Notes: generated by a model not told the origin, from the letters alone. A DNA stretch of 58,324 bases, filler included, from Circinaria calcarea (GCA_051942165.1; 5 parts of 5 records of this genome joined end to end with filler, not necessarily neighbours in it); one strand, 5' to 3'. Counted from the whole stretch's first letter, positions 1 to 58,324 are shown. Numbers and translations are program-made.

Positions 1-344
1 ACGGAGGCCGTGCAAAGTAACTCGGAGCTGTGGTAACTGGGGTCGCCTGGGCGCGTTGGACCGGACAAGATGATGGCGGCAGGAACGCAGAACGAAGCAG
101 CCCGTCCGGCTCTCGGAATTGCCTGACGGAGAAGAACAGCAGGAGTCTCCTGTTTGGCCACGTCACGATGATACCGGAGCAGGAGGCTGATGTCCTGCCC
201 TTTAAATTTCTGCCGTACACGAGAGAACTCACTATTCGTATCGGCGACAATAGTGTAAGCGCCGGCGACAGCAAAGCCGCGAGCAGCATAAACTGCCGTA
301 CCCAATGCAAACGGCGAGAACCCTTGAGGGACGGTGGGATCCAT
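1..344 (-). CDS. Possible 5' part of an unknown gene running off the contig end (MDPTVPQGFSPFALG...)
   Basis: Frame open from ATG at 344 (CCAAACATGG context) to position 1; no recognisable domain; an alternative frame is also open. Confidence 0.3.
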   Translation of the reverse strand, partial: MDPTVPQGFSPFALGTAVYAARGFAVAGAYTIVADTNSEFSRVRQKFKGQDISLLLRYHRDVAKQETPAVLLRQAIPRAGRAASFCVPAAIILSGPTRPGDPSYHSSELLCTAS

Positions 345-979
345 GTTTGGATGATCAACGATGTGGGATCTGGCCTTGCTTTGTATATTTGTAGGAAGGG
401 TGAGGAGATACAAATATAATCAGTGCGATTAACCGCGCACGCCGCACCCGCCTCATTGCCGTGCAACACGATATGTATAGCCTACGCCTTAAATACCTTC
501 ATTTGTGTGTATGTCTTGCAAGCATGTGTAACTCCATGAGTAAGTGGTTAAATGATTGAACGATTCACAGTCTACATTACTATCATTTTCCTTCAGAGGC
601 GAATACGGAGCTTTCCCTTAAAGGAATAGATGTGTTTGCAGAAAACCGTGCCAGTGGCTACTTGCTCCTTTCCCGGGATCCTTTACAATCTGGAAAATGT
701 GCTTCCGGACTCCTTCCACTCACCTAACTCTGTATCTTTACAGTCTCAAGTCCCCTGACCATATAGGCTTACCCAAAAGAAGATGCCTCTTGCGTTGCAT
801 AGTCAACATGGATATCGAGTCTTCCTTTATCAACCTCTACTCCATCTTTGTCTCTCCTCTCTTTCGTCTCATGATCATCCCGCTTACACATAACCCGGGC
901 CTTCGTTACCAACGGCTTGGCATTACTTCAACAAGGTCCCGGCCCCGGTTTGATGACTTTCCACTTGTCAATTAATTCC

Positions 980-2204
980 TTATCCCTTCCTGCGTAGACC
1001 TAGAATATCAGACAATTTTACTTCACCCTTGCCTCCCCAACCCGCCACACCATTTTGTACTTCTGGTCTCACATGGATATACCAGGACCAGGCTCGTCGG
1101 TCTAGCTCCTCCGTACTCAAGACATGCGACCATGAAGCGTACAAAAGGTCCAAGGCACGAAGTAACATGGCTAGGTTTCTTTCTTTCTCCACTGATAATT
1201 CCTTCCCGGATTTCTTCTTTGAAATAGCTTGGGTCGTGTCTGTTGATGGTCCAAGACCGGTAAAGAATGACCTAAGAATATAGGCCCTCGCAGATTGAGG
1301 GGTGTAGATGGGAAGTCCTTGAGCAGTAGTTTGACCCTGAGGTTCAGAACCAGGTAATCCATTGGATGCGCGGAGTGTTTCGAGATCAAGACCCCATAAC
1401 GCAGGCTCGGACTCGAGTTGCTGCTTGGGACCGGAATCTGCTTCCGCTTTCACGGTGCCAGCGCTCGAGGCAGCTTCATCTTTGGCGCTGCCTTGTTCGT
1501 GACTCTCGATCGCTCTGACTTCTTGTGGGTCGTAACCCCACCGCTTGAGCACCCGTATCTCTCTTCCCATCACGCGTACCTTGGGCTGCCCCTGGCCCCA
1601 CCTGTCTTCCTCGGCACTGTTCCCCTTCTCCAACCCAAGACTTACCGCTTTACTTCTACTGTTCACGCTCACAACAGCTTGGGCCAGACTCAGTCGGGAG
1701 GACAATGGTTGATTCGGCATCGTATATTTCAGGAGAGCGACAGCAAAAGCTAAGACCAGGGGTGCTCGGTTGGTATAAAGCACCACCTTGGACAGCACCT
1801 CCTCATCCTCTGTCGTCTCCGGAAGGGAAAGAGATTCTTCCATGGCAGCTGGTGTCATTGGTTCTTCCAGTGAAGTCCTCCTTTGCTTGGATGGCAAGGT
1901 GGGTGATGCATCCGATGGTCGCTTCTTTGAGAGTCTCTTTGCAGCGTTGAGTACCTGTTTGGCTAGCTTTTCATCGGCAAAGATAGCATCGATATCTTGA
2001 ACGCTGGCCTTGGCAAGGCAAGCAGGACTAGGTCACTCTTTAGCATGTAAATCAATTGATAGCATACCTGATAGTAGTATGAGCCTACCTCATCAAGGAG
2101 GCCTGCTGCAACTCCTTGATCTTTGCCATGGCTGTAGGCAAGGGTATCTTTGCATCTCGAGCCAGGAAGCGTAACAGGTCTTGAACTTCTACCTGCGTGC
2201 TCAT
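980..2204 (-). CDS. Conserved fungal hypothetical protein (2 exons; MSTQVEVQDLLRFLARDAK... to ...VKLSDILGLRRKG)
   Basis: Exon 1 from ATG 2204, GTAGGC donor near 2088, then an open frame joining ORF 980-1897; YTNRAPLVLAFAV...SSRLSLAQAVVS block recalled from a fungal family that is often IMPACT-annotated. Confidence 0.75.
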
Positions 2205-3632
2205 TATACCGTGAACGAGATATGTACGGTGATCCAAGATTAATCTTCGTATTGGAGTACTGACTTGGCATTCACATTTATGAAGAATTCATTGACATCG
2301 ATATTACCCGTTATCATATCTAAGGTGTTGCCTGGACGTTCCCCGGGTTTGGCAAGGTGCGGCGTATATACAGCCCGGCCACATCAGATCCTTTGCCATA
2401 AACCATGCAGGCTCAATACTGTTTCTTTTAACGTCTATCTATCTATTACTATCCACCACCCCATTTGTATAAATTTACTCTTGACTCGTCACGGCCAATT
2501 GGAGGGAGACTTATTTCTCCTTAGAACTCAACCGGGTCTGCTTCTCGAACAGGACGTCTACAGCAGCTTTCATAGTGTTGTTCCCTTAACACTCGCCCTA
2601 AGAGTTCCCATGTCTAGTAACTATACATTTCCTCGCCATACCATCATGATGGCGTACGTCAAAACTTCTGCCTTCCACCTGTATCCATCCTTTTCTGATT
2701 CGGTCCATTTTGAGAGGAAATTTTCATACACGAGGTTCTCGGTCCTTCTCCGGTGTTATCTATAGTAGCTATGTGCCTCTATGGTCGTTTGCTCTATTGA
2801 GTTTCCACGGTTGCATCCTTAACAGCGTCCAGAAAACCAAACTTATTGACCAACCGTTACTCAATTGAGCAGTCTGCGAAGCGTGTGCTTGAAACGATCA
2901 ATCGGAACCCTCCTGGTGCTGTCATGCTCAGCCTATTTGTGTACTTCAGGTCCTGACCCTCTCATGTATAGATAGCATATCAAGGAACAGTTAGATTTAA
3001 GGTCTCCATCTGGGATCCAACTCGATCAATTGCTGACGGAACGAAAAGCAACCATAGGTACCAATGGCCGCTGTATCGGTATTCTACACAAAGCTTTTTA
3101 GTGTAGCTCACAAAGCTCAAGGAATACAAATTCAATTTAGGATCGTAACTAGTGGTTTGGACAATTCGTGCGGCTATAGCTTCCGTTCATGTCTTCGTTT
3201 GTAAAGCTTAATAGCACCATTGCATATTCTTACCGGACGCGCAATCCAAAGGTCATGTGTTGCCACAGAAATAGAAAAAGGCCCGAGTCTCGGCTGCGAT
3301 TTTGAGTTGTTACGGAGTACTGCACCTTATCGTTCCTTCCGTGCTAGTAAACGGCCTAACCGGGAATCAAGGTCCGCACCACCTTGAATTCGACCTTTCC
3401 CCTTTCGAGCTACACCTGAAGCAATTCGCCTATCAACAATAAAATTCCGGCTTCCTCATCCTTCCCTCTCTTTCCCCCCACCAACGTCTACGGAGTATCA
3501 CCACTTGACATTTCCCAACTCCACATCATCTTCCGATTATATCGATAGCCGGTATCTTCTTCTCTCAAGAGCAAGACAATCACCCTCGAAACGCATCTCC
3601 TCTTCCATCCAATCCCATCAAGCACCCACATC

Positions 3633-4364
3633 ATGTTGTCTCTCGTCGCTCTCGTCTTCACCTCGTTGCTGGCTGGCTTTGCCGCTGCGCAATCTCCAAC
3701 GACAAACTTCAGCGACACTGATATTCAGAGAATCGTTGGCGAAACGACTCAGACTGAGCGGAGTGCGTATTTCCATGTCAAGGTCGATATCATATCCTGA
3801 TCCTCGACGCTAACACCTAGCATCTAGACTCATGGTGTACAAGCGAGATTGCCACCTGTGGTATTCTATGTGGTGGTAGAGTGGGCAGGAGAGATTGCGA
3901 TCCAGTAGGCATCCTGATGCTCTCCGTTTTTGCAATACATTGCTAACTTCAGTTACTAAAAGACTGCTCTCACGGCCAACTGCACCTGTGCATCCAACAA
4001 CAGTGCACCTGGTCTCCCCTATTACATTGGGTCCCTCACCTCCTTTATTTGCTCAAAGGCCAATGGTGATTGTGTTGCCGCGAATGCGGGTGATCGCGCG
4101 AGTCAGGAAGCCTGCAACACTACCTACGTATGCCCAACGCTTAATCCGTCGAATGCTGCGGCAGCTGAAACAACTTCGAGCTCTTCAATGGCATCTACTT
4201 CAACCCAAGCAAGCGCAACTGGATCAGGCAGCGCTACCGGCAGCGTTACCGGCAGCGCAGCAGGTGCCTCGTCAACACCAAGCTTTGCCGTCCGCATTGG
4301 GCAAGATTACGGCATGGGGATCCTGGCTGCTGGACTGATAGCTGCCTTTAAATTGCTGCTATGA
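3633..4364 (+). CDS. Secreted, probably GPI-anchored Cys-containing cell-surface protein (multi-exon)
   Basis: Signal peptide MLSLVALVFTSLLAGFAAAQS; Cys-rich core (WCTSEIATCGILCGG, NCTC, ICSKANGDC); Ser/Thr/Ala/Gly-rich stalk; hydrophobic C-terminus GMGILAAGLIAAFKLLL*; introns with CTAAC branch sites. Confidence 0.8.
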
Positions 4365-5157
4365 TAATAGGCACTGAGGATAGGTTTCAGTTTTCAAGTG
4401 GACGGATTGTTTTAATGAGCACGTTTGTGGCCACATGGAGCAGCGGCATGAGAGCGGATTGGTTTTGTCTTTTACGAATGTTCTAGGGGTTTGGCATGTT
4501 CTTATGGAGCAGGTGACTAAGAACGGTATCACGATCAGTCGTACGTTCAGACGGTAGTCTAGTAATGCTTATGCAGATGATTCTCCATGTTTGACCTTTC
4601 ACAGCTGTCCATCATTCGTGCAGTACATATATTTGATGAGCCGCGTACCACCATCCTAAGGTATCCTACGGAGAAATTGCCGCATGAACCCCAGAAACAC
4701 CACTATCTCCAATCACCCACCTACATATCTATGATAAGCTACGTGGAGTATAAATACAAGTAATCAACCTCGTGCACATGTCTAGCAAAAGAAAAGTCAG
4801 GTTTGTGCCTGTGTTTGGGCAGTCATGGCAAATTCCATCCAAAAGAGGAAGACACGCGAAGGCCGGACCCTGACGCTAGCCTGGAGCTGCAAAAGAGTAT
4901 TCATGAGAAAGCCACAACGTGCAGACGTAACCTTTCAGGCAGCTACTTGACTTTAAACAAGGACCCTCCGCATTGCCCAGATACTTCGTAAACAGCGAGT
5001 TCTAAAAGTCCAACAGCACCACTGAGCTACATCGGTTGCGACCAGTCTTGTCTTGCCAGCATACAAACTTCTTCCCAGTAAGCTCGAAGCTTCATCAAAA
5101 ACAACAGAGAAAGTGTGTACAAGACCGGCAGGATTTGGACAGGAATAGGACGTCGAG

Positions 5158-5998
5158 ATGACTATTGCGGATGAGTTCAGGTCGCGGAACTTCAGTGAGT
5201 CCTCTGCGGTTAGGTTCTGGGAGCCTTGTGAATCGTTGCTGACGGCCGGTTACTCTAGGCATTTATGGCCAATGGTGAGCCAATCTCCAGTTCTTGCGAT
5301 ATCTTTTAGCATTCCACAACATCAGGGAGTGAACCCTATGATGAGGGCTCCATGGCGTACATGAAGCTAGCAAGAGCCATCCCGACCTGGTCCCTCTCAG
5401 TAGGCTACCGGGCTTGCCTTTACGCAAAGTGCACTGCCTGTGCACCGAGAATGTCTGCCGAGTGCACCAACGATATATCTTGCAGGGACATGAAAAATCA
5501 GTTGCTCGTTGGAGTGGTGCATAGGAGCTGACAGCCGTTCCGTAGGACTGGGGTACTTGCCATAGTTCTATGCCTTGCGCTGGGCATTGCCAATTTGTTC
5601 CACGTGAATCTGGTGATTATCTTCAGCATCATATGCATGTAAGGCTTTCCGCAGTCAACATGGCATCTTTTGAGCGAACGCTGACAGTCACTTGCAGCGT
5701 CTCCGGCCTTCTACTCATCTTTGTGGAAATCCCACTCCTCCTCCGCATCTGTCCGACATCACCCAAATTCGATGAGTTTATGCGCCGCTTCACGACGAAT
5801 TACATGCGTGCCGCCATCTACGGAGTCATGAGTCTTGTGCAGTGGCTCAGTCTGATCCTCAGAGCAACGAGTTTGATTGCCGCAGCCGTTGTGTTGATGC
5901 TTGCTGGCATCTTTTACCTTATTGCGGGTCTCAAGAACCAAGACTTTGCAGGCAGCAAGACGTTAGGGGGCCAGGGACTGGCGCAGATGATAGTATAG
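5158..5998 (+). CDS. TVP18: Golgi apparatus membrane protein Tvp18 (4 exons)
   Basis: MTIADEFRSRNFS/IYGQW/TGVLAIVLCLALGIANLF.../FVEIPLLLRICPTSPKFD...SKTLGGQGLAQMIV; canonical GT-AG introns, including 5275-5545. Confidence 0.92.
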
Positions 5999-7244
5999 GG
6001 GAACTGATGAGCATTCATCAAGGCAAGACTAGTCATTGGTTGCTTTGCCTGAAGTACATCTTCAGGATCCACGATGCCTGTCGGAAAAGGTTGCAAAGTC
6101 ACAGATGGCAAAAGCTGTGAGCCGGGTGTGTGTTTTTATAGGAACACTGTATCAAGCGAAGGCGAGCGTGGTTCCGGTTCTCTACTGGTGTTAGTTGGGG
6201 AGGGCGGCGAGGTGTTCTATGTACTGGGGCTGGACAGGAGGCACCCAGGGCAGGGAACATGTCTGGATGTCTAGGTACTTGGACCAGAAGGAGTGATGTT
6301 CTCGAACCGATCTTCAAGTGCAGCGGGGAAATGGACGGTGGCTTGCCTTCTCCGCACCGCGCGAGAAGCGGGAGCTCCCACGGTGCATGTGCCCCTCTAA
6401 AGCAGCCTCCCGTCTGGCGGTGAAGCCCTTAGAGGTTAGAGGCCCACCCTTCAAGCGTCTTAACCTTGGAAAGGAACTCCAGCCCATCAATCTTACCGAT
6501 GATGGGGCACCACTCTCGAGATGTAGAGACATGCCGCCGATACCTACAGTGTAGATAAAAGTGTCCCATCGAGATCCTCCCGCGCGATGCGGTATTCGAT
6601 CCTCAATGGCCTGCCCTTTCTGCAGCCAATGAGAGGAATGACGAAAGTGCCGGGAGTTTTCCTATTCGGCGCGTGTAAATGCCAAGGCAGTCTTAAGTCT
6701 TAGCGGCGATCGCATGCTGACGAGCGTGTGGCCTGGCCTGTACCTTATTTTTAAACCTGTGTGACCTTAATCTAATAAGCTCAACGGACCCCTCCCATCC
6801 TTTGATCCTACCACTTTCGATCTTACCTTGAGCTCTTCTACCGTGAGCAACACTCAACCAGCAGCTAGCAACAGAAGGATAGTCGAGGTCGACAGGACTC
6901 TGCGTAAGTTAGCATAGCTCCGGAGTTCTTTGTTAATTGCACCGAGACATATGGTGTTCTGAAAAGGGCAAGCCTCTTGCAACATGGTCACTGCTGACGC
7001 CGGACTGCTTGCCAGGCCCTCTGTGCTGCTTGCAATCCTACACGTTCCGTGTGTTTACCAGGTAGATACTATCACCCAATTGCAATATCTATACATTCAC
7101 ACCGCTCCCGACTGCCATTTTCTCATTCAGTTTGATCCGTCACGCTTGCTGCGTTTCTAATCTTAAACTCTAACCTGCTTTGCTGCTAGCATCCCGCTCA
7201 CCAACCCGCACAAGCCCCTGCTCAAATTTCATACCATCACAGTC

Positions 7245-10200
7245 ATGGCGATTCCCCAAATACCTCCACGGCCAAGCCGTTCTCAATATCAGCATTCTCT
7301 GGCGTCAACGAGCATGGACGCTCCTAAGATACCTCCACGACCCCAAACCCATCGGCCCTCGGAGCGTTCACAGTCTCCTCACCGAGACAGCTTTGCTCCC
7401 TCGCCCCTCAACGAAGCCCCTTTGACCCCCCATCAGAGTAGCACGAGCAGCGTATATCTCAACAACGGCCGCAACACCTCAGGCTCAAGCTCCAATCTTG
7501 GGCTACCCCAACGCCCTCCGAGTGTATCCCTACCTTCTCTCGGACAAGAAGGTAATGAGTACGCGGATCTGGAACCTCAGGAGCAAGAGAACGCCGGGGA
7601 TGCAACGGAACAGAGCTCTCCGACCCAAACAAGGAATGTAGGAAGTGATCTTCCTTTACATGCGCCTACTCCTTCCTTGGCAACTTCAAGCGCGAAAGCG
7701 AGGATTGCTACCGTGACTCGGACAGACTCTTCGCAGGCTGCGGCTGCAGGCTTTGGAAAATCCGGTCTTCCGACTGTACGTGCAGACGACAAAGATCCAC
7801 ACGCCCGGGATCTTCGGTCGAAGACAAGCTTCGCGCGTAGCGGATCATCCGCGTCCACCGAACGTCCGGCTTCTGCAATTTTAGAGGGTGAACACGGCAT
7901 ACCCGAGATAGGTCAACGTGTCCCTATGCACCCTAATGCTGGAGATGTGCAGGCTCCTTCGCCATCTCCTTTTGTCCAGAGCGGTCCAACTGGAATAGGA
8001 TTTCACAACGACGGGACGCAGAAAGCTGGCAGACATCATGGCCGTACTCGTAGCGGTCGGGAGGTATTCCATGGACCGCCTGGCAGTTACGGATTGCATG
8101 GTCATGGGACTCCGAATAGTGATAAATTTGAAAAGGCTTGGTATGACAAGCACCCGGATGCATTAGCGCGGGAAGAGAGTGGGCAATATGGTCCAGGTAT
8201 TGGAGGTAGCCGCGGTGAATGGGCGCTGAGTAGTGATGATCTGAATAAGATTGTAAGACAAACGGCTACCAGGGGCGCTGGGTTTGGTAAGCACAGACTG
8301 CTTTTGGATGGCGCTGGCGAGAGGCGTCTAATATCCACTAGGTACTTCTCCGAACGTTGCTGGATTACCGAATGAACAAATTGGCTATATGGCTTCGGAA
8401 GAATATGCTTCACGTATGAATTCTCCTCGTCCGCAATCTGCTTCGTACCACAAAAAGGCTCACTCGAACCATTCACAAACACATATGGAGTCACCCCTAC
8501 GAAAGGCAAGTTTTCCTGTTGATATCTCAGGAAAGGAGAACTTTGACAAGTCGAAAGACTCGCATGCAATGGTTCGTCACCAATCCGACAACGCTTTGGA
8601 AAGCGAAACAGAAGATGATGACGTTATCCACATTGACGCCCCTGAAGTCCGTGAAAGCAAGATTGGGAGAAATGGCTACGACGCTCCGACGGAGAATCTT
8701 GGACCTCGCGGTGGCAACACTGAGGCTGAAGGCGGTTGGATCGAAGAGCGTGGATATGGCGTACCGATCCTTGCTTCTGATGAAATTGCAAAAGAACCCG
8801 GCTACGAGTATCTACAACCTGCCGTGTCGCCGGCGCAAGAACGACGTGTTGGTACCTATTACAGTGGAGTTGATTCCGATATGCCATCTTCGTATCAAAG
8901 TGGCTTCCGGCACGGAAGCCACTCTGGAAGTGCTAATAGCAGTCGACCTGGAAGTATACATGGCTCTCTTCCCGGCCTTTCAAGGTTTCTTTCTCATGAT
9001 GATCGTGAAGACATCCATACACCACTTGAGGATGTTGAGGAGTACGAGCCACTGTTTCCAGAAGATGAGAACAAAACCACCAAGCGTCTGAATAGCACAG
9101 CCGACCGGTTTAAGCAGCGACCGGATGTCAAGAGACGATTCCCAAGTCAAGATATATGGGAGGATACACCTAACAGTTTACAATTACAAGCGACCGTATC
9201 AGCTCCTGAACCAGAACCAGAGTCCCTTGTAGATCAATCTGCCAGGCTTTCTAAGACCGCGTCCGCGACATTTGAAGCTCCGGAGAGAGAAGCAGCGAGA
9301 AAAGGGGTGGTGAGCGAAGAGGATAAGGTGAAGTTGATTCCAAAAGAAGAAAGATGGGCTCAATCGAACTTTAAGCCACACCTCCGAGATGAAATGGAGA
9401 GACCTGGTTTGAAGCAGAGATTTCCGAGTAGAGATATCTGGGAAGATAGTCCTGATAGTGCGCGCCTGGAGACGACTGTCGAAGGACCCCAGAGCGATGA
9501 AATACAGAGTCCACAAGATGCAGGTCTCGAGGCCGGTGCCGTAGTGATTACGTCGGGTCGACCTGACGAAGGCAAGATTAGTGGGGAACACCCGAGAGAG
9601 GGAGCGACTGCAGGTGCCCCAGCTATGGAGAAACCATCTATCCCACCACGGCCGGTCAGGTCTAAGCATGTCGATGTTCCCCAAGAATCCGCTTCTCCGG
9701 TGCCTTTACCTATCCCCGCACGGCCTTCACAAAGGCTACACCAAGTCCCTCCGGCGGAAATTCCTCCTTCCAAAACCTTTGACAAATCCCCCCTTTCTGA
9801 GAAACCGGCATCACCAACCAAAACACGAGAAACGCCAGTATTGCCAGCGAGGTCAAAACCTCAAGTCCCGGCTCGACCAACCAAGCCAGCGGCTAGGGAT
9901 TCACCTGATGGTGGAGCCTTATCGAAGACCACATCCGCGACATCGATCGGTTCTAATGATGGTTCTAACGATGCCCCTTCTTCGGTTAATAAAAGCACAA
10001 CTTCTCAGCCACCGGCACCGAAACCTAAACCAGCCATTCCCTCTCGGTCCATTGGTGGGAAGATTGCTGCACTAAAAGCAGGGTTCTTGTCCGATCTAGA
10101 TAAGCGTCTTCAGCTCGGACCTCAAGCGCCTCCCAAACCCCAGGAGAAGGCGTTGGAGCAGGACGAAGGAGGAAAAGCGCCACTTACTGATGCGCGCAAA

Positions 10201-10809
10201 GGGCGCGCCCGAGGTCCAGCTAGGCGAAAGCCCGCTGCTTCTCCTTCTGCTGCAGAAGAGGCAAAGACTGCAATATCCAAGCTGGAACTTGTGGAACCAT
10301 GGACCGTATGGCAGATTTCATCGGAGAACAACGGGAGTCTAGAGGTGCCACATGCTACCAAGGCATCTGTCGCCGAAGCTGTCCAAGTTCCAACTTCAAC
10401 GTCAGAGCCGCATACGGTGGATGAACCGTTAGATGCACCAAGCACTTTGAACGCGCCGGATGTTACACTCGCAGAGGTGTTGGAAGCGGAGGCTCCTCCA
10501 GGCAAAGAGGATGGTCCAGAGCCAGTTGAAGATATCGTGGAGAACGATATGAGTATTCACATCAGTCCGGCAGACAGGAAAGACTCGAACCTTGGCCGTA
10601 TTCCAGCAATGTCGTCGAAAACAACCGAAACTCCTTCTGACCTGACGGGAACCGAAGTCTCGACAGGACAAAAATCTAGCACCGAGGATGCAGCAGCTGA
10701 TGACCCAGTCAAGCCAGGAGCTTCTGAGATGTTTGTAAATGAGGAGCGGAGTACCGTACCATTGGCCAATGAGTCCGGGACAACAGAGACAAAGGTAGAG
10801 AATGTCTAG
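7245..10809 (+). CDS. AIM21: Aim21-like actin capping-protein regulator (2 exons, intron ~8287-8342)
   Basis: GVPILASDE, EEYEPLFPED, repeated RFPSxDIWED and KAGFLSDLDKRL motifs, plus CPI-like motif LTDARKGRARGPARRKP; a GTAAGC...CTAAT...TAG intron joins ORFs 7245-8375 and 8389-10809 in frame. Confidence 0.85.
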
Positions 10810-11596
10810 AGAGAAGCGGATGTATGTATATATATAACTAGACTGGGATTGGTCCTCGAGTAATCATTAATAGAAGAAAATCCAGTCGTTGCCGCCCTTG
10901 TAGCTTTGGCGGGGACTTTTAAGCATAGATTGGCCGGATACAACTGTACCTACCGTACGCAAATGTAAGGGGCCCTCTACCAGAGAACCCCCCTACGAAC
11001 CCTACCATACGGGTGAACTATATATGGTACCGAGGTCACGAGGTATTTATTGGCTTATGGTAACGAGGAAAGGTTTTTCTCGCGAAGCGTTATGGTACAC
11101 GAGAATTCTTTTAGCAAATAATTCCTACGGCTATGCGCAATCAAATTGAGCACATTTATCACACAAACACAGTTTTACCGACCCCTTTGATCGTAAGATC
11201 ATTATACTATTTGTAGGGAAGGGATCCTTACAGAAGGGGGGGAGGGGAGCAGGTTTTAGTGTACCATAAGGGGCCGTACGTACCATACAGCCATTTTTAG
11301 TTTGAAAAGTTATCTAAAGCTAAGTTAAGCTAAGGTATGTGGGTAATGTGGGTAATGTGAGGGAGGGCACGAACGAGCAAATACAGTACGATGGGCTATA
11401 TGGTACGGTACGCAAGTTATGTGCGAGAAACTTAATCATCATTATAGAAGAAGAAGAAGAAGAAAAGATGCGAGTGAAAGGAGGTTTTTCACTATACGCC
11501 AAGAACGCTAACTAAACGAGGTTATCGCCACCCCCTAGAACTAAGCGTAGAGCCTAATATTTAGTTGGCTTTTTTTTTTGAATCGCATTTCGGAGG

Positions 11597-11696
11597 NNNN
11601 NNNNNNNNNNNNNNNNNNNNNNNNNNNNNNNNNNNNNNNNTTAATTAATTAANNNNNNNNNNNNNNNNNNNNNNNNNNNNNNNNNNNNNNNNNNNN
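11597..11696. other. Artificial contig linker N44-TTAATTAATTAA-N44
   Basis: 100-nt spacer whose core has stops in all six frames; identical to three other spacers. Confidence 0.98.
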
Positions 11697-12056
11697 GGTA
11701 AGTTATACCAATGATGCCATTAGAAACCCCCACCAACTACCAAATGTTCGAAAGAAGAGAAGAAAAAATAAGGGTACAGATATCGTATATAACCCCCAGA
11801 AATCTTTCGTAAAATATCTCCCAGTAACTCGATCCCAGCTGAAAAGTCCAAGACCTTTGACAGAAACACCATTGTGTCCGAATACCGCTTGTGTTCGAGA
11901 AAAAATAGAAGAAATTAAAAAAAGAATAGATGCAAGTCCAACATGACCCGAATTTACAAGCCCAAGATCCCGTTCCCATGTGTAAATAAAGCATATATGG
12001 GGGAAATTAAACACCACCCCAGAGCGAGGAATAGAAAAGAAAATATAGCCTCTCTC

Positions 12057-13948
12057 TCAAAAAACACCATTTAAACCCACATCCTTCCATCTCCCTCTCT
12101 CCCTGTGCCACCACCATCTCTTCCCGGCATGATGACTCGCATTCCACATACCCGTACATCCTTCCTTCCCGTCCCCCTCCCCTCTCCTCAAATCACCAAT
12201 GCCTGCAACCGCATCCTCGCTTCCCGCAACATCTCCCTTCAAACTATATGTAATTCGACTCCCAATCGTACCAACAAAGCCGGGAAGGTCGATGATATGC
12301 TTCACAACGCCTTCTTCGTCGACAATAACCTTGAACTGGTTTGTTTTACGGGCTTCGTCGATGCGGAACTGTGCAGCTTGGCGTGCGGCGTAGAGGGTGC
12401 GTGCAGTTGGGTTGACAGCGAGAGCCTTTTTGTGAGTGGTATTATATTTGTCGCTTGGAAGAACGGTTTGGGCGCGGGGTTTGCAGAGGGCTTGTAGCTG
12501 ACCATTGGGGTCTGATGGGGCTCGGATGGTGCGAAGGGAGGGAAAGCCTCCAGCTCGAATGGAAGCGGCGAGATTTGAGGATGCAGTGCCTTCGGGAGAG
12601 ACTATGTCCCAATGGAGAAAATTAAGGGCAGGAGAAGCAACAATAGGTTGAAGGATTAGTTCGTCGCTCGGAAGGGTAGGGGATGACTCTTGAATAAATG
12701 TGAAACGAGTGACTTGGGTGAGGTGGGCAAGAAGCCGAGAAATGGTAAGAAGGGATTTGATAGGAAGATGAATGAGCGAAAGATGTTGGATGCTTTGAGC
12801 TGCCGGTGCGGTTGCGAAGCGTGAGAGGCCACGGTCAGTTATGCCTGGGAGAGACTCCAGACGAAGGGAGTGTAGAGGCGGGAGATATTCAAGGGTCAGG
12901 TCGTTGAAGTCGTCAATGTCGAAAGATGATATGTATAAATGCCGAAGCGAGGGGAGATGCTGAAACATTTCGATGAAAACGTCATGTTCGAGAACGCCTT
13001 GGTCGTGAGAATGTAGGACGAGGGTTGCAAGAGAAGACCAGGATGAGTGATAGTGTAGGAAACTATCGACTTGTTCAACATCCATGAGACCAGGAGGTAA
13101 TTGCTTCATTGACCTTTGCGTTATGGCATCGTTTTCGCCAATAATCCAGATGTACTCTTTCAGTTTCCTCCTTGTTGACAGAGCATGGGTTAACCTATTA
13201 AACTCATGATTAAAAGTTGGATAAAAGCCGATCAGCTTCTCGAGATTAGGGCATGCCATGACGATAGAAGCGACAAGATCGGTAGCGTCTTTATCAACAC
13301 CGGTGACGTTCCCTTGCAGATTTGGAACCTTCAGTTCATGGACAAGCTGCGCTAGGACTCGCCGTTCGCGGAGAGTTCGCCTCAGGAGTTTGAGCCGCAC
13401 TCCGGCTTTCATCTTGAACTTCTTCAGCTGAGCTGGGGAATCGTGCCCTACTATATGTATTTTATCGTATCTGCAGCAAAGGTAATCAGTACCGTCACAA
13501 AGGTCCCAAACGTGATGTGGATGACTAACAGCTGAACCCGCACAGCCCTGTCCCACATCCTGCTCGTCAGGGCCAGGTTGTACAGATCTCTCAGATAGCA
13601 AGTAGCGCAGCTTTGGATGTATTGCTCCGAGTGCACGATCTTCAGTTGCTGCAGAATACACTCATATATCTCTAACGGTAAGCGCTTGAAGACCGGTGGA
13701 GGAGGCTGCAAGGAGCGGGACTTTTGTTGGGCGGAAAAGGAGGATCTCCGAGAACCCATTCGAGAACCGGTGGAGGTAGCGTTGGTCTGAGCAGTTGAAT
13801 TGACGGAGGTAGTGGAAGCAAAGCTGGCGTATGAGGAGCTGGAAGTTCGTCGAGATTCTGGGCGCGATTCGGGGTACTGGTCCTGCGGATCCCATAAAAT
13901 GGCGCTCTTGGTCGAGGATATTGACATCCTCTGCGGTCTGTAGGCCAT
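12057..13948 (-). CDS. F-box / RNI-like leucine-rich repeat protein (2 exons, intron 13471-13529)
   Basis: F-box-like FKRLPLEIYECILQQL...LRDLYNLALTSRMWDRAV; in-frame GTTAGT...CTGAT...CAG intron; LxxLxL repeats in exon 2. Confidence 0.8.
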
Positions 13949-14785
13949 GATGGCAGGATCGTAGACTTTCCCGGCATGACTGTTGGCAAATGGTAACAGT
14001 CAGTCCCCGATTCCGTCGTGATTCGATTCACCTTGCCAGGCAGACAGGAGATGAGGGGCAAATACCGATTCTGCATTGCGTCGGCCGGATCCAGAGTTAC
14101 CCTCTTGACCCGATAAGAATCCATGTGTGCAATTTGCAAGCGAATGTGTGTGGCAAAAGCGACGAAAGCGATCGTCCATACAGCAGTGTAACGAGTGTCG
14201 GGATGTTTAGATGGATAGCGAAGGTCGAGGGTCGAAAGGCAAAGGTATGGAGTATGGGAAGTAGGTAGCACGAAGGATGGAGCTGAAGGCAGCAAATGAA
14301 AAATGCGGACCGGGAAGCCGAAAGCCGAGTGAGCCACAAGCGCCACACTCCACTGCCAGGGGTCGACAAAACTTGCCACAAGCAGCCGTTTTTTCAATCT
14401 TTCCGGATTTGGTCGGTGGCTCGGTCGTGAAGCAAAAAAGGGAATCGTGTGGGACCGTGAGCTCATGGGCGTCAGGGATAGACCGATAGTGTCCGGCCTG
14501 TCAAAACAAACGGCTAACTACATACCGCTGTGGTGACGGTTATCTTTTGATCGTACAGTGCCCATCACCGTCGAAATATGATGAGGATAAGGAGAAGCCG
14601 AAGGGGACCTCGACGAGAAATGCATGATCATGAGCGCGAAGAAGCTCCCATTCAAGTAGCTGTCCATCGACTGCACCGTCACACTTCTACGCAACCAACA
14701 GACACCAGCACCGCCGAGTGGATTGGTCATCCTTCCATGTATATACCAACTAAGCAGGGTTGCGCCAGTACACCAGAGATCCTAG

Positions 14786-16463
14786 TCACGAAGAAGCCAT
14801 CAACCGCCTCAGCGTCAGAACTTCATGCTTGGTCACAAACACGCCGTTGCCAGCAGCCCCGTCCTTTGCAGCGCCCGCCGTGCTCCCGCATCCGTCTTCA
14901 AGGTTCCCGTCTGGAAGCGCTGCAGTCTCCATGGCATCCACCAGATCTCGCACTCTCCCCCCCTCCCACTCGCCCTTGCCGTTGGTCCAAAAGACGCGTT
15001 TGATGCCGACAAAGTGCATATAGGAGACGCACCGGTAGCATGGACGCGACGGGCTGGCCGAGGCTTGCTCTTGGATTGGTTCCGCTAGTGAAGACAACTT
15101 ACAATTGATTTTAGGAAACCGTAGCTCGTCATGTAGAGAGCCTGATGGTGGTATGCGGTCCGGTGGATTGACAGAATCGGCGTTATCCGCCTGCTGCAAC
15201 GCAGAATAGTCGAAGCTAGTTTCGCTTTCGGCTGGAGCAGTCGGTACAGCTCGCTTGCTCCAACCAAGACGTGCAACATACAGGTCTGCTCCTCGGAGAC
15301 GGGAATCCTTCATTCTCTCAGTAACACTGTGAGCTTTCGTTGCCACGCGAGCATGAGGTATGAGAATAGCCCCGGAGGCCTTTGAGGGCTTTCCAATAGC
15401 AGTAGTATTGCCGTACATCTGTCAAACTGTTAGCCATTGATAGATAGTTATCGAACACATCTTGTTTACAACAGAGGCAACAGTTTTAAGATTTCGCCGA
15501 TCTCTAGTAGCCAAAGGAACCTTAGTACGAGGTACAGCAAGTGGCGAGACACATCCTTTGCTCGACAAACTTTGGGAAGGATCGTCCATCCCCGCTTCAA
15601 ACAAAGATTGTTGTTGTTGTATTTGTCCATGGTTGGAACCGCGGTGGTGGACACGATGCTGATACTGCTGCTGGTGTTGATACACATGCCGCTTCCCTCC
15701 ACGTTCTTTCTCTGCACTGTTTAAGAGATTCGGCCGCACCTCCCCCCTGTCCTCCTCCCTGTCCTCCTCGTTGCACACCTCCTCGTTGTCCTTGACTACG
15801 TTGATTTGTGGAGTCTCCAAAGCTCCACTCTTGAACCTGCAACTTGCCACCGTGGGAACCGCCAGCTGTTGCCTGGTCGCCTGAACTCTGGGCCAGGACT
15901 GCTTGCTCGCCGCAGGCCGCCTCGACGTAGGCTTTGAGACCTCGTAGTCGTAGCTGTCGTTTACCACAACCCGGTAGTTTGCGGCACGATTTTTCCAACC
16001 ACCTGGCAGAGCGTGCTGAGCCCTGAGAAGCCCAGCTCCCCGACAATGAAAGCGCCGAGTGAATAGCCATTATCTCCGAATGCATTGAGAGCGGCGTATT
16101 GGCCAGATGTCTAGATTCACCGCTGCTTGCTACAGCAGGGTCTTCGAAAGGGGTGAAGGTACTGTTGGGTTCGGGCTGTTGCCCCCTCAGCTCTCCGTAT
16201 GATGCCTTCCCGGCCTTCCGAGACTTGCGCTTCTGTCTTTGCTTCTGCTTTAACGCGGCGATCGCTGCACCATCTAGAGTGCCGGAGGAAGCCAGCTGGC
16301 CGGTCTTGAGCGCGCCGCCATTGAATCCGGGGCGGTAATGGTTATATCCCTGCCCAATCACCTTCCCGCCACTGACAACGATGGAGCCATGACAATAATG
16401 CAGAGGAGATTTGGATGCCTGCTCGAGGCAGAGGGACAAGTAGAAGTCAGTGCGCGGAGACAT
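14786..16463 (-). CDS. Zn-dependent cytidine/dCMP-deaminase-fold protein; HxE and PCxxC motifs lie in different reading frames
   Basis: HGSIVVSGGKVIGQGYN and SMHSEIMAI in ORF 15597-16463; ADLYVARLG and SRPCYRCVSYMHFVGIKRVFWT in ORF 14786-15418; probable intron 15419-15469. Confidence 0.8.
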
Positions 16464-17275
16464 TTTGCCGGTCGAATTTTGGATGATGATGGTCAGGATT
16501 ATCTTCTGGGAGTGTTTTCAACGACGTGAAGTGGGTTCCTCTCTGTTGAACTCTGTTTCTACGCTTAGTTGCGGAAAGATGTGAAAGGCCCTTTTTTGAA
16601 GACAAGATGATTACTGCTTGTTAATTCACAGGGGTAGAAAGGTAAAAGTTTTCTCGCCTATAGGATTTGGGAGGTCACCAGAGCCGGCTAAGGTGCAGTA
16701 TTTTGGCTTTACTCCGTAGGTTAAAGTATCAATCGGATGGCATCAAACAAGATGTCCGGACTACCACAATACTGTTATTAAGTTCGTCCACGACATGCCT
16801 CTGGGACTGCAGGGAAATAGATTTTCAGCTATCACAGCGAGACAGAGTTGATTCATAACTAATTGGGAGTATTTTTGAGCATCCTCCCTTGCAATTTATG
16901 CACTACACATAAAGTGCTTTTGGAGACGACGAGCTTGCGCATGTACAGTAGCCCGTCGTCGCTGCATTCGCCTCACTGCGCGGTAATGATGCAGCTATCA
17001 CCCATGCGCCGCCAATGCATCGTCGTTATCCGCATCGCTCATAACCAAACAGTATCTTCATGTGCACATCGAAGAGCCCGCGGACGCCATAAGCCCTGCA
17101 CCATCAGCCAAAGCAACTACCACAATGCCGCCAAATAAGAGCAACCGCTTAAAAGCAGAAGAATGTAAGTTCGCACATGTCCAGAGTTGCTAGAGGTGTC
17201 CAACAGAAACGAGTTTGTCATTGGGCGTGAATTATCGGATGAACAACTCAAAGGCATGCTAGGGAAACAGTTCGG

Positions 17276-20167
17276 TCAGTCATCAAAATTGCTGTTGTTG
17301 AATACACCCTCCTCAGCGCTGCTGGTTTTGATGATACCGCTCATCCGTTCGCCCCTGGAACCCTTGGCGTCGAACGCCTGGCTCCAGTTGTCATCATCTT
17401 CCTTTTCGTCTTCCTCCATCTTCTCCAAGTCGTGGGACTTGAAGTGCTCCTCAATGTTGCTCTCGTCGACGAAAGTAAAGCCCTTAAAGTTTGCTTGCAT
17501 ACCCGGCGACAGTGGCGTCGAGGCAGGCATAACGCCTGTAGCGAGCGCGGTAGCTCTGGCATTCAATGAGGACGATGTTTGGAGTGCGTTTGTGAATTCG
17601 GGGTCGAAGTTTGAGGTATCGAGTACTGACTTCAATTTGGGCTTAAACGGTGGTACAACCATTTTTTTGATTAACGCCGTCCAGTCAATGTCCGAGAAGA
17701 ACGGATGAGCCTTGAGCTCCTCTGCATCGTTGATTGCCCCCAATCGATGCTTGGGGTTACGATTCAATAATCCTTTAACGAAATTGCGTCCTTCTGTACT
17801 CAGGGCATCCCGAGGGAATCGCACCTTTCCAAACGCAATATTCTTGTACATCTGTTGGGTGTCCTCGGCGTAGAAGGGACTCCATCCGCAGCACATCTCG
17901 AAAACCAATACACCGAGCGACCAAAAATCAACCATCGTTGTATAGCCTTGTTCGTCAAGAAGGACCTCGGGTGCCAAGTACTCGGTTGTTCCACAAAAGG
18001 TGTTCGTTGTATCATTTTTAGTAAGATTTGCCTTCGATAAGCCAAAATCGCACAGCGCAATGTGACCGTTGGCATCCAGTAGGATGTTTTCCGGCTTTAA
18101 GTCTCGGTAGACAATGTCGTGCTGGTGAAGATGTTGTAAGGCCAAGATGAGCTCGGCAATGTAAAACTTTGCACGCGCCTCGTTGAACCTACCCTCTTTC
18201 TGCAGATGCCAGAATAGTTCTCCACCTGACATGAAGTCGGTGACAAGGTAAAGGTCGGTAGGAGTCTGGAAAGAAAATTTCAAGCCAACGATGAAAGGCG
18301 AATCGGCCATGGCTGTACGGACAAGGATGTTTCGCTCGCCTAGAGTATGAGCCACTTCCTTTTTCTGTACGATAACCTTTTTGGATAGCACCTTCATAGC
18401 ATATATTCTCTGGGTATCTCTCTTTCTCACTTGATAAACCTGTCCGAAGGTTCCTTGTACGCCCATCAGTATACTACTAAACTTGATAAATGTTATTCGG
18501 GCATACCTTTGCCAATCAGTTTCAGTATCTGGAAGTCTTCCGGCCCGTAATGCTTCTTGTTGACCTTCCGAAAATGCAGTTCCAGATGAATTTCACCTAT
18601 AACCGTTTCCTCTTGTGCGTCTCGTGGTTCCAATTTGAACCAGCCTGCGAGCTTGGTGTTATCCTCACTAACGTTAGGCGACATTTTGACATGACCGAGA
18701 AAGGCTTCTTGGTTCGAACGATCGTAAATATAGATATCAATATCAGACTGTTTACCAATCACATCACTGATTGGTAGGTCAATACTGTACGAAGCTTAGA
18801 CTTAGGCAGGACACTCACAACGTCGCTTCGTGCTCCCATTTGGGGTCGGTCACTTGTCTCCCATTTTTGAAGTTCTTCTGGTCGGAGAGACTAGTGGTGC
18901 TGCTCTGTCGACTTTTCATTCGAATGGCCATCGATTTCCCCATATCACTACCCGAGCGCTTTATGGGAACACCCCCGAAACCATCATCCCGGATTTTGTG
19001 ATTGTTGCTTTCGACTTCAGTCTCTTCTTGTTTTGGACCCTTTGATATGTACTCATTCCACTCAAAGACACAAACAACGTATGGGTCATAACTTGGGCGG
19101 AGACCCCGAGCCTGAGATATCTTGACTGATAGTTTGCCCTTTGGCGGTCCTACTTCAGGAGTGGTACTGGAGACTTGTTTAGTATTCGAGCCATCTGCCT
19201 TCATAGTGTGGTGGTTGGGAGATGTGGAAACTGAATCCTCTGGTGGGGATAATGTTGGATTGGGATTTGAGGCTGGAGGTTTATGAATAGTGTCGGCGGT
19301 GTTGTTTGATAGAGTGCGAGGTGTGTGTGGAGGTGTGTTCTTTTGACGCGGCGGTGCCGCCACGCTGTCAGTTAGCTTTGCCAACTCATTATAAGACGAT
19401 GTCAAAGAGGAAAAAGCAGAGATCTGAGGGGAGTCGGAACGAGGTGAGGTGGGCGCAGTAGCTGGTTGCGCACTGACAGGATTTGAGATGTGTGCAGCAT
19501 AAACCGAAGAAGCTGTGACGATACTCGAAAGCGACTTGAGTCCTGCGGTATGACGGCGCGTCCGAAGAGGAATGACATCCGCTACCGACTGCTGTCGTCC
19601 AAGCGGATGACGATCGGCGACCGGGTCATTCATTGAACGCGCTGTACTCGCACTCGTCACGCCTTTTTCCACTTCCTTCTCTTTCTGGATGAACGAAGAA
19701 GAGCTTGAAAGGGGGGGAGTCGGGAACAAAGGCAGTATTGAGTTTCCGGTTGTAGCTTTCCAATCCACCCCACCCAGACGCTCGTGGGGTAACAATGGTA
19801 GAGTATGCTCCTCTCCATCATCCTCATCCCCCTTGGGCGAGCTAGGAGCAGTAGGAAGTGCAACACCAGCAGCCTTGTATTGCCCGTGACGTTCCGGTGA
19901 ATGCCCACCAGATCCCGCGTCAAGGGCAGGGTTGGCAAGGGCAGCACAGTTGTCGGGTGCGATGAGATTAGAAGTAGAGTTGTCACCAACCTGTCCAAAG
20001 TATCCATGCATTATGCCTGGCAGGCGCTTGTCTGATGGGTCTGGACGGGGTGTTGCAGCGCCTGAAGGTGTTGCGCTGCTGGAACCGATGTGATCGTGAG
20101 TGTCTTCCTCCGATTTACTAGAATCATAGCCAGTGTTGTTAGATACCATTTCCCCAGATTGTACCAA
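17276..20167 (-). CDS. SCH9: AGC-family Ser/Thr kinase Sch9/Sck1 with C2 domain (3 exons)
   Basis: GKGTFGQV, YAMKVLSKK, YRDLKPEN, DFGLSK, TFCGTTEYLAPE, hydrophobic motif FKGFTFV; C2-like region GKLSVKISQARGLRPSYDPYVVCVFEW; introns near 18455-18505 and 18755-18818. Confidence 0.95.
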
Positions 20168-21848
20168 GAATGTAGATTTGGTCCTTCAAGTCTGCACCGG
20201 CTCGAACAGAGAGCGGAGGCGCCAAAGGGAACAATTGGGGATTGACAACCCCGAAAGAAACTGGAGCACCAATGGCAGAGAAGAGGGGGAGAGATGACAA
20301 GATGCGCCGCCCAAGTAGAGTCGAGAAGAGAATATTTACAAGCGGATTACGGATGCTGAGAGTTGGGCAACGGGTTGTGTTGAGAACTTGCTTGCAAGTC
20401 TGGAAGGGTTCTAGAACGACCCTGATTTCCACGACTACCCGGTAGCCTCTGCAGGGGTGTTACAGCGAACAGCCCTGTGGGTGGCTCATGATTCCAGAGC
20501 AGGCACGTGAAAGACACCTCTGCTCTTTATCGAAAGCCCATAGGCGGGAACTGGCAGGAGCGAAGAGGGTGGCAAAAGGTCGAGCGAACAGGAAGTGACG
20601 CCCGAAACCGCCCGTCTCCCCCCGGGGCTATCAACTGCCCATGAGCAGATCGCTTTACCACGCCGACTTCACGAGAAAGCGGAGATAACGAGACATCCAA
20701 AGGAACTCAAGCTGGTGAAAGCTTACCTGCTCTCGTGCAGCAGCGCACGCCTTAACAGATCCGCTGCCGTGTACGGATTGAGACTGTGGGTATCGTGGAC
20801 ATCGCGTTGTGTATTCATGGTGAAAGACGGCTTTGGGGGATACTTGCCCAGCCACCGAATTGTGTCTGTGTCGTAGCGCTTGTATGTCGGTCCAGCGGAT
20901 GAAAAGGTCGTTATGCCGTGTACGGAGCTTCGCGCCTTGATAGGAACGATTCCCGCGGCTGAAGATTGTCAAAGTAGTCCTAGTCGCGATGTTGCGGTTT
21001 GGTTAGTATTCATATGGACTGTGACTGAGAGTCGGCAAGGTGTGAAGGATGGATTAAATACACTCCTCGAGCGTGTCAAGAGCTAAATGGATATCCTCGG
21101 CTGCAACACTGAACGCTTAGATGTTTGCAGTAAAAGATTGCACTCTGCCTCACTCAGGTACACGATGTTCGCCGCAGAAGAGAGCGTAAGCCTCTTTCCC
21201 CTCCCGGGGCCCTTCACCTTTGGAATACGTCAGTGTACCTAAGCTTAGGCACACATCACCCTCTGAAGCTTTCCGATTTGATGCTTGGATCATCAAACTA
21301 TTGTACAGTGATGCATACTCGATGGCTTCGACCGGAGGATTTGGCGCTACGTAGGGCGGTCTACCTACTCGAGATAAAGATATCAGATTCGTGACGGAGA
21401 TAATCTCCACCATTCAAAGGTTGTAGGACCTGGAAGAACAAAGCACATGATCTGAATGTAGTTCTACTCACCCAATCGCTTGACAGCCTCGTATCGATCC
21501 GTGATAGTCTTATGCTTTCTGTCTATGGCAGTCCAACACATGTAACGACCCGACCAAAGACAACCTCCATCTATTAACCGAAATGCTCCTACTCCGCTTC
21601 AGCCCAATCCCCCTCCATACATCCGGATGCGGAAAAACAAACCGGCAATTTAGACTCAATAGCCGCCCCGCGTTGTGGGTCCGGGCGTCAGTAGACGAAT
21701 GTCCAAATGCTCTTGATTTCGTAGATGATCGTAGAAAGACCAAGTCGACCAAAGTAAGGCCAAACGTCCACTTCAGCTAGTACTAGCAAAACCAATGACG
21801 GCTACTTTTTTGAGTTAAGCCACCAATCATAAGCTTGAAGCACCACGT

Positions 21849-23292
21849 ATGGCGCGGAGGGCTCGTGGTGGTGGTCGAGCAGTAGCTCGCGGCGCGTCAA
21901 CGTCTATGAGTATGTGGACGCTTGTGTAGACGCGTGAATTGTCGATGGATCGCTCATTTTGATATAGGGACACCGACGCCTCATTCGATCGATGTATCTG
22001 ATGAAGAAATGCAGGATGCGCCACAGTCAGGCCAAGTGACACCTCAAGATGAGGAAGTTGAGGAGCAGGAGGAGGACCTTGCAGAGGAAGATGATGAGGA
22101 AGGCCCGACAGTATCGGCCAACGATTCGGAATTGCCTTCACGCAACACTACCCCGGCTCGTGGGCAATCATCGATTCCCCGAAAGCGTCGTGCTGGTAGA
22201 CCTCCTAAAGTTCGACCTCATGATTGGGATGCCCTGGATGAAAATGAGTCTAGGGATGGAGCATCAGATAGGGGCACACCTAAGAAACGAGGTGGCTGGC
22301 GCGGTCGTGGCTTTGGCGGTGGAAGATGGGGGAAGTCACGAGGAGGACCTTCACACGTTTCGCAGGTACCCCTTGACAAGGAAGGAAATATGGCCAACGT
22401 CAAAGATGATGAGGTCGAACTGCCGGAAGATCCCGAGGGTGAAACAAAAGTCAGTAAGATGGGGGTTCTGCAGGGAGGCCGTGAATATCGGGTTAGAGTT
22501 TTCACCATTCAAGGCAAAGGAGATCGACTTTACATGCTTTCAACTGAACCTGCCCGATGCATTGGTTTTCGCGACAGTTACTTGTTCTTCCAGAAGCATC
22601 CGCAGTTATTCAAGATAATTCTGCCTGAAGAAGCGAAGCGTGACCTTATCGAACGGCACATCATACCCCACTCATACAAAGGGCGCGCAATTGGCGTAGT
22701 CACTGCTCGCTCCGTCTATCGAGAATTTGGAGCACGCATAATAATCGGTGGCAAGAAGATCATGGACGACTACCAAGTCGCACTGGCCAGAGCCAACGGT
22801 GATGTTGAAGGAGAGCTAGCAGTTCCTAATGATCAGGTTCCTGCCACTGGCACTGGCTATGATAAAAATCGATACGTCGCTTGGCATGGGGCAAGCAGTG
22901 TCTACCATTCTGGCGTTCCAACGGTGCCAGTAGCCAACGGTAAACCAGCAGATGGCAAGAAGCGCAAAGTCCATGTTACTGGAGCCAATTGGATGTTTGA
23001 ACATGCCCGAGAAGCCAGGTATACAAGCGTCCATCTTTACTCAATTCGATATCAAAGCTTACTGATTTGCAGTCGATTCAACTCTGTGCTCACCGCCAAC
23101 CGCCGTCAGAACCTCGAAGGTGTCTATGAGCCTCATACCAACCTCATTCACTACCCCAAGATCATGCAGCCAACGCATGTCCGTTGGGAGCAGCTGCCTA
23201 CGAATACGGAGCAACATGTGCCTGCCGAAGGTCAGATTGCTGATGCCTCTACAAATATTGTCGCTCCTCAGCTCGGTTTCGTCGACAGCCCC
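21849..23292 (+). CDS. NPL6: RSC chromatin-remodelling subunit Npl6/Rsc7 (3' end cut at the contig end)
   Basis: GETKVSKMGVLQGGREYRVRVFT, LYMLSTEPARCIGFRDSYLFFQKH, RAIGVVTARSVYREFGARII, YEPHTNLIHYP; ATG 21849 followed by a GTATGT intron. Confidence 0.9.
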
Positions 23293-23392
23293 NNNNNNNN
23301 NNNNNNNNNNNNNNNNNNNNNNNNNNNNNNNNNNNNTTAATTAATTAANNNNNNNNNNNNNNNNNNNNNNNNNNNNNNNNNNNNNNNNNNNN
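23293..23392. other. Artificial contig linker
   Basis: N44-TTAATTAATTAA-N44. Confidence 0.98.
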
Positions 23393-23735
23393 TCTTTTCC
23401 TATTCTTCGGGCTTAACATTTTTTGTATCCCATTTATAATTCTGATATATCCTGAAACGGCTGGCCGTTCGCTGGAGCAGATGGATACGTTCTTTGAGCA
23501 TGGGGATAGTTGGAATGTGTTCAAGAGTAGTAAGCAGATAAGAGCAAAGGGCATTGAGGATTGGAGGTGGTCCAAGAAGGTGCAGGCGGATGGAAGGGAT
23601 GGGTTGGAGAGCGGGGAAACTGGGAATGGAATGGGCAGGATTCCAGATGAGGACGAGAAAGATAGTGAACTAAGTTGGAGGAAGCGGCCGCTCGGTACAT
23701 TCAGGCGCAAAGCATCGAACGCTGGACTTATGTAG
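23393..23735 (+). CDS. C-terminal fragment of an MFS sugar transporter
   Basis: FFLFFGLNIFCIPFIILIYPETAGRSLEQMDTFF: last TM helix plus PETxGxSLE motif; 5' part cut off by the contig start. Confidence 0.85.
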
Positions 23736-24755
23736 AGATTGGGCCTTTCTTGGGAGACCTATCTTATGCTTGAAGCGGTGGACAGTGGCCATGAACAGTT
23801 TGCTGAGATTGTATCTCACGTAAATCAAATTTTTTGCTTACAAACACATTGCGGTGCCGGTTCCTGGTTCTTTATACAACTACAACCCTGCCAAAGACCG
23901 ATTGGCATTGTGGAGGCCACCAGTACTACGTCTACATAGTACGCGTCTTATAACGCTACTCTTTGACTCAATTTAAAAAGGCTCATAAGAAGGAGATCAT
24001 AGCGGAAGCTGCACTCGGAGGTGTAAGAAACGTCTACAAATGGGGTTGGGCCACCGACTCCAATTGCACTATTTTGGAAGATACATACGATCATCTCTGC
24101 TAACCATAGCTTATCCTTTGTATTCTCAAACCAACAAATACCTCTGCCCCTTCACCCTTCACTTTCCCGTTACATCAAATACTATATCTGTCACTATTCG
24201 AGTCTAGCACAGCCACTGATGGTTGAAAATTCTGTGCGAAAGAAAGGGCGGAGAGGGAGATGAGAGGGTAGCTGCAGATGCTTTGGGACTTACCCTGGAG
24301 GAATTTTGGTTGTCCCCGCCGGGGGGGGGGGGGGCTGCTGGGTGACGGTTTCAACAGAGTGAGTCTCGAGTTTCTATCTTATCCCTTCCCAATCGTCTTC
24401 TTTCAATTAATCATCTGTTCTTCCCATATCAGCCTTCTGTGACTTTCTCCTCAATCGCCCTTTCGTTCCTAAAAAGCAAATGCTCTCAGCGAGCATGCGG
24501 CATCTCATGGTCTACGATGATGCACCGCATTGAAGGCAGACAACATGGGCCGTCGAGAGGAAACAAAAGAACCCACCTCGCATACAAAGAGTTTGTTGTT
24601 TACACCAAAAAGCCAGCCTGACACACAAAGAGCCATTGTTGCTCATACAACAATAAGGGTAATCGACATAAAGAATAACAAGACAGTACAATAGCCTTAT
24701 ATAACAAGGGCAGACCACTTCCCTGGGATTCAGATCTTACAGATACCCTAACAAC

Positions 24756-25772
24756 ATGTCGAACGAATCACCGCTAGACCTCACGTTCGGTGTAGAACTC
24801 GAGTTTATCCTCGGGTACCCGAAATCGTACATCAGTCCCGAACTCCGAGCAGCAAATCTGATTCACGACTTCGAAAACGATGAGTGGGCCATAGTTGCCA
24901 CCCAAGTCTACTTGGCTCTAAAAGCCGCCAACATCCGAGTCACAAGCCCCGATCTCACGCTGACCCACTTGGCTAAACAGGACTATAGCAAATGGAGGGT
25001 CATCGACGACAGCAGCATCTACATCCTTGACGAGATACCATCCACCCAACATCAAGGGGTCGAGATCCCCTCCCGCATCCTCGCCGGCAGCACCGCTCAA
25101 AGCCTTGGAGAAAGCTTGGACGAGATCAGGCAGGTCATCTCCGTCCTCACAACCAATCAACCATGGACGATTAGCACTAACGTCTCCACAGGCCTGCACG
25201 TCCACGTTGGCAACAAAACAGCCGGCTTCCCCCACCGGACCCTCACTAACCTCGCTCAGACGCTCTACGCCTTCGAAAATCAGATCCAGTCCATCCACCC
25301 GGACGAGCGCGTCAACCACTACGACTCCTTGTTCTGCAATCCCATGCGCACTTCCTTTCCCCGTGCCAGGGACGATATTGACAACCTGATCGCCATGCAG
25401 GAATGCCCGACCGTCCTTGCCTTGACCAACACGGCTGCTTCCGGGGGCAAGACCGGCGCATACAGCTTTTCTTCCCTCCGGAAAATGGGTACCATTGAGT
25501 TCCGACAGCACCGGGGCACGATGGACGCGGAGGAGATTTGCGCGTGGGTGGAAGTGGTGACGGGGCTGGTGCAGTGGTCTCACAATGCTCCTTCGGGGGT
25601 GTTGCTGCCGCTGGCGGTGTCGGCGCTGGCGACGGACAAGCGGTTCGGGCTGATGGAACTGCTGAGGGTGATTGGGAAGGAGCATCTGGTGAAGTATTAT
25701 CGCGGGAGAGTTTACGAGAGGGAGACGGTTAAGAGGAAGGGGCGAGGGGGTGGGTTTAAATGGACATGGTAA
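24756..25772 (+). CDS. Putative amidoligase (Amidoligase_2 / COOH-NH2 ligase family), intronless
   Basis: TFGVELEF, WRVIDDSSI, GLHVHVG and TIEFRQHRGT motifs. Confidence 0.85.
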   Translation: MSNESPLDLTFGVELEFILGYPKSYISPELRAANLIHDFENDEWAIVATQVYLALKAANIRVTSPDLTLTHLAKQDYSKWRVIDDSSIYILDEIPSTQHQGVEIPSRILAGSTAQSLGESLDEIRQVISVLTTNQPWTISTNVSTGLHVHVGNKTAGFPHRTLTNLAQTLYAFENQIQSIHPDERVNHYDSLFCNPMRTSFPRARDDIDNLIAMQECPTVLALTNTAASGGKTGAYSFSSLRKMGTIEFRQHRGTMDAEEICAWVEVVTGLVQWSHNAPSGVLLPLAVSALATDKRFGLMELLRVIGKEHLVKYYRGRVYERETVKRKGRGGGFKWTW

Positions 25773-26505
25773 TAAGAATAATATTATATATGAGATCGAA
25801 CATTCTGATACTGACCTCAGAAACTGAGTTTGAACAAAATCATGTAACATAATGAACTGAAAATCAAGATCGGGATCCACCGTCAAATAGAACTAATTCT
25901 CAACCATGTGTACAATAGCTGTAGGCGTGCTCCTACAATATACAATGTTCCTCGTAGAATTCCAGAGTTGAGAACGCTTTAACTACCAGGGGGGCAACCG
26001 ATAGGTGCAGGAGGGATATGCCTGTTAAGAGCATAGCACGTTGAGACGACATTCAATATCGCTTTATTAAAAAGCCTATTCTATCTCCCCCTGTGGTAGG
26101 TCACAATGATACCGCAGTCCCGGCCGCGGCATGCTAAAACCCGCCCAAATTCTTTATGAACACATTCGCTAGATCTGTTGAAGATAGGCTCTGTTATTAT
26201 AGAGGTATTATAAACGTATTGTTGAAGGAGAGATTATATAATACATGCCTATAAAAAAGTATTTTGGAGTTGGTGGGAACAGTATTAATAAATCGCTATC
26301 GAGCGAAATCGGATTATCTAAAAATCCTCCGTAATCTCGATTCTCGGTCCGATATATCCGTATTCCGGTTGAAATTAAATTTTATTTCCGCAATACTGCG
26401 CTGATAATTTAATAAAATATTTTTTAAAATTATTAATTATTATTTAATAGCCCAGATAATTTTTTTAGAAAAGGAGAGATTTCAAAGAGAAAAGGCAAAA
26501 ATATA

Positions 26506-26688
26506 GGGCTGACCTGAGGATCGAACTCAGGACCTCTTACACCCAAAGCAAGAATTCTACCTATAGAGAATTTAGTTTGTGGACCATTTAATGCGCAAGC
26601 AGGAGCTCAGACCACTGAACTAGCCTTAAATCATGTTAGCGTCAATTACTCAAGCACGAAATCTTTTCAATTGAACCACGTACCAGCC
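26506..26688 (-). tRNA. tRNA-Pro(UGG) split into 3 exons (26684-26688, 26613-26624, 26506-26560) by two spliceosomal-type introns (26625-26683, 26561-26612)
   Basis: Joined exons GGCTG+GCTAGTTCAGTG+GTAGAATTCTTGCTTTGGGTGTAAGAGGTCCTGAGTTCGATCCTCAGGTCAGCCC fold into a 72-nt cloverleaf; anticodon TGG at 26545-26543, G37, C73; TTTTT terminator 4 nt downstream. Confidence 0.88.
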
Positions 26689-27766
26689 CATATGAATTAG
26701 TTTTAAGATCCTTAATACTATATATATTGTACATTGCCCATACTGTGTAATAGCCAGCACTATGGAAGAATCGGCCCAGTGTATCCTCTGGTCGCAAGCA
26801 TAGTAGACGTTAGTATCGGTTTCTTGCAACAGTCATAGAAGGCCCAAATAATAATTTGATTTCAAAACGAAAGCTGGGATATATATCGGAAAATACCCTC
26901 CATATTACATCTCCTCTTTCTAGAAGTATATACAGCCTTTGTTGAGTATTACGGGATTGATCGAAAGTTGCGCTAACATCTATCATCCATGCGACCATAG
27001 TGCACAAGCTCCATACTAAAAACCGCAAATGTTATGATTGGGTCGCGTGGAGAAGGAACCGGGGAAACAGTTTCAGCCATTCCCCGAGTTTTCTCCCACA
27101 TGTCAAGCACTTTACTACACACCACATATACGCAGCATACCTACAGTTTTTCGTGGCTTTTACTATAGCATTCACCTACACATATATATGACTTTATCGT
27201 GCACTGCATCTGAAGACATAATGCCCTCCCTGTAATGCTCCTCTTTTCTCTTCCAGCCTTATAACAAGTGGTGTACCTCAAATGAGCCACTAAGGTGGAA
27301 ATGGTGCACCTCAAGGCCCGGGGGTATATTATTCGAGTTTACCAGGCTTGTCAACGCCGTGACGTATTGCTTTCCCCTGAATTACCAAGGAGTGCTGATT
27401 CTATGTCTAGCGTGGCCGTGGGTGTTATACCATAGGTAGGGAGGGACTCTACCTCCATTTATTTAGAAGCTCCCGCAAAAAAGCCCCGGTCTCCTCTTTT
27501 TTATACCTAGTTCCTTTACTATACTCTTGCCCCTTACTCCTGCTTTTTATATGCCGTTTCACCCGATTATCACACGACCTTCCACCCATCTCGAGCTAGT
27601 ACCGCTGTTTTGGTCCTCCGTGCTGTTGCTGGCAGTATCCACAACTGGTTACTAGCTCTCTTACTACAGATTCCTAGCCCTGTTGACTCTTTTCCCTTTC
27701 AAATAATCTTGGAAGTCGCTGAAGTCTGAAAACATAAAGTTTCTATCTCTATAATATAAAGCATTT

Positions 27767-28621
27767 CTTCCACAGAAGACCATCGTGATGCATGCTGCCG
27801 AGTTCAATGATTTAGAAGAGAGGATCTACGCCTATTTAAACACGATGGCGGCAGCGGAATTGAACGAATATTCAAGCGAGACGGGTCAATTCCTATCACT
27901 CTGGACTGCGATATTGAGGATGCAGCAGACTTGCTGTGATGTACAGCTCCTTTTAGGAACAGATGTTGCTGAAAGTTTTAATAATCACGCTGCATTTAAA
28001 GGGGAGGAGTTCAAAGTTCCAGTTTTACCGAGGGAGCTTACTAATACACTATCCTCACCCAAAGCTAAAATACCTGGACCCAAAATTCGAGTGCTTGTAA
28101 GTCTTTTAGGAACAGTTCGGTCCAAGGAGCCAGACGCGAGATTTTTGGTGTTTAGTGAATGGACGGGTCTGCTGAGACTTTGCAAGCACCATTTGCAAAA
28201 GGACTACAAGTTATTTCTTTATGAGGGCTCATTGGACACAGGGGAGCGGCAGGAGGCGGTGCAGGCATTCCAAAATGGAAAATACGATGGAATGCTATTA
28301 ACTCTCGGGGCTGGGGGTCAGGGATTGACGCTGACATGTGCTCAGCACGTGTTTATTCTAACACCGTCTTGGAACCCAGGGAAAGAAGCGCAGGCAGAAG
28401 ACCTGACGAATAGGATCGGACAGACGAAACCCGTCGTTGTTCATCGGATTATCCTAAGGGAGCGACGGACATTAATCGAGGGAACGCAGCTGAAATTGAC
28501 CACCGTGGAGGATTATATACTCGCCAAGCAGCAAATGAAGAGATCGTGGGCGGCGGGAGCTGCGGGCACTGCACCATGTGTAGTATTTCTGCATCTGTGG
28601 CAAAGAAGACAGATATGCTAA
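27767..28621 (+). CDS. SNF2-family (Rad5/Rad16-like) helicase C-terminal lobe, 5'-truncated; possibly spliced to the downstream PARG
   Basis: LPQK..., ILRMQQTCC, KIRVLVSLL, FLVFSEWT, GAGGQGLTLTCAQHVFILTPSWNP, QAEDLTNRIGQ, TVEDYIL; in-frame TAA at 27752 upstream and no Walker A/B lobe. Confidence 0.8.
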   Translation, partial: LPQKTIVMHAAEFNDLEERIYAYLNTMAAAELNEYSSETGQFLSLWTAILRMQQTCCDVQLLLGTDVAESFNNHAAFKGEEFKVPVLPRELTNTLSSPKAKIPGPKIRVLVSLLGTVRSKEPDARFLVFSEWTGLLRLCKHHLQKDYKLFLYEGSLDTGERQEAVQAFQNGKYDGMLLTLGAGGQGLTLTCAQHVFILTPSWNPGKEAQAEDLTNRIGQTKPVVVHRIILRERRTLIEGTQLKLTTVEDYILAKQQMKRSWAAGAAGTAPCVVFLHLWQRRQIC

Positions 28622-28636
28622 TATATTATTATCCAG

Positions 28637-29565
28637 CCACTAATCCCTATCATGCCTTCTACCCAGGAATCCATGCCCCAACCGCCCTCGGTTTACGTGC
28701 CGGAGAGACCCTTTCTGGGTTAAGCCATCTGCTGACCTTAAGGAATGAATCATCAATCCAAGAACTTGCTCAGCATTTTACCCTTGGTGCATTGCCTCCC
28801 CTGGATCATACAAGATGTCCCAATTATACAGAAGATGCGCTTGGCCTAGGTCGGAGAGGTACCCTAGTTAAAGTGGTTAAACAAGACACTCTAGATGCCG
28901 CACAGTCTTTATTACGCAAATGGGATAGCTCTCCGCGCGGTCGTTTACCCCCTCGAGGTGATAATGTACTTGTACTCAATATGGCTAACGGTAAGTCACC
29001 TGGTGGTGCGTGGGAACAGGGAAGGATGGCTCAAGAAGAAGAGCTATGCTACCGCTCCTCTCTAAGCCTCACCTTTGATGAAGATTACTACGCATCTCGG
29101 GGCCTCCCCAGCGATGGTGGAGACTACGCGCCTTCGGTTGTTATCATTCGAGAGGCAGCTGCAAGAGGCCACAGCTACTATGATTTCACGAAACCCTTAG
29201 ACAGTGTTGCAGTCGTTTCCGTGGCCGCTGAACGAGATCCCCGCTTGTCTCAACCGTCATCATTGTCATGCCCACGCTATGCTGATTCTATGGCTCGTGA
29301 ATCCATGAAAGCCAAGTGGCGCTCTATTTTGCAGCTGAGTGCTCTGAAGGGACACCGTCGCTTGGTGCTCGGCATGCTGGGCTGCGGTGTTTTCAAAAAT
29401 CCCCCACAAGATGTCGTCGATTGTTTCAAGGAGGTTATGCGTGAGAACCAATTCCGTGGTGGTTGGTGGGAGGAGATTGTTTTTGCTGTATTGGAGAAAC
29501 AAGCATTTGATCGAGGGAACTTCGATATCGCCTACAGGGAGCTACATGGGAGATACTTTGGGTAG
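28637..29565 (+). CDS. Microbial-type poly(ADP-ribose) glycohydrolase macrodomain (TIGR02452/DUF2263-like)
   Basis: DTLDAA, VLNMANGKSPGGAWEQGRMAQEEELCYRSSL, VAVVSVAA, LVLGMLGCGVFKNPP, IVFAVL. Confidence 0.88.
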
Positions 29566-30310
29566 TCAAATATGTGCCCTCCTAACTCCCGAATCCTTCT
29601 ATGCTTGCGCCGAAACTAAATTAAAACCCAACCTTTTTGATCTAGCGACTTCCGTCTCCACCACACAAGCAGTAATAACATACAGACGGAGTGGAAGGTC
29701 CTGAACTACGCTGTAGATGTTTTAGAGCTTGGAGGCTCTAATACTCGTCGCTGTCCCCAGAAAACCCCTCATCTTCGTCCATGTAAAGGCCCGCAGCCTC
29801 ATCGTCGTCCAAATCCATTCTCTTCTCCTTCTCAGATGGCCCGGCACTTTCTAGAATAGCTCTAAAGTCAGTTAAAGTCAGTCCGATGGACCTCTTGGTC
29901 TGGTTTCCCATCGACGCGTAATGAGGAGAGATTCAGTCGTGGAAGCTAACCCGAATGTCTTAAGCCTTAGTATCGTAAAGGCAGGCAGTTATTTTTTGGT
30001 CATAAAACCCGATGAAATTATAGGGGAATACAATGTGTGTGAGATATTAATAAAATCTGCATCGAAAATTAGGCAGGTGATTAATCCTAGCTAATATATT
30101 TATAGAGAATATTTAATCCCAGGTCAGCCCTACAAGATACTTTTTTTTGGGTTATCCCCTGGTCAGCCTTATTAAATTTTTGTTTTTTTGGTCGGTCGAC
30201 TTCAAAGTAGCTTTCTGCTAATTGATGCTAGGTTGTGGATTTAAGCCAGCATAGTAGCCGGCCGCTTGGACTTCACGATATTTAGTTTAGGATCTCGGTG
30301 CCGGGCTGCT

Positions 30311-30554
30311 GTAAGAGTATAAAGCATAAGTCATTGGCCACCCCCCCCATTTTTTCTAAGTCCGCTCACCGCAGGGTATATTGATAAAATCGGTAAATTA
30401 CAGCCCCACCCACCGCTATCAAAATTAATAAACAGGGTATCCCGGCTAGCTTGGCGAGGTGGGCTGTAATTTACTGAAATTATCAATTTACCCTGCGGTG
30501 AGCGGACTTAGAAAAAAGGGGGGGTGGCCAATGACTTATGCTCTATACTCTTAC
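30311..30554. mobile_element. MITE / foldback element with ~90-100 bp terminal inverted repeats
   Basis: GTAAGAGTATAAAGCATAAGTCATTGGCCACCCC...CTAAGTCCGCTCACCGCAGGGTA is mirrored by TACCCTGCGGTGAGCGGACTTAG...GGGGTGGCCAATGACTTATGCTCTATACTCTTAC; short spacer, no ORF. Confidence 0.85.
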
Positions 30555-30702
30555 CTTACGATATCAGGCTTAGGGTATCGGTCCTCAAAATATAGCGAAA
30601 CGCCCTAACTCACCAGTGACACGACATGCAAAGAGAACAGCAAGTAGTTAACTTCGAACCTCATTGACAATTCGATTATTATTAGTCCATGTCTTACTTA
30701 CG

Positions 30703-31565
30703 ATGACCTCTGCTTCCCTACCTCCAGAACCCGGAGGTTTCCTCCACCCTACACTACTACCCTCTCCACCTCTGTCCGCAATAGCATCACCCTCAATTGC
30801 AACACATATCCTGCCCCAGACGCGATCCCATCCCCTCAAACCTGGCAGCTCCAAAGAAAGTAGTTTCATTGATTATGTCGATCGAAAGTTACTAGGCATC
30901 TCTCGCCGGTACGAAAAGAGATCTCAACAGGACGTGGATGGTGATGACCAAATGGTAGAGGGAAAAGGGTACAGGGGTTTTGGAGAGGTCGCAAAGGATT
31001 TGGAGAAGGTCGTGGACATTGTATGGGTGTCTGGAACACGTACGGAGCTTCGTCGTTGTGAAAATCTTGTTGCTAATTAGCCCTTGTAGCATCGTTACAG
31101 ACACCTTATTTGCTCACCATTGCGCTTACTGTGAGCACCTATCTACGGTCTTTTCCATTCTCTCCACGGCCTACGTTCTCGTTGCTTCGAAAACTGGATC
31201 TGGTATTCTCCTCCTTGTTACAAGGCCGGAACCTGGAGACCGGAGATGTATTATCTGGGTTTGAGGGTGGCAGAGGCAAAGTAAGCACAACAGAGAAAGT
31301 CAGGATGAGGGGCCTAGTGTCAAGGACTAGAGTTGTTGTGGTTGAGATGGCTGGGAAGGGTACAACTGAGCTCGGCATTTCTAGTGCAACGGGTACCGAA
31401 ACAGATACTGAGGGAGGCATAACGACCGATAATGACACCATAATGAATGACGATGAAGATAATGATGACGAGAATTGGGAAATGGAAGTTGCACGGGTGT
31501 ACGAAAGGACGATTGTGGATCTGGGAGATGCACTGGATGCTCCTGGAAACAGCGGCTTTGGATGA
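30703..31565 (+). CDS. TFB6: TFIIH subunit Tfb6-like protein (2 exons, intron ~31040-31089)
   Basis: HPLKPGSSKESSFIDYVDRKLL, KDLEKVVDIVWVSGT/ and YLLTIAL, STTEKVRMRGLV, WEMEVARVYERTI. Confidence 0.75.
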
Positions 31566-32033
31566 CCGTTATTTAGGTGGAACAGCTGACATTTTCAAGA
31601 GCTGTAATCTTGCAAGAGTGGCTACTGGAAATATAACTGTTGAGCACGTGGTGAACTGCCCGAAAGCACTCCGTGACGGGCGTTCCATGACACGCATTTT
31701 GGATCCTATCAATTGCGGACGGAAGCCAAAACTACGGGTTCAACATTGCCATTGACCGAGCATTGCCATACCACACGGTTGTATAAATTTCTTAAGTAAT
31801 TCTTTGAATATTGTATCAATCGTGATGCTAGATTGACATCTCCTAAACTCTTCGCCTCCATAATTTCCCTACATGCCCTACTCTCGCTTCGGACAACCGT
31901 CTTTGACGTGATACCTTGAAAATTTTTTGCACATCCAAACACCCTAAATGATTGAAAGCACTCTTACCCATACATCATCTTCACGAAGGCCGGAAAGAGC
32001 AGTACCTTCGATCCAAGCCCATCACTGTCAATC

Positions 32034-34940
32034 ATGCCTACCTTCTACGCGAGATCTACCACAATTCGACTTTCCACTGCCGATCATGCGCTCACAACGA
32101 CGGCAAAGCCTGTGGGGCATTCTAGTAAAGAAGCAGCCGATCATCTTCAGAATATCATCGCGGAGTTTGCCAAAGGCGCCGAAGGAGGAGGGATGTCGGA
32201 AACTTCGATAGATGCCAAAGAATCTAGTAGTCATATACGGTTTCTTGGAAAACGCAAGGACATGCCATTCTTCATGATACGGACCGGGAAAGACTCTTTG
32301 AGCAGTAATAATCCGACGGGCAAGCGCGAAGCGCCAGCCGTGCCTGCTCCAGGAGCTAGTGTTCGCAGGAGACGTTCTTTGATGATTACAAGATCTGTCT
32401 CTGGCTCAACTCCATTGAACAACGCGACTGAAGTTGCTCCCGAGGATGAGATTAGCCTGGCTGTCCACTCAAATCCTGGCCTCGAAACAAATAATGTGGT
32501 TGACGATGGAACTCGAGATGAACACGCCTCCAGAAGTAGCGGTTTCCGGGACAGAAGACTGGAGACACTGGAAGTTGTCACTCGAGACACTCCAATGAAT
32601 GACGATGTACTTCGCGCAGTAAGCGATGATCCGCTCAACGTGAACGGCCCGGTGAATCAACATGCTGGAAAGCCTCGATCATTGTGCCTTACCGTTGCAC
32701 TCTCCAAATCTTCATTCATTACACCACTCCACACTCCTCCTGGAAAGCCCACGACTCTGGATGTCAAAATCGACGTTTACTTCAACGGTACATTATGTGC
32801 TTCCAACTATATCCCCGAGCGGTTAAAGAAGTGTGGGAAAGACTCCATTGAGTTGACACAGCGATTCACCGGCCGTCGCATTGCCCATTGCTTGGAGCGG
32901 CCATGGATAATTGCTCCTCCTGAGCAGCGTATTGATGGAGCGCGGAAGGATCCCACACCAAGTGACGGGGTAAACATGGATGGGACACAGAGGTGGAATA
33001 CCATCGCTCAGGTTCTTCGTGATGAAGCTGAGAAAAATGGTAGAGATAAGCATGGGGATTTGTCTATGCTTGGTGAATACTTGGAGGGCCTATCGCAACT
33101 TGAAATGCCTGCGGAGCTCAGAGGCATACCAAAAAAATATGGTGAACCTAAGTTCGGTTTGATCGACGTTGTCCTTACTGCAGGTAAGGGTTTGAAAGAC
33201 CCTGCGGAGGCTGGAAACCTATCTAAGCCGACGAGCATGCGTGTAATAGATTTCAAAACTCCTATGAAGGAGACCGTTGTAAAAGTACAAGAGGTTCCCA
33301 AGGCGCAAAAGCCTACTCCCGCTGTGAAACCGAAACCCAAGACTTTTGCAGATGCTCACATCATTGCCCAAGGGCTTACGTTTCATGCTCCAAGAACGGC
33401 TACTCGGACGACCCCATCAAACAGTCAAATGACCATGAACACAGCGAAGATCAACAACGCGTTATTGCCATCAACATCCCTGAACGCAGGCACGGCGGAC
33501 ATCACGTGCCTCAAAGGTACTATCGAACCATCAGCAGGACAAAATGACGTTTTTCGAACTCCGGATACTCCATCAGCTGCACCGTCGGCTATACGTAGAC
33601 GACAGTCTAGAGCTCTTGCCCAAACTGACAATTTTTCCATGACCAGGACAAGTAACTATGTAGCACAACAGTCGATGGGAAGTCTCAGGTCTAGGGCTAG
33701 ATTTCCGCAACGTCCAATAGCAAAAGACCCTGTCAACAAGATCTTGCCACCGAATTCTCTGCTCAGTCAACCAGTACTCAGAAACCGTGACGCTCGTTTG
33801 GCTCCGTCTACGGCTGAGCCAAGGGCGGAGAGAAGTCGGAGAAGTACATCCTCAACAGACCCTTCATACAACCTCGAGCCTCCGCCGAAGCAGCTCTCAT
33901 TGCCCGGCCGTCATGGTCTAAATAGTAATACTAAATCACGCTTACGATCGGAGACAGGGTCTTTTACAGAAGCATCAGATTCTTCCTTGTCAAAGCCACA
34001 GAGCACTACCCAGGGTGCTCCGCAAAAGCGTCACAGGGGGGCTGCATCAAGTCCCGACGAGCAGCCCAAGGCCAAGAGGTCACGGATGAACTATCATGTG
34101 GTTCTTGATGATAAAATGACGTTGGCAGAGGAGATGGCCTCTATTGAAGCATCTAGTAAAGAAGAAATGGAAGCGAACAATCTTGGTGACAGGAAACACT
34201 CTCTACCGATCCTTACTCGGCAGCAACTTGCCAGGGAGGAATCTACAACTCCAACGCCTGCTCATCAAAAGTCTGGCTCCAGGCAATCCGACGAATCTGG
34301 GAACATTACAATTCAAGGGACTCCTTGTCCGACCTCCAAGCCCGCACAAGGAAAACTTACCCGAGTATCTGGCGGGAACAAGCCGACAACGAGCAAGCCC
34401 GTCACTCAGGAGCAGCAAAGTAAGGTAGTAATATTAAGCCTCAGGCACCAAGTCTTAGAGGGAGGAGACACGCGTTCTCCTATCCTTCATTCAGACCCAC
34501 CGACTGCCGCAGCCAAGACTCTTATCCAATCAACCACAAGAAAATCTACCCTCAACAGAGAAGTGGTTACTCCCACCAAATCCGTCAACATTTCCTTCCG
34601 AGCTTCATCCTCTCCCCCCGCCACACGTGATCCTACTCTTTCCACCCCGATGCTACATCACCCCCCGCAAGCCATGCAGTCAGCTAAATCTGGGAGTTTA
34701 GCCACGCCCACATCTTCCTCCAAGCCTCCCCAGCCCCACTCGAGTACGAGTGCTACTGCCGCTCGTTCTCGCCGCTGTCGCCGCGATTCTACAGATATCC
34801 CCATCTGGCCCACCCCCGCTCTAAGTGAGGACTGCGTCATCAGCTTTGCACCAGATAGTGTACGACAGGTTCGGTTGGAGCGACCGGGCTGGTTTCGCGA
34901 GAGTAGCATTCTCATGGGAGTGAGGTTTGTGATTGGGTAG
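32034..34940 (+). CDS. 968-aa fungal hypothetical protein, largely low-complexity or disordered
   Basis: Long uninterrupted ORF; ordered-looking blocks DVKIDVYFNG...FTGRRI...ERPWII and C-terminal LSEDCVISFA...VRQVRLERPGWFRESSILMGVRFVIG. Confidence 0.8.
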   Translation: MPTFYARSTTIRLSTADHALTTTAKPVGHSSKEAADHLQNIIAEFAKGAEGGGMSETSIDAKESSSHIRFLGKRKDMPFFMIRTGKDSLSSNNPTGKREAPAVPAPGASVRRRRSLMITRSVSGSTPLNNATEVAPEDEISLAVHSNPGLETNNVVDDGTRDEHASRSSGFRDRRLETLEVVTRDTPMNDDVLRAVSDDPLNVNGPVNQHAGKPRSLCLTVALSKSSFITPLHTPPGKPTTLDVKIDVYFNGTLCASNYIPERLKKCGKDSIELTQRFTGRRIAHCLERPWIIAPPEQRIDGARKDPTPSDGVNMDGTQRWNTIAQVLRDEAEKNGRDKHGDLSMLGEYLEGLSQLEMPAELRGIPKKYGEPKFGLIDVVLTAGKGLKDPAEAGNLSKPTSMRVIDFKTPMKETVVKVQEVPKAQKPTPAVKPKPKTFADAHIIAQGLTFHAPRTATRTTPSNSQMTMNTAKINNALLPSTSLNAGTADITCLKGTIEPSAGQNDVFRTPDTPSAAPSAIRRRQSRALAQTDNFSMTRTSNYVAQQSMGSLRSRARFPQRPIAKDPVNKILPPNSLLSQPVLRNRDARLAPSTAEPRAERSRRSTSSTDPSYNLEPPPKQLSLPGRHGLNSNTKSRLRSETGSFTEASDSSLSKPQSTTQGAPQKRHRGAASSPDEQPKAKRSRMNYHVVLDDKMTLAEEMASIEASSKEEMEANNLGDRKHSLPILTRQQLAREESTTPTPAHQKSGSRQSDESGNITIQGTPCPTSKPAQGKLTRVSGGNKPTTSKPVTQEQQSKVVILSLRHQVLEGGDTRSPILHSDPPTAAAKTLIQSTTRKSTLNREVVTPTKSVNISFRASSSPPATRDPTLSTPMLHHPPQAMQSAKSGSLATPTSSSKPPQPHSSTSATAARSRRCRRDSTDIPIWPTPALSEDCVISFAPDSVRQVRLERPGWFRESSILMGVRFVIG

Positions 34941-34978
34941 GGGGGTATTGATCCAGTGGGTGGGTAGGAAGGTTGAAG

Positions 34979-35078
34979 NNNNNNNNNNNNNNNNNNNNNN
35001 NNNNNNNNNNNNNNNNNNNNNNTTAATTAATTAANNNNNNNNNNNNNNNNNNNNNNNNNNNNNNNNNNNNNNNNNNNN
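34979..35078. other. Artificial contig linker
   Basis: N44-TTAATTAATTAA-N44. Confidence 0.98.
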
Positions 35079-35491
35079 GGGAAGGAGAGGGAAATTTAAG
35101 CAATTGATTTGCACTCGATTCCTCTCGCATCCGGAAGACCGTTTGAGCGGCAAGTTGAACAACACACACAGAGAGAGGGCCATGTCAGAAAGCGCATCTG
35201 AAAAGAAGAGGATATAATCAACAGGTATTGAAACCTTTGTACAGGTAGTTCTGCAGGTATACGAAAGAATCAAAATTAAATCAAGGCTCATGATACCTCA
35301 ACCCACCCCACCTGGGAAATGTCGCGATCCTTGCCTTTAATCTAAAAGCCACCTGTGATTCCCAAGTGACATGCGATATTTTCGTACTTGTACAGTGGTA
35401 ATACAGAGGCCTGAGAACCGGGAAAATGGTACGAGCTAAGGTGTTTATCCTTCTTCAGAAACATCAAGGAGGAAGATGGCTTTTGGGCCCT

Positions 35492-35555
35492 GTGCCTGTC
35501 ATGTCGAGTGCCTATTATATCGAGTGCCTGTTATGTTGAATGCCTGTCATATCGA
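35492..35555. repeat. 16-bp tandem repeat x4 (GTGCCTGTCATRTCGA consensus)
   Basis: gtgcctgtcatgtcga / gtgcctattatatcga / gtgcctgttatgttga / atgcctgtcatatcga. Confidence 0.85.
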
Positions 35556-37281
35556 ATGTCCGCCGGGTCCTTGACTGGCATCTGCCCCCTGTTAGTTCGA
35601 TTAATGGCAGCTTTTTGCAGGTTGAAACTTACAATCTATGCTCACAAACGCACGGTCCACTTCAGTTAGACCTGCACACATGATCAGCAACCTAAGGGGA
35701 AAACGAAATCAACCGAACTCTACCCTTACCTTCACAACAATACTGCAATGTTTCGGCAATGTCGTGTGCTTCGCCCAGCGGAGTCTTTTCATCAAACAAG
35801 ACGTCGATCTCCGTCCAAACACCGTCACCGGCATGATACGCGGTGAGGTTCTTGAAGCCATTGACAACAGGAGAGAACCGCCACGCAAGGTAGATGAGCT
35901 TCTTCTCCAGCGACTCATCTACCGCTGCGCCACTTAGTCGCGTGACGTTCTCGAAGCCTGTCTGTGCCCAGTCGCAAATGATGAAGAGCGACAGGAACCC
36001 GGCGCCGGCCGGATCGAACCACCAGACATTGGCGTAGAAGCCGATCAAAGGGAACAGGAGGGAGGCGGTATTGAAGACGACATCGGTTTTGCAGTCTTGA
36101 AATAGGATTAGTGGTTGATATCGCTGGGGTTGTGGAAGATTTACCTTGGACTAACGCCTGTACTTGAGTTGTTTTGATTTTAAAGCAGCCAAGGCCAATC
36201 AACCCCTTCACTACGACCGTCCCAAGCAAAGCTGCGACAGCAGCAGCAGGAAGTTCTTCCGCTTTCCTCGGGCCCCCAGGCAGTAGCTTTTCAACAGATT
36301 CTTTCAAAATTTGGAGAAATGAGATGACCATGATCTAGGGAGCCTACATTAGCAAAATTCAAACGCGATCGGTCGTAGGAAATACTTGCAATTGAAAAGA
36401 CAAGGATTCCAAGCGGCTCCAGTCGTCGACGGCCGACCGGAAACCTTCGTCGGAGACTATTAAGCCTCCATTGTACCAACTTATTCGTAGTCCATACTAT
36501 TAGGGTGCACAAAAGATCCAGTGCCGAATCAAGAAGCGAGGCGATGAGGGAAAGTGAAGAAGATTGCGTTGTGGCGATGGCCTTGGCAGCTAAGAGAATG
36601 ACATTTGCTATGACATTGATCCATACGCGAATGAGTGCCACCATCTCTCGACGGGGAAATCCGATATCTGCTTACTATGATAGCCCATCTAGCAGCGCGC
36701 TCAGCTCTGCTCCGTTTATCTCGTTCCTCTTCAGGCAATAGGTGTCCAATACTTTCCCCAACTCGGCGCAGGGCGGTGTCTTTATCTGGACGACTCGAGT
36801 TAGATGTCGCAGTCTCCGACTAGCAAAAATATTTCGATGCTCACCAATTATTCCGTCATGATCTCTATCTGGATTCATGCTGTCGAGGATGTCATCTGCC
36901 ATTGACATTACGAGGGTATCAACCTCCAACCAGTCATTAAGTCGCCCATTCTGCTCCTCGTAAAAGTGTCGGACTTTCTTGTCTTTGATATCTTTAAGCT
37001 AGGGTTCAGACGTTAGTTTAAATTATGCACCGATAAAACACATCAAGTCAACGAACCTCTTTCTCGCTTTTACGGAACTTCTCAAGTCCATCTCGATCGA
37101 TGCCTTCCTTCAATCGCTTTTTGAGGTCGGACCTCTTTTTACTCTCGGTCGCAAGATCCACGGCGTCTTTGAAGCGAGCGATGCGAGGTTTCTGGTGCAA
37201 GCCGTTCTCAAGATCTTTGTCAACATTGTCACGGCCGGACTGCCTCTGAGAGTGAAAGCTCCTGTCTCTTTTCCCAACCAT
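35547..37281 (-). CDS. Cation diffusion facilitator (MTP8/MTP11-like, Mn-type) transporter, multi-exon
   Basis: FYEEQNGRLNDWLEVD, SLIASLLDSALDLL, RRRLEPLGILVFS, Q/DCKTDV, WWFDPAGA, AYHAGDGVWTEIDV, EVDRAFV; several GT-AG introns. Confidence 0.9.
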
Positions 37282-37849
37282 GTTTTATTAGATTATTAAA
37301 TTTGTAGAATGCGATGAGGCTCGTGATAGAGGGCTCCGAGTAGAAAATCCGAAATCTTAGAAAGGGCATTCCTGGAATGGCGGAAGACTGCATCATCGAT
37401 CTTGAACGCGTTTAGGCGCGCTTTCAGAAACAAGGTTCTACTCCACCTTTTCGGTGAATTCATACGCCGGTGCAGATCTGCACATTAGCTCAGGGAAAGT
37501 TGGATTTGATTGGCTCACAAGCGGGTGAATTTCGATCGGCGATATGAGGATCTGCGGCCACGTGGGATCTTGATTGACTAGCGCAAGCCATGCATAGGAC
37601 CGTAAAACTAGCCTACGAGTAGGTCTGGTATCTGTCCTACCTGCAAATGCCAGAGTATCATAAGCTTTATCGATGATTAAATTCATTGAAAATTGAACCT
37701 GTTGTGTACCAAGTCATTTCACGTCTAGGTTCTATTCTTTTAGGTTACTTTAATCATGGAGTAGAGATTCAATATTCTGGTCCGAAGACCTTATTGTATT
37801 GGTGATGGACTATATATCTACCATCGGTTATCGGTTCTTTGCGGCATTC

Positions 37850-38363
37850 CTAGTTGCCCTTCGAGTTGATGGTGACCATGTTGTTCCCGCGTACATATAC
37901 CCCTTGGTTAGATGATACGCATTCTCCGACTTGGGGCTTGTCAGCCTTGACTGTTGGGTTAAGAAAATTCCCAGTGAGAATTGCCCACGCTGCGCATAAT
38001 CAGTATGTTAACATTCAAAGAGAGGAAGAGTCTAGAGATCGGTTAGCATGGGATTACTTACGTGTCAGGTCCCCAGTTGTAGCGAACATGGCACTTTTAG
38101 CACCATACGGCCCACCGAAGACGCGATCCTGGTCAAAACCAACCTTCGGGTTGATGCTGAGTTGTTTCGCATACATGTTGCAATGCTCGTCGTAGAAGCT
38201 GTAAACCGTTAGCCACGTGTCTTTCTGAGAACAATGTTGGAGTAGGAAGTTAGAGTACTTACAACTGCGCGAGTCCTGGCCTTGGCCCATTTTTCTTTGG
38301 TGCTGGTGCTGGTGCGGCATTGCAAGCCACGGCAAGAGCTACTAGGGCAAATGTGATTTTCAT
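37850..38363 (-). CDS. Small secreted protein (~130 aa, 3 exons)
   Basis: Signal peptide MKITFALVALAVACNA; two GTAAGT introns splice in frame to ...DLTPWAILTGNFLNPTVKADKPQVGECVSSNQGVYVRGNNMVTINSKGN*; TATATTA upstream. Confidence 0.75.
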
Positions 38364-41300
38364 GATAGAAGTGTTGCGTGTGCCGTCTGGGCAAAGTAAA
38401 TAATATATGGAAGCCGGTTCCGGATGTACAAAAGATGAAAGTAAACGAATGTGTGTAGAATTTATCCATACAAGCCATCGCAGTGAGCCTTTATACCTGC
38501 GATGCCAGAGCCTTTGTGATATATACAATGCTCGGGATTGATAATCCCGCACAAAGAAAGAGGGACATCCTTAGCAGCGCCTACACAAAGCGACGGCCCA
38601 AGAGCTTGGGAATAAAGAGTGAAATGGATAAAGGAACCACTGCTTAGAGTATTCAGTGGTCAGACGACATAACAGTATGCAAGGCTCGCAGATTCACAGA
38701 CTCAGACGCATTTCGAGCAGTAAAGGAGGTAGCAGGCTCGGTGGCTCAGTAGAAATGGAATGGTGGTGGCGTAAGTCACGGATGGGTGTTATGGCCACAA
38801 ACTAGCAGGATACGGCGACATGCTAAGTGATGGTAAAGACCTCTCCAGTCAACAAACAGGCAATGCCTGGCTCGAGATCGATGTCACATAACCACCGTGA
38901 ATTCTAGAACGTATCTACTCGCGTTCACACGAAAATGAGTCGTTCTATCGTGGGCCAGGTCGGCCGGTCGCGCGCAGGTTCCTAGTCCCTTGTGGACTCG
39001 TTGAGTGGACGCGTTAAGTGATCAGTCATTGATTGTTACAGGTAGATTCATGTCACGACTATGTTGCTGCGCATCTTCCGAAACGGTAGCAGCAGGAAGA
39101 TCGTTCACTCTACCCCATCGCGTCTTATCCTAAAACGGCCGGATCAAGTCCTTTCAAGCGGTGAAGCAGTGTCCGTCCATACAGAACCCTTTTCGAGCCT
39201 CATCAACAAGTCATATTACGTTGCACTCGTTTTATTTGTCATCACTCTGATGTTGTCGCAAGGCGGGTTTGTTTCTGAGGAAGGACTTGAGTCTACTCAT
39301 GTTTGCTAGTGGAACATCTAGAGTTTCTCGACACCTTGCATGGTACGAAACTCCTTAAAATTGCAGCCACTGCATGCTGACTGGGCCGTCACAATTGGCG
39401 GTGAACGTATAGATCGGGCGAGCTCTCCGGTGGGTAGTGGCTTGGATATAATTCTTTAAAGCGTTGTTCCCTTTTACTTTCAATCCAAGTCGGTCCTTGA
39501 TTCCAATGAAGGTCTGCCTTTCTCAAGATATGATTGTCCTCAGAAGCTTGTAATTAAATCATCTCTGCCGTCTCAAAGATGCGAAATCTTTCTCTTATCT
39601 GTTCCCTGGTCGCTACTGCACTCACACTCCTCCTTACTATCATCTCAGCGTCTCCCCCATCCAGGACTGGAAATGATTGAGCGGCCACAGACAATGAATG
39701 GCACGCCAGCAAAGCTACTTTCAACCACTCTATCAGCCTCACACAGTCTCGTCCCACGGCCCATCATATTTACCTTGACCTCTCAGGGCTTCACTGCATT
39801 AGCTACCACAATCCCGCAATGGCCAATAGCGGTCTTCTATGTTTGGGATACGTGATGTATCCATTTTACCATGCGAGACCGGATTTATTCAATGAAAACT
39901 TGACGAGAACCCACGGGTCTGTTATTGCTTTGGAAGGTGTTTCAAATGGTACCACTCGACGCACCTCAAAAGATCATGGCTAGGAAGCAGATCCTTTCTC
40001 GTATTTCCCCCTTCTGTTCGACTTTATCGGCTGCTTGAGAAGGAACCAATTACTACTCTCACAACCCGATTGTTGAGATGACGCGGCTCCTAATGCTAGC
40101 CCTATCGAGATATTAATAAAACAATATTACTACTGTGCGTTGCGTGACCGAACAAGACAATCCGACCGGAACCCCTCTGCTAGCCCGGCGAGTTACGATG
40201 GCGTGACTCAGTCCCTATTTGTTTGTATATCTCCCGCGAAAGAAGATAGGAGTTGCTATCGTAGGGGTTATTCTCGCAGCCAATATGGCTTAATTGGAGA
40301 AAGCACCTATCGGAGTATGCTTACGGACCTCGTCTTCGAACTTGCACGGCTGTTTCCTAAGGCGAATAAGCCTTCACTTCTCGCCTGGTCTTTCAGCATT
40401 TGTGGGCTGGAATGCAGCTTCAGATACTGCTGTCAGGGAGCTATATTCTCAAATGCCTGGGGATATTTTAAATGTGTCCCATGCATTCATTAGGACTCCT
40501 ACAGCGCGCACCGGTGCTACATGGACATTTAACATTCTGCCCCGACAGATACAACACCTCACCCTACTCCTGCAATCCGGATCCTAGGCTTCAGGGGCTA
40601 GATGTTACATACTCAGACCCGTCTGCCGCAGTTCCCATTCTTGGGCTTTAGTACCAACGGAGGTTCCTTCAAGCCGGGCACAACTTCAAGGGGTGCAGTA
40701 GAATTTCACAGAGAACGTAGGAAGGCGCCGCTTATGGTACATACTGTCACACCCTTCCGGGAATATATCAATAACATCAGCGCTCGGGAAGGCTTTTCAT
40801 GAGCGTAAAGTTTCTATTCAAAGTGGAGCACGGAGACGTTCCAAGTAATTCTCTTGGTAATACGGACTCCTCTCTTGATAGTGTTGACAAGTCAGGAATA
40901 AGAAAAAAGTAAGTTGAACTGCCTTTGACACACGATGAAAAGCTATAAATTCTCAAACATGGTCAGATTACGGGGCCGGCTGATCCTTTCACCCGCGTGT
41001 TAGGAAAGACGCTAAAAAAAATGCGCAAATTTATGTTGAAAATGCCTCGACACACGACGGAAGACTCCCCCTCCCCCCACTTCAAACGCTAAGACGAGAA
41101 GAGTAATATACCTCAACACAGTTAGGAGCCCAAATACCCATCGAAAATGTCTGCAGCATACTCCCCCCCCCCAATGACGACGGGCCAAATATGATATAGA
41201 AATGAGCCATTATTACAGTACTTTTTTCCTCCTGTACCATACTTGCGCCGGTTGTGACATTGCATATTTTCATCCCCAATGCTTCCAGTACCAGTAACTT

Positions 41301-41661
41301 ATCATAAGACAGAGATGATGCTTGTTGCCGGGCAGGGACTGTGTATTCGGATTTCTGATGCCACATGTTTGGGTCCTCCGTCACTTTGCTTTCAATCCGC
41401 TTCGTTTCACGAATCTTTAGACGGGTAAGTTTTTTTTTAGGTCGGTGAAATCCATCCACGAAACACCGCGGTCGTGGTGCGGGTTGAAAGTGGATTCCTG
41501 TCCGGCCTTGCTGGTAATTTGAGCTCTGAGTGGGGATATAACAAAGTGGTTCTTCTTATCCTGTCCTGCGGATTGGGGTGTCGACTACAATAAGGCTGTC
41601 CTCGTTGGGTTTATATTCCAACCTTGGCGCATGAGGATTTTCAGATTAGAATTCTAATCCC

Positions 41662-43428
41662 CTACACTAAGCTAAATGTTTCTCTATCTATAGCCTGAGC
41701 AGCGCCTTGCTCAAAAGCCTCCCCGTCCATTGATCCATGTATATAGCACTCCCCCATGAACTCATAGTGGTCCTGGCCAGTGCTTCTCAAGACATAGAGA
41801 ACTTGGCCACCAAAGAGCATGCAGACGAGATCACCTAAGCTGGTAGCAGCCGGAACTATCCCCATCCGCCCTCTCGTGGTCCAGCATAACCTTCGACACC
41901 CTGACGCGCTCTTCAGCGCAACGTTCATCTGGTTCTTCCGCGCGCTTAGGCTGGGGTTTAGGGTGTCGTTTCTTGACTCGAGGAGTTCCCAGTCGACCAT
42001 GTGGCCCCGGGACTGGGTGAGGGGATTCATGTCTGCCAGGACGGTGGTGCGGAATGCCTCGTCCAGGGTCTGGCCGGTGGGAGCATAGCGAGTGTTGGGG
42101 GTTTCGGGAGCCCAGGAGCGGACTTCCGCGGTGCTGAAGGCGTTTTCTTCCCAGATTGCCGAGAGGGTGCTAATTTGGTCTATTCTGATACCGTCAAGAA
42201 TAAGACGAGAGCCTTCGATTTTCGCGTTGTGCGTCTTGTGGGGGCCACAAGCGTTGTATGTGGCGCTTGAGTAGCTTACGTTGGTGCAGAAAGGGTTGAG
42301 CCCAAGGTTTTCACGGAAGTCGGGTATCCAGCTTGGAAGCTCGGGGCCGTTGTGTGCGCTCTTGATGTGTTTCGAGTTTGCTGCGGGTCGGATGACGTGG
42401 CCGAGGACTTGGAGCCCATGGTCTGGCTGTGAGAGCGAGAAGCGTACTACGTCGCCGTATACTGCTTCCAAAGACTTTGCATAATCGGGCGAGATGCTTG
42501 CTGGCGATAAATCAGTTGCCAGGCCAAGAGGAGCATATACCTTGTCACGCGGGTCGGTGCTTTCCGTGCTGCGAGTGGACTCCAGCAAGCTCAAGAGGGA
42601 ACTGCCATAGCTAAATGTTCCGTCCCTTCTGAAAGCTTGGAGGAGGAACACTGGACCCCTGGCGATCTTCTGAAACCGGGAATCCAAATCCGTGAATTCT
42701 GCGAAATGATGGGCCATGAAAACGGCGGCGCATAGGTATATCATGTTGAACCAGTGATTGCCACAGTAGTATCTTGTAGGTGCTGGTCCTGTGGCTTCTT
42801 GATATACCCAGGCCCTTCGCCAGTAGGATTGGTTGAACATTTTACTGATCCCAAGCCAGCCCCTATAGCAGTCTGTCCCAGGCTTCGGAAAGATCTCCTG
42901 GTTATCGTCAGAAATGCCTGCAGAGGCTGCGTGTATGTCGTCGTTATTTGCCGCGAGTCCATCCCGAAGTACTATGTTGAACTTCCTCATCAGCTGCACA
43001 GCTAAGTAAGTCTCCTCTTCATCGTCGGGAACGCCGATCCAACTATATACATTGAATGCATGCTCGTACAGATACTTCATATGCAAGATCTGTGCATTAC
43101 GCTCTCGAACGTCCCTCTGATCAATGCAGATTGCATCCACTCAGAGCAGACAATTCTCCTCCCTTGTACGCCAGCCAAGGTGCGACAATGCATCGTGGAG
43201 GTTCTCCTGGATTGGGAAATCATGACCGTTCAACGTGATACTATACGTCGCTAAAGATGAGCGGCCTTTGCGATAAGGAGCTCGGCCCCAAGTGTATGAC
43301 AACGCGATGTAGGATGGCGCCTGATCTATAGTAACATGCTCCAGCTCAGCGGCTATACCATCCCCTGGTAACATTCGAAGTAGACGAATCTCATCTGCAC
43401 GCAAAGGTTGATATGAAAAAGTTCGCAT
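41662..43428 (-). pseudogene. HET-domain (HET-6-like) protein with one in-frame TGA at 43141-43143
   Basis: YQPL...EIRLL, YIALSYTWG, NLHDAL, LL*VDAICIDQ, YWRRAWVYQE, TDPRDKVYA, LPSWIPD, MGECYIHGSMDGE; both ORFs are in the same frame. Confidence 0.85.
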
Positions 43429-44191
43429 GGCTTTCCCCTCGATAAATGGCTGCCAAGATATTGTATTTAATTTCTTGTTCTTTCTGGCGTTTTGTAAATC
43501 ATTAAGGCTTGACACTGGCGATCGCTTTGGCGTGATCAGCGTGGTAACCTCGAGGATTTAATCAGCTCTAGACGTAGGCTGATGTGAACGACTTAAGTAA
43601 AAATGCAGTAAACCGTTATATCCTCTGTGAGAACGAAGTAAGCCAGCGGTAGCAATAGAAATCTAGGGTTCTTTCGAATTCCCAAATTGCATCCAAGGGC
43701 GGCTCATCAAGAGGTTTCCATCTCGGTAGGAGGTGGCCGAGTGTACCTTCGGCAGCAGCCTTGACTGGAACCACTTGTGCTTCGTTTCTCCCCCTTGTAA
43801 AGCGGCCATGCGCAAGTTCGAGGTACTTAAACGTAAACAAGCTCCTGCAAGGCTCGATAAGGGCCATCGCTTATAGTTGCTGAGCAACGGCGACGAGAGC
43901 GAGAGCAGGAAAGAGCAGGAAGATGAAGCTAACTTTGGGGTGGGATCAAAGCGCCCGCACCTTAATTCTTTGCTCCTCCTGCTCCTTCTCCTTAGCCCTT
44001 CCTGCGGCCTTGTCACTTGCTTCTGCCATTCTTCCCCGAACATATGGTAACACGTGGCATTGGCTGAACAAAGGCATTGCCCTTCCTCCGTATACCTTCA
44101 CGCTAGCATATTAATACTACTACCATACAGTAAAACAACCCATCATTTGAACATCACTTCTCGAGAAAACCCTCAGACCACCCCTCTCGAG

Positions 44192-44590
44192 ATGAGACCT
44201 AGCCAAAGGTTACTACAACACACGGCGCGCATCACGCTCTTTACACGCGCCAATTGCTCTCTGTGCGAGACGGCGAAAGCGATGCTGCGCGGTCTTGAGA
44301 AGCGGAGGAGTTTCGAGTACAAAGAGGTTGATGTCATGGCAGAGGGCCAGAAGGAGTGGAGGGAGTTGTATGAATTCGATACACCCGTGGTATTTGTCCC
44401 TTATACCCCATTCCAATTCATGTTTGTAGATTGGAGATGTTGACTTGAGTGTAATGTTTAGGTCCACATTCAACGCGTCTTCCACACTTATTCGGAACCG
44501 AACATAATAACTGAAGCCCGGAAGCTGATGCATCGGTTTGATGAAACACAAGTAGAGGCGCTCATTGATGAAGCCGAGGGGTATGCTTGA
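44192..44590 (+). CDS. Glutaredoxin-like protein (DUF836 type), 2 exons
   Basis: ITLFTRANCSLCETAK (CxxC), WRELYEFDTPV/VHIQR...KLMHRF; intron ~44390-44461. Confidence 0.85.
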
Positions 44591-44663
44591 ATGGAAGTGC
44601 TGGGCAAACATCACTAGGTCTATTTACAAGATTTCTAGCAGGCAATGGGAAAGAGAGGGGTAT

Positions 44664-45768
44664 TTATCGCTGGGTCATCTTCGCTGCTCCGAATACAGCT
44701 CCTTTGGCCACATTCAATGCAGAATGGACGTACGACCCTTTCGCCGTCGTCAGTGCCGAGGTCAGATAAGAGGGCAAGGCTACCATGTCCGCAACGACGG
44801 ATACCTAAGGACAAAATCAGCTGTCCAATAGGGACCGGGATTATCTTCAGATGTCAACATACCATGTTGAATCCCTGATCGGCGAACAAACGAGCCTGGT
44901 CTCCCGAAGTAGCGTATATACCGGTGCTCTTCTTGTTCTCTTTCGCTGCGCGCACAATCTTCGCAATGGCTTCCTTCAGCTCCGGCTGCATTGTTCCATC
45001 GAGGATTGGGTGACCGATGTTATTCCCCAAGTCGAAAGGACCGATGAAGAGGACGTCAATACCTGGAACCTTGGCGATCTCCTCGATCTAGACAACCGTC
45101 AGTACCCTTCTTGACTTGGAAACCAGCCTGCAGAATGAGACTCTCACATTCTCCAATGCCTCCATTGTCTCAATTTGTGCTATAGTAACCAAAGCCTCAT
45201 TTGCTTGTTGCAAATACTCTGTCATGGTGACGCCCCCAACCCTCTCCATCGCAAATGGCGACCCAAAGCCCCTCTGTCCTTGAGGCGGGAACTTGGCAGA
45301 CTTGACTAACCTTCTCGCATCGTCGGCGGTGTATAATAGAGGTACAACAATTCCATGTGCACCCGAATCAAGAGCTCCTTTACCGGCAAATTGTTAGCCA
45401 TTACCCAGGGTGGGTGATCGAGACTTTGTCATTCCTACCTACTTTTGACCATCCAGCCCTCATTAGCTGCAATCCTTACAATGGGACTGACACCGCATCC
45501 AGCAATTGCCGCTACCGCCTCGTGCATCGCCGCATCTATCAGTCAAGCCATCAGCGGAATACTCCGCTTTCGATTCCCGGCTCCCCTCCTTTGACCTCTC
45601 GACGTCCTCACCATCAATATTCCCATGCTCGGTATCTACCGTCACCCAATCAAACCCGCATCGCGCAATCGTCCTCGCCTGGTTACTGCCGGGCAACATC
45701 TGCCATGCTCCGAACGTAAGGCCTGAACCTGTTCGGAGGGCTTTTTGGAGACGATTGGCGGCTTGCAT
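44664..45768 (-). CDS. HpcH/HpaI aldolase family protein, multi-exon
   Basis: FGAWQMLPG, FDWVTVDTEHG, AKFPPQGQRGFGSPF, AQIET, GIDVLFIGPFDLG. Confidence 0.9.
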
Positions 45769-46548
45769 TTCCGACGATTGGGTACTGAACCACTGGAAAA
45801 GTAATGTAGGCGCAGGTTCAAGTTAGTAACTGTCTGGTTGTTGAGTCTGACAAGTCCAAACGCGTTTTGTCGGAGGTTTTCTGTTGACCTCGTTCGGTCT
45901 ATTTTCTGCGGGGTGCAGGAATGACGCAGGAGGGGCATGCTTCTTTCTGTTCTTGGTTACCCTAACAACAATGCACTGTTTTAGGGCTGGGCCCATGTTC
46001 AAAGTAGAATCCATCCGCTGGCAGTAAGCACTTTCTAACGCCTGCCCTATGTATTTGTTTCTTCATGTTCTTTCATGGAAAGCATCTTTTGTTCGATGCG
46101 GTGCAACATCGCCATACTTGTTTGACTCCACGCGACGCCAAAAGCATTGGACCGCGAATTCATCCAAAGTGTTTCATGACTCTATAAGAAATACTAGTTG
46201 TACGGCAGTGAAACAAATATGATAACACGATTATACATGTACCCCCAATCTGAGCAGAGGCGAGGATTATGACATTGATCTGGGCTTGCGATTGCAATAT
46301 GTTGGCACGGAAAACAGAATGAAACCAGATCCGATTATTTGACACTCGCTAGCCGTACAGCCATGCCCAGGAATGACGGAAGGAGACATTGTGCGATGTT
46401 TTGATAGGACATAGGATCGTCTGCTCCCAAACCGCAACCTATATAACGAAGAACTACCCCATTCTCCCACGCTCTCGCCCAAGACAACAAGCCACCCATT
46501 CCTCCCAGCTGGACCAAATCTCCTCTTTTCAGAACTCGTATCGCAACC

Positions 46549-46656
46549 ATGCGCCTCACTATCCTCCTCCTCTTGTTCTTCACCGCAAGTTTCACCACCA
46601 TCACCGCCCTTCCAGTGGACGACTCGTTCCTTCCGGGCAGCCTCCTGGACAGAGAA
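46549..46656 (+). CDS. 5' end of a secreted protein, cut by the contig end
   Basis: MRLTILLLLFFTASFTTITALPVDDSF signal peptide; TATATAA about 110 nt upstream. Confidence 0.55.
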
Positions 46657-46756
46657 NNNNNNNNNNNNNNNNNNNNNNNNNNNNNNNNNNNNNNNNNNNN
46701 TTAATTAATTAANNNNNNNNNNNNNNNNNNNNNNNNNNNNNNNNNNNNNNNNNNNN
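46657..46756. other. Artificial contig linker
   Basis: N44-TTAATTAATTAA-N44. Confidence 0.98.
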
Positions 46757-47098
46757 CGACGTTGTCTACGTTCAGCACTTTAAGTGTAACATACGAGACA
46801 TCCGTTCTGGGTATCCCGCGTTACATAAATGGCTCAGAAAGCTCTACTGGGATGAAGAAGCTTTTGGCTCGACCACCCAGCTCGAGCATATCAAGAAGCA
46901 TTACACAAAGAGCCATACCCAGATCAATCCATTCGTAAGCATCCACGCCATCACACTCGAGCATTACTAGTAGCTGTTGACTGCTGACGCGTAAACGCTG
47001 AACAGAGCATCACGCCCGTGGGGCCTGTCCCAGATATATTACCTCAGGACGAGGAAGTCCCTGCAGCGGTGGCAACCCTGAGATCAACAAATACCTAA
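46757..47098 (+). CDS. C-terminal part of an omega-class GST / glutathionyl-hydroquinone reductase (Ecm4-like)
   Basis: DVVYVQHFKCN...GYPALHKWLRKLYW...HIKKHYTKSHTQINP/SITPVGP with a GTAAGC intron. Confidence 0.9.
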
Positions 47099-48774
47099 AA
47101 CACAGCTGGAGAGGTCGGGAGACTTTAGGTTATTCTGTGTTCGATGACCGGAAATCCATTTGGCGGAATTTTTGGGTGAACCGCATTGCGATGACAGCAT
47201 ACCTCTAAATCAAACATAAATCATATCAACAGCCATGGGATCAAGGTTAAGGCACCGATGAATGTTGTTCAGGTCGTGTACGAGGTCTCTTCCGGAACCA
47301 GCCACAAGCGCTTGTCGGTTATACGTCTAAACGTGAAAGGTAAAGTTTCACAGATTCTGCCGATCCAAGCAGGTCTGGTAGGTATTGTATAATTCGGTCA
47401 GCAGACATCTTCGTACGAGAAACGTCTTCCATCACCGAGCTTGCTCTCTCAACGTTCATTTTCACCCAAATCTCGAAGACTACTCTTGGAGAGGTTTGTT
47501 CACTTTGCGAATCCATTTGCCCTCGCTTGTTTGTCCAACCGAAATCCTAATACTCTCTCAAATCTATCTCCGCTTGAACTTCTTTGTCCTTGGCTCTAGC
47601 TTCCACCTGTGTGGAAGCTGCACACCCTATGACCTCCGCGATCCCCGTACTTCTACTTGTCTCGATGCACCAGTTACCCGTATGGTAAACATCCTTTACA
47701 AGCTAAACCCACTCAACGCAGCAGGTATGCAGTTACTCACTTCGATCGTACCAGTATGACATTGAACCTAAGAGAAAATCTTATCGGCTATTATGTCCGC
47801 AACCTGAGGAATGTATCTGGTTGCGAAACGATACACCCTCGTTAGCATTTCTTTTACTGGCGGGTACCTACAGTCTCAGATGGGTCGAGGGCTTCGCTTC
47901 AGGCATCACTGCAGACCCAGGGGTAAGTGTTCAGTGCAATATTACGGCTCGAGTTCGTGGTTGCTTCGTCTCTGAGAAGTTGACTAATCCAGAACCCGAA
48001 CGATTAACCTCAAACTGTACGAGAATGCGAGAAGAGGACAGGACGAATATGTGGCCATATCTTTGCATTCACGGTTCAACGATTGTCAGTGACGGTCTTA
48101 CTAGCATGTATGTCGTACTTGGGCAGGTGCAAGTGACCAGTCCTCTGTAATTGCTAAAGTATGGTTCCAATGGGTTGCTCCAGCTTCGAATAAGAGAAAA
48201 CCTCGGGGCGGAGGCACGCCTTGGAAAGGAACGGTCGATGGTGGTTAGCTCTCAATAGAGATGGAGCGGATAACGTCTGTCCTCAATATGAAGCGTCTCG
48301 TGCAGAAGAGAATACGGTTCCATTAGTTCTGAATCTACCATGTGGCTTAGAAAAGGTGAACTGACCTTATCCCGATCATTGAGTCCAATCATAAGCAGTA
48401 GTTCTTCGGTATACGGATGACGCCAAATACAACATTTTGTTCATTTCTCTTCTCACCTGCTCTGAATAAGAATGAAGATTGCTGGACCGGATGCTTCGCT
48501 TTATTCAAGGGTTTGGAACACTGATCCCATTACCGCTTAGGCGCTCCGTGAAGAATCAAACGCTCCCCGGCCTTTGAGACAGAATCATTTCTGCGTTGGC
48601 CACCTTTTTGGTCTTCTGGTCGCTTCGTGTTGGTTGTCCCTCGGGAATAACAGACATCTATCCGATACATTTTCTTCACTTGACGCCTTTTAAGTTTCTG
48701 TCTTTACATCCTATGTAATGTTCTAATTAAAAACAGATAGACCGCCAGTGTCATCGCGGTCTTTGCATAGAAAA

Positions 48775-49524
48775 ATGAAATCCTCCTCCATCATTCTCCT
48801 CTTCCTGCCCCTGATCCTATTTCTATGCCAACAGGTAACCGTCACTGCAAGCCGCACTTGTTTTCGCGAGACCTGCCTGCCCAAGTTCTTGCCGCCAAAG
48901 TGCGAATCCGCACCCAGGGTCCCTCCCCGTAGGCGTGTCCATCCCCGCCGAAATGTCCCTTGGATCGGAAGAGACGAAAAAATAGTCCCAAATGGACCCT
49001 CCTCGAACGATGTCATCACGACCACCGCCGCCGGATCAATGGCCCGGCGCGGCAATGGGATATGCTACTACATCAAGCCTCGAGATGGCGACGGCGTATG
49101 GCATCACCTGCGTCAGGGCTCCGAGCTCTTCTACCTCCCCGCCGGCATCTACGCAGTCAAATGGCTCGAAAATGACGCGGACCGGACTGCTCGTAGGTTT
49201 TGGCCCCTTCCTTCCTTCCTTCCCCTCTTTCTATCCATCACCCCACGAAATCTTTCAACCCACCCTCCTATTCTCCACCGAAACCAGCCCCGCGGCAAGA
49301 AAATCCCCTCGGACCGATTGCTAAGCCCCAGGCGAGTTCTAGGCCTCATGATCCGAATCTTCCACGGCTTTCCGGGTAGCATCTCATCGCTCGTCGCGCA
49401 GCTGACGACGTACGGCGCGTTGTTCTACAGCGATGGGCTCCGTCCGCTGTATCTGGTCGTGCAGCATGCGCTGGATGAGGAGGCGATGAAGGATGGGGTG
49501 GAGGTTTGGCTGCAGGCTGTTTAA
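48775..49524 (+). CDS. Hypothetical protein with N-terminal hydrophobic segment, possibly secreted or degenerate
   Basis: ORF MKSSSIILLFLPLILFLCQQV...; no recognised domain. Confidence 0.4.
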   Translation: MKSSSIILLFLPLILFLCQQVTVTASRTCFRETCLPKFLPPKCESAPRVPPRRRVHPRRNVPWIGRDEKIVPNGPSSNDVITTTAAGSMARRGNGICYYIKPRDGDGVWHHLRQGSELFYLPAGIYAVKWLENDADRTARRFWPLPSFLPLFLSITPRNLSTHPPILHRNQPRGKKIPSDRLLSPRRVLGLMIRIFHGFPGSISSLVAQLTTYGALFYSDGLRPLYLVVQHALDEEAMKDGVEVWLQAV

Positions 49525-51099
49525 AGGGAAAGAGAGATAGGGAGGTGGGCGGGGCGGGAGTGGGAGGTAGTGATGGAAAATCGGGTCCGAGAGGATCGGG
49601 AGTATTGGTTACGACCTAGTGCGGTGCCTTCAAGTATGCCGTTTGGGGATGTCATCGACGGGGTTTTTTGATATTAGGAACGGAGTTTTAACGGAAGGAA
49701 GATGAAGGTAAAGATGATACGGTTTCGGACCGACCCAGAGCGCGATAGCGAGATTGAAGTCGAGGGGCTAGCAGACACGAAACACGTTCAAACCGGCGCG
49801 AGTGCCGAGATGGGGCATGCATGGCTACTTTTCATAGAAAGCAACGGAAGAAACACCAGACCAGCTCACCCCCCTTTTTCTTGAATCTCGGGAGCGAATG
49901 ACATCATGAGACGCAGCATCGGTCTCCTTCTTGAAGAATCAAGGCATCCAAGCTAGCCCTCGGGCTCAGCGTCATGGTCCCTTGGCAACGCTACCAAACA
50001 AGGCCATGGAAGCCTCCGTTCGAGTGGTTGAGAGAGCCGAACGCAGAAAGCCGAAGTACAGGGGGCCGAGCAAAAAAGGCTGTCGGTGATCAAGCAGCAG
50101 CAACAGCAGAAGAAGAAGAAGAAGAGGAGGAGGAGAAGGTTGCCGGTGGAGATGTTGCACCTGAACCTGAACCCGGTTCCCCCTGCCAAGCCCTCGGCAG
50201 CAAGACGAGCGGGAAAAGGAGCAAGAAGAAGCCAAACGGAACAACAAGGGACAAGAGGGTGGTCAGAGAAAAAATCAGAAAAAAGGGATTCCAAAGGAGA
50301 AAAATTTCACCAAGGGGAAAGTTATCAATCGCCAATCGTTCATAGTCCCTCGGTTCTCGCTGTTAGATTTTTCCTTCAACGTAAATCCTAACATCTTCTA
50401 TTTTTTTTTAAAAAAAAAACAGCAGATGATCTCCTTGGGCATGACTAGTGTAGCGATGAGAATATCCCTGCAAGTCCTTACCTCATCCTTTTTGGGGGGT
50501 GTGGATTCATAGGTCTTGATTCAGTTATATATATACTGAAATAAAGATCCTTCCACTCACATACGACCATAGACTCCAGAACACTGGGCATCCCATATGT
50601 CCGGCTCCACCGCGTCAGAGTCTCGTTCGTCCGAATAAGGTTTAATAAAGGGAAAAAGCGGCGACGTTATTCACTCTTAACTCTCTGGCCCTTCTTGTCG
50701 CCGTTTTTTTCGCCGCAACGCTGTTAATTCTGGATATATAATATTCGGTTCCGGCGTCGTGTCAGCTATTCCTGGCTCCTTATATCTATAATAGCTCGGA
50801 AACGGGCTGAAGGGCATTACCCACGACTTTTTTTCTTAATTTATGCCTCCTCGAACTTCTCCTCAGTGTATATTCTTCTTCTTTTATCTCCTCGATCTCG
50901 CTCGAATCTATTTATCAGCCATAAACCACCGTGGCTGAATATCTTAATCGAAACTGAGACTGGATGTCACGGTTGTAAGTGGCAGCCTGAAGGGGGTGCG
51001 CCCTACGGGCGCCCTACAGCCCTACCCACGGGGTATAACACCCCCGCTGTACGTAGCCTAAGCACCTTCGTGCTTATATTCTAGCTTAGACTGCAATGC

Positions 51100-51600
51100 A
51101 TGCTATGAAGCCAATTGAGTCCCTGACACTGGAATATTATCTTAAAAAAAACATTAATAAGTTTAATAATAATAAGGCTAATAAACTTTTTATTATCGCT
51201 CGCATCTAATTAATCGTAATAATAAAAAAATAGAAAAAATAAAATATATTCCTGAATCTGTTGGATCTACGAATTACGGCTGATATAAGAAAATTTTTAT
51301 ATCTTTATCTAAAGAGATTATTAATAATATTTAACTCGGAGTACCGCTCCCCTCTTAATTAAATATATAAAATAGCTGTTGCGCGGAAGCTAAATTAAAT
51401 AAATTAATACCGCGGTAAACCGGTTTTGTAGGGTGTAGACCGTATATAAATATAAAATTAAAAAATATATAAATCCACTGATCTCCGCTCAGATAACTAC
51501 GATAAATAAATTATTCGTCCCCGTTTATATCTAATAACTAAGCTTCGGTAGACCATTAAAATAAAACTAAAAGAAAGGTTTGGATTATTAGAAGAGAGGG
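51100..51600. repeat. AT/TpA-rich, RIP-like degenerate repeat
   Basis: Abrupt AT enrichment with dense TA/TAA and few CA/TG dinucleotides; no ORF; adjacent to an LTR-like element. Confidence 0.6.
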
Positions 51601-51623
51601 CCAAAGAAGTAGATGTGATAACG

Positions 51624-52373
51624 TGTTATGTGTTACGTCCCTAAGCTTCTTAGGCAAAGGCAATGCTAGTCACTGGTATAAGGCAGGGGCTCTGTAATAT
51701 GCGCACGGGTTCTATACCAATCACTTGGCAAGTAAGTAGTGACAATAAAAGTATATTGCTACACTTGTAAGGTCTTGACCACACAGGTCAAATACTACGG
51801 AAAGGACTGTGCCTATATACCCTTTCCTTGACAGGGGTCATAGTAGTGATCCCTATGATCCCACTGCTCCCTAACCAGATCAACCGGATCACTCAGATCA
51901 CCAGTGCTCCCATTGATCCCATACGTTACACAAGGGATCACTCGGATCATCCTCCTGAATACCCTTGGTAAGTGTAGTACTGGTCACGGCTGGTGGCGCC
52001 ATTACATTATGGCGCCACGCCATACTCAAGGTCCAGAGCCAAGAATGGACTAGCGGGTTCACCACACGTGACGGAGCAGAAAGAGCAGAGTGAGCGGGGC
52101 AGTGCTCATGGTGCTCAGGGTGCTTAGGTGAGCAAGGTGAGCGGAGTGAGCAGAGGAATGCTCAGGGTGCTCAGATTGCTCAGGATATTATATAAACAGG
52201 CTGTTCCTCGTTCATTAGAATAGCATGTTTATAGACCCATACCGAGTTCAATATATTCTTGATATATATTGAGCCTAGGACAACAGTTCAACTACGTCCT
52301 ATGTAACCGTGCTATTACCAATCGGGACTTATCATATTCCTCAATAGGCCCCAGGGATTGCAGCGCCCTTACA
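51624..52373. mobile_element. Solo-LTR-like element (750 bp, possibly composite)
   Basis: TGTTATG...CCTTACA termini flanked by a 5-bp direct repeat TAACG (51619-51623, 52374-52378); internal TATATAAA and short GCTCA/TGAGC and GATCA repeats. Confidence 0.7.
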
Positions 52374-54020
52374 TAACGCTAGCGGATTTGAAAAGTATTA
52401 TTACTTATTTCTAGGGCAGCGACACCATCGTTACACCCTGGAGAGAAAAAGAGTCCAACTGGCTCTCTTTATCCTCTTTCTCGGATACACCACTTCTAGG
52501 CCGGGCGCATGTACATTAGCGGATGTACCTATGCAACCCATCAATCAGCCAATATGAGGTCTTCCACACGTAGTGCTCTATCTCCGAGGTCACACTATTC
52601 TTGCAGAGATGAATCTGGTACTTGATAATGATGCAATGGCTTGATATGTTTAACGTTTGAGCGGGAATATAGGGTTTAAGCGAAGTTGATTGATGGGGGC
52701 ACGATGTCAGGACACGTCTTCCACGTCAGTAATCCTCGGATATCTGAACACAGGTGCTGTAGGTCATCTTACCATTCTCTCTATCCAGAGTATTCAAGTT
52801 GAGTTCAGGCGGGGACATTGCGGGGGCAAGGCGCATAATACCCGACTGATAAGGTCATAGTCCATGGCAGTGAAGGTTAATGGCCACGTTGCTCTCACTT
52901 CTAATAATCTAAGATCGATAACGTGCTCGAAGTAGCCATTTTTGATAGGATAGGTATGAATTGAGAAATAGCGTTCAGAGCGTCTGCCAACGTACTCACT
53001 TTCGGAGAAGTATAATCATAATCCCATCCGTATAAACAATGCTTAGCTCAACGATAATCTGGAAGAGAGCTGATCAATTGAGAGAGCCACAGCTCAGTAG
53101 GGAAAACGTCGTCCGACCAGGAGCCGTATCTTGCAACACGGCAATATGGGGAGAAACTCGGGTGATTCTGAAAAGCATCGTGCATCGTACATCCAAGCCT
53201 TGGTACCGTGTCAAGCTTTCGCGCTACAACGGTTCTTCATGCATGGTAGGAGGAGTATTGCAGAACACTAGAATTGGTATGAGGGTTTCTAGTATGCGTG
53301 TTCTCCCCTATATATACAGTGGATGAAAATCTCATCTAGTATATGTGGTCCGGAACGACCGGCACCCGAGACGCTAAACCTTAATAGGTTTAACATACCG
53401 CTTATCGCAGATCCTTGGCGCCATACGTCTCGTATTTCGCAATGCCTATATCTACAGCTTTATTTTTTCTGTCTTTAGCTATGATGTATATCTTTAATTA
53501 TATTATAATAGGCAGCTTTATAAAATTTACCTAATTATAAAGTGATTCTCGCTCATAGGCATGGTATAATTATTATACACTATATTAAATATGGAGCCAG
53601 CATGCAATATGCAGGATATCCGTACAACCGCATTAGACTAGCGTGGGTTGCAGAGTTTTCATCCTTTAATTATATAATGCAAACCATACACCTTACACAT
53701 ATTACGATGACTATAGTTATAGTGCATATGAACAGCAATACACGCACATTGACTGCAGTTATTCTATCTTGATTAGCCCCGATATATTCAACACACTACG
53801 ATTAAATTAACAGCTGCCTTAGAAGAGCCTCACTTCGCAGCCTAATATATATGACCATCCTAGCATATTTCACTCCACGTGAGAGGCGCCCAACCTAATC
53901 TCATTTTGGACATTGGATTTGCAATATCTTGAACTATCATAAAGATCGCTTTCGTGCTGACAAAATCCTGCATTTTATCTTATTCCGCAGCACCTTTTCT
54001 TTGCCAGCCAAGGGTTCAAC

Positions 54021-56396
54021 ATGTCGATAAGTATAGGCGATGGAAGCATATCTTCTTTCTCTCAGCAAGGCACAATCGATTGGGTCCAACTAGGTAACAC
54101 CGGTGTGACGGCCACGGTAGCTATTCTATCAAGAATATCAGCGGCACATATCGACCCGTTCACATTAACCGTCGCCCAGGCCGTAGCAGGTCAATATAAG
54201 CTATCATGCAAAGGCAAGGCCCGGCTCAATGAATGTCTCCAGTCCTTAAAGTGCTTTGCCAGCTTCGAGAATGTCTTATGGTTTGGCTTTGGCATTAAAC
54301 ACGTTATACGTATTCTCGCCCGCACAACCCAGGGAATGTCTACCATCGCTCTCTGTGGCAGTCTTTCTGAAGTCATGTCATCCGAAATGGTTGCTTCAAT
54401 CCTTGATGAGTTACCAGCGATTTATGGAGCACCGCTGGAGCTCCGTCCATCGCTCTTACAATGGGAAGCATTAGTTACCAACTGTTCTGGTGTCATTTCA
54501 AGCACCAACTTCGGTTTAGTCGCTGAATATTTTATGGGTTTGAGCGGAGACGGTCCCGTAGCCCCTCATCCTTTCCACATAAAGAATCCAAGGACGCAAA
54601 GTCGCGATTGCGGGCAGCCTAAAGACGTTGCTACTGCCTTGCACGCTATCGGGAAATTGTCATCCGGCTCTCTGATCGCCATCGAGCTTCGTGGTGGAGC
54701 AGTCTGCGGCCTTCTAGGGGCTTTAGGGTTTTGGTTTCTCGGCCTCGAAGTTGAAATTCGGAAGGGATCCATCGTTGCTTATAGAAGTGTTTCAGATGAA
54801 GAACCGGTACAAATTTTGGTGACATACGGCGCAGTTAATGACCAGGCTAGCTCCATTGATATGCAAGTGGCTAGCCGATCTTATCACATATGTAACATCT
54901 CTTCAATCCTTGAAGGGCGTCTCATAGATTACGACCACGACAATCACATAATCTCGGGAAGAGTCCCATGGGACAAAGCAATTCAGACTACATTCGGGAG
55001 TGTGGGAGAAGAGCTTCTCAAGGCTCACTATCACTTTAGCCAAATTCTTGGAAACGCAGCTAGGATATTCACAGCCCTGGCAAATTCCGAACCCAATAAT
55101 TTGGGGATTGAGAAACCCAAGAGTTACTATCGGCATTGCGCATTCAAAACAGTGGTCGTTCACAACGATAATAGCCACGGGAAAGGATTCATTCATTTCA
55201 TGATGGCGAGATTGCCAGAACTGGCCACCTTGGACAGGCATCTGATGGAGACATGCCTTGACTACCCGCTCGCAAAAGCACATGAACAGTTTGAAGCCGC
55301 CATGCGTCGAATGGTCATGCTATGCGACTGCATCATGTGTAATGAACCTGAAGATTCAAATGACTTTGAGCGATATAAGACATTTTGCATCCCCCTGTTG
55401 GCTGAGTTTATTGTCGCCACCCTACGAAATTTGGCCCTTGTACATCCTGATACAGACCTAAAACCATACCGATCAGGCCTAGAAAAACTTTACCGTTCGT
55501 ATGAGTTTAGCATTGAGAAGCCAAAACATCGCATTGATGGAGTCATCGATCACCTGACAATGGTTTCAGTTTATGACACCGCTGAGCTCATTTATACAGG
55601 AAGACAAGAGATGATGGAATCTTGGCAAGAGGCACCATTAAAATCAGCAAAAGTTCCACCTGTGTTCTCTGCTCATGGTATGACCTTCTACTTGGACATT
55701 CTACGAGAACTATCCGACCGCCCAGGGGCTGCTGCAATACTACACGTGGTGCCTGGCAATATGGTGCTCGAATCTGGCCGCATATATACTATTGCGAGAG
55801 ACTCACCACCCGCCGGCTGCGTAAAATACCAGGCTACGAACTGCAAGCTTTCATCATCGCTTCCTTCCCCAGCAGATACTAGCAACTCAGAGCTGATTGG
55901 AAAACTCGCGGTTAAAGAAAGCATGAGGGCTCTGTCCATCGAGTTCTGCTTTACTCGGTCCGGCATGCCACTGTGCTCCATAGGGCCAGCAGATTTGGTC
56001 GATAGGCTTGCGCGTGTATCCTTCTCCGTCCATTGCCCTCGTCGTCGGTGTCCCGACATAAAAGCGCCCTTAACTTCCATTTTTACAGTTGACGGCGAGG
56101 GCAAGGTAGATCCAGAAGCCGATGTTGACTCTGGAAGACTGGTCGTTATTCGTCGACTACAAGGGAACTTGATCGCCCGCTGCATTTCCCTATGTCAAAA
56201 TGCAAAATATGCCACGATCTCAAGGGATATAACGGTTCACGACAAATTAGACGTGGCGACGCAAGAACGTAAAGATATTTTGTATCATGAAAATGTGATT
56301 TTGAAATCAGATGAATGTTGGTCTTGTTGTATTAAAACGGCTTTTCGTCCTTCGAATAAAAAAATCAACTTTTTGCCTGTTGTATATATTTTATAA
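54021..56396 (+). CDS. 791-aa intronless hypothetical protein
   Basis: Long ORF with a good start context; N-terminal QQGTIDWVQL...LWFGFGIKHVIRIL; Cys pairs CDCIMC, HCPRRRC and CWSCC. Confidence 0.85.
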   Translation: MSISIGDGSISSFSQQGTIDWVQLGNTGVTATVAILSRISAAHIDPFTLTVAQAVAGQYKLSCKGKARLNECLQSLKCFASFENVLWFGFGIKHVIRILARTTQGMSTIALCGSLSEVMSSEMVASILDELPAIYGAPLELRPSLLQWEALVTNCSGVISSTNFGLVAEYFMGLSGDGPVAPHPFHIKNPRTQSRDCGQPKDVATALHAIGKLSSGSLIAIELRGGAVCGLLGALGFWFLGLEVEIRKGSIVAYRSVSDEEPVQILVTYGAVNDQASSIDMQVASRSYHICNISSILEGRLIDYDHDNHIISGRVPWDKAIQTTFGSVGEELLKAHYHFSQILGNAARIFTALANSEPNNLGIEKPKSYYRHCAFKTVVVHNDNSHGKGFIHFMMARLPELATLDRHLMETCLDYPLAKAHEQFEAAMRRMVMLCDCIMCNEPEDSNDFERYKTFCIPLLAEFIVATLRNLALVHPDTDLKPYRSGLEKLYRSYEFSIEKPKHRIDGVIDHLTMVSVYDTAELIYTGRQEMMESWQEAPLKSAKVPPVFSAHGMTFYLDILRELSDRPGAAAILHVVPGNMVLESGRIYTIARDSPPAGCVKYQATNCKLSSSLPSPADTSNSELIGKLAVKESMRALSIEFCFTRSGMPLCSIGPADLVDRLARVSFSVHCPRRRCPDIKAPLTSIFTVDGEGKVDPEADVDSGRLVVIRRLQGNLIARCISLCQNAKYATISRDITVHDKLDVATQERKDILYHENVILKSDECWSCCIKTAFRPSNKKINFLPVVYIL

Positions 56397-56699
56397 ATAG
56401 ATAGCACACGCAAGCACGTAGGCCCTGAAATGGAATTTCTGCCCAGAAACGAAGAATAAATAAAAGGGATTTATTCGGCGCGAATAATCCGATTTAATAA
56501 TATATTTTTATACAGACTCCAGCAAAATCGTTTCATTATTTTAAAAATTTATGCAAAAGTTAAGGTTCTTCATGATACAGGGCTTGATGATCTTTTCACC
56601 TTCTTGTCACTAGTAAAAAACAAAGTCCCATAAATTAGTCGACCGGATCACACTGATCGCTCTCTAGGTTCTGTCCATTATTTGCACCTCTCTATTTAC

Positions 56700-57665
56700 T
56701 GCAGATGTACACACGGGAATGGGTCGGCATGCACAATTTCTCGGGGAAAAACGATTGGGATCCACCGTCCGGCTCAATTTCATTGCAAACCCTTTCGGCA
56801 TCATGGCCTACTCGTTCCCAAACATTTCGGTAGCTATAGTGCTGGTTCGAATTGTTGCGCCGAATCGGTACTTTAGATGGACCATCCATGCAATAGCCAT
56901 CGCACAAGGTATTATTGCCGGCATCTCCTGTATTCTGCTCTTTGCCTAGTGTACTCCCTCGGAGTTTCTTTGGAACCCTACGATCTAGGCAACTTGCATG
57001 CCTGCGTCGGTAATAACTGGGTACTCTTACTTCGTTGGAGGTAAACATATCTGTGATGCCTTCTACACATGAAAGCTGACGTGTACACAGCCTATTCCGC
57101 TTTTACCGATATCTTTCTCGCCGTTGTTCCTGCAGTTATGTTTTGGAAGCTACAACTGAAGTCCAAGACCAAGGTCGGCCTTTGCATCCTCATGGGCATG
57201 ACTGCTCTTGCCGCTATTTGTGCCATTGTCAAGACTACAAAGCTCAACGAGCTAGCCGATCTGACAGACTTCACTTACGGGACAGTTGATCTGGTCATCT
57301 GGGCGATAGTAGAGGCGAACGTCATCATAATAGCAGCGTGCATCCCCACACTACGACCTTTCGTAGTCTCCGTCCAGAAAGGAGTTCAAGGAAGCGAAGG
57401 GCGATTATTGTTTGGAAGGTTGCGCGGATTCAGAAGCTACGGCTATGGAAGAAGCACTAGAGACACAGATGAGTTCACGGGCAGGTACAAGCAAAGCGGG
57501 AAAAATTCAGATCCAGCGAATAGTGGCACGTATCCACTGGCGGCAGCAACAAGGACTAAGGCAAGTTCTGAGAATGGGAGTCGGAGACATCTCACGACCG
57601 ATCCGCCGTCATATCCAAAGATTAAGCAGACTACCGAGATTGCCACAGAATGGGAGACGGTGTAA
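56700..57665 (+). pseudogene. PTH11-like (fungal rhodopsin-domain) membrane protein with premature stops
   Basis: HGNGSA.., FA*CTP..LWNP, AYSAFTDIFLAVVPAVMFWKLQL, WAIVEANVIIIAACIPTLRP; TAG at 56947-56949 and 56986-56988; 5' region AT-rich and degraded. Confidence 0.8.
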
Positions 57666-58324
57666 TCGAACACCACAATGGTGTAACTACAGTAGTATGA
57701 CTTCGTCTTCCAAATACGAAGCAGTCTCTAATTCTACCTACCTAAAACGAAATAGTGAATTACGTCCCCATCGATCTGAGTCTTGAGGCATAACTCCATT
57801 ATGTACTACATCAAACAATCTACTAAGAACCGAGACCTATGGGCATATAGTAAGTACTTGAGCAGGTTTTCTACTGGAGCTCGGGAGCTTAGTGGAAGTA
57901 ATTGAGGAGCTGAGCTGGGAGAGGTTATCTCAGGGGGCTGACGTGCATTAGTCCTTAGCATGTGCTGTACATGAGCTTCGTAAGAACCACTGTTCTGGGT
58001 CGGTGTACTGCAAGTAATACAACGCTAAGGAGTCTGCCTGTGCATACGCATGCATTAAGCTTTACTAGCTTCGGCTTCCTGCAAGGCACACCCTAGCTCC
58101 AAATCGGCCTCGACCCGGATCGGATCTGTCTTTGCTGAGATCACTACATTCTTGAATTATAGGGTTCGACTGCTTTGTAGTAGAACAGTGCACAATTCCT
58201 TACAGCTCGCTCGTCCAAGCTGTACTCTCAAGTTGCCTTCATACTCATATTGATAATGGATGCATCACCAAACCCTCAGGCTTTGAGCTTGTTAGAAGAT
58301 ATAGCCCGAGTGGGCAAATTGTAT

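Follow-up and report, generated by a model that had tools for sequence, protein, structure and literature searches.

Introns of eukaryotic tRNA genes lie between N37 and N38, and in the passages of a 2023 review on which we draw here their removal by an endonuclease and a ligase is contrasted with splicing by the spliceosome (PMC10275265). Introns at non-canonical positions are described for Crenarchaeota, for Cyanidioschyzon merolae and for nucleomorphs; according to the sections used here, these are mediated by bulge-helix-bulge (BHB) motifs, either strict or relaxed (PMC3978253). A different type of interruption is found in fungal U6 snRNA genes, which carry mRNA-type introns, as many as four in one gene, with canonical signals (PMC5855946, citing Tani and Ohshima 1989, 1991; Canzler et al. 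2016). Spliceosomal introns also reside in U1, U2 and U5 snRNA genes and in ascomycete rRNA genes (PMC5855946, citing Takahashi et al. 1993, 1996; Bhattacharya et al. 2000). In the part of that review consulted here, no tRNA appears on the list of structural RNAs with spliceosomal introns (PMC5855946). A preliminary description of the locus presented below had pointed out that no established case in a tRNA was known. A search of the full-text literature, with most subscription journals outside its coverage, is in agreement with this statement, as it returned no paper that describes a tRNA gene with a spliceosomal intron; nor do the cited portions of the three reviews mention one (PMC5855946, PMC3978253, PMC10275265).

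The DNA analysed here, referred to as the window, is a stretch of 58,324 nucleotides, filler included. On its minus strand, from 26688 to 26506, it holds a tRNA-Pro(UGG) gene in three pieces that are separated by two inserts. This observation is confirmed, and it lies far beyond chance. The exons are 5, 12 and 55 nt and the inserts 59 and 52 nt in length, so that the unspliced precursor comprises 183 nt. All coordinates and strings given in the preliminary description are present in the sequence just as it reported them. In the 5' to 3' direction of the gene, the features of the locus are:

26720..26726, minus strand: TATA-like element (regular-expression match), -38 to -32 relative to tRNA position 1
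26684..26688, minus strand: exon 1, tRNA positions 1-5, 5' strand of the acceptor stem, pairs with 68-72 in exon 3
26625..26683, minus strand: insert 1, 59 nt, donor GTACGT, branch motif GCTAAC with the branch A at 26636, acceptor AAG
26668..26678, minus strand: A-box-like 11-mer within insert 1, starting at +11 of the gene (recognised post hoc)
26613..26624, minus strand: exon 2, 12 nt, tRNA positions 6-18 (end of the acceptor-stem strand, U8, A9, 5' strand of the D stem, D-loop up to G18)
26620..26622, minus strand: competing TAG acceptor within exon 2, the second AG, 16 nt past the branch A of insert 1
26612..26622, minus strand: A box, internal Pol III promoter, now at +67
26561..26612, minus strand: insert 2, 52 nt, donor GTCTGA, branch-like ACTAAA with the branch A at 26572, pyrimidine-rich tail, acceptor TAG
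26506..26560, minus strand: exon 3, 55 nt, from G19 to the discriminator C73, anticodon TGG at 26543-26545
26518..26528, minus strand: B box (T arm), internal Pol III promoter
26497..26501, minus strand: T5 run, candidate Pol III terminator, beginning 4 nt past C73

The inserts thus interrupt the tRNA at positions 5/6, in the acceptor stem, and 18/19, in the D-loop (G18/G19), and not at 37/38, where this tRNA-Pro gene has no intron. Because both junctions lie in G/G contexts, the boundaries of the inserts are ambiguous by one nucleotide in either direction. Three phases lead to the same product, and only the middle one has GT...AG ends. When the 58-kb window was scanned for a T arm with its B box, this element was the sole match. 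Just before tRNA position 1 there is a G on the minus strand (26689) that could pair with the discriminator C73 and so lengthen the precursor's acceptor stem by a pair, which might affect the position of the RNase P cut.

When the exons were joined by their coordinates with a script, ARAGORN recognised the 72-nt product as a tRNA-Pro(tgg) with a full cloverleaf. The details of the cloverleaf that had been put forward earlier are therefore correct, and the in silico spliced 72-mer, the scoring of which had been suggested as a check, is accepted by ARAGORN as tRNA-Pro(tgg). The invariant positions, the UGG anticodon and C73 are present in the joined product, and 21/21 stem pairs are formed. It is necessary to take out both inserts: if insert 2 alone is removed ARAGORN finds nothing, and if insert 1 alone is removed it makes a spurious call. 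Exon 3 by itself is clearly derived from a tRNA. ARAGORN reports nothing for the unspliced locus and 0 genes for the whole window, and Rfam yields 0 matches at the gathering score. A permissive Infernal/Rfam search of 26400-26800 (E up to 10) gave one partial tRNA match and nothing else; at 21.3 bits, compared with a gathering score of 29, this match takes a false D arm from the end of insert 2. The earlier expectation that standard finders would miss the gene has thus been borne out.

A comparison with unsplit genes revealed how closely the exons follow a regular tRNA. A metagenome scan with a degenerate 27-nt pattern of the anticodon-arm region led to five loci, and all five turned out to be unsplit tRNA-Pro(UGG) genes. 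Three of them (L001, L003 and L005) are the same locus from three organisms with 96-97% identity, and we counted them as one lineage. The joined product is identical to the tRNA of this lineage at 60 of 72 positions. Positions 8-48 are the same throughout, right across the junction left by insert 2, and the G6:U67 wobble pair is common to both. All 12 differences fall into the acceptor and T stems and all 12 are compensated, so that each of the six sequences retains 21/21 pairs; one of the compensated pairs, 5:68, links exon 1 with exon 3. On this sequence evidence, the exons appear to behave as those of a live tRNA. Apart from the tRNA itself, no synteny was detected between the window and the metagenome loci. 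In a collection of prokaryote genomes, neither the degenerate anticodon-arm pattern nor the 29-nt stretch at the 3' end of exon 3 had any match, which fits a eukaryotic nuclear tRNA. The two remaining metagenome contigs show local tRNA clusters. On one (L004, 1275-1429), tRNA-Pro(UGG) and tRNA-Pro(AGG) stand in tandem, 9 nt apart; on the other (L002, 654-881), tRNA-Leu(UAA) and tRNA-Pro(UGG) lie on the same strand at a distance of 67 nt.

To what extent such an arrangement could arise fortuitously was assessed with exon 3 held fixed. We enumerated all assemblies of one or two upstream pieces into a valid 5' part, a valid part having a 7-bp acceptor stem, T8, R9, a 4-bp D stem, A14, R15 and G18, with GT...AG ends not demanded. 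Shuffling the upstream sequence produced at least one valid 5' part in 55 of 5000 trials, and 32 of 4888 other stretches of the window did so, i.e. about 1% of cases. The real sequence gives 14 raw solutions, corresponding to 8 distinct products, and a single one of them, the arrangement given in the preliminary description, has GT...AG at both gaps. A second test drew random inserts of the same lengths from the window and asked for GT...AG ends in some phase with equal product together with a score at least as high as observed. This was the case for 14 of 400,000 inserts in place of insert 1 and for 167 of 400,000 in place of insert 2.

Signal scores were calculated from the position frequencies of 2022 introns of Fusarium, as given in the part of the source available to us (PMC5677156). 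As local references we used seven introns, which score 4.7-9.9 bits, a range that is biased upward since these introns were chosen by strict consensus and by a Pfam-supported junction in the Aim21 gene. Insert 1 (G/GTACGT, CTAAC, AAG/G) reaches 6.36 bits. It falls within the local range and into the top 0.18% of the 12,871 GT...AG segments of 45-75 nt in the window. Each base of its extended donor is the commonest or second-commonest one in the Fusarium introns, and CTAAC belongs to the CTRAY branch class, which accounts for 91% there, according to the tabulated frequencies; the AAG end is a minority form, RAG acceptors making up 5.69% (PMC5677156). Five nucleotides inside exon 2 there is a TAG that scores 9.89 bits, as opposed to 6.36 bits for the AAG of insert 1. 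Use of this TAG would delete tRNA positions 6-10 and thereby destroy the tRNA, and it is by the first-AG rule only that the productive acceptor is favoured over it.

Insert 2 (G/GTCTGA, CTAAA, TAG/G) is, by its signals, an atypical and weak intron. With -0.91 bits it ranks in the top 5.5% of the same segments and below all seven local references. Its donor has the consensus base only at -1 (G), at GT and at +5 (G), whereas C at +3 and A at +6 occur in 4% and 14% of the Fusarium introns, respectively; its CTAAA branch falls into the minor CTHAH class of about 4-5%, which is EST-supported in that genus, again on the portion of the source used here (PMC5677156). The claim of the preliminary description that the inserts match the mRNA introns of this genome consequently holds for insert 1 and goes too far for insert 2. 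Its caveats, the AAG end and the weak donor and branch site of insert 2, omitted the competing TAG and the A box at +67.

In their architecture the two inserts agree. The distance from the branch A to the junction is 11 nt in both, and in both the AG that restores the tRNA is the first AG past the branch A. The first AG is likewise used in 7/7 local reference introns, at 6-12 nt from the branch A. With 59 and 52 nt the inserts compare with 55-93 nt in the seven local introns, and the Fusarium introns range from 42 to 529 nt in the part of the study cited (PMC5677156). Other routes to a local intron model gave little. A strict regular expression for fungal introns is not enriched in the window (23 matches versus 24.1 +/- 5.6 in Markov controls), and its matches were not counted as evidence. 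The enumeration of in-frame junctions was mostly ambiguous and had a single yield, the Pfam-supported Aim21 intron at 8287-8341. An unsupervised model built from GT...AG pairs that bridge open reading frames converged on noise and was discarded, a failure due to spurious ORFs such as the 324-aa open frame on the minus strand at 24705-25892. This frame runs antisense to an amidoligase-domain gene, the Pfam match being on the plus strand only, and is, as an ORF within GC-rich coding DNA, probably spurious.

Other classes of insert were considered as well. For neither insert does a BHB motif form more than 2 of the 4 central-helix pairs in any of the three equal-product phases. Self-splicing introns of group I or group II do not fit, as their conserved catalytic core takes up hundreds of nucleotides and the inserts have 52 and 59. 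No intron family was found with Rfam in 26400-26800 at E up to 10. Neither insert has a second copy in the 58-kb window, where the best other matches extend over at most 15 nt (E at least 0.14). A derivation of the inserts from the tRNA or from each other was rejected, because no local alignment reached significance (26, 86 and 78 of 300 shuffles scored as high). Exon 1 plus insert 1 (26625-26688) and exon 2 plus insert 2 (26561-26624) each measure exactly 64 nt on the minus strand, and a global alignment of these two units is suggestive, with 26 of 1000 shuffles as good. That insert 1 arose when exon 2 and insert 2 were duplicated in tandem is nevertheless not supported, since the signal is gone once exon 1 and the shared branch and acceptor ends are left out. 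The trimmed units are matched or surpassed by 1416 of 5000 mononucleotide shuffles, 1310 of 5000 dinucleotide shuffles and 1407 of 4944 random 47-mers from the window.

The surroundings of the locus are an AT-rich gap, in which the short ORFs have no Pfam match. Two 500-nt windows spanning 26001-27000 give a RIP substrate index of 1.22. There is no RIP signature in this value, and decay of the region by RIP was rejected. Elsewhere in the window, Pfam matches include HET, Aim21 and a fungal rhodopsin domain; together with the short introns, they point to a filamentous ascomycete as the host. On the plus strand (27755-29562), two ORFs in different frames overlap, one with a Helicase_C domain only (27755-28618), the other with a PARG catalytic domain of microbial type (28414-29562). 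A truncation or fusion could lie behind this arrangement. The 1 kb upstream of the Helicase_C ORF revealed no SNF2-type N-terminal domain, and the seven short ORFs on the plus strand of the gap contain no remnants of a helicase N-terminal domain. The window also contains four pairs of 44-nt N runs (11597-11696, 23293-23392, 34979-35078 and 46657-46756) with a regular spacing of about 11.7 kb, which look like deliberate masking more than assembly gaps.

The transcription signals have to be viewed in the light of the interrupted structure. The start of Pol III transcription is normally placed from the A box. As insert 2 starts with G, the DNA retains an intact A box, but at +67 rather than at about +8, and its distance to the B box is 52 nt longer. 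A start placed in the usual way would therefore be expected to fall within insert 1, with loss of exon 1. Two elements might keep the start upstream of exon 1. One is the A-box-like 11-mer at +11, near where the A box of the uninterrupted gene would be. It fits a relaxed A-box consensus, and 9 of its 11 bases are those of the gene's own A box; 0.007 such elements are expected per 15-nt placement window, a figure to be read as that of a post hoc find. The other is the TATA-like element, which might rescue the start in a similar manner. In some fungi and plants an upstream TATA box is of functional importance to tRNA genes, and for C. merolae an upstream TATA has been proposed to drive the disrupted tRNA genes, as stated in the cited sections of one review (Soma, PMC3978253). 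Within the 183-nt precursor there is no run of four or more T. This is weak support for Pol III, given that 31% of 183-mers on the same strand of this AT-rich gap, 56% of those in the whole window and 48% of precursors with shuffled inserts are free of T4 runs.

Taking these data together, we consider that the locus is probably a working nuclear tRNA-Pro(UGG) gene of a filamentous ascomycete with two U2-type (GT-AG) spliceosomal introns. There seems to be about an even chance that its tRNA is strictly spliceosome-dependent, in that neither the acceptor stem nor the D arm could form until two U2-type introns had left a probable Pol III transcript. What is observed are the anatomy of the locus, its signals, a conserved tRNA that is restored exactly and the lack of an endonuclease motif; from these we infer transcription, the polymerase, splicing and the splicing order as follows. 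Transcription, most likely by Pol III, would begin upstream of exon 1 at a start set by the TATA-like element, perhaps also by the A-box-like element at +11, and the transcript would end at the T5 run. The spliceosome would then remove both inserts by means of the donor, branch and first-AG signals, with the 5' leader still attached. Exons of 5 and 12 nt appear very short for the spliceosome, and it is their shortness that suggests a leader attached during splicing, and hence splicing before the action of RNase P. The acceptor stem and the D arm would form only after both inserts are gone, to be followed by RNase P, RNase Z, CCA addition and charging by prolyl-tRNA synthetase.

The most serious alternative is that the gene is dead, i.e. 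that two insertions, possibly reverse-spliced introns, put a former tRNA-Pro(UGG) gene out of action, and that the mature tRNA stems from intron-free copies. We consider such a scenario less likely than a working gene. It would account for the weak signals of insert 2 (-0.91 bits), for a stronger TAG that would mis-splice insert 1, for the A box displaced to +67, for relatives that were all found to be unsplit and for the position in an AT-rich gap without recognisable genes. Moreover, a very recent inactivation would leave all of the features intact, and one genome is considered here. On the other hand, the 21 stem pairs and the invariant positions are all intact, and there is no decay of the RIP type. 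GT...AG ends at both inserts are very unlikely for arbitrary insertions (14 and 167 of 400,000, respectively), both restoring AGs obey the first-AG rule at a typical distance, and the precursor has no internal T4 run and a properly placed T5 run. Chance resemblance, namely an isolated 3' fragment of a tRNA with fortuitous matches upstream, has a negligible probability. It is true that most of the tRNA signal resides in exon 3 alone and that exon 1 has only 5 nt, but about 1% of the nulls give a valid 5' part even before GT...AG is demanded at both gaps, and positions 8-19 are identical to those of the unsplit relatives.

If the gene is a working one, the nature of the precursor and of the processing machinery may also be conceived differently. 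Splicing is normally coupled to Pol II, and as a variant nested in the reading of a working spliceosomal gene, the TATA-like element could serve as a Pol II promoter and RNase P together with RNase Z could release the tRNA. The location of this element at -38 to -32 would suit such a transcript, as would an A box that, at +67, presumably lies at too great a distance from exon 1 for a Pol III start to be placed in the usual way, and the usual link of splicing to Pol II is in its favour. We still regard a Pol II precursor as unlikely, because the A and B boxes are intact, the T5 run lies 4 nt past C73, T4 runs are avoided and an A-box-like element is present at +11; furthermore, the U6 snRNA of fission yeast, a product of Pol III, has a spliced mRNA-type intron, as noted in the part of the review used here (PMC5855946). 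Far less probable still is that the inserts are tRNA-type introns cut by the tRNA splicing endonuclease and joined by a ligase. Multiple introns in the D arm and the acceptor stem are known in archaea, C. merolae and nucleomorphs, some of those in nucleomorphs without a defined BHB, according to the passages cited (PMC3978253). The inserts, however, offer at most 2/4 central-helix pairs in the three phases, the eukaryotic enzymes measure to 37/38 in the accounts drawn on here (PMC3978253, PMC10275265), and endonuclease cleavage would leave unexplained the GT...AG ends as well as a branch motif at 11 nt.

While mRNA-type introns in structural RNA genes are known, their extension to a tRNA would be the new part. 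If this tRNA does strictly depend on the spliceosome, it would add a type of tRNA-gene interruption that stands beside endonuclease-type introns, permuted genes and split genes, and it would tie the decoding of proline codons to the activity of the spliceosome. A spliceosome-dependent tRNA would breach the textbook separation of tRNA splicing from the spliceosome, as drawn in the consulted passages of the 2023 review (PMC10275265), and it would add the most abundant class of small RNAs to the list of U6, U1, U2, U5 and rRNA, as that list stands in the part of the review cited (PMC5855946). Since the gene was missed by both ARAGORN and the Rfam tRNA model, genes of this kind would be invisible to standard annotation. 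Counts of tRNA genes in ascomycetes would then be systematically too low, and where tRNA sets of fungi seem to have gaps, these may be artefacts. The questions raised are which polymerase transcribes the gene, how a first exon of 5 nt is held, and in which order the spliceosome and RNase P act.

With regard to the known systems, the locus resembles canonical tRNA introns in that a short insert sits in a nuclear tRNA gene and has to be removed for function. It differs from them in the insertion sites (5/6 and 18/19), in lacking a BHB or an anticodon-intron pairing, and in possessing GT...AG ends plus a branch motif. Like the introns of Crenarchaeota, C. merolae and nucleomorphs, the interruptions can be one or several, affect the D arm, the acceptor stem or other parts, and make standard finders miss the gene; unlike those introns, the inserts failed the BHB test, their signals are spliceosomal and the host is a filamentous ascomycete. 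The introns in U1, U2, U5 and rRNA genes have in common with the present ones that they reside in structural RNAs, among them RNAs that Pol II does not make and RNAs away from the catalytic centre, and that they occur in ascomycetes. The class of RNA is different, however, and so is the polymerase, rRNA being transcribed by Pol I and U1, U2 and U5 by Pol II. The fungal U6 introns share the small non-coding gene, here presumably likewise of Pol III type, the short length, the possibility of several introns per gene, and canonical 5' splice, branch and 3' splice sites, the donor of insert 2 being marginal; the remainder of the U6 introns is unconserved. In contrast to U6, the host tRNA is not part of the spliceosome, so that reverse splicing into RNAs near the catalytic centre, the usual explanation for U6, is not directly applicable. 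The exons of 5 and 12 nt are a further difference from U6, and the inserts break the acceptor stem and the D-loop, which makes the tRNA fold impossible before splicing.
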